Shown: in pieces, positions 1 through 64,000 of the stretch | Position numbering within the stretch: the stretch's first letter is position 1 | Layout of the letters: every line of letters starts with the position of its first letter | From: Vulcanimicrobiota bacterium | Lineage (GTDB): Bacteria; Vulcanimicrobiota; Xenobia; Xenobiales; JADMJV01 | Assembly (NCBI GenBank): GCA_050250895.1 | Contig: JBFWNU010000001.1 | Span: forward strand, 1,956,791 to 2,020,790 | Length of the DNA: 64,000 bases | Direction: 5' to 3' | Notes under the pieces: model-generated | Told to the model about the DNA's origin: nothing | Databases searched by the model: none | The model's input: the letters and a program-made list of their open reading frames with translations, nothing else | Made by a program: the position numbers and the translations under genes

Positions 1-100
1 GGGGTGGCGTGCTTCGTTCGGGTGGCCGACAACCGTTCGGTCAGGTCCCAGACCATCCCTGTCCCGGACCGTCACCGGGAAGGCGTCCAGTTAGCGAGCT

Positions 101-760
101 TCACAAAGTGCCGGGGAACTTGATTCCCTCGGGGGTCAGGTTGCGGGCGCGGTAGGCGGTCTTGAAGGCGTTCCATTCGTCTTCGTCGACCTCAACGAAC
201 TCATCCAGCTCCCATATGGGCTCCGTGCCGGGCTTGACCCCCTGGAGGGCCGCCAGGAAGGTTTGGTGGTGCCACCGGTCCCGCTGGGCCATCTTGAAGT
301 AGCGGACCAGCAGACGGGCCGGCCAGGCCGTCAGGAGCGTGCCCGGGTCGGGCCCGTGATAGGTGGCGCTCACCAGGGCTGCCATCTCCAGCCAGGCGGC
401 CTCCTCGTGGTCAGCGTGGCGCGGCCGTCGTGACTTCGACACTTTGCCCCGCTGGTAGGTCTGAAACAGCTCGGCCAGGCCGTTCAGCTGGTCCTGCAGG
501 TCGAACAGCTGGGTCGTCTGGTCGAGGTCGAGTTCAGCGGCCAGCTGGCGGGCGTCCGGGCTTGCGCGCAGGATGAAAGCGACCAGCTGGCGGCGGGCCA
601 GTTCCTCTCTGCCGGCCGTCAGGGCGTCTCGATAGCGGCCCCGGAGCTGCAAGAACTCCCTTAGCTCCATGGCCGTGGGTTCGCGGAGCGTGGCCACCAC
701 GTGGCCGGCGGCCAGCGGCAGAACGACTTCTTCGGACCGGAATAGCTCGAATGGCCTCAT
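101..760 (-). CDS. Phage protein, putative tail assembly chaperone-like (paralog of 4386..4916)
   Basis: ATGA overlap with the TMP stop; shares RxEEvVL.L..G and LQD.lN.l.ElF segments with the gene upstream of the TMP. Confidence 0.6.
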   Translation of the reverse strand: MRPFELFRSEEVVLPLAAGHVVATLREPTAMELREFLQLRGRYRDALTAGREELARRQLVAFILRASPDARQLAAELDLDQTTQLFDLQDQLNGLAELFQTYQRGKVSKSRRPRHADHEEAAWLEMAALVSATYHGPDPGTLLTAWPARLLVRYFKMAQRDRWHHQTFLAALQGVKPGTEPIWELDEFVEVDEDEWNAFKTAYRARNLTPEGIKFPGTL

Positions 761-3700
761 GAACCCAGCCTCCCGGCTCCGCCGTCGCGCAGGCTGCCCC
801 GCTTGACCTGCTTGGCAATCTCTTGGGCCACCTGGTTGACCAGCTCTTCAATCTTCGGCGTAACGGTGACGTGAGGGCCGAAGGTGGTGTGAAACGTCTG
901 GTTGATGGTGGTCGGAGCCGACTTCGGTGCGCCACCCGAGTCCAATGGCGACCCCTTTGGCGTGGCGGCCTTCCGCTGGGCCTGGCCGATGTCCTCGAAG
1001 GTGGGCACCTGCGGAGCCGTCTGAGCGGCGGCCGCCCGCAGACTGTCGACCACGCCGGCGCGGTCAAGCTTGTCACTGAGTCGCTCCCGAAACAGCTCCT
1101 GCGCCCTCTGCAGCCGCGGCGTGTCCCGCTCGACGGCCGCGGTGCGTCGGCTCTCGTCGATTTGGGAGACCAACTCCAGGCCCAGCTGGTTCGAGCGCCG
1201 GAAAGAATCGGCCCGGCGGGCCCGGTCGTCAGTTGCCTTCGCCCGCAGGTCGGCCAAGCTCGGGGCTGTGCTGCCGCCGGTCAGGGCCTGGTCAGGTGTC
1301 AGCCGCGGGTCGGCCGTCGGGGTTGGCCCTTCAGGCGCTCCTGCAGGAGGTTGCAGGCTTGCAGTTGCTGTTTGCAGGCCGGTTTGCGCGTTCTGCCGGG
1401 CTACGCCTGCGGCCTGGTCCTTCTCCTGCTCCGCGAGCTCACGCTTCCGGTTGATGGTCCCCTCGCGCAGGATGGCTTCGCGCTTGAGGCGTGCCTTCTG
1501 CTCGGCCAGCTCGCGGTCTTTGCCGGCGGCCAGGTCGGCTTGCAGCTCCCGGTCGATGGCCTCGAGGCGAACCTTCTGCAGCTCGAGCCGCTTGGCCATC
1601 AGCTGGTCTTCGACGGCTTCGCCGGCTTGCAGGCGGGTTTGAAGGAGGTCGATTTCTTGTTGAACGGCTTGAATCTGCAGGGCGGCCACCTCATCGGCCT
1701 GCGCCCGCCGCTCGTTGGTGATTTGCTGTTCGAGGCCCAGCCGCTCGCGGGCCAGGCCACGAAGTTCCTGGTCGGCCGTCGCGGTGTCGATGCTGCCACG
1801 GCGCTGGGCGGACTTGATGAGGGCTATGGCCCGGGCGTTCGCCTCAAGGCGCTGGGTGGCGTTGGTGGCCCCGGCAGAGAAGTCGGCAACCTGCTGTTTG
1901 AGCTGGTTGAAGTTGTCGGCCAGGGCCTTCGTGGCCTGCTGGCCCCGCTCACCGGTCAGCCGGTCTGTGAACTCCTTCAGCTGCTCGCTCAACTCGGGGT
2001 AGTCGTCCAGCAGCTGGCGGTTCTTGTCTCGCCACTTCTGCAGGCTGGTCAAGACGAGGTCGATTTGGTCGACCACCTCGGCGGCCGTCGCGCCCTGCTG
2101 GTTCTTGACCTCGGTCACCGCTTGTGTGGCGGCTTTGAGCTGGCCTTCCACCAGCTTCTTGGCCGTTTCCTCGGCGTCTTTGGCCTCTTGGGCCCTGACG
2201 GCCTTGATTTTCTCGCGAATCTGAATCGCATCATCGAGGCCGGCCTGGCCGAGACGCTTGGCGGCCGCCAGGGCGCGCTCTAGCTCGGCGATCTCTTCCG
2301 AGGTCGACACTTCGCGCAGGGACTTCTGCTCCCGAAGGCTCCGCTCGACGGCGTCGACCTCTTCTTTGGCCTTCTGCTGGGTCTTGTCCGTGATAGAGGA
2401 CTGCAGCTGTTCCCGGGTCTTGAGCAGGCCGAGCTGCTCCTGAATGACAGCGCGTTGCTGCTCGGTCACCTGGTCGGCACCTTCCAACAGGGCGCGCTGC
2501 AAGCCCTCGAAGGAGGTCGGGAGGGCGGCCTTCTTCAGCTTTTCGTTGTTCCGGGCTAGCTGGGCATCGAGTTCGGAGAGGGCCCCCTTCAGGTTGTCCA
2601 CCGAACCGGTGGCGCCAGCGAAGTTGAGGTAGTCTTTGAGCCGGGCCGTCTCCTCTGTCAGGGCCTTCAGGTCCGGGCTGATGGCCGCGACCTTCTGCTG
2701 AGCCTGGCGCAGAGCCGTCGCCTCCTGGCCCAGGTCGCTGAACTCCTGCTGGAGGAGCTGTAAAGCTTCGTTTGCTTCGTCTACGCTCACATACCAGCTG
2801 TCAGGGAACAGCGTCTTCAGCTCGTCGGTGACTTGGATGGTGGAATCCGTGATGGGCGGGGCTTTGGCGATGGCCTCTTGCAGGGCCTGAATCTGCCTGC
2901 GGCGCTCGTCGGCAGCTTCCCGGTTCTCGGCCAGCTTTTTCTTCAGCTCGTCGAGCGTATAGCCGAGGGCCACCAGCCGGGCCGCGAGCCTGCCGGCGGG
3001 GATGTTGTCAAGCGCCTTGCCGAACTGCTCGGCGAACTTGCTGGCGTCGTTGGTGCGCTCCACGAAGACGCCCTGCTCTTTGGCCAGGTCGTTGACCACC
3101 GAGGTGATTGACCGAAGGGTCGCGCGGGAATCCTGGATGGTCCGGGCCTGCTCGCCAATCGCCTGGCCGAGCCGCTCCTGGGTTCGAGCATAGTTCAGGG
3201 TGGCCAGGTTGGCGATGGCCAAGGCAGCGACCAGCGGCCCGGCGATGGTGGTGGTCAAGATGGTCATGACCCCGCCCACCGTGCCGGCCACCGCACCGAG
3301 GCCCTTCAGGGCGCTGCCGGTCACGACGGCCGCCCGGCCAGCTGCTGGGAAGCCGTTGACCGCGGCAAGGGCCAACTGCTGGTTCATCGCGGCCAGGCCG
3401 GCGGTGGCAGTGACGGCGCCCCCGCCGAGCACCAGCAGACCGGCGGTGGCCACCGCTCCGAAGGTGGCTATCTGCCGGAAGGTGTCGGGCACGGAACCGG
3501 CAACCTCAACCATCTTCGTGAAGATTTGCGCACCGACTTGGACCGCCGGCGCCAGGTCGTCGCCGAACTTCGCGGCGAAGTTCGTGACGGCATCGGCCGC
3601 GTTCGAGAGGCTGCCTTGCAGGGTCTTGGCTTGACGGTCGATAGCCCCCCCGAAACGAACTTGGATGAGCCGCAGGAGGGCCTGCCGGGCCTTCTCGAGG

Positions 3701-4386
3701 TCCTCGCCGGCCACGGTCGCGACGCTGCCCGTCTTGGTGAGGACGGCGCCGTATTTCTTCAGGTCCTGGCTCGACACTCCGTAGGTGTTGCGGAGTGACT
3801 CGAAGCCCTCGAGGCTGCCGGACAGCGCCTTCCCTACGACAAGGGCCGTCTCGTTGAGGTTGCGGCCCATCCCCGCGGCCAGGTCGGCCACGCGGGGAAG
3901 GACTTCCTGGCTCCGCTGCCCGTAGACCTCGAGTTGAACAGTGGCTTCGACAATGCCCCGCACATCAAACGGTGTACGAGCTGCCAGCTGCTTGGCTGCC
4001 TCGAGGGTCTTTTGGGCCCTGGCCGACGAACCCTGAACGGTCTCGAGTCTGCCCTGCAGTTGCTCGAACTCGCTGGAGATGCGAACGGCGTTGGCCAGGA
4101 TGAGGGCCAGCCCGGCACCGGCCGCAGCGGCGGCCACGCCGAAGCCCTTGCCCAGCTCGGTGACCTGGCCTTGGAGCTCCCGATGGTCGTTCTTGACATG
4201 TTCCAGCTCGTTGCTGAGTCCGCGGAAGCGCTCGGTCGCGCCCCTTCCGACCTGGTCCAATTGGACGTTCGCCTCTCGGGCTGCGCGTCCCACCCTGTCG
4301 ATGCCCTTCTCGAGGTCATCAAGGGTCTTCCTGAAAGAGGGGTCTGTCCGAGCGAGAACCTTGAAGATAAGAGCGGTTTCTGGCAT
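757..4386 (-). CDS. Phage tail tape measure protein
   Basis: 1209 aa; tape-measure motif (AKQLAARTPFDV..IVEATVQL...DLAAGMG), Gly/Ala hydrophobic segments, long coiled coils. Confidence 0.88.
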   Translation of the reverse strand: MPETALIFKVLARTDPSFRKTLDDLEKGIDRVGRAAREANVQLDQVGRGATERFRGLSNELEHVKNDHRELQGQVTELGKGFGVAAAAAGAGLALILANAVRISSEFEQLQGRLETVQGSSARAQKTLEAAKQLAARTPFDVRGIVEATVQLEVYGQRSQEVLPRVADLAAGMGRNLNETALVVGKALSGSLEGFESLRNTYGVSSQDLKKYGAVLTKTGSVATVAGEDLEKARQALLRLIQVRFGGAIDRQAKTLQGSLSNAADAVTNFAAKFGDDLAPAVQVGAQIFTKMVEVAGSVPDTFRQIATFGAVATAGLLVLGGGAVTATAGLAAMNQQLALAAVNGFPAAGRAAVVTGSALKGLGAVAGTVGGVMTILTTTIAGPLVAALAIANLATLNYARTQERLGQAIGEQARTIQDSRATLRSITSVVNDLAKEQGVFVERTNDASKFAEQFGKALDNIPAGRLAARLVALGYTLDELKKKLAENREAADERRRQIQALQEAIAKAPPITDSTIQVTDELKTLFPDSWYVSVDEANEALQLLQQEFSDLGQEATALRQAQQKVAAISPDLKALTEETARLKDYLNFAGATGSVDNLKGALSELDAQLARNNEKLKKAALPTSFEGLQRALLEGADQVTEQQRAVIQEQLGLLKTREQLQSSITDKTQQKAKEEVDAVERSLREQKSLREVSTSEEIAELERALAAAKRLGQAGLDDAIQIREKIKAVRAQEAKDAEETAKKLVEGQLKAATQAVTEVKNQQGATAAEVVDQIDLVLTSLQKWRDKNRQLLDDYPELSEQLKEFTDRLTGERGQQATKALADNFNQLKQQVADFSAGATNATQRLEANARAIALIKSAQRRGSIDTATADQELRGLARERLGLEQQITNERRAQADEVAALQIQAVQQEIDLLQTRLQAGEAVEDQLMAKRLELQKVRLEAIDRELQADLAAGKDRELAEQKARLKREAILREGTINRKRELAEQEKDQAAGVARQNAQTGLQTATASLQPPAGAPEGPTPTADPRLTPDQALTGGSTAPSLADLRAKATDDRARRADSFRRSNQLGLELVSQIDESRRTAAVERDTPRLQRAQELFRERLSDKLDRAGVVDSLRAAAAQTAPQVPTFEDIGQAQRKAATPKGSPLDSGGAPKSAPTTINQTFHTTFGPHVTVTPKIEELVNQVAQEIAKQVKRGSLRDGGAGRLGS

Positions 4387-4916
4387 CAGTCCTCCTGCAT
4401 GATGCGGTCGGTCGCCTGCTTGACCGCGGCTTGCTCGTAGAGTCGAAGGCCGTGCTCGAAGATCTCGTCGATCTGGTTGACCCGGTCTTGAAGGGCCAGC
4501 ACAGCTTGAACGGTCTCCAGGCTACACTGGCGCAGCAGGTCGGGGTCGGCCGGTGGCCCGCCGTCGGTCGGGTGGCGGAGCGCCTGCAGCAGCAATCCGG
4601 TCAGGTTCGACAGCATCCTTTCGACGGCGTCGGCCATCGTCGGGGCCTCGGTGCCCATGTCCTGGATGTCAGCCAGAGCAGATCGAGCTGCATCCTCCTG
4701 GGCCTGCAGGTAGACCGGCAGCTGGTCGAGCGGCCAGGCCGTCACGGCGAAGGTCCGGCTCGAGCCGTCGGTCAGCTCGAGCACGAACTCTTCTCGGCGA
4801 GGGCGCAGGATGAGGCGCCCTTCCTCGTCGCGGGGTAGGTCCAACTCGGGCCGCGGCCGGGCCTGCACGGCGAAGTTGGCAAAGAGGCCAACGAGGGGGG
4901 AGAGGGAGGTATTCAT
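4386..4916 (-). CDS. Putative tail assembly chaperone (MNTSLSP..., 176 aa)
   Basis: Immediately upstream of the TMP; ATG at 4916 overlaps the TGA of the previous gene; the longer 5417 start in the track is judged spurious. Confidence 0.6.
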   Translation of the reverse strand: MNTSLSPLVGLFANFAVQARPRPELDLPRDEEGRLILRPRREEFVLELTDGSSRTFAVTAWPLDQLPVYLQAQEDAARSALADIQDMGTEAPTMADAVERMLSNLTGLLLQALRHPTDGGPPADPDLLRQCSLETVQAVLALQDRVNQIDEIFEHGLRLYEQAAVKQATDRIMQED

Positions 4917-5218
4917 CTGTTCTTCTTCCTTTCGGGTTTGGTTGAGACGCGAAGCGCCTCCGTAAAGGCCAGGGTGAGGCCGAGAACAAAGGCGTCCCAG
5001 CTTTCGGGCGTGTAGGCCCAGGGCTTGCCAGCTCCGCCGTGAGCCGACTTCCCAGCCTGGTGAGTGACCTTTTCGAAATCGCCTTCCGTCCACCAACAGC
5101 CCTCCGCTTCGCACTGGTCGAGGATGCCGACAAACTTCTCTTTGCCGTCGACGTGAAGGGCGATGGTTTCCCGTTGGTTGTCGGGGTTGCGGTCCCACTT
5201 GAAAACGATCTGGTTCAC
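4913..5218 (-). CDS. Hypothetical phage protein
   Basis: GGAGG SD upstream of GTG; coupled to the downstream gene. Confidence 0.7.
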   Translation of the reverse strand: MNQIVFKWDRNPDNQRETIALHVDGKEKFVGILDQCEAEGCWWTEGDFEKVTHQAGKSAHGGAGKPWAYTPESWDAFVLGLTLAFTEALRVSTKPERKKNR

Positions 5219-5226
5219 GGGTCCTC

Positions 5227-5616
5227 CTAGAACGGGATGTCGTCAATCCCGAGGCCGTCGCTTTGCCTCGGTGGTTGGGGCTGCCGGCGAGGTTCCTGGG
5301 CCGGCGGGGCCTGCTGGGGTGGCGCCGCCTGCAGGTAGACCTGCAAGTCCGGGTCGCGGTCGTCGTTCTTCTGCTGGTTGGCGAAGACCAGCACGCGAGC
5401 GCCGCCGAGGCGGCCAACGTAGTAGCGGGTTCCGTTCTTGGATTCGCGGGCCCAGAGGCCGCAGAGCGGGACCTTCGCGGGATAGGATTCGCTCATCGAG
5501 TTGCCTTTCTGCCCGCTTGGCACGGGCTTGGGTTTGGTGGGTGGAGTGGGGGTGGGTTGATTTAGTGGTCGGTAGAAGTCGATAGCAGCCTGACGGGCCG
5601 CTCGTGAACGGTTCAT
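5227..5616 (-). CDS. SSB-like / DUF736-like ssDNA-binding protein
   Basis: GLWARESKNG.RYYVG core, Pro/Gln linker, acidic C-terminal DDIPF tail; start at 5616 (ATGA overlap, SD) or 5496. Confidence 0.7.
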   Translation of the reverse strand: MNRSRAARQAAIDFYRPLNQPTPTPPTKPKPVPSGQKGNSMSESYPAKVPLCGLWARESKNGTRYYVGRLGGARVLVFANQQKNDDRDPDLQVYLQAAPPQQAPPAQEPRRQPQPPRQSDGLGIDDIPF

Positions 5617-5864
5617 AGTTCCTCCAGGTGGGGTAGGATGGCCCGGCTGGCCGCCAGGTTCCACGGCGCGGGCTTCAGGGCGCAGGGCTTGGCCACGAAG
5701 TACTCGCGACCGCCGTAGGTGAAGGTCTCACCCCAAAAAGCTAGCTCGACATCCTCCACCAGCCTGGCCCGCCCGATGAGCTGGCCTTCAACGACAAGGT
5801 CGACCAGGGCGACCACGGGCGGGGCTGGGATTTCTGGATACCAGCAAACAAAAGACACCTTCAT
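5613..5864 (-). CDS. Hypothetical phage protein
   Basis: MKVSFVCW... start overlaps the Rep stop (ATGA). Confidence 0.6.
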   Translation of the reverse strand: MKVSFVCWYPEIPAPPVVALVDLVVEGQLIGRARLVEDVELAFWGETFTYGGREYFVAKPCALKPAPWNLAASRAILPHLEEL

Positions 5865-6712
5865 GCCGCCCCCCAACAGTCGACCGAAAGCGCCTGGTCG
5901 GCGAGGTCGAAGAGTCGCTTCAGGGGGCAGCACCTGCCTAGCGAGCCAGTTTCCATCTCCTCCTGGACGCGAGCGAAGGCTTCTCTGATAGCTTGCTGGA
6001 GTTTGTGGGGTGGTAGGGGGAGGTCTAGGAAGTCTTGTTTTCGCTTTTGCACATACCGCGGGGCCCGGCTCATCTTGCTGGGGGCCAGACGGGTAAGCAG
6101 CTTCTGAAGCCAGGAATCGAAGAGAATCTTCCCACCTCCCCCCTCTTGGGGGGTAAGGGGGGTACTGTCTTTATGTCTTTCCTTGTCTTTAGACCCCTCG
6201 GAAAGGCTTTTGCCAGAAGGCTCAGACGGGGGTGAAAGGGGGGCCTGGAGGGAACCCTTTGTGGGGGCCTGGAGGGTACCCTTTCTGTGCCCTCCGGTAT
6301 CCCCTTTCTCATGCGAAAGGGTTCCCGGAGCTACCCCCTTTTCTTGGTCTGAAAGGGGTCCCTCCGGTATCCCCTTTTCATCGGGTCGGGCCGTACGACT
6401 CGAACCCTTGGGGGTGTTGGGTGGTGGTGGCCAGTTCAAGCTGAGTTCACTCTTGGCGCCGCGGTGGGTGCCTTGAGCGTGTCGGTGAAGTAGGCCGGCG
6501 CTTGTCAGGCTCCGAAGAGCTGTGCGAATCACCTTCTTGGTGTGGCCCGTCAATGTCATCAGCTCAGCGACAGTGATACGCACCCGCTCAACCCTCCATC
6601 CCCAGGTTTCGCGCTCGATGATGTCCAGAACGTCGCGCTCTGAGCCACGCAGGCCCTGTTTCGCAAGGTGCCGCGGCCAATCGTTCGGCCGTTGATACCA
6701 ACCGTGACTCAT
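5861..6712 (-). CDS. Phage replication initiator (lambda O-like N-terminal winged helix)
   Basis: ERDVLDII.RETWGW...I.V.EL..LTG....I..AL..L motif; central low-complexity region encoded by DNA repeats. Confidence 0.75.
   Translation of the reverse strand: MSHGWYQRPNDWPRHLAKQGLRGSERDVLDIIERETWGWRVERVRITVAELMTLTGHTKKVIRTALRSLTSAGLLHRHAQGTHRGAKSELSLNWPPPPNTPKGSSRTARPDEKGIPEGPLSDQEKGVAPGTLSHEKGDTGGHRKGTLQAPTKGSLQAPLSPPSEPSGKSLSEGSKDKERHKDSTPLTPQEGGGGKILFDSWLQKLLTRLAPSKMSRAPRYVQKRKQDFLDLPLPPHKLQQAIREAFARVQEEMETGSLGRCCPLKRLFDLADQALSVDCWGAA
6234..6380. repeat. Iteron-like repeats within rep (putative origin)
   Basis: GGGGGCCTGGAGGG(A/T)ACCCTTT at 6239 and 6263; CCCTCCGGTATCCCCTTT at 6290 and 6360; repeated GAAAGGG...CCCTTT quasi-palindromes. 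Confidence 0.7.
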
Positions 6713-8103
6713 TGGAGGTCGCCTCCGAAGTCAAGACTGTCCCAGCTCTCGTCTGGGACGGATTCGCAAACCTGCCGGGGCACAAGAGCCGGCTCAAACC
6801 GGGTGAGTCGTCCCACCCATCGAAGCCGGATGTTGACGAGCTCGCCGTTTCGGCGCTTGCGCACGTAGAGCCACGCCTCTTCTGGGTCGGCGTTCTTGCT
6901 GAACATCACCGGCCGATGGAGCATCAAGACCAGGTCGGCATCCTGTTCCAGGTGGCCCGACTCGCGAAGGTCGCTCAGCTGAGGGGTCTTGTCTGGGCGC
7001 CTTGTCACGTCGCGGCTCAGCTGACACAGCACGATGACGGCCAGGCCGGTGCGCCGAGATAAGGCCTGCAGGACCCTGCTCGCCTCGCTGGTCTGCTCAT
7101 AGTCGCGCCGGCCGAGGTGGCCCAGGTGGTCGATGACCACCGCCTTGGCGTCGGGGTGCCGAATCACGAATCGCTCGATTTGACCCAGCACCGTGGCCAG
7201 CTCCTGGCCCGCGGGGCCCAGCTGGTCGAGGATGTAGAGCGGGCACCGGTCGCGCAGGCGCTCTTCCAGCTCGAGCGCCACGCCCGCTGAAGGCACGACC
7301 TCGCGGAGCTGGGCGACGTAGCGGCCGGCCAGTTCAGCGCCGGGCATCTCGCCGGACACGTAGAGCGTTGGCCCATGTTGGCCCGCGATGTGCTTTGCAA
7401 GAGCGCCCGTCAAAGCCGACTTGCCCATCGAGGGGCGTCCGGCGATGATGGTCATCGCGCCCAGCGGCAGGCCGCCGTTCTCATCGAGCGCCGGGAGCCC
7501 GGTAGTCAGGCCCGTCTTTGTGTCGGCGTTCTCCTGCAGTTCTCGGGCAAGCTCGGCCATGGCGTCGGCAATATGAACCGGCTCATGCCGAAGACCGCGC
7601 CCTGTGGCCCTGACCAGGTCGTCAGCGACCCTAATGGCCAGGGCCGTCGCGTCAGCGTCAGGCGACCGCAGTTCGCTCAGCAAGTGCCGGGCAGCGCGCT
7701 CTATCTCGCGCCGCTGGGCCTGCTTGACCACCAGGTCGACCAGGGCGAAGGCCGCCGAGTCGGTTGAGTCTACATCGGTGGCCAGTACGGCCTGAAGCGC
7801 CTCTGGGTCGAGGTGCTCGGCCAGCAGGTGAGGGTGAACCCGGTGGCCTCGCTTGACCAGCTCCCGCAGGCCGCGATAGCCGCGCCTGGCGGCCAGGTCC
7901 GCGAAGTCTGATTCTACGGCGACCCGCAGAAGGTAGGCGGTCCGGTTCTCCGACTCGAGGGCGCAACGGATGGCGCGCCGTTCGGTGAGGGCGGCCGGGG
8001 ACGTTTGCGCGTTGTCTTTGGATGGCGTAGTATGGTGGTGACGCCGTTTGTCACCCTTGCCCCCCTGGTCGCCAGCCTTCGGGGCTCTTTCATTTTCGGG
8101 CAT
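6709..8103 (-). CDS. DnaB-like replicative helicase (phage-encoded)
   Basis: Walker A AGRPSMGKS, IDHL, LCQLSR and LSDLRESGHLEQDADLV motifs. Confidence 0.92.
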   Translation of the reverse strand: MPENERAPKAGDQGGKGDKRRHHHTTPSKDNAQTSPAALTERRAIRCALESENRTAYLLRVAVESDFADLAARRGYRGLRELVKRGHRVHPHLLAEHLDPEALQAVLATDVDSTDSAAFALVDLVVKQAQRREIERAARHLLSELRSPDADATALAIRVADDLVRATGRGLRHEPVHIADAMAELARELQENADTKTGLTTGLPALDENGGLPLGAMTIIAGRPSMGKSALTGALAKHIAGQHGPTLYVSGEMPGAELAGRYVAQLREVVPSAGVALELEERLRDRCPLYILDQLGPAGQELATVLGQIERFVIRHPDAKAVVIDHLGHLGRRDYEQTSEASRVLQALSRRTGLAVIVLCQLSRDVTRRPDKTPQLSDLRESGHLEQDADLVLMLHRPVMFSKNADPEEAWLYVRKRRNGELVNIRLRWVGRLTRFEPALVPRQVCESVPDESWDSLDFGGDLQ

Positions 8104-8195
8104 CTTTCGTCCTTATGGCGGTGGAATCTGTAACTCCATCGTGTGATACCTCCTCACTGTCTTGACAGAAATTCAATCCGTCGGTCAAAAAAAAA

Positions 8196-8378
8196 TCAAT
8201 CGCCTTCGAGTAGCCGCCGCAACCGACACAAAGGCACCAGCAGGCGCCGTCCAACTCGGATTGTGGGGATGTCCCCCCGACGGGCTGCAGCATAGCTAGA
8301 CTGGCGGCCTAGACCAAGCATTCGGCCGGCCTTTGGCACAGAAATGGCCAGGGGCTTCTCTTCGGGCTTGGCATTCAC
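8196..8378 (-). CDS. Excisionase-like HTH protein
   Basis: AISVPKAGRMLGLGRQSSYAAARRGDIPTIRVGRRLLVP is a typical Xis/HTH_17 pattern; GTGA overlap with the cro stop. Confidence 0.8.
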   Translation of the reverse strand: MNAKPEEKPLAISVPKAGRMLGLGRQSSYAAARRGDIPTIRVGRRLLVPLCRLRRLLEGD

Positions 8379-8602
8379 GCCGAGGCCGCTTCCTGCTCGG
8401 TGGCCACCACCAGGGTTTCTACGGGTATGCCGGTGACCTTCGAAAGTCGCATGAGCACTCCCACGCTCACACCGATCACGCCCCCCATCTGCTGGTAAAA
8501 GGTGTCTTTGGTCACCCCGATTTTGTTGGCAAGCCAAACAAAGGTTCGACCTTCTCGCGCCTTCCAGCGCCGAAGCTCGCTCTGGTTGAGGCGATACTGC
8601 AT
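8375..8602 (-). CDS. Cro-like HTH regulator
   Basis: 75-aa HTH (WLANKIGVTKDTFYQ...LMRLSKVTGIPVETL), divergent from the repressor. Confidence 0.75.
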   Translation of the reverse strand: MQYRLNQSELRRWKAREGRTFVWLANKIGVTKDTFYQQMGGVIGVSVGVLMRLSKVTGIPVETLVVATEQEAASA

Positions 8603-8638
8603 GTCCAAAGCTTCAAGCCTCCTCTCTCTTGATTTAAA

Positions 8639-8724
8639 AAGTTTCAAACTTAGTTTACCATTGTCTGGAGGTTTGTCAATCTGATATGGTAAACTTGTTT
8701 GTATCATAAGTTTGGAACTTAGTT
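8639..8724. promoter_or_regulatory. Divergent switch region with operator candidates and a leftward promoter
   Basis: AT-rich; AAGTTTCAAACTT (8639-8651) and AAGTTTGGAACTT (8708-8720); inverted repeat AGTTTACCAT/ATGGTAAACT; minus-strand TTGACA at 8674-8679 with TG-N-TAAACT. Confidence 0.65.
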
Positions 8725-8728
8725 AGAT

Positions 8729-9322
8729 ATGAACTTCAAACAAAGTTTTGGGCGGCGTTTACGCTCTGCCCGCAATGAGCGCGGGCTTTCGCAACGCGAA
8801 TTAGCCGAGCTTCTGGGGGTGAGTGCGGCCGTGGTTTCGGATTGGGAGGTCGCCAAGTCGAGTCCTCAGCTCGAACGGCTGGAGCAAATAGCTTCTCACC
8901 TGCAGAAGTCACCGGCCTGGTTTTTTGTCGAGGAGGACGCCGGTTCAAGGGGTGTTGAGGTCGCGGCAAGCTCGCCAGAGATGGTCGACCTTTTGAACAG
9001 CGCAGCAGATTTCTGTGAACGCGAAGGTCAACGGGCGAAACTCCACGCCGAGGCTTTCGCCTGCTTTCAAAGATACTTCGAAGCCGTCGGTTCGATGACT
9101 CTTGCAAGCCTGTCGCAGGAGCAAAAGGAGGCTTTGAGTTTCACGACCACCCAGAGGCTATTCGACGCGGGTCAAATGGAACCGGAGGTGATGGAGTTCG
9201 CCGACGATGGCCCGGGAGTGGTGATTACTGGGAGTGACCTGCTAAACACTATTGAGGCGCACCTTGCGGGCTCATTGAGGGAGTTGCGTCGTCTTGACGC
9301 AGGCCGTGGGGGTCAAGCATGA
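8729..9322 (+). CDS. XRE-family (CI/Stl-like) repressor
   Basis: N-terminal HTH_3 (RLRSARNERGLSQRELAELLGVS...VSDWE); no recognisable S24 peptidase domain. Confidence 0.85.
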   Translation: MNFKQSFGRRLRSARNERGLSQRELAELLGVSAAVVSDWEVAKSSPQLERLEQIASHLQKSPAWFFVEEDAGSRGVEVAASSPEMVDLLNSAADFCEREGQRAKLHAEAFACFQRYFEAVGSMTLASLSQEQKEALSFTTTQRLFDAGQMEPEVMEFADDGPGVVITGSDLLNTIEAHLAGSLRELRRLDAGRGGQA

Positions 9323-10506
9323 GAGGGCACATCCAGAAGCGGGGCAACGGTTACCGGGTCGAGATTCACATCGGCTACGACGAGCAAGGCAAGCGGATTC
9401 GCCACCGCCAGACACTCTCGACCAAGAAGGCGGCCGAGAAGTACATGCGTGCCAAGCTCGACGAGCTGGAGACCGAAGGCGGCATCCGCGCGAAGAGCCT
9501 CGAGACACTGGAAGCCTATCTCAAGCGGTGGCTAGAGGTGTCGGCCGCGCCCCGCGTCAGGCAGCGCACGCTGGAGGACTACACCGAGAAGCTTCGTGGC
9601 TACGTCTTCGAAACGCCGCTCGGCCGCAAGCCGCTCGCCACGGTCACGCCGAGCGACATCCAGGAGCTTTACGCATCGGTGCAGGCCCGAGTAAAGGCGT
9701 CAGGCCGTGGCAACGGCGTGACCTCGGTGAAGCGCCTTCACGCGGTGCTGAGGAGCGCCATTAACCAGGCGGTGAAGTGGCGTCTGCTCACTCAGAACGT
9801 CTGCCTGTTTGTCGACCTACCGAAACAAAATCGGGCCGATGACCCGTATGGCCGCCAGCACAAAAAGGAGGTCCTTCAGACAGAGGATTTCCCGGCCTTC
9901 ATCCAGGCCGCCCTACAGGAAGAGCGCCTCGGGGCAATGTGGGTTCTGGCGCTGCAGACCGGCCTGCGCCCTGGTGAGTATCTGGGTCTTCAGTGGGCCG
10001 ACTTCGGACCGAACCTTCGCCAGTTCACCGTCAACCGCGCCCTGGTCCGGGTGCGCACCGAGGACGGACAGGGTTGGCGGTTCGAGGAGCCCAAGACCCG
10101 CCGGAGCCGGCGAACGGTGGTGCTCGACACCGAGGTCATCTTCTTGCTCAAGCAGCATCGAACCCAGCAGAACGAGGAGCGTTTGGCCGCGGGTTCGGCC
10201 TACGAGGACCACGACCTGGTGTTCTGCAACGAGATCGGCGGGCCGCTCCACCAGCACAACCTATCTCAGAGGGTTTTCCCTCGCATCATCGAGCGGGCCG
10301 GCCTGTCGGGCAAGCTCACGCCTTACAGTTTGCGCCACAGCACGGCGACCCACTTGCTCCGGGCTCGCGAGAACCTCAAGATCGTTTCCGAGCTGCTCGG
10401 CCATAGCTCCATCAGCCTAACGGCCGATGTATACTCCCACGTGGCCCCGGACATGCTGGAAGGGGCAGCCAGCAAAATGGGAAGCGCGATGTTCGGCATG
10501 CAGTGA
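9319..10506 (+). CDS. int: Tyrosine recombinase / integrase
   Basis: TGLRPGE, PKT, YSLRHS, LLGHS and DVYSH catalytic motifs; N-terminal arm-binding domain. Confidence 0.95.
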   Translation: MRGHIQKRGNGYRVEIHIGYDEQGKRIRHRQTLSTKKAAEKYMRAKLDELETEGGIRAKSLETLEAYLKRWLEVSAAPRVRQRTLEDYTEKLRGYVFETPLGRKPLATVTPSDIQELYASVQARVKASGRGNGVTSVKRLHAVLRSAINQAVKWRLLTQNVCLFVDLPKQNRADDPYGRQHKKEVLQTEDFPAFIQAALQEERLGAMWVLALQTGLRPGEYLGLQWADFGPNLRQFTVNRALVRVRTEDGQGWRFEEPKTRRSRRTVVLDTEVIFLLKQHRTQQNEERLAAGSAYEDHDLVFCNEIGGPLHQHNLSQRVFPRIIERAGLSGKLTPYSLRHSTATHLLRARENLKIVSELLGHSSISLTADVYSHVAPDMLEGAASKMGSAMFGMQ

Positions 10507-10688
10507 AGGCGAGTTCATGCGCGGAAATGGTCCATATGAAATCGTTCAAGGCCCGACTCAAACTAGCTCAGCCAATCTGCCTCCACTGTCAGCAACCCCA
10601 TCTTGACCCCGAGTTCAAGCCGGTGTCGTCGAATCTCTGTGGGTACTGTGCGATTGCCGTCTGGGAGGGGCCTCCCGAGAAAGACTAG
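10503..10688 (+). CDS. Small CxxC-CxxC zinc-finger-like protein
   Basis: CLHC...CGYC; GTGA overlap with the integrase stop; start uncertain. Confidence 0.4.
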   Translation: MKASSCAEMVHMKSFKARLKLAQPICLHCQQPHLDPEFKPVSSNLCGYCAIAVWEGPPEKD

Positions 10689-10784
10689 AGCTGGCCCTGG
10701 ATTGAGGGGGCCGTGGCCGGGATAGCCAATTTGGTCCCCAATAGGTCCCCAGGCCGGCCATCCTGGCCATGGTCTCCCCTCGCC

Positions 10785-10823
10785 AAAAGAAGAGAGAACC
10801 GCACGACTGCGCGGTTCTCTCTT
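10785..10823 (-). terminator. Intrinsic terminator of the tRNA operon
   Basis: 13-bp stem AAGAGAGAACCGC/GCGGTTCTCTCTT followed by a T-rich tract on the minus strand. Confidence 0.75.
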
Positions 10824-10897
10824 GGTGGGTCGTGTAGGATTTGAACCTACGACCACCTGATTAAAAGTCAGATGCTCTACCCCTGAGCTAACGACCC
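10823..10897 (-). tRNA. tRNA-Lys(TTT), probable integration site
   Basis: Canonical cloverleaf; anticodon arm CTGA-CTTTTAA-TCAG; CCA encoded. Confidence 0.95.
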
Positions 10898-10903
10898 AGA
10901 AAG

Positions 10904-10976
10904 CACGCCCGGAGGGACTCGAACCCCCAACCTACAGATCCGAAGTCTGTTGCTCTATCCATTGAGCTACGGACGC
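10904..10976 (-). tRNA. tRNA-Arg(TCG)
   Basis: Anticodon arm ACAGA-CTTCGGA-TCTGT; CCA not encoded. Confidence 0.92.
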
Positions 10977-11017
10977 TCGACGGAACTAGGCTGGGGTGAC
11001 CCATCCAGGTCCCAAGT

Positions 11018-11095
11018 TGGGGTGAGTGAGGGGACTTGAACCCCCGACCTCTGGTTCCACAGACCAGCGCTCTAACCGACTGAGCTACACTCACC
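11018..11095 (-). tRNA. tRNA-His(GTG) with encoded G-1
   Basis: 8-bp acceptor GGTGAGTG/CACTCACC plus CCA; loop CTGTGGA. Confidence 0.95.
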
Positions 11096-11102
11096 ACGTC
11101 TT

Positions 11103-11178
11103 TGGCACGCCCAGGAGGACTCGAACCTCCGACCTACTGCTTAGAAGGCAGTTGCTCTATCCGCTGAGCTATGGGCGC
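11103..11178 (-). tRNA. tRNA-Arg(TCT)
   Basis: Anticodon arm ACTGC-CTTCTAA-GCAGT; CCA encoded. Confidence 0.95.
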
Positions 11179-11209
11179 AGTTTATGTCTCGAGTTTACCC
11201 GAGGCCCGC

Positions 11210-11287
11210 TGGTCGGAGCGGCCGGATTCGAACCGGCGACCCCTTGCTCCCAAAGCAAGTGCGCTGACCAGACTGCGCCACGCTCCG
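11210..11287 (-). tRNA. tRNA-Pro(TGG)
   Basis: Anticodon arm CTTGC-TTTGGGA-GCAAG; CCA encoded. Confidence 0.95.
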
Positions 11288-11307
11288 TCTAAGCTGCGGG
11301 CCCACAC

Positions 11308-11336
11308 AGTATACTAGCAGAGCAAGGGTTCGTCAA
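11308..11336 (-). promoter_or_regulatory. Sigma70 promoter of the tRNA operon
   Basis: TTGACG-17 nt-TATACT just upstream of tRNA-Pro. Confidence 0.8.
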
Positions 11337-11947
11337 TAACTGTTCGAGACCGATTGGGGAGCGATGCCGAGGGCCTCCATCAGGCCTAGAAAAGCCCGCG
11401 CCCGATGGCTGATCTTGTTCTTCTCCTCGGCCGCAAGTTCGGCCATGGTGCAACCTCGCCGGGGCAGCTCGAAGATCGGATCATAGCCAAAGCCGCCCTC
11501 GCCGCTGGGTTGCTGGGCGATGCGTCCTTCACACACCCCTTCCACCGACTCTTCGCGGCCGTCGGGATAGACCAACGCGGCGACGCACCGAAAGCGAGCC
11601 CCGCGTTGCTCGGCGGGAAGGTCGGCAAGCCGCTCGAGCACCTTGAGGATCTTCTGGGAGTGAGGAGTGTCGGCACCGGCGAAACGGGCTGAGTGCAGGC
11701 CGGGTTGGCCGCCCAGGGCGTCGACCTCGAGCCCCGAGTCGTCGGCCAGGCAGGCGGCCCCGGTATGGCGGGCATAAGCGCGCGCTTTGATGAGTGCGTT
11801 CTCGAGATAGGTCGCGCCGTTTTCGACAGGCTCGGGAGTAGGGTCGAAGTCGGCCAGGCTCTTGAGTTCGACGGGATACTCCTTGAGGATGGCCCGGATC
11901 TCTTCGATTTTATGGGGGTTGCCGGTGGCAACGACAAACGAATGCAT
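11333..11947 (-). CDS. rdgB: XTP/dITP diphosphatase (RdgB/HAM1)
   Basis: ATGNPHK, ADDSGLEVDALGG.PG, GFGYDPIF and KNKISHR motifs. Confidence 0.95.
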   Translation of the reverse strand: MHSFVVATGNPHKIEEIRAILKEYPVELKSLADFDPTPEPVENGATYLENALIKARAYARHTGAACLADDSGLEVDALGGQPGLHSARFAGADTPHSQKILKVLERLADLPAEQRGARFRCVAALVYPDGREESVEGVCEGRIAQQPSGEGGFGYDPIFELPRRGCTMAELAAEEKNKISHRARAFLGLMEALGIAPQSVSNSY

Positions 11948-12252
11948 CAAGACTTGTTTAAGTGGTTGATCTCGGTCCAACTCTCGTCGATCTGCCACTG
12001 CAAGGTCTTGACATCCTGGCACATCGCCAACAGTTCGGGGTCGGTCAGCTTGTTCTTGGCATACAGCTCGTAGACTTTGTGAGCCAGAGCCTGCATCTTG
12101 CGCTCTTTCTCTTCGCGCTTCTCTTGCACGTCCATCTTGAGTCGCTGGATGCGCAACATCTTCTCAGAGCTACGAATGGCCGCTTCTTTACTCTTTTGGA
12201 CGCTTTTCGAGGCGCCCTTGAACGAGTCGCCCAGCATGTCAAATAGTCCCAT
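11947..12252 (-). CDS. Hypothetical coiled-coil protein
   Basis: Lys/Glu-rich 101 aa ORF coupled to rdgB. Confidence 0.75.
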   Translation of the reverse strand: MGLFDMLGDSFKGASKSVQKSKEAAIRSSEKMLRIQRLKMDVQEKREEKERKMQALAHKVYELYAKNKLTDPELLAMCQDVKTLQWQIDESWTEINHLNKS

Positions 12253-12266
12253 ATGGCGTGAATTCT

Positions 12267-13580
12267 TTACCGTGCCTGCTTAGTCCTTTGAACCGCGGCG
12301 TTCCAGGCGTTAGCTGCTCGTTCGAGCACTTCGTCGAGGTCGGCCTCGGTATGGGCCCAGGAGACGCAAGCGGCATCCCAGGTCGACGGAGGAAGATAGA
12401 TACCGGCCGCCAGCAGCGCGTGAAAGAACTGGCCGAAGAGCCGGGCGTCTAAGCGGCGGGCATCGCGATGGTCGCGAAGGCGCGAGGGGCCGAAGCCCAC
12501 CGAGAACATCGAACCCACCCTCTGCACCACCATCCGCTGGTCGATTTCGGCCAGCCCCTGGCAGAGGCGCTCCCCCAGCCGGTCGAGGCGTTGGTAGAAG
12601 CCCGGCTTGAGATACTCGGTGAGAGCGGCGATGCCGGCCCGCATGGTGACGGGGTTGCCGCAGAAGGTGCCGGCCTGATAGACCGGCCCCAGGGGGGCCA
12701 ACCGTTGCATCAGGTCGGGCCGGCCGCCGTAGGCTCCTACGGGCAGACCGCCGCCCAGGGCTTTGCCAAGACAGGTCAGATCAGGGCGTACGTCATAGAG
12801 TTGCTGGGCTCCGCCAGCGGCCACCCGAAAGCCCGTCAAGACCTCGTCGAAAATTAACAGGGCTCCGTGTTGATCGCAGAGTTGGCGCAGGCCGGGCAGA
12901 AAGTCGGGCTCGGGGGGGATGACGCCCATGCTGCCGGTGACCGGTTCGACAATGACGGCCGCAACGTCATGTTGGGTCAACAGAGCCTCGACCGAGGTCA
13001 GATCGTTGAAAATGGCCAGGAGGGTGTCGGCCACGAGGGAGGGCGACGAGCCCATGGCCAGCGACCCGCCCGCTTCTTCGGCCTCCAGCCCAACGGCGTC
13101 AAGACACGCTACATGGCCGTGGTAGCAGCCCTCGAACTTGACGATCTTGGAGCGGCCGGTGGCCGCCCGGGCCACCCGCAGGGCGCTCATCACCGCCTCG
13201 GCCCCCGAGTTGACAAAGCGCAGCATCTCCAGGCTGGGAACGGCCCGGCGCACCAACTCCGCCAGTTCGAGTTCCCAGGGGGTGGGAGCGCCGAAGATGG
13301 CCCCGTCGAGTAGCGCCTGCGAGGCGGCCTCGATCACCGCCGGGTGGGCGTGGCCCAGCACCAGGGGGCCCCAGGCCCCACAAAGGTCGATGTACTCGCG
13401 GCCTTCGACATCCCAGACCCGGCTGCCCAACCCCCGCCGCAGCACTCGAGCCGTGCCCCCCACCAGATGAAAAGAGCGAAACGGGCTATTGACCCCGCCC
13501 GGGATCAGCTCGCTCAATCGCGTGTAGGTCTTGTCAGAGCTAATGAAATCAGGGATACTCATGGGTGGGCACCGTTCCAC
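12267..13580 (-). CDS. hemL: Glutamate-1-semialdehyde 2,1-aminomutase
   Basis: IPGGVNSP.R, FDEV.TGFR, LGKALGGGLPVGAYGG, YQAGTFCGNP; start may be 13562. Confidence 0.93.
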   Translation of the reverse strand: MERCPPMSIPDFISSDKTYTRLSELIPGGVNSPFRSFHLVGGTARVLRRGLGSRVWDVEGREYIDLCGAWGPLVLGHAHPAVIEAASQALLDGAIFGAPTPWELELAELVRRAVPSLEMLRFVNSGAEAVMSALRVARAATGRSKIVKFEGCYHGHVACLDAVGLEAEEAGGSLAMGSSPSLVADTLLAIFNDLTSVEALLTQHDVAAVIVEPVTGSMGVIPPEPDFLPGLRQLCDQHGALLIFDEVLTGFRVAAGGAQQLYDVRPDLTCLGKALGGGLPVGAYGGRPDLMQRLAPLGPVYQAGTFCGNPVTMRAGIAALTEYLKPGFYQRLDRLGERLCQGLAEIDQRMVVQRVGSMFSVGFGPSRLRDHRDARRLDARLFGQFFHALLAAGIYLPPSTWDAACVSWAHTEADLDEVLERAANAWNAAVQRTKQAR

Positions 13581-13656
13581 GAGCGGGACTACCCACCTGC
13601 AGGACCGGTTTTAGGGGCCGCGAACTTCTACCTTTCAAGGAGGTTATGCTTCCCGC

Positions 13657-14874
13657 ATGCCCAGATTCGTCTACGACGCGCTGGACTACAAGGGTCGCGC
13701 CATCCAGGGCGAAGTCACCGCACCCGACATCGATACCGTCGTAGCCGATCTCCAGAAGATCCGCTATACGGTCACCAATGTTCGGGAGAAGAGCGAGGTG
13801 GTGGCCAAACTGGGCAACGTGCTGGGCAGTTTCCAGCGCGTCTCTTTCTATGCCCTGGCGGTGTTCACGCGGCAGCTGGCTACGCTGCTCGACTCGGGTA
13901 TTCCCATGCTGCGGGCCGTGCAGGGTCTCACTCAGCAGAACCTCAACGACCGGCTGACCCGGGCCGTAGTGTCGCTTCACAAGGACCTCAAGGAAGGGTT
14001 CGCCCTCTCCAGGGCTCTCTCGCGCCAGCCCGACGTCTTTAGCCCCATCTATGTGGCCATGGTGCGTGCCGGCGAGATGTCGGGCGCCATGGACGAGATG
14101 CTGACCCGCCTGGCCAATCTGCTCGAACGCGAGTTTCGCCTGCGCAAGAAGGTGCAAGCAGCCACCACCTATCCCCTGGTGGTGTTCAGTATCTGCATGC
14201 TGGTCACGTTCTTTCTGGTCAACCACATCTTTCCGACCTTCATCAACCTCTTCCGAGGGCTGTCGGTCGAGCTGCCGCCCACCACCAGGGCTTTGATCAC
14301 CATCACCGAGACCATGAACAACCCGATGGTGGTCATTCCCACTTTGCTCGGGCTCGTGGCCGCTCTGTTCTTGCTGAGCAAGTATTTCAAGACTCCCATC
14401 GGCCGCCGGCAGTGGAGCTGGCTGATGCTCGAGCTACCCTGGCTCGGCGATGTCAATCGCAAGGTCGCGATGACTCGCATGTGCCGTACTCTGGGTACTC
14501 TCATCGATAGCGGCATTCCCATGCTCCATTCGCTGCAGATCGTGGCTTTTTCGGTGGGCAACGCCGTGCTCTCAGACATTCTCGAAGAGATCCAGGGCAG
14601 CATGAAGACGGGCATGCATCTCTCCTTGCGCATGGCCGATTATCGCATCTTTCCGCCTATGTTGGTCCATATGACCAAGGTCGGCGAAGAGACCGGCAAC
14701 ATGTCGAAGATGCTCAGCAAATTGGCGGGCTTCTTCGATGAAGAGGTGGAGTACTCGCTGCAAGCCTTTACTTCGCTGATTGAACCCGTTATGATCGTTT
14801 GTATGGGCACGCTGGTGCTTTTTGTGCTGGTAGCGGTGTTCCAGCCGATTTATAGTCTGATGGGGCAGTTTTAA
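13657..14874 (+). CDS. pilC: Type IV pilus / T2SS inner-membrane platform protein (PilC/GspF)
   Basis: FTRQLATLLDSGIP, AGEMSG and GEETG repeats; LIEP plus TM helices. Confidence 0.92.
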   Translation: MPRFVYDALDYKGRAIQGEVTAPDIDTVVADLQKIRYTVTNVREKSEVVAKLGNVLGSFQRVSFYALAVFTRQLATLLDSGIPMLRAVQGLTQQNLNDRLTRAVVSLHKDLKEGFALSRALSRQPDVFSPIYVAMVRAGEMSGAMDEMLTRLANLLEREFRLRKKVQAATTYPLVVFSICMLVTFFLVNHIFPTFINLFRGLSVELPPTTRALITITETMNNPMVVIPTLLGLVAALFLLSKYFKTPIGRRQWSWLMLELPWLGDVNRKVAMTRMCRTLGTLIDSGIPMLHSLQIVAFSVGNAVLSDILEEIQGSMKTGMHLSLRMADYRIFPPMLVHMTKVGEETGNMSKMLSKLAGFFDEEVEYSLQAFTSLIEPVMIVCMGTLVLFVLVAVFQPIYSLMGQF

Positions 14875-15293
14875 TGAAAAGATATCTCACCATTTGTTTG
14901 CTGGTCCTGTTGACGGGGCTTCCCGGGTTGGCCGGCGTGGCTGGCGACAGCGAGGTTGTCCCCCACGACCCTGACGGACCGCCGGTGGTGAGCGAGTCAC
15001 AGAGTCATCAGCAAGGCACCCCTGGCTCGGGCAGTTTGCGCTCGGCGGCCGAGTTCAACTCTGAAGTGCACGACACCGCTCTCTCGCGCCGCACCGATGA
15101 GACCGCGGCCGCGGCCAACGGCACGGCCGTCAGGCCCGAGGACGGGGCTACTCCCGGAGCGCCGGGCGAGGCCGGCACTTACCCGCTGGTTCCCGGGGGC
15201 AACAGCACCTGGCCCATGCTGGCGATCGCCATCTTGCTGCTGCTGTTTGCCGGCGGAGGCGGCTATTATTTCTACGCCCGCAAGGAAGAGTGA
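14874..15293 (+). CDS. Exported protein with C-terminal membrane anchor
   Basis: Signal peptide, disordered middle, C-terminal TM helix and RKEE tail. Confidence 0.65.
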   Translation: MKRYLTICLLVLLTGLPGLAGVAGDSEVVPHDPDGPPVVSESQSHQQGTPGSGSLRSAAEFNSEVHDTALSRRTDETAAAANGTAVRPEDGATPGAPGEAGTYPLVPGGNSTWPMLAIAILLLLFAGGGGYYFYARKEE

Positions 15294-15809
15294 GTGGGCT
15301 ACTGCCCCGAGTGTCTACAAGAACGGGTTGACGAACTGGCGCGGTGCCCTCTGGACCGCGCTTTTTACGTCGAGGTCCATTGTGGGTCATGCGGGGCTGA
15401 AGGCTGGCCGCGCGAGAGATTCTGCGGGGCCTGCGGTCAGCCGATCGAACAGGCTGCGCTGACCAGCCCTCTCGAGCCCGCGTCGCTGGGGCGGCGGGTG
15501 GTGGCCGCCCTGGTCGACGGTCTGGCCCTGTTCATCATCTTCACGTCGTTGGTCGAATCTCGTCTGCCGGCCGGCCTGTTGCCGTTAGCCTGGCTCGGTT
15601 ACTACGTCGTCTTTCAGGCCGGCGGGCGGCGCACGGTGGGCCAGGCCCTGGTGGGCACCCTGGTTCTGAGCGAGAAGTTCCAGCTTCTGGGGTGGGGCAC
15701 GAGCACGCTGCGTAGCCTCGCTTCGCTGCTGGGATGGCTGGCTCTGTTCGGGCTGGACCTGCCGGCCCGCTGGACCAAGACCTGCGAATGGCGGGTTCCT
15801 GAGCTTTGA
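15294..15809 (+). CDS. Zinc-ribbon plus RDD-family membrane protein
   Basis: CxxC pairs; ASLGRRVVAALVD and G.RTVGQ RDD motifs. Confidence 0.75.
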   Translation: MGYCPECLQERVDELARCPLDRAFYVEVHCGSCGAEGWPRERFCGACGQPIEQAALTSPLEPASLGRRVVAALVDGLALFIIFTSLVESRLPAGLLPLAWLGYYVVFQAGGRRTVGQALVGTLVLSEKFQLLGWGTSTLRSLASLLGWLALFGLDLPARWTKTCEWRVPEL

Positions 15810-16603
15810 CGGGAGTGGCCCTGAGCCTTGTTCCGGCGGCTTTTTGGCTGTGGTATCTCGCCGGCCTGGGCTCGAAGCAGCCCGGCTCGGGACGAGCTTG
15901 TCTGGCCGCCTTCGGGCTTGGCTTGTTGTCTCCGTTGGTGGTGCTGGCCCTGCCGGCCCCCGCCATGCCCAACCAGGTGTTGAGCTTGCTGGTTTTCTTC
16001 GTGGTCGCGGTGGGCCTGGTGGAGGAGACCAGCAAGATGTTGGTGGGGTTGCTGGCGGTCAAGCTATTGAAGCGCCGGGACACCATCGACGCCTTGCTGC
16101 TGGGTGGGTGCGTCGCCCTGGGCTTTGCCACCACCGAGAACGTGGTCTATGTGCACAGGTTTGGCGAGACGGTCATTCTCGGGCGCGCCATGATGAGCAC
16201 TTTCGGGCACGTGCTGATGTCGGCGTTTTGGGCGTTTGCTCTGACCGCCGGGGCCAGGCGACTGGTCGGTGGTCTGGTGGCTGCGGCCGTGGTGCACGGC
16301 CTCTATGATTGGCTGCTGATGATCGGCTGGGGATGGGCGGCGGTGGGCTTTTTGCTACTGCTGTGGTCGATCTTTCGGGTCAGGGTGGTAACCGGCCATC
16401 TCGAGGCGAGCCATCGCGTCTTCGTCACCCGCAAGGTGGTCGAGTGTCGGGCTTGCCACACTCTGGTTCGGGCCGAGGTGGCCTACTGCACCCAGTGCGG
16501 CAAAGCCCGCGCGGGCGATGAGAAGATCGCTTGTCGCAATTGTTTGGTGACGGTCGACCCGGATGCCCCCAGTTGCCCGGGCTGCGAATGCCGCTTCGCC
16601 TAG
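15806..16603 (+). CDS. PrsW-family intramembrane protease with C-terminal double zinc ribbon
   Basis: VEETSK, GFATTEN, H and HGLYD motifs; four CxxC at the C-terminus. Confidence 0.85.
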   Translation: MTGVALSLVPAAFWLWYLAGLGSKQPGSGRACLAAFGLGLLSPLVVLALPAPAMPNQVLSLLVFFVVAVGLVEETSKMLVGLLAVKLLKRRDTIDALLLGGCVALGFATTENVVYVHRFGETVILGRAMMSTFGHVLMSAFWAFALTAGARRLVGGLVAAAVVHGLYDWLLMIGWGWAAVGFLLLLWSIFRVRVVTGHLEASHRVFVTRKVVECRACHTLVRAEVAYCTQCGKARAGDEKIACRNCLVTVDPDAPSCPGCECRFA

Positions 16604-19014
16604 CGCGGTAGGATTTCTTGGACGATGTCTTCGCGCTCTTCGAGCGGCGGTGAGGCCGTGACCCGGTTGCGGCCGCCGCGCTTGGAGACATAAAGGGCGT
16701 CGTCGGCGGCCTTGGCCAGGTCTTTCTTGGTGACCGCGTCGGTAGGGAAGCAGGCCATGCCGATGGAGGCCGTGACCACCACTTTGTTGCCGCCGAAGCG
16801 CAGTTGGAACGCCTCGCGGATGCGCTCGCACATCTTGAGGGCGTCGTCCTTGAGCGTCTCGCGCAGGAGCAGGGCGAACTCGTCACCACCATAGCGGCAG
16901 ACGATGTCGGTGCTACGCACTTTGTCCTTGAGCAATACCGCGATCTCTTTGAGCAGGGCGTCGCCCTGAGGGTGGCCCAGGGTGTCGTTGTAAGTCTTGA
17001 AGTTGTCGGTGTCGACCATGACCAGGCAGAAGGGACGATTGTGGCGTTCGCTCCACTCGATCTCGTCCGAGAGCTTCTCTTGGAAGAGGCGGTGGGTGTA
17101 GAGGCCGGTCAAGCCGTCGGTCAGCGCCATCTGCTGGGTCTGTTCGTAGAGGCGAGCGTTCTTGAGGGCCATCGCGGTTTGGTAGGATACCGTCTCGATC
17201 AGGTTGCGATGCTCTTCGGTAAAGGCGTTTTCGCGCGAGGCCCCGACATAGAGGCAACCCAGCACTTCGTCTTCTTTATTGCCGGTCTCGGTGGGCGCCA
17301 GCAAAGGAGCCACCACTACCGAACGTTCGCCCTCGAGCAGGTTTTGAATCTCGTAGTGTTGGGTGTCTTGAATCAGCACCGTGCTGCGATTCTTTTTGGC
17401 CGTGCCCAGCAGGCCCTCGTCGTCACGCAGGGCCAGGTTCTTGACGAAGTGAGCGTAAGGAGTCAGCGAGAATTCGGCCTTCATAGCGTGCTTGTCCTTG
17501 CGATCCTGGGTGAACATGATGACGCTCTGCGAGTCGGGAATCATCTGCTTGAGGCTGTTGGCCACGACCTTCATGGTCTTGGCGGGGTTGAGGGTCTCGC
17601 CCATCTGCTGACCCATCTTTTGCAGCCCCGCCAGTTGGCGGTTCTTGGCTTCGACGGCTTCGCGGATCTTGCGCTCGCGGTCGACCTCGTCTTCTTTCTC
17701 TTCGAACAGCATCGCGGTCTTCACCGAGGGAGCGGCGAAGGCGGCCAGCATCTTGAGCGTGGCCAGATGCTCTTCTTTGTGGGTGCCGGCGCGGATCGAA
17801 CCGACATAGATGACCCCCACGCTCTCGGAGCCCAGCGAGAGGGGCACACACAAAACCGACTTTTCGTCTTTGAAGATTCGCCCCTCCGAGGACGAACTCA
17901 TGTCGCTCACCAGCTTGGGCTTCTGCTGCTCGACCACCTCTTGGATGAGGTCCTCTTCGAGTTTGAGCAGATGCGACATGGCAAGCAGTTCGCGATAGGG
18001 CGTCTCGGCCAGGGCCGGCGAGAGCTGTCCGTCGCGGTTGAGCAAAATTACGCAAGACTGGTAGGGGATTCGCAGGCGGCGGATCATCGAGTGGATGACC
18101 TGCATCGTCTCCTCGAGCTTGGTCGAGGCGCCCAGGTTGGAGGCCATCTGGTACACCGACTCGAGTTCCTTGCCTTTGACCTCGGCCTCCTGGCTGAGAC
18201 GGTCGATGGTTTGCTGAGCCATCTTGGACTGATACTCGGCGCTCTTGAGCTTGGTCTCGAGGGCTTGCTGGTCTTTGACCACCACTTCGTCGATCGAGTA
18301 TCGGAGGGCGCCTTTGATGGCCAGGCCCAGTAGGGAGGCCAGGCTGATGCCGATCACCCCGGCCAGAGCGGTGAAACTAAAACCGGCGCCCAACAGCGCC
18401 AGCACGACCGGCAGGGGCAGAAGAAACCGGTTTTGCGAGAGTACATTCTGCCAGGAATGAACGTCGGCGGGTTCTTCGACGGCCGAGGTGATGGGGTTGA
18501 CCAACAGCTGGTCGATGGCTAGCCAAACGCCGATACCGGCCAGGGCGCCCACCAGCAGAGCCAGGGTGTCCGAGCCAAGGGCTTCGAGCAAGACCACTTT
18601 GACGGCCACCGATACGCCGCCGACCGCCGCCACTCGCAAAGCGTTGATGCCCAAATAGGCGATGCGCGTCTCGATGCTGGCCGGCGGCATGACCAGCCGG
18701 ATCAGGAAGGGGACGATAGCCACCACCAATCCCACGGCGATGGCGCCGACCGGTGAGCCGCTGTGGTGAAAGACTGCGTAGAGATAGGTCGGCAGCGCCA
18801 GGGAAAGGTAGCCGTAGTGGATCAGGGGGGTCGAGAGCAATTCGAAGACCACGGCCAGAACCACCAGTGGAGCCAGGCCCATCAGCAAAGCGCCAGCGGA
18901 CCCGGCCTGGGTGAGACCAATGAACTTGACTACTGCAAAAAGCAGCAGTAGAGCCCCCAGCAGACCTATTCCGCCGGCGGCTGCTCTGGCGTTTGAGTTT
19001 TCTTGTTGGCTCAA
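16600..19014 (-). CDS. Membrane sensor diguanylate cyclase (TM-GAF-GAF-GGDEF)
   Basis: DGLTGL, RSTD I-site, YGGDEF; two GAF-like domains. Confidence 0.92.
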   Translation of the reverse strand: MSQQENSNARAAAGGIGLLGALLLLFAVVKFIGLTQAGSAGALLMGLAPLVVLAVVFELLSTPLIHYGYLSLALPTYLYAVFHHSGSPVGAIAVGLVVAIVPFLIRLVMPPASIETRIAYLGINALRVAAVGGVSVAVKVVLLEALGSDTLALLVGALAGIGVWLAIDQLLVNPITSAVEEPADVHSWQNVLSQNRFLLPLPVVLALLGAGFSFTALAGVIGISLASLLGLAIKGALRYSIDEVVVKDQQALETKLKSAEYQSKMAQQTIDRLSQEAEVKGKELESVYQMASNLGASTKLEETMQVIHSMIRRLRIPYQSCVILLNRDGQLSPALAETPYRELLAMSHLLKLEEDLIQEVVEQQKPKLVSDMSSSSEGRIFKDEKSVLCVPLSLGSESVGVIYVGSIRAGTHKEEHLATLKMLAAFAAPSVKTAMLFEEKEDEVDRERKIREAVEAKNRQLAGLQKMGQQMGETLNPAKTMKVVANSLKQMIPDSQSVIMFTQDRKDKHAMKAEFSLTPYAHFVKNLALRDDEGLLGTAKKNRSTVLIQDTQHYEIQNLLEGERSVVVAPLLAPTETGNKEDEVLGCLYVGASRENAFTEEHRNLIETVSYQTAMALKNARLYEQTQQMALTDGLTGLYTHRLFQEKLSDEIEWSERHNRPFCLVMVDTDNFKTYNDTLGHPQGDALLKEIAVLLKDKVRSTDIVCRYGGDEFALLLRETLKDDALKMCERIREAFQLRFGGNKVVVTASIGMACFPTDAVTKKDLAKAADDALYVSKRGGRNRVTASPPLEEREDIVQEILPR

Positions 19015-19018
19015 CGGT

Positions 19019-20083
19019 TCACCACGTAACTGACCGAATGTCAGGCTCCCTAATAGAGTTCCCTAGCTCGCTGGCACTTCCCTTCCGGGTTGCGTTACCC
19101 GACGAAAAATGTTGGGTTACTCCCTCGGCAGAAGTGGTGACGACGAGGCGCACCGGGTAGCTGGAGGCTCCTTCAGGCAGAGTCAGCAGCTCCAGGGTCG
19201 ACTCACCGGGTGGCACGATCCACTCTCCTAGTAGGGCGAGTTTGTGGGCCAGGGTGTTGGCTACCTCCAGCAAGCGAGTCCCGTCCCAAAACGTGGCCGT
19301 GGCTTCGCCTCCACGGGGATTGACCTCGATGCGCAGCCGGGCTGGCCGCGAGGTGTCGTTCTGGAGGTGGAGCCGGATGCGATAGAGCACTCCGTAGTCG
19401 CCGCGTAGTTCGGTGGTTTCCCACAGGTTGGCCTGGCGCACAGCCCCAAAGGCTATGTTGAGGGCGGGGTCACCCAGCCGATAGCCTCGCTCGATACGCT
19501 GGTCGGCTACGGGATAGATACCGCGGGCGTGCACGTCTTTAGGGTCGCTTTGCAGGCTCATGCCGACCTGTTCGCCCGGATGGGACAGGGCGAACAGCCC
19601 GAAGATCAACGGAGGCCCGTCAAGCTGCAAGAGTTGGGCCGTCCCGCTGACAACCTTTTCGCTAGGGAAAGGGTGGTCGGCCAGTTCCAGCCAGCTTCCC
19701 GGCTCGATTTGCCGAGGCTCCAGGTAGCCGGTGGCCAGGTTGGTCAAGAAGCGGACGTTGTTGCGGTGGCCAGCCAGGAAATAGTCCTCGGAGGGTCCGC
19801 CCGAGCCGCTTACCAGACTCAGGCTCGCTTGGCCCGGGCCCGGGTTGTAGACCCGCAGGCTCAGGCGTGCCGGCTCCGGCATCTTGCTCAGGTGATAGTA
19901 TTGAAAGCGGAGCGGCTTGAGGGGGACCAGTCCGCCGCTGTAAAGCTGGCCGGCCTGGTGGACCGTCTCGGGATGATCGCTGAAGGCCAACGCCTGGACA
20001 GGAAGACGAGGCAGCTCCTGGGCCTCCACCATGGTCGCCAGGGCGACCAGCCAGAGCAGGCTAAGACTTAGGAGCCAGCGCAT
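19019..20083 (-). CDS. Conserved hypothetical exported protein
   Basis: Signal peptide; FSDHPE, HARG.Y, GDYGVLY and NPRGG segments look conserved. Confidence 0.75.
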   Translation of the reverse strand: MRWLLSLSLLWLVALATMVEAQELPRLPVQALAFSDHPETVHQAGQLYSGGLVPLKPLRFQYYHLSKMPEPARLSLRVYNPGPGQASLSLVSGSGGPSEDYFLAGHRNNVRFLTNLATGYLEPRQIEPGSWLELADHPFPSEKVVSGTAQLLQLDGPPLIFGLFALSHPGEQVGMSLQSDPKDVHARGIYPVADQRIERGYRLGDPALNIAFGAVRQANLWETTELRGDYGVLYRIRLHLQNDTSRPARLRIEVNPRGGEATATFWDGTRLLEVANTLAHKLALLGEWIVPPGESTLELLTLPEGASSYPVRLVVTTSAEGVTQHFSSGNATRKGSASELGNSIREPDIRSVTW

Positions 20084-21053
20084 CGAGCGTCTTCACGACC
20101 TGGGACATGCTTTTAGCCTCGATAATCTCGATCGGCAGCTGCACCGAGCGCGCCTCGACCAGGTTCTCGCTAGGGCAAAGAAAGTGGGTGGCCCCGGCCC
20201 GATGAGCGGCGACCACCTTGAGGTCGACCCCGCTGACCGGACCGATCTGGCCGCGGGGGCCGATGGTGCCTGTGCCCGCGATGCGATAGCCGCGGGTCAG
20301 GTCTTCTTTCGTGAGCTGGTTATAGATTTCCAGCGAGAACATCAGGCCGGCCGACGCTCCGCTGATATTGCCTGGCTTGATTTCGATGTCGACCGGCAGG
20401 CGGGGGGCGTCGAGTTCGGTCTTGATCTGGACTCCGATCAGCCGCCTCCCGCCCTTCTGATAGGTCGGCACCTCGGTCGCCGCCTGCTCGCCGTCACGCA
20501 CGAATTGGACCGGCAGGTTACTGGACGTATCGGACTGTAAGGCCTGCACGAGTTCCTCGGCGGTGCGGACCTGCTTGCCTCCGGCCGAGGTGATGATGTC
20601 GCCCGCCTCGAGCTTGCCCTGGGCGGGACTTTCGGGCAGGACCGAGAGAATTCTGGCCCCGCTGGGCCGAGGGGACACGCTGTACCCAGCCATTTCGAGG
20701 GCGGCCCACTTGGCCAGAAACTGGCTGACCTCCATTTGCTGGTCGCCAGCGTCAGCGCTCTCGCGGGCTTCGCCGCTGGGCACCAGTTCGGCGAAAGGGT
20801 CGATGGCCGCGTAGAGACAGTAAAGCAGATTGGCGCGGTCGTAAATGACGGTCGTGAGCAAGAACTGGCCCTGGGCGGGATAGGTTGTGGCCTGACGAAT
20901 GGAGACCATCGAGTGGACTTCGCTGGCTCGACCTGGGGCTCTCAAGACATAGGGCGTGTCGATGAAATGCGCCGCCAGTCCTAACAGGGTAGCCAGTAGC
21001 ACCCCGTGGAAGACCCTCGTCAACAAGCTGCGTTGTTTGAGAAATTCGGTCAA
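20061..21053 (-). CDS. PDZ/Lon-like S16 protease (YlbL family)
   Basis: ISGASAGLMFSL, IAGTGTI and GV.LKV Lon-C motifs plus a PDZ domain. Confidence 0.88.
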   Translation of the reverse strand: MTEFLKQRSLLTRVFHGVLLATLLGLAAHFIDTPYVLRAPGRASEVHSMVSIRQATTYPAQGQFLLTTVIYDRANLLYCLYAAIDPFAELVPSGEARESADAGDQQMEVSQFLAKWAALEMAGYSVSPRPSGARILSVLPESPAQGKLEAGDIITSAGGKQVRTAEELVQALQSDTSSNLPVQFVRDGEQAATEVPTYQKGGRRLIGVQIKTELDAPRLPVDIEIKPGNISGASAGLMFSLEIYNQLTKEDLTRGYRIAGTGTIGPRGQIGPVSGVDLKVVAAHRAGATHFLCPSENLVEARSVQLPIEIIEAKSMSQVVKTLDALAPKS

Positions 21054-21116
21054 TCAGCCTCGCGTAGGACGCGCTACACCCCTGCGATGCTTCGACGATG
21101 ACGAAGCGAAACCCCT

Positions 21117-21701
21117 CTAGGCGGGGGTGTCGCCGAGCGATTCCTGACCCTGCTTGACGATGGAAAGAATCTTGGAGAGTTCGTTTTCCATCCCGCCCAG
21201 AATCTTCATCGCGTAGCGGTCCGCCTCTTCCCGGGTCCGGCGGGCGAAACGTTCTGCTTCGTTACGAGTTCTGGAGGCATATTCGTCGGCCTCACGACGG
21301 ACTTTATCAGCTTCGGTTTCGGCCAGGGTCATGATTTGTTCGGCTTCTCGCTGAGCCTTGATAAGGATCTCTTCTTTTTGGACCCGTCGCATCGTCTCGG
21401 CTTCAGCCTCTTTGAGGATGTCGCGAGCTTTGGTCTGAGCCTCACGCATGACGCGCTCGGCCTTACTGGTAGACTCAACGGCGATGCGCTTTGTTTCTCG
21501 CGAAATCCAGCGGGCCTGGTGGACCTCTTCAGGAATCGTTTCACGGGTGCGTTCGAGTAGTCGTAGCAACTTTTCTTTGTTGATCAAAGAGCGGTTCTGC
21601 ATGGGCCAGGGTAGAGGTTTGCTCTCGGAGACGGCCTCTTCGAGGCTATCTAGGACTGCAAAAACGCTGGTGAGTTGTTCTTGGGTGCGGGGGTCAGTCA
21701 C
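21117..21701 (-). CDS. Coiled-coil protein commonly downstream of coaD (DivIVA/ATPase-b-like)
   Basis: LD.LEE.V..S..LP...IPEEV.QA.W motif; EA..YA repeats; GTG at 21701. Confidence 0.75.
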   Translation of the reverse strand: MTDPRTQEQLTSVFAVLDSLEEAVSESKPLPWPMQNRSLINKEKLLRLLERTRETIPEEVHQARWISRETKRIAVESTSKAERVMREAQTKARDILKEAEAETMRRVQKEEILIKAQREAEQIMTLAETEADKVRREADEYASRTRNEAERFARRTREEADRYAMKILGGMENELSKILSIVKQGQESLGDTPA

Positions 21702-22227
21702 GGTCGACCTTCTGTCCTCTCTCTGGTTTGGTGGAGAAACCGTATTTCTCTTGTAGGCGGCGGTGGACGCAGGGGGGGACCATCGTCTGGACCTGGCCAC
21801 CCAGGGATGCGATCTCTTTGACCGAGCTGGAACTCAAGAAGGCGTGCTGGACCGACGTCATCAGAAACACGGTATCGACATCGGGTGCCATGTCTCGGTT
21901 AAGCATCGCCATCTGGAATTCGAATTCGAAGTCGGAAAGGGCTCTCAGGCCCTTGACGATGAGCTGGGCTTGACTCTGGTGGACGAAGTCCACCAACAGC
22001 CCGGTGAAGGAGTCGGTTCTGACCCCGTCGAGATTGCCCAGCGATTGCTCGATCATCACCTGGCGCTCTTCGATGGTGAAGAGCGGCTCTTTGTTGGGAT
22101 TGCGAACGACGGCCACGATCAACTCGTCGACCAGGGGGCGGGCCCGCTGGATGACATCGATATGACCGTTGGTGACAGGGTCGAAGCTGCCGGGGTAGAC
22201 TGCCCTTCGCAATTGAAAATCCCTCAA
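21694..22227 (-). CDS. coaD: Phosphopantetheine adenylyltransferase
   Basis: YPGSFDPVTNGH, KGLRALSDFEFE, LSSSSVKE. Confidence 0.96.
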   Translation of the reverse strand: MRDFQLRRAVYPGSFDPVTNGHIDVIQRARPLVDELIVAVVRNPNKEPLFTIEERQVMIEQSLGNLDGVRTDSFTGLLVDFVHQSQAQLIVKGLRALSDFEFEFQMAMLNRDMAPDVDTVFLMTSVQHAFLSSSSVKEIASLGGQVQTMVPPCVHRRLQEKYGFSTKPERGQKVDRD

Positions 22228-22246
22228 TGTGATCTAGAAAAAAATT

Positions 22247-23566
22247 CTACACGCTGAGGGAAGTTCCTTCTCGTAGGAGGGAGCCATCGGGCACGAGCCT
22301 CGGCTCGGAGGTGGGGTTGTCCAGCTCGACCCGGCCTTCCACGGTGACCTGGCGCCCGAAGCGAAAGGGTCCGTTGATGGTGAGTTGGCGACAATTGAGC
22401 AGCGACGGTGGATGAGGAATGAGCTCTTCGAGCTGGGCGATGGTCTGATAATGACGGGGGTCGAGCGCCACTTCGGGCAGTTCGGCAGAACTCGCTTCAA
22501 AGTGAGAATCGTCGCCGAGGTGATAAGCATCGGAGCGCACCACCAACAGGTCGGCGGTGGTCTTGACCGGGGCGAAGCGAGTGCGCGGCACCTCGAGGGC
22601 CAGGGCGCCGGCAAGGCTGCCGATGGCGGCCCCCATGGCGGTTTCGAGTTGAATGACCATCTCCGAGTCGGGTTCGTCCGGCTTGACCGGTTTGCGATTG
22701 ACGATCAAAGGCAGGGTCGGGGTCGTGTGGGCGATGGCTTCCAGGTCGAGCCAGAGATTGTTGGTGTTGAAGTAGCGGTGGCGACGGATGTCTTGAAAGG
22801 ACTGGCGGTCCTGGTCGGGGCACTGGGCCAGCTCTCTTAGGATGAGCGACCCCTGGCGGCGGGCCAGGTGGCCGCCTTTGCGGTCCGACGGCGTGCGGCG
22901 AGTCACCTCCATGAGAAAAGGAGCGCCGGTGGCCACGAACCAGGCCAGGATGCGGGCGTCGAGGGTGGCGCCGAGGTTGTCGATATTAGAGACGAAAGCG
23001 TAGCGGCGCCCGGCCGCCAGCAGTTGCTCAAGCAGGCCCGAATCTTTCAGCGACGGATACAGGTCGCCGTGGCCCGGGGGGCACCACTCGTAGTGCGATT
23101 CGGGGTGCTCGGCCGGGGTCAGGTCGGGTCGAATCTTGGGGGTCTGGGATTGCAGAAACTCGAGCGGCAGGTCCTGCTCGAGCTGGTGCCTCTCTAATCG
23201 GGCCAAGCTCTCCTGGCTGGTGTTGAAGCTGTTCATCAGCACCAGGGGGACGCCCACAGGTTGCACCTGTTTGACCACGATGTCGAGAAAGCTCAGGCCC
23301 GGACGAACCTCGATCAGGCTCTTCGGCCCGTTGAGGCCCATGCTGGTACCGAGTCCTCCGTTGAGCTTGATCACTACCGCCTGCCCCAGAGGGGCGGTGT
23401 CGGCGGGCAGCTCTTCTAAGGAGGGAACACTCTCCACCGGCTCGATGTCGGACTCGGCCAACCAGCCTTGTTCGCCCTGTTCAAATCGCTTGAGGTTGGC
23501 CAGAAAACGAGCTATCTGAGCGGGGGTCGAGCCCGCTCTCTCCATCTTTTCTCGAAAGGCTTGCAA
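22247..23566 (-). CDS. UTP--glucose-1-phosphate uridylyltransferase (UDPGP/eukaryote-type family)
   Basis: KLNGGLGTSMG..GPKS, WCPPGHGD, SNIDNLGA, FNTNNLW, LETAMG, RFAPVK; start approximate. Confidence 0.9.
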   Translation of the reverse strand: MQAFREKMERAGSTPAQIARFLANLKRFEQGEQGWLAESDIEPVESVPSLEELPADTAPLGQAVVIKLNGGLGTSMGLNGPKSLIEVRPGLSFLDIVVKQVQPVGVPLVLMNSFNTSQESLARLERHQLEQDLPLEFLQSQTPKIRPDLTPAEHPESHYEWCPPGHGDLYPSLKDSGLLEQLLAAGRRYAFVSNIDNLGATLDARILAWFVATGAPFLMEVTRRTPSDRKGGHLARRQGSLILRELAQCPDQDRQSFQDIRRHRYFNTNNLWLDLEAIAHTTPTLPLIVNRKPVKPDEPDSEMVIQLETAMGAAIGSLAGALALEVPRTRFAPVKTTADLLVVRSDAYHLGDDSHFEASSAELPEVALDPRHYQTIAQLEELIPHPPSLLNCRQLTINGPFRFGRQVTVEGRVELDNPTSEPRLVPDGSLLREGTSLSV

Positions 23567-23568
23567 CT

Positions 23569-24228
23569 TTAGTTGTAGTTGAACTTCAGCTCGTAAGAGA
23601 TGCGAGTCCACTGGCCATCCAGCAAGATCTCTCCGCGGCTGCCAACGCCGTTGACGATGGGAGCGCCATAGCCATAGCCGGCATAACCCGGGTAGTTATA
23701 GTTGGGGGCGGCGGCCTCGTTTTCGAAAAGCTTGAACTCGACGGTGCGACTCTGGCCCGGAGCCAATGACCCCACCGGACGTGCCACGGCCGAGACTTCC
23801 TGCAGGGTCGAGTCTTTGAAGATGCAGATCGCTTCGACATCGTTGGCCTGGGTGCTACCCCGGTTGATAACCGTGGCCAGGACCCGAGCGTTGGTGCCGG
23901 TGGTGTATTTCTTTTCCCAGACGACCTTGAGGTAGGGGCGATCGGCCTGGGGGGGCAAGACCTGACTGGGGCTGGCTGCCGAGGGGTCGGGGGCGCCCAC
24001 CACCACCGACGCGGTGCGGTTGGCTTCGTCGTAACGGTACTGGCCGTTGGTTGCGCTGGCCACATCTTCCAGGGGAACATAGATGCGACCTTTGTACCAC
24101 AAGGCTTTGCCCGTGACCCGATAGCCGTTGACGAAGACCGTCAGAGCCTCGGGCGCTTTGGCCAGGACCGGCAGGGCGGCCACCATGAAGACGGCCAGCA
24201 GCAAGCCGATGCGAGTCTTTCTGTTCAC
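23569..24228 (-). CDS. Exported protein (copper amine oxidase N-terminal-like plus FxLYD/CARDB-like domain)
   Basis: Signal peptide; GRIYVPLEDVA; V.N.G...A..VE...F.D...L.PGQSR.VEF. Confidence 0.65.
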   Translation of the reverse strand: MNRKTRIGLLLAVFMVAALPVLAKAPEALTVFVNGYRVTGKALWYKGRIYVPLEDVASATNGQYRYDEANRTASVVVGAPDPSAASPSQVLPPQADRPYLKVVWEKKYTTGTNARVLATVINRGSTQANDVEAICIFKDSTLQEVSAVARPVGSLAPGQSRTVEFKLFENEAAAPNYNYPGYAGYGYGAPIVNGVGSRGEILLDGQWTRISYELKFNYN

Positions 24229-24367
24229 GATCTCAACTCCTTAAAGGCTTTGTCTATATTATATTGAGCGATCGCCAGAAAGATCAAACGCGCAATGTTA
24301 AAAGCCTGCGTTTAACTTACCGATTTCTTAGGGGGCACAGAGGAAAACTTGAAGGATATTCTATTTC

Positions 24368-25846
24368 TTGGACGAAGCCAAATCTGCTATGTCGAAAAAG
24401 GTCTTGGGCGGACGATTCCAACTAGAAGGTAAGCTCGGCGAAGGGGGCATGGGCTCGGTATACCGCGCCCTCGATCTTGTCTCGCGGAAGTCGGTGGCTA
24501 TTAAGATCCTCAGGCGTGACCTCAGCGAGTCGCGCCACGCCAGGCGGCGCTTTGCCCGCGAAGCGCGGGCGGCACGAATGTTGAACCATCCTGGCATCGT
24601 CAAAGTTCTGAAGTTCTGCGACGAAAGTCGCCCTTATATCGTGATGGAACTCGTCGACGGCGTCTCTATGCGTCGCTTTGTGCGGCGCGAGAAGCCCGAC
24701 GCGGTTCGCCTGCTCGGGCTGGTCGAAGACCTATGCGACGCGCTGGCCCATGCTCACGACCGCGGGGTCGTACATCGCGACATGAAGCCCGACAATATCG
24801 TGGTGGCCAAAGACGACAACGTAAAAGTGCTCGATTTTGGTCTGGCCCGGGTTCGCCTGCCCGAGATTTCGCACCTTACGCGTTCTGGTTCGGCCCTGGG
24901 CACCTGTAGTTACATGGCTCCCGAGCAGGCTTCGGGCCGGCCGGCGGATGAACGTAGCGACCTCTACTCGATGGGGGTCATTCTCTATGAGGCGTTGTGC
25001 GGACGCACGCCCTTCACTGCCGACGACCCGGCCTCGATTCTTTACATGCATGTGCACGAAGAACCCAAGCCGCCGCGTATGCACAATCCGGATATTCATC
25101 CGGAGGTCGAACGCTTGATCCTCGACCTGATGTCGAAAGATCCTGACAACCGACCGGCCAACGCCCGCGCCCTGAAGCAGCGGGTTGTTTCGTTACGCAA
25201 GACTTTGCGCGGCGAGTCGGACGGGTCCGAGCCGGCGCGGGTGGAAGAGCCGGTGGTTCGGGGTGGAGTTGGTTTGCCGCAGGCTCTACCAGACGCAATT
25301 CCGTTCGAGCCGTCCGATGGCGATCCGGTGAGCGTGTTGGCTGCCGATGTGCCCGGCTTTGCCATGTTGACTCGAGGGCGCAACCCCCTCGAGGCTACCG
25401 AACTCGAGTCTCAGCTGGTCGAAGAACTGGAGGGATCGATTCGTTCCTTTGACGGGCGCGTGCTCGATCGCTACGGCACGCGGGTGGTGGCGGCGTTCTG
25501 CGGCCAGGGGCACGGCACCCGGGCGGTCAACTCGGTGCAAGCGATGCGGACGCGGATCATGGCGGTGATGAGCCGCTATAGCTTCCAGGCCACTCCGGTG
25601 GTGTCGGCTGGCGTCTTTGCTGGCGAGATTCCCAACCGGGCTCCCGGCGACTCGTGGGAAGAGGTGGCCAAGCAAGAGTTGATGCACGGAGCCTCTCGTC
25701 TCGAGCGTTTGTCGCGCAAGTTGCCCGACGACACTCTGGTCAGTGAAGATTGCGTGGCCGATGGGGTGCCTGTCGAGCCTTTGCGCTCGCTGTTCGTGCG
25801 CGGGCGACGAGAGCCTATCAAGGTTTTTCGCGTGCTGTCGGCCTAG
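24368..25846 (+). CDS. Hanks-type Ser/Thr kinase with C-terminal degenerate class III cyclase-like domain
   Basis: LGEGGMG, HRDMKPDN, DFG, YMAPE; C-terminal VLAADVPGFA...VRGRREPI; start probably 24389. Confidence 0.88.
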   Translation: MDEAKSAMSKKVLGGRFQLEGKLGEGGMGSVYRALDLVSRKSVAIKILRRDLSESRHARRRFAREARAARMLNHPGIVKVLKFCDESRPYIVMELVDGVSMRRFVRREKPDAVRLLGLVEDLCDALAHAHDRGVVHRDMKPDNIVVAKDDNVKVLDFGLARVRLPEISHLTRSGSALGTCSYMAPEQASGRPADERSDLYSMGVILYEALCGRTPFTADDPASILYMHVHEEPKPPRMHNPDIHPEVERLILDLMSKDPDNRPANARALKQRVVSLRKTLRGESDGSEPARVEEPVVRGGVGLPQALPDAIPFEPSDGDPVSVLAADVPGFAMLTRGRNPLEATELESQLVEELEGSIRSFDGRVLDRYGTRVVAAFCGQGHGTRAVNSVQAMRTRIMAVMSRYSFQATPVVSAGVFAGEIPNRAPGDSWEEVAKQELMHGASRLERLSRKLPDDTLVSEDCVADGVPVEPLRSLFVRGRREPIKVFRVLSA

Positions 25847-25896
25847 TCGCCATGGGCCGCGTTGACAAGGCTGTTCGAGCCGGGTAACCTGTTCTT

Positions 25897-26334
25897 GTGG
25901 AAGTCTTCTTGTTGCGGATTTTTCCCGTTCTTCTTTTTTTGGGGGGGGTCGTCTTCGTTCCCGTCGAGATCCGCAACTTCGCCCGCGAGAAGGCTCAAGG
26001 CCAAGCCCGCCCGGTCAAACTGATTCGTCGTCTACTGGGGGCCGTGGTGCTGGCCGGTCTGGCAGCCATGGTCTTTTTCGGCGAACTGCCCAAAGACGCC
26101 CACCAGGATGCGGCCGCCACCATGGCCCAGTTTCAGTATTGGTTGAGCGTGTTGGGTCTGGCCATCTTCCTGGGTTGCCTGGCCGTCTGGGATGCCCTCG
26201 ACGGCTTTCGCCACCTGCGCGGCTACCTGGCTCGGGTCGAGTCGGAGGAGATCGAGCAACTACACCGCCAACTCGGAAAGTCAGGAGCCCAGCTCAAGGC
26301 CCAGGCCAACGGCAAGCCCAGTGACTCGGATTAA
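25897..26334 (+). CDS. Hypothetical membrane protein
   Basis: Three TM segments; TTGACA-17-TAACCT promoter ends 6 nt before the GTG. Confidence 0.7.
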   Translation: MEVFLLRIFPVLLFLGGVVFVPVEIRNFAREKAQGQARPVKLIRRLLGAVVLAGLAAMVFFGELPKDAHQDAAATMAQFQYWLSVLGLAIFLGCLAVWDALDGFRHLRGYLARVESEEIEQLHRQLGKSGAQLKAQANGKPSDSD

Positions 26335-26947
26335 GATCTGTGGCTTGACCCGTCCCCAAGATGTGGATCGGGCTGTCGATTTGGGAGCGGATTGCATCGG
26401 GTTTGTGCTGGCCGAGAGTTCGCGCCAGATAGACCTGCCAACCCTGGCCGCTTTGACCCGGCGAATCCCACCGCCGATTGCCCGCATCGCGGTCATGGTC
26501 GACCCCAGCCCGGCAGAGGTGCAAAAGGCTCTGGAGTTGGTCGACTGGGTTCAGCTTCACGGCCGCGAGACTCCTGAATTTTGCGGGCGTTTTCCTGGTC
26601 GGTTGCTCAAGGCGTTTCGGGTGCGTCAGCCCGACGACCTCGAGGTGGGCGAATATGCCGAAGTGGTCTCGGCCTATCTTTTTGACGCCTATCACCCGCG
26701 CCTGGCCGGAGGAACCGGCGAGCGCTTCAACTGGGAGTGGCTGCAGGGCCGCCAGTTCGCCAGGCGTTTCTTTCTGTCGGGCGGATTGACCCCGGCCAAC
26801 GTGGGTCAGGCCATCGAAGAGGTGTGTCCGTGGGGAGTCGACGTCTCGAGCGGAGTGGAGAGCGACCGCGGCATCAAAGACCCGAGCTTTATGGCCGACT
26901 TTATCAACCAGGCCAGGCTGGCCGCGGGTTTCTCGCCCCGTTCCTGA
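26321..26947 (+). CDS. trpF: Phosphoribosylanthranilate isomerase
   Basis: RIKICGLT, VQLHG.E, GGTG..FNW, LSGGL...NV, GVDVSSGVE; GTG at 26321. Confidence 0.95.
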   Translation: MTRIKICGLTRPQDVDRAVDLGADCIGFVLAESSRQIDLPTLAALTRRIPPPIARIAVMVDPSPAEVQKALELVDWVQLHGRETPEFCGRFPGRLLKAFRVRQPDDLEVGEYAEVVSAYLFDAYHPRLAGGTGERFNWEWLQGRQFARRFFLSGGLTPANVGQAIEEVCPWGVDVSSGVESDRGIKDPSFMADFINQARLAAGFSPRS

Positions 26948-27021
26948 GTAACTGACCGACTCTCTCAAGTCTCAGCAGGCTGCCGGCCAGGTCGAGTCGC
27001 AGGGTTGCTTCCCTCCGCACC

Positions 27022-27050
27022 TTGACCACACATGCAATATTGGTTATGAT
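27022..27050 (+). promoter_or_regulatory. Sigma70 promoter for the leader-tRNA cassette
   Basis: TTGACC-17 nt-TATGAT; palindrome CAATATTG in the spacer. Confidence 0.75.
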
Positions 27051-27080
27051 GTTGGCACATTCTTCCCCAGGAGGTCCCCT

Positions 27081-27146
27081 ATGAAGCGCAAGTTCCGAAA
27101 ACGTAACTTCTTTCGATTTACGAGGACCTGTAGTGTCAACGGTTAG
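27081..27146 (+). CDS. Putative leader peptide MKRKFRKRNFFRFTRTCSVNG overlapping the tRNA-Lys 5' end
   Basis: AGGAGG at 27069-27074, 6 nt before the ATG; codons 2-13 are 3 Lys, 4 Phe, 4 Arg and 1 Asn. Confidence 0.65.
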   Translation: MKRKFRKRNFFRFTRTCSVNG

Positions 27147-27199
27147 CACACGCGCCTTTTAAGCTTGGAGTCGGGGTTCGAATCCCTGCGGGTCCACCA
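27124..27199 (+). tRNA. Atypical tRNA-Lys(TTT)
   Basis: Acceptor GGACCTG/CGGGTCC-ACCA; D stem GTGT/GCAC; anticodon arm CGCGC-CTTTTAA-GCTTG (one G-U pair, one C-U mismatch); TTCGAAT T loop. Confidence 0.85.
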
Positions 27200-27203
27200 G
27201 TCC

Positions 27204-27280
27204 GGTCTCTTAGTGTAGCCGGTGTCGCACGCGGGATTGAAGATCCCGAAGTCTCGGTTCGAGTCCGAGAGAGACCACCA
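27204..27280 (+). tRNA. Atypical tRNA-Phe(GAA)
   Basis: Acceptor GGTCTCT/AGAGACC-ACCA; anticodon arm CGGGA-TTGAAGA-TCCCG (G37); T arm CTCGG-TTCGAGT-CCGAG. Confidence 0.88.
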
Positions 27281-27281
27281 G

Positions 27282-28556
27282 TCATTCCAATTTCAGCCAG
27301 TTGGCTCTTGCCGTGTGCACCACGTCGTCGGTGCGTTTGCGCAGGTGGCGGTGCGGATTGAGGGACGAGGCGAGAAAGCCCGTGATGCCCAGCGAGGGCA
27401 CAACGATACCCATCACGGGGCCAAATCCGATGCCGGCGAGTGGACCCTGGGGTCCCGTGAAAAATTGGACGCCGAAACTTGCCAGGATGCCCGACGCCAG
27501 CAAGGCATATACTGCCTGTTCCAGGTTGAAGTCTGGGTGAATCAGGCTGGCCATGATTCCCCGCGCTCGCAAAGTCTCGATGCGCGGGGCGAGGGCCTCG
27601 AGTTGCTGCTGCCAGGTCAAGTCGCACGTCTTTCTCAGCTGGGCTACTTCGGGATTGTCCAGCACAGTGCCCTCGTTGAGGTGGTGGGTGAGATTCTGGC
27701 CGGCCACCAGGGCCCGGGCTCCGACTTGAGGGCCGGGCAGGTCGAGGCTGGCTCGCACGACCCCCCGCACCACCACCTGCATCTGGTTGGGGCCAGTCAA
27801 ATCGAGGGGGAGAAGAAAGGCCCTCGAGGCCCCGCAATCGCCCGAACTGCCGGTCGGTCGCACCAGCAGCAGTTCCTGTTCGTTCTCGGGGACGCGAATC
27901 TTGAAGGGCGGGTTGCTGGCAGCCGTGACCAGGTCCAGGCTCAGCAGCCGGCGGTTGGGGGCCGGCCAGGCCATGGCCTCCTGGCCGTCCCAAAAGCAGC
28001 GCAGGGGTGCAAAGCGACACTTTGCCTCGAAGGTAGCTCTCAGGTCGCGGGCAAAGCCTGCCCAGTCAGACTTCTCGGGGCCGCTTAGAATCAAACCCTG
28101 GGCGTGTGACTCTCCATCCAGGGCCGGGCACTCCCCGGGGCACCAGGCATCGTCTTCGACAAAGAGCGAGTAACCGCCGGTAAAATCCACAAAGACGGGC
28201 CGGATGTCTTCGGCGAACAGGGCTCCGTTGAGGCATAGCGACAGGTCCTGGTAGAGGTCGCTGTCGGTGGCGAAAGGGTTGGCCAGGGCCTGTTGCAGCC
28301 TGGCCAGGTCGAGTTGCCGTCGAGGGGGATCGAGCCAGAATGCCAGCCCCTGGCTCGAGGTTTGCACGCGAACTTCTTCGATCTCGAGGCCGTAGCAGAA
28401 TTGGACGAACTTGAGCAGAAAGGCGTGGCGGTCGCCCTCGAGGTGTCGGGCCAGCTTTTCGCGAGCCGATTGGGCCGAGATGGTGAAGCGACCGGTCGAT
28501 ACAAAGCGCCCGCTTTCCCGCAGCTGGTCTAAGACGTGGTTTAGCCCCCCGCTCAT
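27282..28556 (-). CDS. Hypothetical protein, degenerate GHKL/HSP90-like N-terminus and C-terminal TM helices
   Basis: S.G.FT.....AREKL.....FLLKFVQ N-terminal segment; hydrophobic C-terminus. Confidence 0.55.
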   Translation of the reverse strand: MSGGLNHVLDQLRESGRFVSTGRFTISAQSAREKLARHLEGDRHAFLLKFVQFCYGLEIEEVRVQTSSQGLAFWLDPPRRQLDLARLQQALANPFATDSDLYQDLSLCLNGALFAEDIRPVFVDFTGGYSLFVEDDAWCPGECPALDGESHAQGLILSGPEKSDWAGFARDLRATFEAKCRFAPLRCFWDGQEAMAWPAPNRRLLSLDLVTAASNPPFKIRVPENEQELLLVRPTGSSGDCGASRAFLLPLDLTGPNQMQVVVRGVVRASLDLPGPQVGARALVAGQNLTHHLNEGTVLDNPEVAQLRKTCDLTWQQQLEALAPRIETLRARGIMASLIHPDFNLEQAVYALLASGILASFGVQFFTGPQGPLAGIGFGPVMGIVVPSLGITGFLASSLNPHRHLRKRTDDVVHTARANWLKLE

Positions 28557-29500
28557 CGGGATAGGCTTCGCGATGGGTCCTTCGGGCCCCTCGGCAGACG
28601 CACGGTGAAGGTCGTGCCCACCCCAAACTCGCTCTTGACCTCGAGGCTGCCACCCAGAAGTTGGCAGAAGTTGCGGGTCAGGGTCAGGCCGAGACCGGTG
28701 CCGCCAAAGCGGCGGGCGATGGTGGCATCGGCCTGGGTGAAGGGCTCGAACACTCTGCCCGGCTGCTCGGGAGTCATCCCGATGCCGGTATCCTCGACCA
28801 CTCCTCGCGGCAGATCTTGGCCCCTCCGGCTTCCAGCTTGCCAGGCTCGAGGATGCCTTCGATCAATTTGAGCAGGTGCTTGGCGTTGCGATCGATGGTC
28901 TCGAGGCAGTCACGGTCGCGCTCGGGCAGGTCGACCAGCAGCATCTCGGTGAAGCCGAGGGTCGAGCTCATCGGGGTGCGCAGCTCGTGGGTGACGTGGG
29001 CTAGAAATCCGGTCCGGGCTCGCGTAGTGGCCTCGAGGGCCTTTTTTTCGTGCTCGAGCTGGCTCAGGCGACGCCGTTCGGTCAGGTCGCGCGAGTTGAG
29101 CACCAGTCCCCCCTGGACGTCGGCGCTGACCACAGCCTGCAGAAATCGGTCTCCCAGGCGAAAGTCGAGGCTGAAAGTCTGGTCGGGGTTCTCGCGGGCT
29201 CGGGCCAGACTAAGCCGCAGGCTTTCCGTATCATCGCGGTCGACCTGCTCGGGTAACGGCTGGCCGCGCAACCACTCGGCGGTGAGCCCGAGCCGGTCGA
29301 TGGCGGGGCTGACATAGGTCACGCGATCCTTCGGGTCGAGCACCAGGGTGGTGTCCGACGAACACTCTCGGAGGTCAACTCGTAGACGGTGGACCGGTTC
29401 TCGAGCAGCATGACCAGGGTCAAAAGCAGGGCCACCAGCACTACCGGCGCGGTCATCAGTAGCGGGACCCGGACACGTATGGGAAGTCGGCCTAGAATGG
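28553..29500 (-). pseudogene. Degraded PAS-histidine kinase (frameshifts and internal deletion)
   Basis: TM piece, PAS+HisKA (FLAHVTHELRTP) and HATPase G boxes (DTGIGM, GGTGLGL) lie in different frames; the N-box region is missing. Confidence 0.8.
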
Positions 29501-29570
29501 GCCCCCATTCTGCGCGGCCGGCCCCGCCAGGCTGGCAGGCGCCCCCCTGGGCAGGAACGAACCGACGGCC

Positions 29571-30770
29571 ATGACCATGTCCGTTCCGGTGGGGCCCGAA
29601 GCCCTGGCCGTGCCCGACGCTCGCGGTCGCTTCGGCGAGTTTGGCGGGCGCTTCGTTCCTGAAACCCTGATGGCGGCCCTGGCCGAGCTCGAGGCCAACT
29701 ATGACGAGGCTCGCGACGACGACCTGTTCTGGCTGGAGCTGGCCACGATCAGCGCCAGCTTCTCGGGGCGGCCCACTCCGCTCTATCCCGCTCCGAGGCT
29801 GTCCGAGAGCTGGGGAGTCGAAGTCTTTCTCAAGCGAGAGGACCTCAATCATACCGGTTCCCACAAGCTCAACAACTGTCTTGGCCAGGCACTTCTCGCC
29901 CAACGGCTGGGCAAGAAACGCATCATTGCCGAGACGGGCGCGGGCCAGCACGGGGTGGCCACGGCCACGGTCTGTGCTCGTTTCGGCCTCGAGTGCGTCA
30001 TCTACATGGGGGCCGAAGATGTGCGCAGGCAGGCCCTGAATGTCTATCGCATGGAGCTGATGGGAGCGACCGTGGTGCCCGTCGAGTCAGGCTCGAAGAC
30101 GCTCAAAGACGCTACCAACGAGGCCTTGCGCGATTGGGTAACCAACGTCGAGACCACTCACTACATCATCGGCTCGGTGGTGGGGCCTCACCCCTTTCCT
30201 CGCATGGTGAGGGACTTCCAGTCGGTCATCGGCCGCGAGATTCGCCAGCAACTCGGCGCCGACCCCGATCTGGTGGTGGCTTGCGTGGGGGGCGGCTCGA
30301 ACGCGGCCGGCGCCTTTGCTCCCTTTGTCACCAATCCGGCCGTGCGGCTGGTGGGGGTCGAGGCCGGCGGTCACGGCCAGGCCAGCGGCCAGCACTGTCG
30401 CTCGCTCACCCTGGGCCAACCAGGCATTCTGCATGGAGCCCGCACCTATCTGTTGCAAGACCAGGGCCAGGTCCAGCTCACCCATTCGGTGTCGGCGGGC
30501 CTGGATTATCCGGGAGTGGGCCCCGAGCACAGCTTCTGGAAGGACACCGGCCGGGTCGAGTATCACTCGAGCACCGACGCCGAGGCGCTCGAGGCATTCC
30601 AATTCCTGTGTCGTCGCGAGGGCATCCTGCCGGCCCTCGAGACCTCGCACGCCCTGGCCTGGTGCGCCCGCAACCTGCCGACGCTGGAGGCCTCGACCCG
30701 CGCCGTGGTCTGCCTGTCGGGACGCGGCGACAAAGACGTGGTGGAAGTCAAGAGGTTGCTCGCACAATGA
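29571..30770 (+). CDS. trpB: Tryptophan synthase beta subunit
   Basis: [53 protein letters not shown]. Confidence 0.98.
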
Positions 30771-31531
30771 AGTTCCAAGCGCCCACGCTGATTCCGTATC
30801 TGACGGCTGGCTGGCCCGACGAGGAAGGCTTTCTGGCGGCCGTGCGCGGGGTCAAGCAAGCCGGTTGCGAGCTGTTCGAAGTGGGCTTTCCGTTTTCTGA
30901 TCCGGTGGCCGACGGGCCCACGGTGCAAAAGACCTCCAGCCAGGCCCTGGCCCGGGGCGTCGGGCTTGAGGAGAGTCTAGCCCTGACCGCCAAAGCCACT
31001 CGCGAGACCGGCCTGCCGGCGGTGGTCATGACCTATGCCAACCTCGTGTTCTTTCTGGGAGCCGAGGTCTTTTGTCGCCGGCTCGCCGAGGCTGGCGCCC
31101 AGGGGCTGATCGTACCCGACCTTCCCCTGGAAGAAGCCGAAGAGCTAGAAGCTTGCTGTGTCAAAGCCCGGATCGATCTGGTGCACCTGTGCGCCCCCAC
31201 CACTCCCCCCGAGCGCGTTCGCCAGCTTGGCCAGCGCACGCGAGGTTTTCTTTATCTGGTCCCGGTTCTGGGGGTGACCGGCGCTCGCCACGAGTTGCCA
31301 CCCCAACTCGAACAGTTGGTCAAAGGCGTGAAGGCCGAGTGCCCGGCCCCGGTGTGTGTGGGCTTTGGTATCTCTACGCCGGCGCAGGCGGCCACCGTGG
31401 CCGGATTGGCCGATGGGGTCATTGTGGGCAGCGCCTTACTGCGCCATATCGAAAGCCTGGATCCGAACGGCATCGAGGCCGGAGTAGCCGACTTTCTGGG
31501 CCAGATGCGTCAGGCGATGGTGACCGTATAG
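30767..31531 (+). CDS. trpA: Tryptophan synthase alpha subunit
   Basis: [39 protein letters not shown]; ATGA overlap with trpB. Confidence 0.96.
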
Positions 31532-32817
31532 TGGAGGTCGCCCTCGGCTAAGGAACTCACAGCCAGCACCCGATCACCGGCCCCGAAGAGGTCGGCCCGC
31601 CCACCTTCGAGGGCCAGGCGAGTCAGGCGAGGCCCCTCGAACTCGAGCACTTCGGCCTTGAGGCCCGGCCCGTCGGCCTCTACCCGCAGCGATACATCCT
31701 TGCCTTCGGGCAGGCGATAGTAGCGAACCCCGGTGGGGACCAGCTTGTTGCTCTCGGAGAAGGGCTCGGGACCGACCACCGTCTCGGCCGGCGCGGGCAC
31801 GTCCAGCGTCGAGTAGTGCAGTCCCGGTGTGGCCACCTTGCGCGAGTCGGCATAGTTGGCCACCACCCAGTCTTGGAACAGCCCCTCGAAGCGTTGGCTC
31901 TGACCCAGGCGTTCCAGGCTGTCGTCGATCGAGGCGGTGCCGTGCAACGGATTGCGGGTCAGGTCCTCGATGAAGCCCTGACCGAAGCGCTCGGTCAGAT
32001 AGGTGCCAAACAACATGCAGGCGCCGTAGTCGACATAGGTCTGGCTCACTAGCGGGCGGTCCGGGCGGGTCTGGTGCCGGGCCACGTGCCCCATATCGGT
32101 ATGGTAGCCATTGATCTGCATGGCGATCTCGCCCAGGGTCTCGCCCAGCCACGACTCTTCTTCGCCGTCATACTGATGCTGCAATAGGTGCGAATACTCG
32201 TGGGCCAAGACGGCCTGCATGTAATCCGAATCGATGCGCCGCGACCCGGCGTTGAGATAGACGATCTCTTTTTCGTTGGAGCGCTGGCCGTATTGCTGGG
32301 CCTCGCCATCGGTGATGGTGTCGAACGGGTTGAAATAGCCGTCGAGGGTGGTGCCTTTGAAACTTGCGATCTCGGTCAGCAGCACATAGGAACGGGGGTC
32401 GCCGTCCAGGCCCAGGGGAGGGTTGCCGAAATAGGCGTGATCGTTGGCGGCCACACCCTGGCGGGGATCGACCGCGCCGGCCGGAGCCTCGCGATGGAAG
32501 CGACGGTCGACCTCGAAAACATCGCGCTCCGTGACCAGACGGTTCCAGCACGAGTCGTCGACGAAGATATAGGCGTCGTCGCCCACCGCTCGGCAGGTGG
32601 CCGTGATTTCTTTCTGGCCGGGCGGCATGACCGACATGTCCCAGGTGAAGAAGGTCTTCTTCTCGCCCACCTTGGGCGGGTCGGGAGCCTCGACAGGGGC
32701 GGCGACCGGGGCCGAGGGCTGGAAGCGGTCAAGCTTCGGTAGCTCGATGGGTCTTGAGTCGGGCGGTTGGTGGGCGGCGGCCCGGGTCATCAGTGGCGTG
32801 GAACTGGCGATTTTCAT
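31510..32817 (-). CDS. Zinc metallopeptidase (M30/M6-like)
   Basis: LAHEYSHL...E..WL.E zincin motif; GYF motif; disordered N-terminus. Confidence 0.8.
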   Translation of the reverse strand: MKIASSTPLMTRAAAHQPPDSRPIELPKLDRFQPSAPVAAPVEAPDPPKVGEKKTFFTWDMSVMPPGQKEITATCRAVGDDAYIFVDDSCWNRLVTERDVFEVDRRFHREAPAGAVDPRQGVAANDHAYFGNPPLGLDGDPRSYVLLTEIASFKGTTLDGYFNPFDTITDGEAQQYGQRSNEKEIVYLNAGSRRIDSDYMQAVLAHEYSHLLQHQYDGEEESWLGETLGEIAMQINGYHTDMGHVARHQTRPDRPLVSQTYVDYGACMLFGTYLTERFGQGFIEDLTRNPLHGTASIDDSLERLGQSQRFEGLFQDWVVANYADSRKVATPGLHYSTLDVPAPAETVVGPEPFSESNKLVPTGVRYYRLPEGKDVSLRVEADGPGLKAEVLEFEGPRLTRLALEGGRADLFGAGDRVLAVSSLAEGDLHYTVTIA

Positions 32818-34343
32818 GTTACTACCTCGAAGATGGCCGCTTGGAGCGGGTCGAGCTCGACGTTCAGGCGGCCCTGACTGACCCGGACCTCGCGTCCGCT
32901 GATCTGGTCGCGCAACAGGGTGCCTTCTTTGAGAGGGCTCTCGGCGCGGAGCGGGATAGAGCGGCTGGTCTGGTGATCCCCGTTATGAAACACGGCGATC
33001 ACTTCTTCTTGTTCGTGAGTGCGCGAGAAGGCATAGACCTTATCGTCGCGCCACATTTCGCGCTGAGCCCCCCGGCGCAGTGCGTCGGAGTGATTGCGCA
33101 AGTCGGTGAGCTGGCTAAAGTATTGGCGCAGGTCGGGGTCGCGGTCGAAGTCCATCATGCGGCGGTTGTCGGGATCGTGGCCGCCCTCCAGGCCCACTTC
33201 CGTGCCGTAATACACCGAGGGCACTCCGCGCACGGTCATCAGGAAGGCCATGGCCTGCTTGAGGCGATCACGGCCGTGGTCACCGGCGCTGTGCAAGAAG
33301 CGGGGCAGGTCGTGATTGTCGAGCACCGTCACCAGTTTGGAGGCGTCAGGATAAAGGCCGTCCTGGTCCAGGCGCTCGCCCAGGCGGGCCATGCTCTGGC
33401 CCTGGCCGAACACCTCACGAATGGTGTAGTAGAGCGGCAAATCGAAGAGGTAGTCGATGCCCGCCCGCTGATAGTCGGCTACTACGTTAGGGTCGCCGTG
33501 AAAGACCTCGCCCATGACGAACAGGTCGTCGCCAAGCTTGGCTTTGAGGTCGGGCACGAAGCGCTGCCAGACCTCTTTCTGGATGTGCTTGACGGCGTCC
33601 AGGCGAACGCCGTCGACGCCAAGCTTGCGCACCCAGTCGACCGTGTTGTTGAGCAGGTAGTCATAGGTGGCCGGGTTCTCCTGAGCCAGATCGGGCAGGC
33701 CGCCCAGGTCGCCATAGACGGTCTCGTAAGGGTCTTCCCAATCCTTGATCTCGCCGTGGTGATGGAACCAGTCGTGTTTGCCGGGATCGGCCACGAAGGG
33801 ATGGGTGGGAGCGACCTGGTTGAGGACCACATCGAGGACCACCTTCAGGCCGCGCTTGTGGGCCTCTTCCACCAGGCGCTGGGCCGTGTCGAGGGTGCCC
33901 TGGTGCTCTTCAACCTTTTCGTGGTCAGCGATCCAATAGCCGTGGTGGCCATAGCCGTGATAGTCGCCGATGGTCAACTCGTTGGCGTTGTCGGCAACCG
34001 GCGAAAGCCAGATGGTGGTGGCGCCGAGACTCTTGATGTAGTCGAGCTTCTGGGTCAGGCCGGCCAGATCGCCGCCCCAGAAACCGGTGGGGTCGTCGCG
34101 TCGTACCAGGTAGTTGTTGGTGGGGTCCCCGTCCTGAAAACGATCGGTCATGGGGAAGTAGATGATCTGATCTTTATGCCAGCGGGGCTCGGGCCTGGTC
34201 GTCGGGGTCGGGTCGGCTGGCAAGGCCGCCAGGCTCGAAGCTTCAAAGCGGTCGGCCGAGGGCGAGTCGGCAAAGCGAGGAATTAGGGCGAGAGCCCGTC
34301 GAGGGGGTGCGAAAGCGTGAGTTGAACCGATGGCCGAGATCAT
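32814..34343 (-). CDS. GH13 alpha-amylase / cyclomaltodextrinase-like
   Basis: DRFQDGD, GGDLAG, HGYW, DGVRLDAVKH, GEVF, LDNHD, YYGTE. Confidence 0.92.
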   Translation of the reverse strand: MISAIGSTHAFAPPRRALALIPRFADSPSADRFEASSLAALPADPTPTTRPEPRWHKDQIIYFPMTDRFQDGDPTNNYLVRRDDPTGFWGGDLAGLTQKLDYIKSLGATTIWLSPVADNANELTIGDYHGYGHHGYWIADHEKVEEHQGTLDTAQRLVEEAHKRGLKVVLDVVLNQVAPTHPFVADPGKHDWFHHHGEIKDWEDPYETVYGDLGGLPDLAQENPATYDYLLNNTVDWVRKLGVDGVRLDAVKHIQKEVWQRFVPDLKAKLGDDLFVMGEVFHGDPNVVADYQRAGIDYLFDLPLYYTIREVFGQGQSMARLGERLDQDGLYPDASKLVTVLDNHDLPRFLHSAGDHGRDRLKQAMAFLMTVRGVPSVYYGTEVGLEGGHDPDNRRMMDFDRDPDLRQYFSQLTDLRNHSDALRRGAQREMWRDDKVYAFSRTHEQEEVIAVFHNGDHQTSRSIPLRAESPLKEGTLLRDQISGREVRVSQGRLNVELDPLQAAIFEVVT

Positions 34344-34422
34344 GGCAAGGCGACTCTAATCCGGGCGGTGGTGGGGGTTGTGAACTCCAGGTAAACCCTC
34401 GGAGAGCGTAGAACTTCGGGGG

Positions 34423-35442
34423 GTGTTAATCGTGGTGATGGAGCAGGAGGCTTCGGTTCGACAGATCGGAGCGGTCCTCAAGAAGATCGAAGACCAGGGG
34501 TTGCAACCCCACCTTTCGAGAGGCGAGCAGTTTACCCAGATCGGCTGCCTCGACTCGCCCGACGAGAACGGCCTGGCCGAAGCCCTGGGCGGGCTCGACG
34601 GCGTGGCCCGCTCCTTTGTGAGCAAGGGCCCCTACAAACTGGCCAGTCGCGAGTTTCACCCCGAGTCGTCGGTGGTGCGGGTGGGCGGCTTGCCCATCGG
34701 AGGCAAGAAGCTAGCCCTGATCGCCGGGCCGTGCGCGGTCGAGTCGCACGAGCAACTCGCTCAGGTGGCTTCGCTGCTCAAAGAGATGAACGTGCCCTTC
34801 ATGCGCGGGGGGGCTTTCAAGCCGCGGACTTCTCCTTATAGCTTCCAGGGTATGGGCAAGGAGGGACTCGAGTTGCTGGCCGAGGCGCGAGCCCGGTATG
34901 GCGTGCGCATCGTGACCGAATGCATCGCTCCGGGCGACGTGGCCCTGGTGGCCGAGTACGCCGACATGATTCAAGTCGGGGCCCGCAACATGCAGAACTT
35001 CGCGCTGTTGCAAGAGCTAGGGATGGCCCGCATTCCGGTGTTGCTCAAGCGTGGCATGATGAGTTCGCTCAACGAGTTCTTGCTGTCGGCGGAGTACATC
35101 CTGAGCAACGGCAACAACCAGGTGATGCTGTGCGAACGAGGCATCCGCACCTTCGAGACCATGACTCGCAACACCCTCGATATCGCCGCCGTGCCCATCC
35201 TCAAACGCTTGTCGCACCTGCCAGTCATCGTCGACCCTTCGCACGCCGCCGGCGACCGCGGATTGGTTCCGGCCCTGGCCATGGCCGGGGTGGCAGCCGG
35301 GGCTGACGGCCTCATTGTCGAGGTGCATCCGGTGCCCGAGAAATCGGTCTCGGACGCCGACCAGGCCATGAGTTTCGAGGGTTTTCAACAAATGGTGGTG
35401 AGCTTGCGTGAAGTTGCCCGGGCCGTCGGGCGCGAATTTTAG
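34423..35442 (+). CDS. aroF: DAHP synthase type I-beta
   Basis: IAGPCAVES, RGGAFKPRTSPYSFQG, QVGARNMQN, CERGIRTFE, DPSH. Confidence 0.95.
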   Translation: MLIVVMEQEASVRQIGAVLKKIEDQGLQPHLSRGEQFTQIGCLDSPDENGLAEALGGLDGVARSFVSKGPYKLASREFHPESSVVRVGGLPIGGKKLALIAGPCAVESHEQLAQVASLLKEMNVPFMRGGAFKPRTSPYSFQGMGKEGLELLAEARARYGVRIVTECIAPGDVALVAEYADMIQVGARNMQNFALLQELGMARIPVLLKRGMMSSLNEFLLSAEYILSNGNNQVMLCERGIRTFETMTRNTLDIAAVPILKRLSHLPVIVDPSHAAGDRGLVPALAMAGVAAGADGLIVEVHPVPEKSVSDADQAMSFEGFQQMVVSLREVARAVGREF

Positions 35443-35510
35443 CATTCTTTCAGAGCGGTAGCGTATTAAACCACAGGGGACCCAAACACACAAAACAAGA
35501 GGGAACCGCA

Positions 35511-36446
35511 GTGGACGTTAAATTACAGAAATATAGTCCCGTCTTTTCCACGCCCGCCAGCTCGCGGCCCGACCCGCCCGAGCCCTACACCCAGGATATG
35601 CGCGAGATGGTGGAACGGGTCACCCGTGGCCCCAGCGGCCTGTCTGGCCCGATCTTTCCCCGGCTGAGCCCGCCGGGCTCCAACTCCAAGCCCCACCATG
35701 GGCATCACGCGCACGAGCATCACAAGCACGGGATGATGGCGGCCCACCTCAAGACCGAGGCGGCCGAGCTGATCGCTCATAAACTGGCCCACGCCGGAGC
35801 TGAAGTGGCCGAGGCGGCCACCAGCCAGGCGGCCGAGACGGTGGTTTCGCACCACCGCAACCTGCTCATGCCGCGCCTTCGCTTTCAACTATCACGTCCC
35901 GAGACGGTGACGGATGTGCTCGAGACCACCGAGTCGAGCAAACTGGTCGAATCCGCGGCCCACGTCAGCCACGTGACCCACGGTTTGGCCGTGGCTCTGG
36001 GGGTGGGAGCGGCGGTTTCCGGCGCCATTACCGGCCCGATGATCTACATCGGGGTCAAGGAGATTCGCGAGGGTATGGCCGAGAAAGATCTCGACAAGAC
36101 CCTCGAGGGCATCGGCGGCGTGACCGTCGGAGTGCGCAGCGGCATGGCCGCGGCCACCCTGGCCAGCATGGCCTTCGGGGGACCGGAACTGGCGGCCGTG
36201 GCCGGAGTGACCTCGAAGTGCCTGGCTCCGCTGGGGATTCTCCACGGTAGCCTCGACATGGTGTTGGGAGCCCGTCACCTGGCTCGTGGTGATTGGGTCA
36301 AAGGCGGTCTCGACCTGACCTTCGGGGGAGCGGTCATCGCCACCGCCGTCAGCGGCGACCTGTTGCCGCTGGCCGTGGCCGGGGCGGCCTTGACGGGCAA
36401 GGTGGTCAACGGCGTCATCGAACGCCGCAAGCTCAGCGAGTCATAA
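35511..36446 (+). CDS. Hypothetical protein with His-rich stretch and Gly/Ala hydrophobic C-terminus
   Basis: GAGG SD; HHGHHAHEHHKHG; several hydrophobic helices. Confidence 0.7.
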   Translation: MDVKLQKYSPVFSTPASSRPDPPEPYTQDMREMVERVTRGPSGLSGPIFPRLSPPGSNSKPHHGHHAHEHHKHGMMAAHLKTEAAELIAHKLAHAGAEVAEAATSQAAETVVSHHRNLLMPRLRFQLSRPETVTDVLETTESSKLVESAAHVSHVTHGLAVALGVGAAVSGAITGPMIYIGVKEIREGMAEKDLDKTLEGIGGVTVGVRSGMAAATLASMAFGGPELAAVAGVTSKCLAPLGILHGSLDMVLGARHLARGDWVKGGLDLTFGGAVIATAVSGDLLPLAVAGAALTGKVVNGVIERRKLSES

Positions 36447-36906
36447 GGAAATCGGCCAGGGCCAGACCCACGCCGGCCCCGGTCAGTCCGCCGGCCGAGT
36501 AAGCCAGCACGTTGTGCAGGCCCGTGCCCAGTTGATAGCCACCATAGGCTCCCAAGCCCAGGCCCACGGCCGCGCCCAAGGAGGCGCCAGTAATGATCAA
36601 AGCCGCCTCTTGCCAGCTGTCGCTCTTGGCGGCCAGGCGGGCGCCTAGATAGCCTCCGGCCAGGGCCAGGGCGGCGCCGGCCACCAGACCTCCGCTGATG
36701 GCCCCGGTGCGAGCCGCCGCCAGTCCGACGAAGCCGGCCGTGGTGCGTCCTACCAATACCGAGCCCAGTCCGGCGCCGGCCAGGGCCGCGCCTCCGCGAA
36801 CAAAAAGGTCTTTTCCTGTCATCTGGGGTTGAACAGGTGGAAGTTGGTGCGCCCCCGCCCGCGGGGGTGCCGTCGGTCTGCTAACCCCTGCCGCTACAAC
36901 TCTCAT
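36433..36906 (-). CDS. Hypothetical glycine-zipper membrane protein
   Basis: GxxxG-rich hydrophobic segments; TAGAGT -10 box 5 nt before the ATG. Confidence 0.65.
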   Translation of the reverse strand: MRVVAAGVSRPTAPPRAGAHQLPPVQPQMTGKDLFVRGGAALAGAGLGSVLVGRTTAGFVGLAAARTGAISGGLVAGAALALAGGYLGARLAAKSDSWQEAALIITGASLGAAVGLGLGAYGGYQLGTGLHNVLAYSAGGLTGAGVGLALADFLMTR

Positions 36907-36995
36907 CGCCCCACTCTAGCCTGGCGAGTTTAGGGGATTTTGAACAATTCGTTACCAAAAGGGTAATGGTCTCCAAGCCAGAGAAATGATGGACG

Positions 36996-37349
36996 GTGGA
37001 ATATCAAGAGCTGGTGCGAGATGAACTGGTGACCGATTTCGTCACCCATCAGTCACTCTACGTGATTCGCCTCGAGACGGGTGCTCGCATCGAGGTGACC
37101 CGCTGCTTCACTCGCCAGCCCCCCATCGAAGACGAACACAATTACGCCACCTTCATGTGGGTCAAGTCGCTGCAGGGTCTCTTCTTGCTGCGCCAGCAGT
37201 TCTACCAGGGTCGAGCCCTGGGCTGGCAGCTGGTGCGCGAGGTCACGCCAGTCGATGGCGGTTTGCATTTCTTTGAAGAGTTCGACGACCAGATACTCGA
37301 CTACATCACCTCACGCCAGCTCCACCGGCTCGACCCGCCGGTCGATTAG
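36996..37349 (+). CDS. Hypothetical protein
   Basis: Globular-looking 117 aa ORF filling the gap between genes. Confidence 0.7.
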   Translation: MEYQELVRDELVTDFVTHQSLYVIRLETGARIEVTRCFTRQPPIEDEHNYATFMWVKSLQGLFLLRQQFYQGRALGWQLVREVTPVDGGLHFFEEFDDQILDYITSRQLHRLDPPVD

Positions 37350-40300
37350 CCGGCCACTTCGAGTTCGAAGTCACCCACTCGCACCCGCTCTTCGCCCACC
37401 TCGAGGTCGGCCGTGCTGCCTCGCTCAGAGAGTGAGGCTAACAGGGCCTGGGTGAGGTCTTGACTGGCCAGGAGATCGGCCTGAACAGCGTAGCGCAGCA
37501 GTTGGGCAAGCCCCAGGCGAGGGAAACGCCCGCTTGCCTGGACCTGCTGCACGGCCTGCAGGGTCGAGAAGGCTTTGGCGCCATCGCCCTGGTGAAGCTT
37601 GTGCAAGCCCTCATACGCTCGCACCAGGTCCTCGAAGCGGTTGGCCGGATCCCGACTCGACTCGAGCCGTTGCCAACTGGCCAGAGCCTTGGCCGGTTGA
37701 GCCTCGAGCTTGACCAGCCCTTCGAACAATCTCACCCGGGTGGCCTGGTCCTCGTCGCCCTGGGGCACGCGAATCTCTTTCCAGACGGCGTCGGCGGTGG
37801 CCGCGTCCGACAATTCCTGGCAACGGGCCAAGAGAGCGAAGGTCGAGTCGAGCTTGTCCGCATCGACCGTCTCTTCTTTCACCTGGGTCAGAAACGGGGC
37901 TAGCTCCGGCCGGCCGGCAGACAGACGGGCCCGGTCGAAAATCGAGACCTGGCTGTCGCTCTGGTCGAGGGCCTCGAACTGCTTGCGGCCCTTCTCTTCG
38001 CCTAGCTTGTTGATCAGATAGCTCAGGGCCTCCACTCGCTCAGGCCCGGCCTGAGGTCCCAGGCTCGACCAGAGGTTGACGGCCTCCTCCAGGCTGGTCT
38101 TCTCGGCCATGGCGTCCAGCCGGGTCAAAAACCGGGTCGGGTCGGGGTTGTCGGGAGCATAGGCCAGTTCTAGTAGCTTCTGGCTGGCCCCAGCGCCGGG
38201 CAGGGTCGACAGCGTGGTGGGGTTGGCCACCTGGCGCCGCAGCACGATGTCGGTGCAGCGCAGGGAAGCGCTCAGATATTGGGCCGGAGTGAGCTTGAAC
38301 CGCAATTTGATGACCTTATTGGCGTAATTGGCCAAAGAGACTGTTTCATCGACCGCCGTGTAGCCTTGATAGCTGCGAATGGCGTCCATCTTATTGTAGT
38401 CGCCCGCTTCCAAGAAAAGATAGGCTCCCGTAGGCACGTCCGGGGTGAGCCTGAAGATGGCCTGGGCGTCGGGTGGAATGGAAAGGTAGTTGCTAGAATA
38501 GATGGTGTCTCGACCCTCGGTGGTACGATTGCTAAAGATTTCGTTGATGGAGACGGTCTGATCGGGGAAGGCCGTGCCCACCTCGACCCGCAGCTTGGAC
38601 AGGTCGACGCTCTGGGGGTCGTCGGCCCTCAGACGAAGGCGGGCCTGCTTGCCCGGGGCGGTGACCGGGGCGTAGCCGTCCGAACGAGGGGTCAGCCGTT
38701 GCCAATCGCCGCCGTCAACCGAAGCCTCGAGCCAAACCTTGTCCGACCCGGTTAGGGCCACGGCCAGCTGTCCCTCGGAGGGCAGTGCGGTGGGCTTGCC
38801 GAGCTGCAACACGAGCCCTCGCTCCTGGTTGCCCCCGACGTTCAGGCCGTAGTATTTTTCGAAAAGGTGCTGCAGCTTCTGGACTCCCGCGCCCGAAAGG
38901 GGTTGCTCGAGCTGTTTGCGGTTGAGGGTGGCTATCTGGTCGAGGTCGAGCAGGTTGCGCAGCTGTCGGGAGAGAGGAGCCAGCGCCTCGAGGTCGGCCT
39001 GGCGCTCAGGGTGCTCAGCCAGGCCCTTGGCCAGCGCCTTGCCATGGCGGAAGCTGCCGGTGGCTTCGAGCCCGGTGGCCAGCGCCGCGAATTGATCGGG
39101 CTGCTGCTCGTAAGCCACGAAGGCCAGCCGGGCCTGATCGGAATCACTGGCCTGAATCAGGCGGGCCAGGCGTGGACCTGCCTCGGCCAACGGGGCCGAG
39201 CGGGCAGCCAGAAAGTCGTAGTCGGCCAGGGCTTGTGCGGACTGACCCTGATTCGCCTCGAGCAGCGCAGCCAGGGCGCAACGGCGGGCTTCGAGGGGCT
39301 GTTGAGAGCCGGGAATGTCCCGTCGGCACAGGTGCGAGGTCAGCTGTACGGCTGCCTCAGCAGTCCCGGCCAGGTGATAGAACCCGCAGGCCGTCTCTAG
39401 ATCGGGACTGGCCTTGAGCCGGTTCCAGACCTGCTCGGCCTGCTCGCCCGCCTTGTTGGCCACTTCGGGATAGTAGCTCAATACTTCGGTCTTGCCTTCG
39501 CTCAGCAGCCGGGTGGCCAGGGCGGCGTCGCCGTCGAGCCGAGCGACCAGATCATTCCAGCTCTGGCGCAATTGGGGATGCGCTGTGAGGAGCTGGTTCG
39601 TCTGAGTATACGACCCCAGGTCCGCGTGCTGGGCGAGTAAGTCGCGGTCGCCGCCCCCGGCGAGTAGCTGATAGGCCCGTCCCAACTCGTCGAGCGGTCG
39701 ATTTTTGGCTAACCAGTTCACCGTGTCCAGGTCGGGGCTGAGGTGGTTGGCCGTCAATTCGTCGACCAGCTGGATGGCCTGCTCAGGCTCGCATTCCTTT
39801 AGCGCTTCCATCAGTTGGCCAAGCTTTTGGACCTGCTCTGGCTTTTGGTCGTAGCGCCCCACCATGGCGCTGGCCTGCTGGCTGGAAGCGCCTGAGGCGA
39901 CGAGGTCGGCGAAGGCTTGGGTCTGGTTTTCACCCCACCTGTGAGCGCGCAGGCAGGCATACGCCTCGCGCACCTGGTCGCCGACCGCGCTCAGCCGCTC
40001 GAGGGGCGCGGCTGCCTGGGCCAGGCTTTCCTCGGGACGGCGACTGTCGATGACGGTGGCCAGCAGCTTGAGCGGCTCGGGATACTTTGGGTTGAAGCTA
40101 TCGAGCAAAGCCAGGCCGGCCTCGAAGTCGGTCCGGTTGAGCAGTTGCCAGGTGGCCTGATCGGCGGCTTTGCCCAGGGTCTGATGCATGAGGTCGGCCC
40201 GCTCCCGAGCGGGGGCCAGTTGCTCGAGACCGGCGCTGGCCGCCAACTGAGTGTCGAGTTGCCCCAGGTCCAGCCCGCGATAGCGCACCGCCACCTCGGC

Positions 40301-40990
40301 GTGTTGTTGGCGCCAAACCTTGAAAGGACTGGCCGGGAGTTCATATCCGTTCGCGCTCAGTTCGGTCAGTAGAGCGGCCCGCGGCGGGGCTTCGCCAAAG
40401 CCTTTGCTGAAGAAGGCAGCGGCCACCCAGGTGTCGGCGTGTTGGCTTTTGATGGTCTCGCCATCGACGACCATTTCCAGGGATTGGCCGGCTTTGAGGG
40501 ACTGATAGGCTCGATAGCCCTCCTCGCCGGCCAGGCTCAGCAGGGCACCGGCTAACAGCGGCGAGTCGAGTTTGCTGGTGTCGTGGCCGCCATAGAAGGC
40601 ATCGAGTTCGGTCAAGGTCTCGGTCTGGGTGAGGTGCTGGCGACCGAGCTTGGGGTGGTCGAATTCGACGGCCTTGCCTTGCTCGAGTTCCTGGGCGACC
40701 TCGGCCGGGCTGGCCTGGACCCATTTCTCGCGACCCCAGAAACTGGTCGCCTGCCGCTGAAAGCCAAAGCCCGCTCGGGCCAGCCGCTCGGCGCTGCTTT
40801 CTGCCTCTTGAAGCGCCACCTGGCCGGCCAGGTGAAGCATGGGACCGGCCACCGCGGCTGCGGGCAGCCCCGACGGCAGGGCTGCTCGCCTCGATAGGGC
40901 GACGCTGTCAGCCAAAGACGCGGCCGCGGCCGACCGGGCGGCCCGGGCAGGCCGCGAAGTAGGAGCATGGTTGAGACCCGAGATTTTCAC
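37346..40990 (-). CDS. Large hypothetical helical protein with internal beta-sandwich-like segment
   Basis: 1214 aa ORF; VWLEASVDGGDWQRL..RLRLR segment; low-complexity N-terminus. Confidence 0.8.
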   Translation of the reverse strand: MKISGLNHAPTSRPARAARSAAAASLADSVALSRRAALPSGLPAAAVAGPMLHLAGQVALQEAESSAERLARAGFGFQRQATSFWGREKWVQASPAEVAQELEQGKAVEFDHPKLGRQHLTQTETLTELDAFYGGHDTSKLDSPLLAGALLSLAGEEGYRAYQSLKAGQSLEMVVDGETIKSQHADTWVAAAFFSKGFGEAPPRAALLTELSANGYELPASPFKVWRQQHAEVAVRYRGLDLGQLDTQLAASAGLEQLAPARERADLMHQTLGKAADQATWQLLNRTDFEAGLALLDSFNPKYPEPLKLLATVIDSRRPEESLAQAAAPLERLSAVGDQVREAYACLRAHRWGENQTQAFADLVASGASSQQASAMVGRYDQKPEQVQKLGQLMEALKECEPEQAIQLVDELTANHLSPDLDTVNWLAKNRPLDELGRAYQLLAGGGDRDLLAQHADLGSYTQTNQLLTAHPQLRQSWNDLVARLDGDAALATRLLSEGKTEVLSYYPEVANKAGEQAEQVWNRLKASPDLETACGFYHLAGTAEAAVQLTSHLCRRDIPGSQQPLEARRCALAALLEANQGQSAQALADYDFLAARSAPLAEAGPRLARLIQASDSDQARLAFVAYEQQPDQFAALATGLEATGSFRHGKALAKGLAEHPERQADLEALAPLSRQLRNLLDLDQIATLNRKQLEQPLSGAGVQKLQHLFEKYYGLNVGGNQERGLVLQLGKPTALPSEGQLAVALTGSDKVWLEASVDGGDWQRLTPRSDGYAPVTAPGKQARLRLRADDPQSVDLSKLRVEVGTAFPDQTVSINEIFSNRTTEGRDTIYSSNYLSIPPDAQAIFRLTPDVPTGAYLFLEAGDYNKMDAIRSYQGYTAVDETVSLANYANKVIKLRFKLTPAQYLSASLRCTDIVLRRQVANPTTLSTLPGAGASQKLLELAYAPDNPDPTRFLTRLDAMAEKTSLEEAVNLWSSLGPQAGPERVEALSYLINKLGEEKGRKQFEALDQSDSQVSIFDRARLSAGRPELAPFLTQVKEETVDADKLDSTFALLARCQELSDAATADAVWKEIRVPQGDEDQATRVRLFEGLVKLEAQPAKALASWQRLESSRDPANRFEDLVRAYEGLHKLHQGDGAKAFSTLQAVQQVQASGRFPRLGLAQLLRYAVQADLLASQDLTQALLASLSERGSTADLEVGEERVRVGDFELEVAG

Positions 40991-41206
40991 ACCTTCAACT
41001 TAGGAGAAGATGCTCAAAACAGGCTGAAAGGCTTTGGAGAGTTGTTTGAAGGAGCGAGCGAGCCGGCAAAGATCTGGTAGCATTCCGGCAATAATCTTTA
41101 CACTTTTGCAACAACGGCTCCCCCGCAGAACGGCCGCCCCACGGTAACCTGTGAGCATACCTGCAAGCGTTGCGCCAATCCCCAGTCCCCTCGAGAGGAG
41201 TTCGTC

Positions 41207-41713
41207 ATGCCTGGTGTTAGACCGTCTGGACCTCAACCTGCCAAGGTGCGCCAAAAGAAGCAACTTGGAAAGACCGGTGGGGCTCGTCGCCGACCCTCCA
41301 ACCCACCCGACCAGCCGCGCCCTATCGGCAGTCAGGGAAAGCCCACTCCACCGAAGGCGGAAAAGCCCAGCGACTCGATTCAGAGTCTCGTGGATCAGTT
41401 CAAGAAGCTCTATCCCCAGGCTCCCGAGACGCCACCGTCAACTCCGGGGAAGACGCCCCCCTCCGATCCTGAGGATGGTGCCCCGACTCCTCCCTCCGCT
41501 CCGCCCGAGAGCACTCCGCCCAACTTCAATGACCCGTTCAATCCACCCCAAATGTGGTGTCCGCCAGCCAACTGGACGCCGCCCAAGCCCGAAGACCCTT
41601 TCAAGATCGATCCTGAGATGCTCAAACGGATTCAAGAGAATCCTATCGATTGGAACGATTTCGACCCGCTCAAACCGCCCAAGGACCTGCCCCCGGGAAC
41701 GTTGTGGTGTTAG
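41207..41713 (+). CDS. Proline-rich hypothetical protein
   Basis: GAGGAG SD; many PxxP motifs; ends in WC. Confidence 0.65.
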   Translation: MPGVRPSGPQPAKVRQKKQLGKTGGARRRPSNPPDQPRPIGSQGKPTPPKAEKPSDSIQSLVDQFKKLYPQAPETPPSTPGKTPPSDPEDGAPTPPSAPPESTPPNFNDPFNPPQMWCPPANWTPPKPEDPFKIDPEMLKRIQENPIDWNDFDPLKPPKDLPPGTLWC

Positions 41714-42459
41714 CTTCCCAGCGATAAACGGGCTCGGACCACGAAGTCGCTGAGTTCGCGCCGAGTGGTAGGCTCCATGGGAAGCCGACTGTCTTCAAAG
41801 GCACAGGCCAGCGCTTCCTCCAGCTTGTCCATTACGTGGAAGTGGCTGCCCTTGTCCTGGGTGGAGAGAAGCCCTTTCTCTCCACCTTTGACTTTGCGCT
41901 CGATGAGTTCCTCGATGCCCTTGAGGGGTAGCCGGCCGAGCAAGCTGGGCAGATGGGCTTCGATCTCGCCGGTGTCGAGCACATGGACGCCGGTCAAGGC
42001 CACGCGATAGGCGTAGAGAAGATCTTTCACGGTGGCCCCCTCGAGTTCGAGCCGCTTGCGCTGGTTGTGAAAAAAGCCGCGATAGTGATAGTAGAGCGGG
42101 CGAATCACGCAGCCTTGCCCGATGCGCCGAAGCTCTTCAAGCCAGCTGCTGCCGTAGACCACCAGAGGAGAGTACAACTGCTCGAGCACATAGCCATTGC
42201 GGCGGGTCATGAGCTGGCAGAACTTGAGCAGGTCGTGGGCTACCCAGTCGACCTCGATGTTCTCGAAGTGGCGGGTGACGCAGATCGAGTCCTTGGGAGG
42301 GTCCAGGCCCAGAATGTCGGGCAACCGATGGACGAAGGCGCCCCGCAGGTCGAGGTCGCTATCGGGCGAGGGAAAGCCATAAAGATGGGCGCCGCTGACG
42401 GTAGCGAATAGCGGTCGTGGGCCCTCGGCCAGGATCAACTGGTAGCGACTGAAGTCCAT
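41710..42459 (-). CDS. DNA polymerase beta superfamily nucleotidyltransferase (RlaP/YcgL-like)
   Basis: SGAHLYGFPSPDSDLDLRG, NGYVLEQLYSP, K.LLYAYR. Confidence 0.88.
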   Translation of the reverse strand: MDFSRYQLILAEGPRPLFATVSGAHLYGFPSPDSDLDLRGAFVHRLPDILGLDPPKDSICVTRHFENIEVDWVAHDLLKFCQLMTRRNGYVLEQLYSPLVVYGSSWLEELRRIGQGCVIRPLYYHYRGFFHNQRKRLELEGATVKDLLYAYRVALTGVHVLDTGEIEAHLPSLLGRLPLKGIEELIERKVKGGEKGLLSTQDKGSHFHVMDKLEEALACAFEDSRLPMEPTTRRELSDFVVRARLSLGS

Positions 42460-42516
42460 GGTGGCAACTTCGACCATCGCGGGGAGAGGCCCTTGGCGAG
42501 CGCGAAGTCAGGGGGC

Positions 42517-43383
42517 GTGCAACCTTTCTGGGAGAAGAACCTGATTCTCAAAGTTCGTTCGGGCAGCCAGGCCCACGGTCTGGCTACCGCCGAGAGCGAC
42601 TACGACTCGCGGGGAGTGTGTATCCCGTCCAAAGCCTACCTACTTGGCCTGGAGACGTTCGAACAGCACGAGTCCGAAGGCGGAGACCACGTGATCTATG
42701 CGCTGGTGAAGTTCGTGCGCCTGGCCCTGGAAGGCAACCCCAATCTGCTCGAGACCCTGTTTACTGAAGGCGACGATATCCTCTTCCTGCATCCTTACGG
42801 GCGCCGCCTGGTTGAGCAGCGCGAAGTGTTCCTGTCCCAACGGGTCGGCGAGCGTTTTGGCCGCTACGCTATCCACCAGTTGACCAAGCTCCAGCGTCAT
42901 TATGGTTGGCTGACCGATCCTCCCGACCGTGAACCTCACCCGAGCGACTATGGGGCCACCCCCAACGAGCACGGCTTTGACTTTCCCAACGCCTCGGTCG
43001 AACGCCAATACCGGGGTGAGCACAAGCGTTGGCGCAGCTACCTCGCCTGGCGGGCCAACCGCAACAAAAAGCGGGCCAAGCTCGAGGAAGAGTTCGGCTA
43101 TGACACCAAGCACGCTATGCATTTATGTCGCCTGCTCAAGATGGGTCAAGAGATTCTGGCCACCGGGCGGGTTCAGGTCCGCCGCCCCGACGCCGCGTGG
43201 TTAAAAGAGGTTCGTTCGGGGCGCTTCACCTATCCCGAACTGGTCGATTGGGCGGGCGAGCAAGAAGGCCGCCTGGCCGAATTGATGGCTACCACCCATC
43301 TACCCCCCGAGCCCGACCGGCATCAGGCCGAAGCCCTGGTGATCGAACTGCAGGAGCAAGCTCTCAAAGACGGCTTTGTCTAG
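42517..43383 (+). CDS. DNA polymerase beta superfamily nucleotidyltransferase (RlaP-like)
   Basis: SGSQAHGLA..ESDYDSRG, GNPNLLE.L, YDTKHAMHLCRLL; start 42517 or 42493. Confidence 0.88.
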   Translation: MQPFWEKNLILKVRSGSQAHGLATAESDYDSRGVCIPSKAYLLGLETFEQHESEGGDHVIYALVKFVRLALEGNPNLLETLFTEGDDILFLHPYGRRLVEQREVFLSQRVGERFGRYAIHQLTKLQRHYGWLTDPPDREPHPSDYGATPNEHGFDFPNASVERQYRGEHKRWRSYLAWRANRNKKRAKLEEEFGYDTKHAMHLCRLLKMGQEILATGRVQVRRPDAAWLKEVRSGRFTYPELVDWAGEQEGRLAELMATTHLPPEPDRHQAEALVIELQEQALKDGFV

Positions 43384-43412
43384 CTCGCGGGGTCGCCGCT
43401 GCCTCTGGCCCT

Positions 43413-43775
43413 CTACTCGCCCAGGAGCCGTTCGAGCATGTCGGCCAGGGCCGACATGCTGTACGGCTTGGCCAGGAAGGGCTCGCCCTGCAGCGAGCTG
43501 TGAAGCGAGCCGGCAGTGGCCACCAGGACGGGCAGGTCGGGCCGCACCGAGCGCAGCTGGCCCACCAGTTCAAATCCTTTCAGATGAGGCATGTCCTGGT
43601 CGGTAATCAGCAAGTCGAAGCGCCCGGGATCAGCCAGAAAGGCGTGGACGGCTTCCACCGGGTGGGTGAACACCTCGGCCTCGAAACCCAGGCGTACCAA
43701 CATACGCCCGAGGACCTGGGCTACCGGTGCTTCGTCGTCGACCACCAGCAGTCTCTTGGGGGAACCACTTGCCAT
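43413..43775 (-). CDS. Single-domain response regulator (REC)
   Basis: LLVVDDE, DLLITDQDMP, AKPY. Confidence 0.88.
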   Translation of the reverse strand: MASGSPKRLLVVDDEAPVAQVLGRMLVRLGFEAEVFTHPVEAVHAFLADPGRFDLLITDQDMPHLKGFELVGQLRSVRPDLPVLVATAGSLHSSLQGEPFLAKPYSMSALADMLERLLGE

Positions 43776-43904
43776 CTAACATACATAATATGCGAATGTC
43801 ACGATATCGTCACGGGGAAATTTTCCCTATTCGGAGAAACTCTCTGTGGGGTCCTCGTTGCCAGCCACGGAAGGGGCCCAAACATCCTCAGAGAAAGGAC
43901 AAGC

Positions 43905-45518
43905 ATGTCCTCGAGAGCCCAGGCCGCCATTGAAGCCGGCGATACTCTGGAAAACTTAGTCAACCAGTTCACCGACCCTTACGCTTGTTTGCGTGAGCTC
44001 ATTCAAAACTCGATGGACGCAGGCTCCACCAGCGTCAGCATCGAGTTCGAGTTCAAGCCCTACGAGAGCGGCGACAAGGGCATCATGATCATCCACGTCG
44101 ACGATACCGGCGAAGGTATGAACCGGACCATCATCGACACCAAGCTCACCCAGCTGTTCTCTTCGAGTAAAGAAGACGACCTGACCAAGATTGGCAAGTT
44201 CGGCATCGGTTTCGTCTCGGTGTTCGCGCTCAATCCCGAGGCCGTGATTGTCGATACCGGGCGCGACGGCGAGTACTGGCGGATCTTCTTCAAGAAAGAC
44301 CGCACTTTCGACCGCATCGTGCTCGATACTCCGGTCGAAGGCACCCAGATTCAGATCATCAAAGAAGCGGCCCGCCAGGAGTTCGACGCCGCCCGCAAAC
44401 GCAGTCTCGATACCATTGTCTATTGGTGTAAACACACCGAGGCCGAGATCACCATCGACGGCGAGGTCATCAACAAGGATTTCGAACTCGAAAGCCCCTA
44501 TCAGATGCGGCACGAAGAGACCGACACCGAGATCGTGTTGGCTCCCTCGGATGACCAACGCCCCTATTTCGGGTTCTACAACCGCGGCCTGACGCTCAAA
44601 GAGGGGCAAGAGGAGTACCTTCCCGGGGTCCAGTTCAAGATCAAGTCCCGTTACCTCGAGCACACCCTTACTCGCGACAATGTGCTCGAAGACGAGAACT
44701 ACGACAAGGCGATGAAGCTGCTCGAGAAGGTGGTCAACGGCAAGTTCCGAGATAGCCTCTTCGCCGCCGCGGCCAAACGTCGCGACGACAAGCTTTTTGG
44801 CTATCTAGTCTATCGGCTGGATCGTCGACTGCCCAAAGAACTCGCCAATTTACCCATCTTTCCCACTTTGCACGGCGGCAATTTGAGCATCAACGAACTC
44901 AAATCGCTGGCCAAGAAACAGAAAGAGGTCTTGTGGGAGCGCGAGGGCACGGCTGTCACCAAGGAATTGGCCGACAAGAAGTCGATCCCCGTGCTCCAAT
45001 GGGCCGGACCCGAAGTCGAGCCGGGGCTGGGTCGGTTGCTAGAAGCAGCTCTGGGTCGGGTGCCGATTCGCGCCACTGGAGAAGTGTGGGCTTTACCCAC
45101 GGTGATCACGAATTTGCCCGATAAGAACAGGCGGCTGCTGCGCAGCAGCGCCAACATCTTGCGGGGGGCGGGTAGCCCATACAAGGAACTGGTACCGGCC
45201 CAGTTCGATTATCCGGGGTCGACCATCAGCGACGATCTCTACATCGAGCAGGATGTGGCCGGCGAACTCCATCGCCGCGACGGGCGAGATGATAGGGGAT
45301 GGACCAGCTTTCTCTTTGGTAAGGCTCGAGGCAAGGTTCTGCTGGTGAATGTGAACCACCCGCTCATCGAGCCTCACTTCCGTTTGATGGACAATCATCC
45401 GGCCCTGGCAGCTTACCTGCTGGCCAAGGCTGTCACCCTCGACGACGGACTCGATGCGGCCACCGAGGCAAAACTGGTGGAGGCGGCACTCGAGGAGGAG
45501 AAGTCCCCTACGGCCTAA
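43905..45518 (+). CDS. HSP90-like GHKL ATPase
   Basis: LRELIQNSMDA, DDTGEGM, IGKFGIGFVS, GT, LLVNVNHPL; AAAGGA SD before ATG 43905. Confidence 0.85.
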   Translation: MSSRAQAAIEAGDTLENLVNQFTDPYACLRELIQNSMDAGSTSVSIEFEFKPYESGDKGIMIIHVDDTGEGMNRTIIDTKLTQLFSSSKEDDLTKIGKFGIGFVSVFALNPEAVIVDTGRDGEYWRIFFKKDRTFDRIVLDTPVEGTQIQIIKEAARQEFDAARKRSLDTIVYWCKHTEAEITIDGEVINKDFELESPYQMRHEETDTEIVLAPSDDQRPYFGFYNRGLTLKEGQEEYLPGVQFKIKSRYLEHTLTRDNVLEDENYDKAMKLLEKVVNGKFRDSLFAAAAKRRDDKLFGYLVYRLDRRLPKELANLPIFPTLHGGNLSINELKSLAKKQKEVLWEREGTAVTKELADKKSIPVLQWAGPEVEPGLGRLLEAALGRVPIRATGEVWALPTVITNLPDKNRRLLRSSANILRGAGSPYKELVPAQFDYPGSTISDDLYIEQDVAGELHRRDGRDDRGWTSFLFGKARGKVLLVNVNHPLIEPHFRLMDNHPALAAYLLAKAVTLDDGLDAATEAKLVEAALEEEKSPTA

Positions 45519-45569
45519 AAAGGACAGACCTCGCCCCGGCGTAACCAAAAAGCGGAGCCCTGAACCTAA

Positions 45570-45953
45570 GTGGAACCAGTCCTACGCAGCTTTCTATTTT
45601 GCGATTCGGTGGTGCCTGCCCACAACGGCAAGCTCACCTGCTATGGCTTGTTTTCCGATCTGTACTCGGCCACATTTCCGGTTACTCACCCGAAGTTCTC
45701 CATCCTGACCACCTGGGGCAGCGGCACGGGTTTTCACGTCCAGATCATCAAGATGTTCAACCCGGCCAAAACGGTGTTGCTCAATCAGTCGCCCGAGATG
45801 TACTTCACGCTCGAAGAAGAGAGTCAGACGGTGCATGTGCAGGTCGACGTCAATCAGGTGGTGTTCACCGATGACGGGGCCTACTATTTTCAGGTCTATC
45901 TCGATAATCGCATGGTCGCCGAGCACACTCTCAACTACCGTCGTATAGGCTGA
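45570..45953 (+). CDS. Conserved hypothetical beta-rich protein (DUF6941-like)
   Basis: FLFCD.V.....GKL...G.F...F...G.YYFQVYLD pattern. Confidence 0.65.
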   Translation: MEPVLRSFLFCDSVVPAHNGKLTCYGLFSDLYSATFPVTHPKFSILTTWGSGTGFHVQIIKMFNPAKTVLLNQSPEMYFTLEEESQTVHVQVDVNQVVFTDDGAYYFQVYLDNRMVAEHTLNYRRIG

Positions 45954-45999
45954 CCACGGCCTCATTGCCACGGGCCTCTGTAGGCGCTATACTAGGACC

Positions 46000-46323
46000 G
46001 TGGCTAAGAAAAAACGCTCCGGCGGTCTGTTCACCTTCTTCCTCTTCGTCATGTTTACCCTCGGCCTGGTGTCGGCCGGCGGCTGCATTTACGAGGGCTA
46101 TCTCTTCTGGGGTGATGCCACCGTCGTATTGAACGGCTGGGCTACCAAAGCGACTCTGGCCTACGCCTGGTTTGGCGGGGCCGCACTGATTCTGGGCGGT
46201 ATGTTGGTGGCTTTCCTGTTTGCGGTGCTGGGGACTGTCGCTCTGCGAGCCGCCAGCAGCAATGGCGAGAAGAAAGCCCGCCGTTCGTCGCGCCCTTTGA
46301 GCCGTCGCAAGACCTCGGTCTAG
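46000..46323 (+). CDS. Hypothetical two-TM membrane protein
   Basis: Two hydrophobic helices; TTGCCA-17-TATACT ends 6 nt before the GTG. Confidence 0.7.
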   Translation: MAKKKRSGGLFTFFLFVMFTLGLVSAGGCIYEGYLFWGDATVVLNGWATKATLAYAWFGGAALILGGMLVAFLFAVLGTVALRAASSNGEKKARRSSRPLSRRKTSV

Positions 46324-46836
46324 TTGCTCGTTCGCCCCGCCGCTCCGGCCGATTGTTCGGCCATCTCGGCCATTTATCGGCAATCGCAAGAAGCCTATGA
46401 CTCCACCATGGAGATGGGCACCAGCGAAGAGACCTTTCGCCAGCGTTTGGCCGGTCTGGGCGAGCGTGAGGCCCTGTTGGTACTGGTCGATCCCGAAGTG
46501 GTGGGTTGGGGAATCGTCAAGCAATACTCAGATCGCCTGGGCTATCGGGTGGCGGGTGAGACTTCCATCTACCTCGACCGTAGTCTGCGGGGCCGAGGCT
46601 ATGGCACTCGCCTGCAGCAAGCGCTCATAGAGCAATGCCGCGTCTTTGGCTACCATCACGTGGTGGCGCGGATCTGGGCCTCCAATGAGAACAGTATCTC
46701 TTTTCATCGGAAGTTTGGCTATGAGTTGGTGGGTGTCCAGAAAGAGGTAGGCTTTCTGGGCGGGCAATGGCGTGATGTGGCGATCCTGCAGCGTCTCTTT
46801 GCCGAAGTCGGTCCCTATCGCCCTGACCTGGGGTGA
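46324..46836 (+). CDS. GNAT acetyltransferase (phosphinothricin acetyltransferase/YncA-like)
   Basis: ETSIYL...RGRGYG, NENSISFHRKFGY..VG..KEVG...G.WRDV. Confidence 0.88.
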   Translation: MLVRPAAPADCSAISAIYRQSQEAYDSTMEMGTSEETFRQRLAGLGEREALLVLVDPEVVGWGIVKQYSDRLGYRVAGETSIYLDRSLRGRGYGTRLQQALIEQCRVFGYHHVVARIWASNENSISFHRKFGYELVGVQKEVGFLGGQWRDVAILQRLFAEVGPYRPDLG

Positions 46837-46872
46837 GAGGACCAGGCCGTTCGTCAGAGAAGGTGACCAGGC

Positions 46873-48084
46873 TTGCTAGACTTCCGTTGCTATCATCAGG
46901 GTCAGGTTATCGAGGGCAGTGATTGCCTGCGGGTCTTGCTTGTGGCCAGCAGTCCGCCCCAGCGCCGCCAGAGGGGATTGGGCCTGGCTCTGAGCCTGGT
47001 GCTCGACCGCAGTTCGTCGATGACGGTGCAGATGATGGAGGCGGCCAAGAAGGCCGCCGTGGCGGTGGTGCGCCAGACCAGTGACGAAGATGTGTTGATG
47101 GTCTCGGCTTTCTCTGACGACTTCGAGACCCTGGGAGGACCAGGACCCTGTGTCGAGTTCCACCGCCGGGACCTGACCCGGGCCATCAAGAAGATCAAGG
47201 CCAGGGGCGGCACCCGCTTTTCCCCGGTGCTCGAGTTTTCGGCTCGCAAGCTCAAAGCCTATGAGAATCGCTTGCGGCGCGTGCTCTTTCTCACCGACGG
47301 CAAAAATACCGAATCGAGGCCTCTGCTCGAGCGCGCCGTCGAGCGTTGCCTCGAAAGCAGTGTCGAGATTCATAGCTGGGGCTTCGGCTCGGACTGGGAT
47401 GCCGACGAATTGAACTATCTATCCCTGCAGACCGGCGGCAAGGCCGGCGCAATCCTGGCCCCGGCGCAAGCGGTCTCGGCCTTTCAAGAGTCGTTCGACA
47501 CGATGGTCAACACCGCCGCAACCGGGGTCCATTTCCATCTGGATCTCGCGCCTGGAGTCGAGGTGCGCTCGCTGCGCCTGACCCATCCTCATGTGATGGA
47601 GATGCGCCGCACCCAGAAGGGCCCCCATGTCAGTGCTCCACTGGGCTCGTTCGGCTATGATACCCAGCGGGTTTGCCTGCTCGAGGTCAGTGGCGAGGCG
47701 GGCCCGTGCCTTGACGCCTGGGTGCAGTACCGCGATAGCGAAGGCAACGATCAGAAGACCAGGGTCGAGTCCATTCAGGTGGCCTCACCGCAGGCTGGCA
47801 TTAGCGAACATCCTTACATTCAGCACTACCTCGACCAGTTGGACCTGGTCGATCTGGCCACGGCTGCTCGCCGGGCCATCGTCGAAGACGAGCAGAAGGC
47901 CGAAGTTTTGCTGGTCGAGGCTCTTACGCGCAGCACGGCGCTGGGCAACGCCAATTTGGCCCGGACCCTCGAAGAGCTGCTGTCTCGTCAGCAAGACGGA
48001 ACCTACCGCATTCGCAGCGGAGACACCCACGGAACCCGACAGACGCTGGGCCTGCAACTCAACCAGACCGTCCCTCACGGCTGA
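46873..48084 (+). CDS. von Willebrand factor A domain protein
   Basis: MIDAS motif LVLDRSSSM, GGT, FLTDG, GFGSDW. Confidence 0.85.
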   Translation: MLDFRCYHQGQVIEGSDCLRVLLVASSPPQRRQRGLGLALSLVLDRSSSMTVQMMEAAKKAAVAVVRQTSDEDVLMVSAFSDDFETLGGPGPCVEFHRRDLTRAIKKIKARGGTRFSPVLEFSARKLKAYENRLRRVLFLTDGKNTESRPLLERAVERCLESSVEIHSWGFGSDWDADELNYLSLQTGGKAGAILAPAQAVSAFQESFDTMVNTAATGVHFHLDLAPGVEVRSLRLTHPHVMEMRRTQKGPHVSAPLGSFGYDTQRVCLLEVSGEAGPCLDAWVQYRDSEGNDQKTRVESIQVASPQAGISEHPYIQHYLDQLDLVDLATAARRAIVEDEQKAEVLLVEALTRSTALGNANLARTLEELLSRQQDGTYRIRSGDTHGTRQTLGLQLNQTVPHG

Positions 48085-50191
48085 GCAACCCCAGCGCGTG
48101 GGCAGCTCGATTGACCACCACGCGCAAGTGTCCGGCTCGGAGGGGGGCGCGGGCCAGTTGGTCCAGGCGCACCCACTGCAAGGCTTCGGTGGGCTCGAGG
48201 ACTTCCACGGCCATGGGGTAGACGACCTCTGGGGTCAGGCCCGGGCTGGGATAATAGTGCCCACCCAACTCCCACACCCGGCCGCAGCCGAGGCCATACT
48301 CGTCCTGCAGGCGCTGGGCGGCCTGGGTGAAGAGCTGGGCTCGTCGCTGCACTTCACGGTCCAGGCGCCAGGCTGGGGCGACCAGCAGCTGGCTGTTGCC
48401 GAGAAAGGCCTGGCAGGCCGGCAGGTCATCGTCGCCGAGCCCGAAGTAAACCTGCTCGTTGAAGCGAGCCAGCGGAGCGCTGACCAGGGTGTGCAGCGAC
48501 AGGCGGCGGGGTCGCACGAACTCGAACACCCGGCTGGCCACCACCGCGCCGCTGGCGTCATGCTCTTCAAAGCGGGCCTGGGCGACCTCGAGAAAGCCGG
48601 CTTCTGACTCGGCAGGCACGAAGCAACGGCGCCTTCCCCGGGCCTCGAGCGAACTCAGGTCAGCCGGTTCTAGAGGGCCCGAGGGCCGCAGTTCTAGGCT
48701 CTCGCCGATCCAGGGGCCGGGGTCTTTACCCAGACGCTCGAGTAAGAGATAGGTATTGGCCTCGAGGCGAGCCTCTTGCAGGCCGCCCACCTGGGCCGCT
48801 CGCAAGAGTTGGGTGGCCTCCATCGAACGGAGCAGGCCCGCCGTCGAGAACGGCGTGAGGTCGGGATTGGGTCGAACCGCGGGTGGCTCGGCCACCTCGA
48901 CCAGCAGCGAGCGGACCTCCTCTTGAATTCCACCCGGTGAGGGAAAATAGTGGGCGCCTTCCCAGCAAGCGATGATTTGTTCGGGTGGGATGTCGGCCCA
49001 GATGGCTAGCAATCGTTCCGCCGTTTGACCCAGGGGGAGGTCGGTCTGGATGGCTGTCAGCGGCTCCGTGAAATAGCCGACCCGAGCTCCACCGTTGAGG
49101 AGAGCGCCTGGCTCGGCCATGGGGATGGGCCGCGGATAGCTGCGACGGGCCACCACGAAGAGTTCGTCACCCTGGCGATAGAACGGCAGGATGTCGACGG
49201 TGGGGTGGGGCCGGCTGACCAGATCGAAGAGCTTACCCGTGTGGCGGTCACGAAAGTGGCTCATTTGAAGAAAGCCCACCGGTTCGGAGTGGGGCTGGGC
49301 GTAGAAGCGAACGCCCTCGCCGGGCGGTACTTTCTCGCCCACGATCACATAGTTGGTGGGCGGATAGTCCAGGGGGTCGCCCTGGTCATCGCTCCATTCG
49401 AATTGTCCCTCGAAGCGGTTGCGCACGATCCAGGGATTCCACACGGGGTTAGAAGCCAGCACCCGCAGGCCCAGCCGAGCGAATTCTTGCTCGAACCTGG
49501 ACTGGGTGAAGTAGGTGTATTCTTCCAGGTTTTCGGTGTCCCAATCGCTGGCGTAGTCTTTGCGCAGCAAGAATTCGACCGCATGCTGGCGGTCGCATTC
49601 GAGCCAGCCGTCGACGACCCGATAGCCAAAGCCCCGCCGTTCGGGCGGCCACAGGCTGCGAAATTCGCGAGAGAATCGCTCGAAGAGCTCGGTTTGGGCC
49701 GAATCAAGCCGCAGCCGCACTCGGCCCGGGTCAGGTCGCACAAAGTCGCGCACCACCAGAGTGCCATAGGTGTCGAGCTGCGCCACCTGCTCCTCGAGGG
49801 CAGCCGCCGCCCGCTCGATATCGTAGTCATTGAAGCTGGTCACGTGATGCAGCACCGAAGAGTCGAAAATGGCGGTCAAACTGGCCGACTCAAAGCAGGC
49901 CTCGGCGATGTCGCCCGTGCGAAACGACAGATTGGGCAGGCGATAGCGCTCCCTCGCCATCTCGACCATGGTGGGATTGATGTCGACCCCCACCACCTCG
50001 AGGCCGGGATAGAGCGAGGCCAGGGCAAAGCTGCCCGAGCCCGAGCCCATACCCATGTCGGCCACCACGCCCCGGTCGAGCAGGTGCGCGGCGGTGAGGG
50101 CGACCTTCTGGCGCATCGAGGCGTCCATGCCGGCCAGATAGCGGGCGTAGGCGCCTGCGTCTCCTCGATCCTGTTGCTGGTAAGAACTCAC
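48059..50191 (-). CDS. Class I SAM methyltransferase fused to two degenerate NUDIX-like regions
   Basis: VADMGMGSG, GVDIN, SSVLHH; YFPSPGG..EEV and YYPSPG..PEVV segments. Confidence 0.8.
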   Translation of the reverse strand: MSSYQQQDRGDAGAYARYLAGMDASMRQKVALTAAHLLDRGVVADMGMGSGSGSFALASLYPGLEVVGVDINPTMVEMARERYRLPNLSFRTGDIAEACFESASLTAIFDSSVLHHVTSFNDYDIERAAAALEEQVAQLDTYGTLVVRDFVRPDPGRVRLRLDSAQTELFERFSREFRSLWPPERRGFGYRVVDGWLECDRQHAVEFLLRKDYASDWDTENLEEYTYFTQSRFEQEFARLGLRVLASNPVWNPWIVRNRFEGQFEWSDDQGDPLDYPPTNYVIVGEKVPPGEGVRFYAQPHSEPVGFLQMSHFRDRHTGKLFDLVSRPHPTVDILPFYRQGDELFVVARRSYPRPIPMAEPGALLNGGARVGYFTEPLTAIQTDLPLGQTAERLLAIWADIPPEQIIACWEGAHYFPSPGGIQEEVRSLLVEVAEPPAVRPNPDLTPFSTAGLLRSMEATQLLRAAQVGGLQEARLEANTYLLLERLGKDPGPWIGESLELRPSGPLEPADLSSLEARGRRRCFVPAESEAGFLEVAQARFEEHDASGAVVASRVFEFVRPRRLSLHTLVSAPLARFNEQVYFGLGDDDLPACQAFLGNSQLLVAPAWRLDREVQRRAQLFTQAAQRLQDEYGLGCGRVWELGGHYYPSPGLTPEVVYPMAVEVLEPTEALQWVRLDQLARAPLRAGHLRVVVNRAAHALGLLSREGRSG

Positions 50192-50267
50192 CCCCGGCCG
50201 GTTCGGCGAGCCACCGGTTTTTCATTCCAGGAGGGGGCCCGCGAAGGGCCTGTAGAAGGTGTCCGCC

Positions 50268-51701
50268 ATGGCTTGCGTCCGATTATCTGCCCCTCGACAA
50301 CCCCAACACCTGACCAGGCTGCCCGGCTTGTTCGAAGGCCTGGGATACTCCGAGGCCGACGTTCGCGAACTCTTGCGCGTTCCTGATGTGTGGGACCTGC
50401 GTCCGCACAAGTTGGGAACCTACATCTGGCGCTGTCAGCGCGAGCGCTCGGTGCGCGGGTTCTTGACGGCTTTGTTCTTGCTGGGCCGGACTATTCCCCG
50501 CGGCGGCATGGAGCGGTTCGTGCCCCCCGAAGTGGTCGACACGCTGGTCGAGACCAGCATCCTCAGCGAATCCGACGGAAAGCTCACGGCTAACGTCGAC
50601 CTCTACCCCTGCGAGGGGCGACTGCTGGCCACCGACCCCTACATGACGCTCGAGAACGGGCCGGGCCATGTTTATAAGCTTGGCGCCGATAGCTACACTC
50701 TGGCCCACATGACCCCGCGTCGCCCGGTCGGGCGCACCCTCAACCTCTGTGCCGGTTCTGGCATTCACGCCGTGCTGGCCTCGAGCCACAGTCAAGAAGT
50801 GGTTGGTCTTGACATCAACTCGCGGGCCCTCGAGTTCTGTCGTCTCAACGCGGCCATGAATGGGTGCTGGAATTGCAGCTTCAGCCTCAGCGACCTCTAC
50901 AGCAAGGTTCCCCCTGGGGGCTACGATCTGGTGCTGGCCAATCCGCCTTTCGTGCCCAGCCCGCACCCCAAGGAGATGGCTCATCGCAGCCCGGGCGTCA
51001 CCGGTGAAGAAGTTTCTGAACAGCTGGTGGCCGAACTCCCCAAAGTGTTGGCTCCTGGGGGAACTTTCGCCATGGTGCTCGACTATCCGATCTTTAACGA
51101 TGCCGGCTATCTCGAGCGACTCTGGGGTTGGCTGGGGCAGACCCACGGCTGGGGGCTGGGCCTGGTCCATCTGGCCACGGTGGGCGTCGTTCCATACATC
51201 GAGCAGCATATCGACTATCACAACAGCTGGGAAAAGACCCAGCAGAACTTCGACAGCTATCTGGCCAGTTACCAGTCGCAGGGCATCGTGGCCATGGGGT
51301 TCGGAGTGGTTGTCATCCGCCGCTTCAAGCGGCCCAATCCGGGCTTTAAGCAGCTCAAGCTGGCGGCCACTCCGGTGGGCCCTATCGGCGAATTGGTGGC
51401 CAACTGGCTCGACGGCCTGGAAAAGGCTTTTGACCCCAACTGGTCCCCCAGCCCGGGCTGGAAGCCTGGCCTGAACCCGCTTTATTCCAAGCTCTGGCGT
51501 GATCGCGACGGCCAGGGCAAACTTGAGCCCAGCGAGCCAGGTTGGGTCATGCCTTTGCCGCTGGACGCCAAGCAGACCGAATTCCTCTGGCGGGTCGACG
51601 GCCAGACCAGCGTGGCCGACTTGTTTCGCGATTGGGAGGGCGGCGAGGTCGAGGCCAACATCATCCTGCGACACTTGCTGGGCTACGAGGTCTTGACCTA
51701 G
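50268..51701 (+). CDS. N5/N6-type methyltransferase (HemK/MTS-like)
   Basis: NLCAGSG, DINSRAL, DLVLANPPF. Confidence 0.85.
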   Translation: MACVRLSAPRQPQHLTRLPGLFEGLGYSEADVRELLRVPDVWDLRPHKLGTYIWRCQRERSVRGFLTALFLLGRTIPRGGMERFVPPEVVDTLVETSILSESDGKLTANVDLYPCEGRLLATDPYMTLENGPGHVYKLGADSYTLAHMTPRRPVGRTLNLCAGSGIHAVLASSHSQEVVGLDINSRALEFCRLNAAMNGCWNCSFSLSDLYSKVPPGGYDLVLANPPFVPSPHPKEMAHRSPGVTGEEVSEQLVAELPKVLAPGGTFAMVLDYPIFNDAGYLERLWGWLGQTHGWGLGLVHLATVGVVPYIEQHIDYHNSWEKTQQNFDSYLASYQSQGIVAMGFGVVVIRRFKRPNPGFKQLKLAATPVGPIGELVANWLDGLEKAFDPNWSPSPGWKPGLNPLYSKLWRDRDGQGKLEPSEPGWVMPLPLDAKQTEFLWRVDGQTSVADLFRDWEGGEVEANIILRHLLGYEVLT

Positions 51702-53029
51702 TGGAGGAAGATTCCGTCCCCATCCGGGCCTTCATCGAGTTCAACCAACAAAATGGCGTAGGCCGTTTCGCTCACGAATCCGATGTCGACCTGACCAATG
51801 TCCTTAGCCACCTGCGGGCGGTGGTGGCGGCCAGCGGCCACAGCGAGAGCCAACCGGAGATTCCCGAAAGCGTTTTGCAGGCGCTGCGAACCTGGTTGCG
51901 GCCGGGAGCGGGCACCACCTGGGTTTTGCTGGCGCTCGATTCGGCTCCCGAATCGAGCGGACTGTCGGTGCGCGAAGTTTTAACCCAGCTCAGTTCCCAA
52001 TGGCTGGGCACAGCGCCACCCACGCCGGGCCATCCTGCCGGCCTGGAGCGCTGGGTCCCCGAGGCCGAGACCCGCATCCATCCCTTGAGTCTGGGCTTGA
52101 GTTCAAACCTCTACAAGAGCACTTTCGTGCCGGTGGCCGAGTTTCGCAAGGCCTTCATGAATGTGCGCGTGCGCCTGGCCAAAGACCTCGGCATCGAACT
52201 GCCGGCGGTGGTTTTTCGAACCAGCCCGGGGCTCAGCACCTACGAGTGGCGTTTTCGCGAAAGTCTGCTGGGTCGGGGTCGGGTCAAGCCAGGGCACATG
52301 CTGCTGCTAGCCCCGCCGCGGGTGCTGCGCGACCTGCGCGGAATCCGCGACACCCATCCCGGTAACGGCCTGCCGGCCATCTGGGTCGACCCCGATGTGG
52401 CCCAACGCGTTCCCGACAAGTATCCGTTTTTCACCATCCCCCAGGTGGTGGCCAGTCATCTCTGGAGCATCTGCCAGGAGCATCCCGAGCAGTTGGTCAC
52501 CCGCTCCTGGGTGCTGGCCAGGCTGAGGGCCTTCGCCAAGAGCCACAGCGAGCTGGCCGCTGAGTTCGAAGAGCGCCAGGTCCCTCCTAGCTTGCTGCGC
52601 GACCTGCTCAAGGCGCTGTTGAGCGAGGGGGTGTCGATCAAAGACATGGAGACCATCGTCGAAAGCCTCTTGGACCATTACACTCCGGGCGCCCAACTGC
52701 CGCCCCTGCTCGAACTGGCTCGGGTACGCCTGTCGAGCAATGTATGCGAGAAGCTACTCGACGGGAGTGGCGTCTTGAAGTACCTGCCCATGCCCGAGCA
52801 CCTGGAAAAGATGCTGCTGGTGGCTGACCCGGATTGGATTTTGGCTCAGCTCAAGGCGACCATCGAGGCTCTTCCCGCCGACGGCCGGCCTCGGGCGATT
52901 TTGGTGTCGTCTGACAATCGGGCCGCCGTGGGCCGTCTATTGCGGCGCTGGGGGCACGACATCGCGGCCCTCAAGCCGGCCGAGTTGCTACCCTGGCTAG
53001 AAGTTCGCAACGTCGCTCAGCAAGACTAG
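51701..53029 (+). CDS. Soluble protein with FHIPEP (FlhA/SctV cytoplasmic) domain
   Basis: VR..LA.DLGI.LP.V, GLPAIWV, VVASHL, L..LL.EGVSIKDM.TI.E; no TM region; GTG at 51701 overlaps the upstream stop. Confidence 0.8.
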   Translation: MEEDSVPIRAFIEFNQQNGVGRFAHESDVDLTNVLSHLRAVVAASGHSESQPEIPESVLQALRTWLRPGAGTTWVLLALDSAPESSGLSVREVLTQLSSQWLGTAPPTPGHPAGLERWVPEAETRIHPLSLGLSSNLYKSTFVPVAEFRKAFMNVRVRLAKDLGIELPAVVFRTSPGLSTYEWRFRESLLGRGRVKPGHMLLLAPPRVLRDLRGIRDTHPGNGLPAIWVDPDVAQRVPDKYPFFTIPQVVASHLWSICQEHPEQLVTRSWVLARLRAFAKSHSELAAEFEERQVPPSLLRDLLKALLSEGVSIKDMETIVESLLDHYTPGAQLPPLLELARVRLSSNVCEKLLDGSGVLKYLPMPEHLEKMLLVADPDWILAQLKATIEALPADGRPRAILVSSDNRAAVGRLLRRWGHDIAALKPAELLPWLEVRNVAQQD

Positions 53030-53953
53030 CTCGGCTCGCACCCCACGGTGATCCGAGCAATATTCGCGCTCGAGCCAGCAAGACCTGACGCCCAGTCCCG
53101 GCGAGGCCAGAATGTAGTCGATGCGCAAGACCGGAAAAGCGGCGTCATAGGTGAAGCCGAAGCCCCACCCCCGGCTGGCGAAGGCGTCCCGGGCGTAGGC
53201 CAGCAGCGGTGCTACCGAGTGTTCTCGAGGCGGGGCGTTGAGATCGCCCACCAGGACGTAGGCTTCGGTTTCTTCCTGGAGACGCTCGGTCAATTCCCTG
53301 GTCTGCCGGGTCCGCCAGGCGTCGTCGGCGGCGAGCTTGTCGAGAAAGCCCGACTTGAATGAGGCAAACCCCATCAGCAGCACGCTATAATGGAGGTTCC
53401 AGACCACCAATTTGCGTTCCCCCACCGCCAGCAGGCTACGCTGGCCGGGCCGGCTGGGGTCGAGCAGCAACTCGCTCTCCAGGATCGGGTAGCGCGAATA
53501 GAGCGCGAATTCGCCTGTCTGGGCCAGCTGATACTCGGGGCCGGGACGGAGTTGCTCGGCCATCTCCGGGTTCCAGATCGAGACTTCTTGCAGGGCCACG
53601 ATATCGGCCGGTTCTCGGCGAATGGCCTGGGCAGTGGGCCCGATGCCGAAGGGCAACCCCTGCATGTTGAGGGTCAGTATGCGCAACGATGTGCCTTCTC
53701 CGGCCGGGCCTCCCAGGGGCAAGTTGAACCCCATGAGCAATACGATGAGGAGCAACGAGAGCACGGTGGTGGCCCGGGCCCGAGTCCCACTCCGCCAGGT
53801 TACCACCAGCACCACCAGAGCCAGGATCGCCAGCGGCTGGTGGGGAAATGCACAAACCAGGGCCATCAGTGTCGGCTCCTTCCAGAGCCATTCGAGCAAG
53901 CCCAACCCGCAAATCAAGGTCAACCAGAGCCAGGCCAGATGTTCGAGCTTCAT
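52997..53953 (-). CDS. Endonuclease/exonuclease/phosphatase family membrane protein
   Basis: LRILTLN, DIVALQE, VGDLN, RIDYI, SDH; N-terminal TM helices. Confidence 0.88.
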   Translation of the reverse strand: MKLEHLAWLWLTLICGLGLLEWLWKEPTLMALVCAFPHQPLAILALVVLVVTWRSGTRARATTVLSLLLIVLLMGFNLPLGGPAGEGTSLRILTLNMQGLPFGIGPTAQAIRREPADIVALQEVSIWNPEMAEQLRPGPEYQLAQTGEFALYSRYPILESELLLDPSRPGQRSLLAVGERKLVVWNLHYSVLLMGFASFKSGFLDKLAADDAWRTRQTRELTERLQEETEAYVLVGDLNAPPREHSVAPLLAYARDAFASRGWGFGFTYDAAFPVLRIDYILASPGLGVRSCWLEREYCSDHRGVRAELVLLSDVANF

Positions 53954-53958
53954 AACGC

Positions 53959-53986
53959 AAAAAAGGCGCCACCTGGGCGCCCTTTC
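53959..53986 (-). terminator. Intrinsic terminator
   Basis: GGCGCC stem-loop followed by TTTTTT on the minus strand, after ORF 54002..54355. Confidence 0.75.
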
Positions 53987-54001
53987 GGTCGATGGTTTGC
54001 T

Positions 54002-54355
54002 TTAGGCAGCAGGTGGACGGTTCGCGAAGACGCCACCGGCGCTCATACCCGGATCGCCGCCACCACCAGCAACCATTCCGGGTTCACCCGCCTGGCTGAT
54101 GGCGAAGCTGCCGCCGTTGGTCGGCGAAGCCCCGGCCGAGGCACTCGACAGGGCCGAGATGACCTGGCTGGCGTTGCTACTGCCGGCATCGTCTTCTTGA
54201 GAAGCCGCCGAGATAGAGACGCCATCACTGGGCGCGGCAGGAGCCGCAGTCTGCGCAGGGGCCGTCGACTGCGTCGGCGCTCCCTGATTGACATAACTGG
54301 CTCCACCGAGAGCTCTATTTCCACCAATTCCGCTGATTCCGTTGATTTCACTCAT
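54002..54355 (-). CDS. Small disordered protein with FlgM-like N-terminus
   Basis: MSEINGISG...DGVSIS; Ser/Ala/Gly-rich; followed by a terminator. Confidence 0.65.
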   Translation of the reverse strand: MSEINGISGIGGNRALGGASYVNQGAPTQSTAPAQTAAPAAPSDGVSISAASQEDDAGSSNASQVISALSSASAGASPTNGGSFAISQAGEPGMVAGGGGDPGMSAGGVFANRPPAA

Positions 54356-54681
54356 AATTTTCGGTTCCCGTGTGCTGGTTTAACATGGCCATTCTATGCC
54401 CCCTGGAACCCCCTCGCAACGCAAGCGTATTGACAAATTGTAAACTATGTAAAAAGTCTATGAACCAGATGTTAACTTCGTGTTAATAATTGGTTCGCAT
54501 TCTCCCTGTTTCCTCCGCCGAACCCCCATGAAGCGGTCTTCTTCAATCGAACGGCTGGGGTCTGTGACGAATCTTACTCCGCGAAGCTTTAGCTAGGGCT
54601 GCGACCCATGTGAGTTATACGGCAGTATAGGATTGCTCGCTGGTTAGGAAAAGGCAATATCCGTCCCTTATCATTAAGGAG

Positions 54682-56328
54682 ATGCGTATTGGGGGACCCA
54701 ACGGCAAGAACGTTCAACCGCCACCTCAGGCTCAGGCCCAGCCGAGCCTGGCCGAGTCGCTGGAACGGTTACTTTCATTCTTTAACCACAATCTGTCTCC
54801 GGCCGAGCAGAGTTCGGCCCCCGAGGCGTCCCCGGTCGAGTCCGTCTCGCCTGGCAGCGACGCGGTGGCCACCTCATCACCCACGTCGGGTGGCTTGCAG
54901 GCCCTGAGCGCCACTTCTAGCTTTGCCGTAGACCCTACGCGGGTCTCGACCGTGGCCCAGGTGGCGGGGGAGACCAGCGGCAGCACGGCCTCTGACCTGG
55001 TCGTCGACAAGGCCAATCCGACTCAGGCGCGAGCCGGAATCGGCTATGAGGTGGCTCGGCAGATGCTGGCTCGCGACGAGTCCGACCGACGGGCCGATGC
55101 GGCCGGGCACACCCTCACCGAGATGGGGCAGAGCCAGGCTCAGCTCGACCACCAGCGCACGGCCGCCGACGAAGCCAAACAGGCCAAGCGGCAGGAGATC
55201 AGCCAGGCCCAGACCCAGGTCGAGCGCGGCCAGGCGCAAATGCAGCAGCGCTCTGAAACGATGGCTAGCCTCGAGTCTAGCGGCAACGACCTGTCGGCCG
55301 GCATGGCCGAAGGCGAATCGCAACTGAGCAACCTCGAACAATCGGCCGAGACGGCTCAGCAGCAGGCCGACGCCGCTCAGCAGCAGTCCGCCCAGGCCCA
55401 GGCCCCACCCCCGCCGACCACAGGAGCGGCGACCAAATCTCGCGGCCGCGGAGCCCTCAATTCGGCCCCGGCCCAGGCCGGCCAGCAGCAACAGGTTCAA
55501 GCCCAGGCGGCTCAAGCCCAGGCCGAGCAACAGGCCCAGCAAGCCCGCCAACGATCCGAGCGACTTCAGGCCCAGGTCGAGCAACAGCGCAACGCCAATC
55601 AGGCCAAGCGCTCCCAGCTCGAGCAGGTGCGCAGTCGCCACAGCCAGGAGGTTTCTCAGAGCCGCGACGACGCTCGCCAGCAGAGCGACAATCAGGCCTC
55701 GATGAGCCGAGACCTGGATACTCTTCGCGACTTCGCTGACAAAACGCGCGACATCCACGCTCAGGCCGACGAAGTCGAGGCCAACGCCGCAGTGGCCAGC
55801 CAGGCCCAGGCCCGTAACCGGGCCAACGCCCAGGCGGCGGCGCGCAACGTCGAGCGACTCGAGAGTCTCTCCGAGAATCTGACCCCGACCAGCGCCCCGG
55901 GAGCTGAGGCTGGTCCTTCTCGTCTCGGACCGTTGACCACCGAGTCAGCCTCGGCCGGCGGGACCACCGAGCGTCCCGTCGATCAGCTGGGTTCGTCCAC
56001 CGCCCTCGGTCGCACCGAGAATGCGGCTGGCCCAGGACCGGCCAGCCAGGTCACCGACCAGGGCGACACCCTCACCGTCGGCCTCGAGTCACTGGGTGAC
56101 GGGCTGGGCTCGCTGGCCGGCGACGGCAAAGGCGGGGTGGGCAAGAATTCGAGCTATGCGGGCGGGGCTGACGACGTTTCCTCGGCCGAGATCGCGGCCG
56201 CCTCGGCAGCCCCGGCCGGACCGTCGGATTCGGGCTCGGTCGGTTCGGGCAACTCGGGAGGCTCGTCGGGCCCTCCAGGTCTGGCCAAGAAGGGCGGCCT
56301 GCCGCCCGGTCAAGCCAAAAAGCTTTAG
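54682..56328 (+). CDS. Gln/Ala-rich coiled-coil hypothetical protein
   Basis: AAGGAG SD; disordered termini; C-terminal PPGLAKKGGLPPGQAKK. Confidence 0.75.
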   Translation: MRIGGPNGKNVQPPPQAQAQPSLAESLERLLSFFNHNLSPAEQSSAPEASPVESVSPGSDAVATSSPTSGGLQALSATSSFAVDPTRVSTVAQVAGETSGSTASDLVVDKANPTQARAGIGYEVARQMLARDESDRRADAAGHTLTEMGQSQAQLDHQRTAADEAKQAKRQEISQAQTQVERGQAQMQQRSETMASLESSGNDLSAGMAEGESQLSNLEQSAETAQQQADAAQQQSAQAQAPPPPTTGAATKSRGRGALNSAPAQAGQQQQVQAQAAQAQAEQQAQQARQRSERLQAQVEQQRNANQAKRSQLEQVRSRHSQEVSQSRDDARQQSDNQASMSRDLDTLRDFADKTRDIHAQADEVEANAAVASQAQARNRANAQAAARNVERLESLSENLTPTSAPGAEAGPSRLGPLTTESASAGGTTERPVDQLGSSTALGRTENAAGPGPASQVTDQGDTLTVGLESLGDGLGSLAGDGKGGVGKNSSYAGGADDVSSAEIAAASAAPAGPSDSGSVGSGNSGGSSGPPGLAKKGGLPPGQAKKL

Positions 56329-56991
56329 CTACCAGCCAGAGGAAGCAGAGCCGCCAGAGCCGCCGCCTCCATAGCCGTGGTAGGCGCTTCCAGAGTTTTC
56401 GTTGCGGGTCCTCGGTGGCTCAGGCAGTTCCTGTCCAGGGTTCATCCATTCCGGGTGTTGACGAAGGGTTTTCAGGACCGAAGGGGTGGCCGTCTGTTTG
56501 AGCTCATCCCGATGGAATTGGTTTTGCTCTTTCTGGCAGAAGTAGCCTATGGCTGCCCCGCCTAAGGCAACCGCGCCGCAGGCAGCCAGCCCCAGCCCTG
56601 GAGAACTCAGGGCCGCAGCCGAGACACCCAGGCCGACCAGGCCAATCACCAGTCCACCGGCTATTGTGGCCAGGCTCTCTGACAGGCTCTCGGTCATGGC
56701 AGCGCCCCCCAAGCCAGCCACGAGACCGAGTACGCCGGCCACCTCTGGTCCAAAGACGGTACAGGCAGCGGCCAGACCACCGGTGACTGCGGCTCCCGCC
56801 AGGCTAGCCACCAGGCTTCGTTTGGATTGGCGCGAACTGATGGCTTGCTCGGCCTGCCCCTGGTCGAGGGTGACCAGATCATGGATATCCCGGCCGAGGG
56901 GGGTTGCGTTCTGAACCTCCTCGGCCGCGCGCTGAGCGGTTCCGCGTGAGTAGAGAGCTTGCCGGTGGACCTGAGGTGCGTTGACCAACAT
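56329..56991 (-). CDS. Hypothetical membrane protein
   Basis: AGGAGG SD; four Gly/Ala-rich hydrophobic helices. Confidence 0.7.
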   Translation of the reverse strand: MLVNAPQVHRQALYSRGTAQRAAEEVQNATPLGRDIHDLVTLDQGQAEQAISSRQSKRSLVASLAGAAVTGGLAAACTVFGPEVAGVLGLVAGLGGAAMTESLSESLATIAGGLVIGLVGLGVSAAALSSPGLGLAACGAVALGGAAIGYFCQKEQNQFHRDELKQTATPSVLKTLRQHPEWMNPGQELPEPPRTRNENSGSAYHGYGGGGSGGSASSGW

Positions 56992-57014
56992 GGGATCCTC
57001 CTGTCAGCTCCAGG

Positions 57015-58145
57015 CTATCCCATCGCGATGACATTTTCCTGAAAAGTGAGCTCGATATCGGGTTCAATCTCGTCTCGGGCTAGCACCACCCAGTCAACCG
57101 GCAAGGCCTCCTTTACCCGGAGTCGGTCGTGGGGCTCGGTCACCACCACCGGCTGGCCTCCTCGAGCGGCCAGTTCTCGACCTTGCCGCTTGACCGCCTC
57201 GAGGTCGCCCTGGTGTCGGACCGCTTCCAGTTTGCCCTGGTCGGCGTAGACTCGAGTCAGCACGGGGCCAAGAGCCCGGCGACAAGCCTCGGCCAGCTGG
57301 CGCGGCTCTTGCTCGGACGACTCGAGCACCGTTTCGAGAATGAGCGCCAGGTCGCGAATCGGCACTTCCTCGGCCAGCAGGTGACAAAGCAACCTGCGCA
57401 GCCGGGCCAAAGTCAGGCGGGAGGGAATCACCTCGGCCACCAACCGGGGCTGGTCGAGCATGTCGAGCAAGCGGGCCGTGTCTTCGACGCCCAGCAAGCT
57501 GGCCGCATGACGCTTGATGGTATGCGTCAGGTGGGTCACCAGCACGCTCATGTCGTCGAAGACCATACAGCCCTGGGCCTCGGCTTGCTCGCGCTGGTGG
57601 GGAAGAATCCATACGCTGGGCAGAGAGTAGGTCGGGTCGGGCCGGTGTGGGCCATCGAGCCCTGCCAGGCTGGCTTCTCGGGTCATGACGGCCAGCCTAC
57701 GACCCGGTTCGAGCCAGCCCTCGGCGCGCGGCACCTCGCGGATGAAGATGCGATAGCGGCCTCCCTCCTCGAGGCGGTCTGACAGGCGTACCCCCGGGGT
57801 GGGAAAGCCTAGCTCACGAGCCAGGTGGCGCCGAACATAGCGGATTCTCTCGCAAAGTCGCTCGACCTGCAGCGAGGGGTCGGGACCGAGCAACTGGCTG
57901 GCCAACTCGACTCGAATGAGGTCACAGCGGAGCCACTCTTTGAGTTCGTCTTCGGGAGGCACACAGATCGAGCGAGGGTCGACCTCGAGCGCCTCGGCCA
58001 CGCGTCGCAGAGATTCTAGCGAGCCCTGACCAGCCTCGAGCCGCCGCACAGTGCGCAAGCCCAGTTGGCTTCGCTGGGAGAGTTCTTCCTGGGTCCAGGC
58101 CCGCTCTTCACGGGCCTGCCGAAGCAGCGTTCCGTCGATCTTCAT
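57015..58145 (-). CDS. XRE-HTH fused to FHIPEP (FlhA/SctV cytoplasmic) domain
   Basis: LRQAREERAWTQEELS..HTH, then RI..VRR.LARELGF..P, LPSVWI, THL...IKRHAA.LLG, LL.EEVPIRDL..ILE. Confidence 0.85.
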   Translation of the reverse strand: MKIDGTLLRQAREERAWTQEELSQRSQLGLRTVRRLEAGQGSLESLRRVAEALEVDPRSICVPPEDELKEWLRCDLIRVELASQLLGPDPSLQVERLCERIRYVRRHLARELGFPTPGVRLSDRLEEGGRYRIFIREVPRAEGWLEPGRRLAVMTREASLAGLDGPHRPDPTYSLPSVWILPHQREQAEAQGCMVFDDMSVLVTHLTHTIKRHAASLLGVEDTARLLDMLDQPRLVAEVIPSRLTLARLRRLLCHLLAEEVPIRDLALILETVLESSEQEPRQLAEACRRALGPVLTRVYADQGKLEAVRHQGDLEAVKRQGRELAARGGQPVVVTEPHDRLRVKEALPVDWVVLARDEIEPDIELTFQENVIAMG

Positions 58146-58269
58146 AGGCCTATTCTAACCCGGGTCGCTCACCCTCGAAAGGCCAGGCAGCGGCCGAATG
58201 CCGGCCACGGTCGTGGCCCCGGGTACGCTTTTCCTGGCCTTCGACCCCAATACATGGTAATATTGCCAG

Positions 58270-58722
58270 ATGGAGTTGGTGCTCTTCATAGGTCTCCCGG
58301 GCAGTGGCAAGACTTCGTTCTATCAGCAACGGTTCGCCTCGACCCACCTGCATGTGAGCAAGGACCTGATGCCCAACCTCAAGCGGCGCGATCGTCGTCA
58401 GGCCCGGATGATCGAGAGGGCTTTCGAACGGGGTGGTTCGGTGGTGCTCGACAACACCCACCCGGCCCGCGCTGAGCGGCGAGTCTGGCTCGAACTCGCC
58501 CACCGTTGGAAGGCCGAGCCGGTGGGATACTACTTCGCCTCGAGCCTGGCCGAGTGCCAGGCTCGCAACCAGAACCGGGCCCGGCAGGTACCCGACGTTG
58601 CCTTCTTCTCCATCCTCAAGAAGCTCGAACGACCGGTCCCAGAGGAAGGTTTCGCCAGGCTTTACTACGTTCGTCTCACGGCCACCGGATTTCAAGTGGA
58701 GGATTACAACCATGCGCTTTAA
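58270..58722 (+). CDS. AAA_33 / polynucleotide kinase-like P-loop protein
   Basis: IGLPGSGKTSF, VVLDNT, C.ARN..R, P..EEGF. Confidence 0.85.
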   Translation: MELVLFIGLPGSGKTSFYQQRFASTHLHVSKDLMPNLKRRDRRQARMIERAFERGGSVVLDNTHPARAERRVWLELAHRWKAEPVGYYFASSLAECQARNQNRARQVPDVAFFSILKKLERPVPEEGFARLYYVRLTATGFQVEDYNHAL

Positions 58723-59458
58723 CGAACTCGATGCACGGATGCGCTCGCTGGAATACTTTCATCAAGTCAAGGTGCCTCCCGGTTGCTGGACCGTCTTGCG
58801 TCTCGATGGGCGCGGCTTCTCGCGTTTTACGGCCGAGCGCTTCGACAAGCCCTTCGATGCCCGTTTTCGCGAGGCCATGGTGACCACCGCCGAGCGCCTG
58901 ATGCAGGAGTTTCCGGTCGTCTACGGTTATACCGAAAGCGATGAGATCTCGTTGTTGCTGGTCCGCGACTGGGACTTTTTCGATCGTGAACTCGAGAAGG
59001 TCATCTCGCTTTCGGCGGCCACCGCCAGCGCTTGCTTTTCGCTGGCCGTCGGCTGCGAAGCCACCTTCGACAGCCGAGTCTGGATGGCGGCCGAGACCGA
59101 GACGGTGGTCGATTACTTCCGCTGGCGCCAGGCCGACGCCGCCCGCTGCGCTCTCAACGGCTGGGCTTACTGGGTCTTGCGCGGCGAGGGCCTGAACGCC
59201 AGGCAGGCCACGGCGCGCCTGGCCGGGGCCAGTCGGGCCGACAAAAACGAGTTGCTCCACCAGCGCGGAGTGAACTTCAACGAGGTGCCCCTGTGGCAGC
59301 GCCGGGGCACCGGCCTGGGCTGGGAGAGCTATGACAAGCCCGGCTTCAACCCCCTTACCGGCCAGGCGGTCACGGCCCAACGCCGTCGCCTGCGCCGCTA
59401 TGACGATTTGCCGATGAAAGAGGGCTATGCCGAATTCATCCGTGAATTGATTGCCTGA
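58712..59458 (+). CDS. Thg1-like tRNA(His) guanylyltransferase / 3'-5' polymerase
   Basis: LRLDGRGFSRFT...KPFD, YTESDEIS, FDSR, DYFRWRQ.D, KNELL...G.NFN; ATG at 58712. Confidence 0.92.
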   Translation: MRFNELDARMRSLEYFHQVKVPPGCWTVLRLDGRGFSRFTAERFDKPFDARFREAMVTTAERLMQEFPVVYGYTESDEISLLLVRDWDFFDRELEKVISLSAATASACFSLAVGCEATFDSRVWMAAETETVVDYFRWRQADAARCALNGWAYWVLRGEGLNARQATARLAGASRADKNELLHQRGVNFNEVPLWQRRGTGLGWESYDKPGFNPLTGQAVTAQRRRLRRYDDLPMKEGYAEFIRELIA

Positions 59459-59730
59459 CCCAGGTCGCCTTCCAGCTACTGCCCTCGTTACTCAGGCTGA
59501 TCTGATTGGAGCCGGGGTCATAGACGGCGAAGATTTTGTCGTTGTCGGCCATGTAATAGAACTGCACGCGAAAGCCCGGCATCCAGTGGCCCGTGTATTC
59601 CTGGCGCTGGCCTTCGGGATTGACCACCAGGGTAAAGGTGTCCGGATTGCCGGCATAGCAGACGTTGATGATAGCTCCGCTGTTGGAGCGCCAGTAGCCG
59701 TTGATGGCGGCGTTCTCGTCCTTCTCTACG
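59436..59730 (-). pseudogene. Probable 5'-truncated gene remnant
   Basis: Protein-like frame (INGYWRSNSGAIINV...W.ATW) extends upstream of the first start codon at 59627. Confidence 0.4.
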
Positions 59731-59758
59731 GCGCTAGCGCGCCGCGCCGCTGGGGTGA

Positions 59759-60922
59759 CTAGTCGCCTTTGGGGCGGCTGAAGTCGGTGGTGTCAGGCAG
59801 AGCGACTCGATAGTCGACCTCTGGCAAATATAGATTGTAGGGCTCACCGATGCCCCCGATGTCAAAGATCGAGACGGGGCCGTTGACGCCTTTGACTTTC
59901 ACCCGCAGGCGACCGTCCACCCGAGCGATCTCCGAGAGATGACTCAAAGTGGTGTGCGAGATGAGGATCTGTCCGGGCAAGGTGAAGGTCTCGATGCGGG
60001 AGGCCATATTCACCGGGCTGCCGACCACGCCATACTTCATCCGCTTCTGCGAGCCGATGTTACCGACCACCACTTCACCGGTATTGATGCCGATTCCCAT
60101 CCCCATCTGCGGCAGGCCCAGTTCGCGATTGGCCTGGTTGACCTCTTCCATTTTCTGCTGCATCTCGATGGCGCAGGCCAGCGCTCGAGCCGCATCCTCA
60201 CGGGGAGAATCCGAGAGCGGGGCGCCAAAAATCACCAGGATAGCATCGCCGATGAATTCGTCGATAGTCCCACGGTATTTGAAGATGACATCGACCATGG
60301 TGCCCAGGAAGCGGTTGAGAAAGGCGACCACCTCGGTGGGGTCAAGCTTCTCCGAGGTGGGAGTGAAGTTGCGCAGGTCGCTCATCATGATAGTGACTTC
60401 GCGCTTTTCTCCACCGAGAGCCAGTCCTTCAGGAGACTTGAGCAAGGTTTCGGCCACTTCGTCGGTGACGAACCGACCGAAGATCTCGCGGATGATGACA
60501 TTCTTACGCTCGAGCTCTTCTTGCAACCTGACCAGGCGGGCTCCCGCATGCAGCCGAACGTTGAGCTCTTGCGGGTCAAACGGTTTGAACATGTAGTCGT
60601 CGGCGCCGCTGGCCAGGCCCTGGATCAGGTGCTCGCGCTCGCCCATCGAGGTCAGTAAGATGATGTAGGCGTACTGTCCATCGGGCCGGGCCCGAACGCG
60701 CTCGCAAATCTCGGGACCGTTGAGACCGGGCATGACCCAGTCGAGTAAGGCCAGGCGGGGAGCCTCGTCGGACTCGAGGATCTCCAGAGCGCGCTGGCCG
60801 TCCTGGGCGGCCACGACTTCGATGCCCCAGGCATTCAGGTTGGCCGTGAGCATCGCCTGAGTGACAAAATCATCGTCGGCCACCAGCACGCGGGTGCCCG
60901 GGGCGAAGTTGCGATCCGTCAT
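59759..60922 (-). CDS. Response regulator-adenylate/guanylate cyclase
   Basis: REC (VLVADDD, LLDWVMP, KPF) plus class III cyclase (MSDLRNFT, FIGDA, GIGINTG, VNMASRIE). Confidence 0.93.
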   Translation of the reverse strand: MTDRNFAPGTRVLVADDDFVTQAMLTANLNAWGIEVVAAQDGQRALEILESDEAPRLALLDWVMPGLNGPEICERVRARPDGQYAYIILLTSMGEREHLIQGLASGADDYMFKPFDPQELNVRLHAGARLVRLQEELERKNVIIREIFGRFVTDEVAETLLKSPEGLALGGEKREVTIMMSDLRNFTPTSEKLDPTEVVAFLNRFLGTMVDVIFKYRGTIDEFIGDAILVIFGAPLSDSPREDAARALACAIEMQQKMEEVNQANRELGLPQMGMGIGINTGEVVVGNIGSQKRMKYGVVGSPVNMASRIETFTLPGQILISHTTLSHLSEIARVDGRLRVKVKGVNGPVSIFDIGGIGEPYNLYLPEVDYRVALPDTTDFSRPKGD

Positions 60923-61056
60923 GGCTGTGACCTCCTTCTTCAGTCTGAGCTAGTCTCTTTTGCCTGAAAGAGCGAGGTTGCCTGCCTGCTTCGGGGAGTA
61001 AACGTATCGCCTTGATTGGCAAGCCCCGGCCCTCGAAGGGCGCGTAGAACCCATGG

Positions 61057-61181
61057 TTTACAAGCCTGGGGGCCTGTGATATAGTCCGGTAGATTGTCCG
61101 GCTGGACTCTCGGGCCCCTCCTGCCCCGAGTTTGGCGGCTGTCGTAATACCACGGGCTGAGCCCGACGGAGGACTAGTTCA
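61057..61181 (+). promoter_or_regulatory. rpsO promoter and probable S15 leader
   Basis: TTTACA-17-TATAGT with TG extension; ~90-nt structured leader (CTCGGG/CCCGAG stem) before the GGAGG SD. Confidence 0.6.
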
Positions 61182-61439
61182 ATGGTGAACAAGACGGAAG
61201 TTATCGAGGAGCATCGGATCCACGAGAAAGATTCGGGTTCCGCCGACGTCCAGATCGCAATTCTGACTACCAGAATCAACCATCTTACAGAGCACCTCAA
61301 GGTCCACAAGAAGGACCACCACTCTCGCCGGGGTCTTCTGATGATGGTCGGTCGACGACGACGCCTTCTGAAGTATTTGAAGAAAAACCACCTGAAGCGG
61401 TATCGAGCCCTGATTGCAAAGCTTGGTCTACGCCGCTAG
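61182..61439 (+). CDS. rpsO: 30S ribosomal protein S15
   Basis: [32 protein letters not shown]. Confidence 0.98.
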
Positions 61440-61463
61440 CAGGATGCCTCGGACGAGGTCGTT

Positions 61464-61489
61464 AGAGACACAGTCGATGTGTCTCTTTT
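61464..61489 (+). terminator. Terminator/attenuator between rpsO and pnp
   Basis: AGAGACACA-loop-TGTGTCTCT followed by TTT. Confidence 0.7.
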
Positions 61490-61530
61490 GGCATTTCTGG
61501 AGGCTTGGAACATGTTGAGGTGAAGAGAGA

Positions 61531-64000
61531 ATGAGTGAACAAGCAACCCTGGTCCAGAGCCAGAAATTCGTAGTGGAGCGCGAAATCGGCGGCACCACCA
61601 TGCGAATGGAGACTGGCGAGTTGGCCAAGCAGGCCGGCGGCGCCGTGTTGGTGACCTACGGCGATACGGTCGTGCTGGTAACCGCGACCGCCAATCCGGC
61701 CCCGCGCCCCGGCGCCAGCTTTTTTCCGCTGACCGTCGATTATGAAGAAAAAATGTATGCCTCGGGCAAGATTCCCGGAGGCTGGATCAAGCGAGAAGGA
61801 CGCCCCCCCGAGCGGGTCACCCTGACCTGCCGCCTGATCGACCGTCCCATCCGGCCGTTGTTCCCCGACGGCTTTCGCAACGACGTCCACGTGGTCGGCA
61901 TGTGCCTGTCGGTCGACGAGCAGAACGATCCTGACGTGCTGGCCCTGTCCGGAGCCGGCGCAGCCCTGTCGCTGTCCAACATCCCCTTCGAAGGCCCGGT
62001 GGCCGGCGTGCGCGTGGGCTATGTCGACGGCGAGTTCTTGATCAATCCCACCGTCGAGGAGATGGTCAACAGTCAGCTCGACCTGGTGGTGGCCGGAACC
62101 CGCGACAACATCATGATGGTCGAATGTGGCGCCCAGGAAGTCAGCGAAGAGTTGCTGCTGGACGCTTTCGAAGAGGCCCACGATGCCATCCGCGAGATCA
62201 TCTCGATGATCGACGAGCTGGTCAAAGAGCATGGTAAAGAGAAATCCGAGTATCCCCTCTTCTTGCCCGATGAGGGCCTGTCCAAAGCGATGAAGAAAGC
62301 GCTCAAGAAAGATGTGGCCAAGGCCATGCGCATCTTCGACAAGCAAGAGCGCAACGCGGCTTTCGACGCCATCAATCGCGAGGCTTTCGCCGAGATGCTG
62401 GGCAAGAAGAAGAGCGAAGAGAACGAGCGGCTCGCCGCCCTGGTGCTCGACAAGGATGTGCCCGACTACGACGACATCCTCAAGGAGATGAAGGGCGAGG
62501 AGATGGTCAACATGATCCTCGACGACGACGTGCGTCCCGACGGTCGCAAGACCACCGAGATCCGCGCCCTCGACGCCCAGGTCGGACGGGTGCCCCGAAC
62601 CCACGGTTCGGGTCTTTTCACTCGCGGTCAGACCCAGGTGCTGTCGCTGTTGACTCTCGGCACGCTGGCCGAAGAGCAGAGCTTCGACAACATCATCGGG
62701 GAGGCCTCACGCCGCTACATCCACCACTACAACTTCCCGCCTTTCTCGGTGGGCGAGGCTCGCTTCATGCGTGGCCCGGGCCGTCGTGAGATCGGCCACG
62801 GTGCTCTGGCCGAGCGCGCTCTCTTGCCGGTGGTTCCCAGCGAAGACGAGTTTCCTTACACCATTCGCGTAGTCAGCGAGTGCCTCGAGTCCAACGGCTC
62901 GACCTCGATGGCCTCGACCTGCGGCAGCACCCTGGCCCTGATGGACGCCGGCGTGCCGATCAAAGCCCCGGTCGGTGGTATCGCCATGGGTCTGGTGATG
63001 CGTCCCAAAGACAAGAAGTGGGCCGTGCTCACCGACATCCAGGGCCTCGAAGACCACCTGGGCGAGATGGACTTCAAGGTGACGGGCACCCGGGACGGCG
63101 TGACCGCGCTGCAGATGGACATCAAACTCAAGGGTATCACTACCGAAATCATGAAGACCGCACTCGACCAGGCTCGTGATGCGCGCTTCACCATCATCGA
63201 CGTGATTGAAAGCGCCATCCCGGCGCCGCGAACCGAGCTTTCCAAGTATGCTCCGCGCATCACCTCGATCACCATCGATCCCGAGAAGATCAAAGACATC
63301 ATCGGCCCTGGCGGCAAGGTCATCAATCGCATCATCGCCGAGACCGGCGTCAAGATCGACATCGAGAACGACGGACGCGTCTTCGTGGCCGCCATCAAGT
63401 CTGATGCCGTCGACCGCGCTCTCAAGATGATCGACGATCAGCTGCGTGACGTCGAGGTCGACGAGATCTACGACGGTAAGGTCATGCGCCTGATGAACTT
63501 CGGCGCCTTCGTGGAAGTGCTGCCGGGCAAAGAAGGCCTGCTGCACATCTCGAAGCTCAAGCCGTTCCATGTCGAGAAAGTTGAAGACGTGGTCTCGGTA
63601 GGCGATGTGCTCGAGGTCAAAGTCGAAGAGATCGACAACATGGGTCGCATCAACCTGACTCGTCGCGGCCTCTACACCGATGAGGAATTGGCTGAGGCCG
63701 AGTCCCGCGGCGGTAGCAAAGGCGGCGACCGTGGCGATCGTGGCGATCGCGGTGACCGGGGAGATCGCGGTGACCGCGGCGGACGCGATCGTGGCGACCG
63801 TGGCGACCGTGGACGGGGTCGCGGGGACCGTGGAGGACGCGGTGGACGTGATCGTGGCGATCGCGGTGGCGACCGTGGCGATCGCGGTGGCGACCGTGGC
63901 GATCGCGGTGGCGACCGTGGCGATCGCGGTGGCGACCGTGGCGATCGCGGTGGCGACCGTGGCGATCGCGGTGGCGACCGTGGCGATCGCGGTGGCGACC
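61531..64000 (+). CDS. pnp: Polyribonucleotide nucleotidyltransferase (3' end beyond window)
   Basis: Translated by hand (absent from the track because it has no stop): [60 protein letters not shown] and S1 domains. Confidence 0.97.
63715..64000 (+). repeat. Gly-Asp-Arg coding repeats, ending in ~7 perfect 21-nt units
   Basis: GGCGATCGCGGTGGCGACCGT (GDRGGDR, in frame with pnp) from 63856 to the window end. Confidence 0.9.

What the first reader, a model, noticed from the sequence alone, without database searches (positions are those of the whole stretch)
27022..27280. Leader peptide rich in Lys/Phe codons reading into tRNA-Lys and tRNA-Phe genes: candidate ribosome-sensed backup-tRNA cassette
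Seen: a TTGACC-17-TATGAT promoter and an AGGAGG SD, then ATG AAG CGC AAG TTC CGA AAA CGT AAC TTC TTT CGA TTT... (MKRKFRKRNFFRFTRTCSVNG, 27081-27146). Codons 2-13 are 3 Lys, 4 Phe, 4 Arg and 1 Asn, using both Lys codons and both Phe codons. The two downstream tRNAs are Lys(UUU) and Phe(GAA). The ORF runs over the tRNA-Lys 5' end and stops in its D loop. Known: attenuator leader peptides sense the charged tRNAs for the codons they are enriched in, usually upstream of biosynthetic genes. Inference: normal translation runs over the RNase P site and acceptor strand and blocks maturation, while stalling when Lys/Phe (or Arg) tRNAs are depleted or cleaved leaves the precursor free to fold. That would be an on-demand replacement-tRNA switch. 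I do not know of a described system with this layout.
Basis: partly seen in the sequence, partly recalled or inferred. Interest (0 to 1): 0.9.

Follow-up and report, generated by a model that had tools for sequence, protein, structure and literature searches.

The report
Lysine-codon mini-gene guarding a spare tRNA-Lys
A tiny translated reading frame rich in lysine and arginine codons sits just in front of, and runs into, an extra horizontally acquired lysine tRNA gene, and the same arrangement recurs in many phage and tRNA-array sequences, which suggests that ribosomes reading lysine codons control the supply of a spare lysine tRNA.

Summary

The ORF is not a chance frame.
- Ten homologous leader+tRNA-Lys loci keep an in-frame CGA-(x)-AAA core. 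A start codon in that frame is present in 10 of 10, against 5 of 20 for the other two frames.
- I scanned viral contigs for the start ATG-AAR-CGN-AAR (MKRK, as in the window) 70-100 nt before a T loop, with no anticodon specified. This gave 25 distinct loci, and 16 carry tRNA-Lys(UUU) 33-56 nt after the ATG.
- Replacing ATG by GTA gave 0 Lys in 6 distinct loci.
- Codon 3 is CGA in 16 of 16, against a 23% background among CGN codons.

The window's pair is supernumerary. It lies in a 2.6-kb insert between trpF and trpB that two relatives lack.

Best reading: a translated leader that reports AAA (and CGA) decoding capacity and gates a replacement tRNA-Lys(UUU). The mechanism is inferred, not shown. 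The Phe link rests on this one locus. I found no description in print. New variant of leader-peptide sensing; interest high.

The parts
27022..27050 (+). sigma-70-like promoter TTGACC-17-TATGAT; a transcript from here would include the SD and the mini-ORF
   Evidence: 1 site found, 0.3 expected
27069..27074 (+). Shine-Dalgarno AGGAGG, 6 nt before the ATG
   Evidence: SD-like motifs are enriched before long ORFs of this genome (19.6% against 7.7% at a control offset)
27081..27146 (+). 21-codon leader mini-ORF (MKRKFRKRNFFRFTRTCSVNG); starts 43 nt before tRNA-Lys and stops (TAG) at tRNA positions 21-23
   Evidence: member of the MKRK class
27096..27104 (+). conserved in-frame core CGA AAA CGT (Arg-Lys-Arg); the AAA starts 25 nt before tRNA +1
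   Evidence: alignment A1: AAAC invariant and CG nearly invariant in 10 loci; frame test
27124..27199 (+). supernumerary atypical tRNA-Lys(UUU); D stem GUGU/GCAC; C29-U41 mismatch in the anticodon stem; CCA encoded
27204..27280 (+). supernumerary atypical tRNA-Phe(GAA) with the same odd D stem, 4 nt after tRNA-Lys
26948..29570 (.). about 2.6-kb insert between trpF and trpB; carries the cassette plus, on the minus strand, a 424-aa ORF of unknown function and a PAS+HisKA fragment
   Evidence: trpF and trpB are adjacent in relatives G001 and G005
10823..10897 (-). housekeeping tRNA-Lys(UUU) in a Pro-Arg-His-Arg-Lys cluster; shows that the 27124 copy is an extra one

Best explanation
The 21-codon ORF is a genuine, translated cis-acting leader. 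It belongs to a conserved module: SD, then a mini-ORF beginning AUG-AAR-CGA-AAR (MKRK) or holding an internal CGA-(x)-AAA, then a tRNA-Lys(UUU) gene.

The module travels with supernumerary tRNA-Lys(UUU) genes of phages and horizontally spread tRNA arrays. The window holds a two-tRNA piece of this kind, inserted between trpF and trpB and given its own promoter.

Most likely working (inferred): ribosomes translating the leader report how well AAA, and perhaps CGA, can be decoded.
- When Lys-tRNA(UUU) is plentiful, ribosomes run to stop codons that lie at or inside the tRNA body. They hold its 5' part unfolded and cover the RNase P site, so little extra tRNA matures.
- When Lys-tRNA(UUU) is scarce, for example after cleavage by a tRNA-Lys-specific defence nuclease, ribosomes pause at the early AAA codons, 25 nt or more upstream. 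The pre-tRNA then folds and is processed, and may be shielded on its 5' side.

The product would feed back on its own maturation.

Shown: conservation, reading frame, dependence on the start codon, codon selection, and specificity for tRNA-Lys(UUU).

Inferred: stalling, the sign of the regulation, and the step that is controlled.
For: 1. Homologs. Ten leader+tRNA-Lys loci were found through the tRNA alone: the window, six Pirellulales-labelled genome loci (one, L099, from the family sample) and two metagenome contigs, plus L001 itself. All share CGA-(NNN)-AAA-C.
- In the frame that reads AAA as a codon, 10 of 10 have an upstream start with no stop, and 9 of 10 have an SD-like site.
- The other two frames have a start in 5 of 20 and SD plus start in 1 of 20.
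- The window differs from the others by a deletion of exactly one codon inside the core.

2. Unbiased scan. ATGAARCGNAAR-N70-100-GGTTCGAATCC in viral contigs gave 34 loci, 25 distinct. Of these, 16 carry tRNA-Lys(UUU), 3 a CUA tRNA, 1 Gln, 1 Gly, and 4 no tRNA. Lys(UUU) is 26 of 395 tRNAs in those same loci. The tRNA starts 33-56 nt after the ATG; in the window it is 43.

3. Controls.
- GTA in place of ATG: 8 loci, 6 distinct, 0 Lys.
- MRKR start: 1 Lys in 25 distinct.
- MERE start: 0 Glu or Lys in 4 distinct.

4. Codon-level selection. Codon 3 is CGA in 16 of 16. AAA outnumbers AAG 51 to 9. In 81 long ORFs of the same loci, CGA is 22.8% of CGN and AAA is 61% of Lys codons.

5. The tRNA-Lys bodies behind the MKRK ORFs are diverse, so the link is to the anticodon class and not to one tRNA lineage.

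6. Geometry. The ORF ends inside the tRNA in 11 of 16 viral loci, and within 3 nt of its start in 3 more.

7. The leader RNA has no significant fold (z +0.5 and +1.46), as expected of a translated stretch.

8. The cassette is foreign and extra. 0 of 39 other genomes of the order have this tRNA. trpF and trpB are adjacent in two relatives.
Against: - No expression, ribosome-occupancy or processing data exist. No RNA run holds the stretch (see Tried and rejected).
- Two of the 16 viral ORFs are five codons long and stop 26 and 38 nt before the tRNA. Three end at its edge. L009 and L099 run on through the tRNA. Occlusion by a terminating ribosome is therefore not universal.
- A terminating ribosome leaves, so occlusion may be only transient.
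- One similar ORF (CGA-TGG-AGA-AAA) precedes a tRNA-Leu(CAA) in L007.
- Most tRNA-Lys(UUU) genes in the loci held lack the ORF: 28 of 36 under a strict rule. Two cultured phages that I looked at lack it too.
- The fixed CGA and the near-fixed 12-mer could point to a nucleotide-level signal instead of decoding.
- The loci are related by descent, so the counts overstate independence.
- The window's tRNA-Lys has a mismatched anticodon stem and may be decaying.
Confidence: 0.5

Rival explanations
1. Drug sensor. The leader is an antibiotic-dependent arrest peptide. Its Arg/Lys-X-Arg/Lys (+X+) motif would stall ribosomes carrying a tunnel-binding macrolide or ketolide, switching on spare tRNAs under translational stress.
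For: - Every member has a +X+ motif: K-R-K, R-K-R, or R-[F/L/W/H]-K.
- +X+ is the documented ketolide/macrolide arrest motif (abstracts of PMC8298421 and PMC12583479).
- The Anabaena long tRNA array is induced when translation is impaired (abstract of PMC8421152).
Against: - The ORF sits specifically before tRNA-Lys(UUU), often in the middle of an array, not at the head of the array.
- Synonymous codon choice (CGA, AAA) is constrained, which a peptide-only sensor does not need.
- Any Lys/Arg-rich peptide contains +X+ trivially.
- No hairpin is present that a stalled ribosome would open.
- The Anabaena array is controlled by a repressor, TrcR (abstract of PMC10272220).
Confidence: 0.1
2. Non-sensing translation. 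The mini-ORF is translated only to protect or help the precursor. It might block Rho loading, shield the A-rich leader from RNases, or anchor a ribosome as a 5' barrier. Its Lys-rich start would merely be a strong initiation context.
For: - Strong SDs and AAA as second codon.
- The leader is unstructured and A-rich.
- The ORF end is variable.
Against: - This does not explain the restriction to tRNA-Lys(UUU): 16 of 21 tRNA-bearing hits against 26 of 395 background.
- It does not explain the fixed CGA.
- Other long spacers in the same arrays rarely have such ORFs: 26 of 547 under the strict rule.
Confidence: 0.15
3. Minigene or micropeptide. The ORF acts through its product, either as a basic micropeptide or as a bar-like minigene whose early peptidyl-tRNA drop-off ties up Lys and Arg tRNAs. 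The neighbouring tRNA-Lys would compensate. (The lambda bar minigene comparison is recalled from memory, not from a call.)
For: Two viral members are five-codon ORFs (L127, L141). The N-terminus MKRK is kept at the amino-acid level, with some AAG/AAA and CGC/CGA variation between the window and the viral loci.
Against: - Length runs from 5 to 30 codons.
- The C-terminal part is dictated by the tRNA sequence it overlaps.
- Nothing is conserved beyond the first residues.
Confidence: 0.08
4. Nucleotide-level signal or chance. CGAAAAC / CGA-NNN-AAAC would be a DNA or RNA site (processing, protein binding, recombination), and the open frame would be incidental.
For: The core is conserved at the nucleotide level. 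CGAAAAC recurs twice in some leaders (L114, L119).
Against: - Frame, SD and start travel with it: 10 of 10 against 5 of 20.
- ATG is required: 16 Lys against 0 with GTA.
- The spacing inside the core changes only by whole codons.
Confidence: 0.07

Closest known systems
Ribosome-mediated attenuation leader peptides (trpL, hisL, pheL type)
   Same: A short SD-led ORF enriched in the codons whose decoding relates to the downstream product. The ribosome is the presumed sensor of charged-tRNA supply.
   Different: No terminator/antiterminator pair is present. The controlled gene is a tRNA that the ORF physically overlaps, not a biosynthetic operon. The element is mobile and phage-borne.
Long horizontally transferred tRNA arrays (L-arrays; PMC8421152, abstract and passages read)
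   Same: Supernumerary, atypical tRNAs with a patchy distribution. The homologous Pirellulales loci are arrays of up to 19 tRNAs. In Anabaena the array responds to translational stress.
   Different: The window has only two tRNAs. The Anabaena array is controlled by a repressor (PMC10272220, abstract in a search listing). 'Leader' occurs 0 times in PMC8421152.
Phage tRNAs as counter-defence against anticodon nucleases (PMC10264068, passages read; PMC11555353, abstract in a search listing)
   Same: Phage-type spare tRNA-Lys(UUU). tRNA-Lys(UUU) is the PrrC target named in PMC10264068.
   Different: Those papers describe the tRNAs themselves. The terms 'leader' and 'promoter' occur 0 times in PMC10264068. 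No upstream ORF is described.
[quoted passage not shown]
   Same: A very short ORF with a +X+ motif near the N-terminus.
   Different: No sequestered downstream SD or hairpin. The downstream gene is a tRNA. Synonymous codons are constrained.
tRNA-cleaving toxin sensed through small ORFs (VapC4 / tRNA-Cys in M. tuberculosis: PMC13096801, abstract in a search listing; Barth et al. 2021, title seen in a reference list only)
   Same: Loss of one tRNA causes ribosome stalling at its codons in small ORFs.
   Different: In that case the output is on protein-coding genes. Here the presumed output is the replacement tRNA itself.

Membership tests
Attenuation leader peptides (trpL/hisL/pheL type) | Short ORF with ribosome-binding site and start codon upstream of the regulated gene | tested here: met
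Attenuation leader peptides (trpL/hisL/pheL type) | Enrichment in codons cognate to the regulated pathway | tested here: met
   AAA conserved in 10 of 10 homologs. MKRK ORFs are tied to tRNA-Lys(UUU) in 16 of 25 distinct loci. For Phe the match is seen only in the window.
Attenuation leader peptides (trpL/hisL/pheL type) | Alternative terminator/antiterminator structures between the leader and the gene | tested here: not met
   No terminator-like site between 27050 and 27124. Fold z-scores +0.5 and +1.46.
Macrolide-type +X+ arrest leaders | Arg/Lys-X-Arg/Lys motif in a short leader | tested here: met
Macrolide-type +X+ arrest leaders | Downstream gene whose ribosome-binding site is freed by the stalled ribosome | tested here: not met
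   The downstream gene is a tRNA and no hairpin is present.
Macrolide-type +X+ arrest leaders | Drug-dependent stalling | not testable with these tools
   Needs toeprinting.
Long tRNA arrays (L-arrays) | Many tandem same-strand tRNA genes | tested here: not met
   The window has 2. Homologous loci have 6 to 19.
Long tRNA arrays (L-arrays) | Supernumerary tRNAs, patchy distribution, foreign origin | tested here: met
   1 of 40; 3 of 401
MKRK mini-ORF / tRNA-Lys(UUU) module (defined here) | SD, then ATG-AAR-CGN-AAR, with a tRNA-Lys(UUU) starting 33-56 nt after the ATG | tested here: met
   Window: AGGAGG, ATG AAG CGC AAG, tRNA at +43. Codon 3 is CGC here, against CGA in 16 of 16 viral loci, but a CGA-AAA pair follows at codons 6-7.
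Lambda bar-type minigenes (recalled, not from a call) | ORF of 2 to 6 codons with an SD | tested here: not met
   The window ORF has 21 codons. Only 2 of 16 viral ORFs have 5 codons.

The most novel reading that the evidence does not exclude
A self-sensing replacement-tRNA cassette that is widespread in large phages and mobile tRNA arrays. A mini-ORF made of the very codons that the downstream tRNA-Lys(UUU) reads (plus CGA) lets the ribosome gate the folding, RNase P processing or stability of the precursor. The spare tRNA would then be released on demand when the host's tRNA-Lys(UUU) is destroyed by anticodon nucleases such as the PrrC or PARIS kind. This would be the first case of a tRNA gene controlled by translation of its own cognate codons. 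It would also add a new layer to the phage-host contest over tRNAs. In the window the ORF may have been extended with Phe codons to serve the co-transcribed tRNA-Phe.
Probability: 0.3. Interest if true: 0.95.

Novelty: new variant of a known kind. Interest (0 to 1): 0.85.

Why it matters
tRNA genes are textbook untranslated genes. An SD-led ORF that runs into a tRNA and is built from that tRNA's own codons would show that ribosomes can regulate tRNA supply directly.

It would also bear on two open problems. One is how silent, horizontally acquired tRNA arrays are switched on. The other is how phages deploy spare tRNAs against tRNA-cleaving defence systems.

The module is compact, about 120 nt. 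It is easy to test in cell-free systems and could serve as a sensor of decoding capacity. It also means that gene callers and tRNA annotators systematically miss a translated element.

Tried and rejected
- BLAST of the 301-nt locus against 40 relatives: no match apart from the genome itself.
- Phage and plasmid collections with the window locus and with five viral modules: only tRNA bodies matched. No cultured phage with the leader was found.
- Two cultured-phage tRNA-Lys genes (Vibrio phage X1 and S-CRM01) have no such ORF.
- Rfam: only the two tRNAs above threshold.
- Leader folding: not significant.
- Search for Phe-codon ORFs before array tRNA-Phe genes: none. Those tRNAs are not similar to the window's.
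- General codon-anticodon rule for other tRNAs: not seen. SD-led ORFs were found in 26 of 547 other contexts, with no pattern. A MERE start is not linked to tRNA-Glu.
- An MRKR start gave mostly one repeated element of one sample with no tRNA.
- The three 'CUA tRNA' hits lack an SD and stop at TAA. I do not count them as members.
- L073 matched my loose motif regex. I dropped it because only about 25 nt separate it from the preceding tRNA.
- The relaxed-rule Fisher test is post hoc. L001, L006 and L091 fail its rule. I give it little weight.
- The neighbouring 424-aa ORF: no Pfam, NCBIfam or PADLOC family. It has two close homologs. Its N-terminal domain is multi-copy in this order. No link to the cassette was found.
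- Sequencing runs: no RNA holder is listed, and only small shares (0.08) appear in 12 DNA runs.
- Literature searches and passages of PMC8421152 and PMC10264068: no upstream ORF of a tRNA gene is described. Supplements could not be seen and might list such ORFs.
- My recollection of short ORFs among phage T5 tRNA genes could not be checked (one search found nothing relevant).
- Structure and complex prediction were not used.

Full report
**What is there**

- A TTGACC-17-TATGAT promoter-like site at 27022-27050. It is the only one in 2.6 kb; 0.3 are expected by chance.
- AGGAGG at 27069-27074, then ATG at 27081 after 6 nt.
- A 21-codon ORF ending with TAG at 27144-27146.
- tRNA-Lys(UUU) at 27124-27199 and tRNA-Phe(GAA) at 27204-27280.

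Codons 2-13 are K R K F R K R N F F R F. Both tRNAs are extra copies. The genome (9.5 Mb, 17 contigs, 64 ARAGORN calls) has a canonical tRNA-Lys(UUU) at window 10823-10897 and a canonical tRNA-Phe elsewhere. The two focal tRNAs share an unusual GUGU/GCAC D stem.

**Where it came from**

The flanks are a Ser/Thr kinase and trpF upstream, and trpB and trpA downstream. In a same-genus relative and a same-family relative, kinase, trpF and trpB are contiguous. The 2.6 kb from 26948 to 29570 is therefore an insert.

Besides the cassette, the insert holds two items on the other strand. One is a 424-aa ORF of unknown family; its N-terminal domain is multi-copy in this order. The other is a PAS+HisKA fragment.

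None of the other 39 genomes of the order has a tRNA-Lys with this D arm. The 301-nt locus matches no relative.

A pattern for this tRNA type found 8 loci among 185,579 species genomes, 6 of them labelled Pirellulales or Pirellulaceae. The same pattern found 65 loci in viral contigs. A second pattern found 17 metagenome loci. A sample of the Pirellulaceae family gave 3 of 401 genomes. This is a rare, patchy, phage-like tRNA.

The Pirellulales loci are long tRNA arrays of 6 to 19 genes. That is the kind described as horizontally spread L-arrays (PMC8421152, abstract and passages).

**The leader is conserved as a reading frame**

In ten loci the tRNA-Lys is preceded by a leader with the core CGA-(NNN)-AAA-C. 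These loci were found through the tRNA only: L001 (the window), L002, L003, L005, L006, L007, L009, L099, L088 and L091. In alignment A1 the AAAC is invariant, and the window lacks exactly one codon inside the core.

In the frame that reads AAA as a codon:
- 10 of 10 loci have an upstream ATG, GTG or TTG with no intervening stop.
- 9 of 10 have an SD-like site before it.

The two other frames give 5 of 20 and 1 of 20.

The AAA lies 24-31 nt before the tRNA (17 nt in L091). The ORFs stop between 4 nt before the tRNA and 38 nt inside it. L009 and L099 run on past that.

The 54 other distinct contexts of this tRNA type, mostly phage, lack the core. L073, a loose regex hit with a 25-nt spacer, was dropped.

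**A wider class**

Two viral contigs from a second tRNA-pattern scan carry SD-led ORFs that start MKRK, like the window's. They run into a tRNA-Lys (L113, and L119 before a Lys(CUU)-Lys(UUU) pair).

I then scanned viral contigs for ATG-AAR-CGN-AAR followed 70-100 nt later by a common T-loop sequence, with nothing said about the anticodon. This gave 34 loci, 25 of them distinct:

| Downstream tRNA | Distinct loci |
|---|---|
| tRNA-Lys(UUU) | 16 |
| CUA tRNA | 3 |
| Gln | 1 |
| Gly | 1 |
| none | 4 |

. In those same loci Lys(UUU) is 26 of 395 tRNAs.

Features of the 16 Lys-linked loci:
- The tRNA starts 33-56 nt after the ATG; in the window it is 43.
- By my reading of the listing, 14 of 16 have an SD-like site.
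- The tRNA bodies are diverse.

Controls:

| Start tested | Loci / matches | Distinct | tRNA-Lys |
|---|---|---|---|
| GTA for ATG | 8 | 6 | 0 |
| MRKR | 79 | 25 | 1 |
| MERE | 5 | 4 | 0 (and 0 Glu) |

.

Codon choice is constrained.
- Codon 3 is CGA in 16 of 16, although any CGN was allowed.
- Upstream of the tRNA the ORFs use AAA 51 times and AAG 9 times, and CGA 25, CGT 6 and AGA 1 times.
- In 81 long ORFs of the same loci, CGA is 22.8% of CGN and AAA is 61% of Lys codons.

The loci are related by descent, so these figures overstate independence.

In the window's own genome the 12-mer occurs 20 times. Only 4 of 64 tRNA calls have any SD-led ORF ending near the tRNA start.

**What does not hold**

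The Phe half of the idea has no comparative support.
- Array tRNA-Phe genes have no such ORF and are unrelated to the window's tRNA-Phe.
- Among 19 MKRK loci, the tRNA after Lys is Lys(CUU) three times, Lys(UUU) once (L119, where the first tRNA is Lys(CUU)), Arg(ACG) once, and otherwise Ala, Met, Ile, Asn (twice), Glu or none.
- Only the window has Phe next together with four Phe codons.

There is no general codon-anticodon rule for other tRNAs. Under a strict rule, 26 of 547 other contexts have an ORF, against 8 of 36 for Lys(UUU).

One similar ORF precedes a tRNA-Leu(CAA) in L007.

No attenuator structure exists.

**How it most likely works**

Shown: a translated-looking, start-codon-dependent, codon-constrained mini-ORF that is specifically coupled to tRNA-Lys(UUU) genes and usually overlaps their 5' part. 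It ends inside the tRNA in 11 of 16 viral loci and at the tRNA's edge in 3 more.

Inferred: the ribosome reads out AAA, and perhaps CGA, decoding capacity.
- Smooth translation carries ribosomes into the tRNA body, where conserved tRNA features supply the stops. These are UAG at positions 8-10 and UAA in the anticodon loop. This hinders folding and RNase P cleavage.
- Pausing at early AAA codons leaves the tRNA free.

This would be a feedback loop suited to a replacement tRNA. tRNA-Lys(UUU) is a known target of anticodon nucleases (PMC10264068, passages).

The two five-codon members and the run-on members show that occlusion cannot be the only output. Protection of the precursor by a paused ribosome is an alternative.

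Rivals:
- A drug-dependent +X+ arrest sensor (motif documented in the abstracts of PMC8298421 and PMC12583479).
- A non-sensing protective role for translation.
- A minigene or micropeptide.
- A nucleotide-level signal.

**Novelty**

Eight literature searches and two papers read in part gave no description of an ORF upstream of, or overlapping, a bacterial or phage tRNA gene. Supplements were closed.

I file this as a new variant of leader-peptide sensing. It is not a member of the classical attenuator family, because the terminator feature was tested and not met. The window's locus is a member of a module that I define here.

**Verdict**

- Observation: confirmed.
- Interpretation: partly supported. 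Lys yes; Phe unproven; mechanism untested.
- Interest: 0.85.

Noticed in passing
G000 contig C13:52451-52967 (outside the window): A second atypical tRNA set: Leu(CAG) of only 78 nt with no long variable arm, then Tyr and Ser. It is preceded by a TTGACA promoter-like site overlapped by a perfect 10-bp inverted repeat, a 25-codon ORF without an SD, and a terminator-like hairpin plus T run directly before the tRNA-Leu.
   Followed up: no
G000 C1:3194844-3194920 and C11:21512-21588 (outside the window): Two further atypical tRNA-Pro(UGG) genes beside the canonical one. A tRNA 3'-end fragment sits just upstream of an atypical tRNA-Gly at C4:696040. This could be integration scars.
   Followed up: no
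window 27282-29508, minus strand: A 424-aa ORF with coding-like GC3 and a hydrophobic C-terminus but no family hit. Its N-terminal 110-190 residues match 9 places in this genome and several in relatives. Next to it is a PAS+HisKA fragment in which no ATPase domain was detected.
   Followed up: partly
L002, L003, L007 (Pirellulales tRNA arrays): The arrays contain 75-nt tRNA-Leu genes without a long variable arm. L002 has a CUA-anticodon tRNA that ARAGORN calls Pyl.
   Followed up: no
L007, spacer between tRNA-Gln(UUG) and tRNA-Leu(CAA): AAAGGAGG, 8 nt, then GTG CGA TGG AGA AAA GGG CGC. This is a leader-like ORF with the same Arg/Trp/Lys flavour, but before a tRNA-Leu.
   Followed up: partly
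L166-L243 (viral contigs, mostly one sample): A repeated element starting MRKRQRAP, with a T-loop-like GGTTCGAATCC 70-100 nt downstream but no tRNA called by ARAGORN. 21 distinct forms. It may be a tRNA-like element or an attachment site.
   Followed up: no
L113:11085-11200 (viral contig): A 38-codon, very basic SD-led ORF lies just upstream of the MKRK leader in the same tRNA region.
   Followed up: no
L114 (viral contig), about 95-45 nt before tRNA-Lys(UUU): An ORF starting ATG CGA AAA CGA AAA CAC. Its start lies inside the loop of a 12-bp perfect hairpin, and it ends 45 nt before the tRNA. Possibly a structured variant of the module.
   Followed up: no
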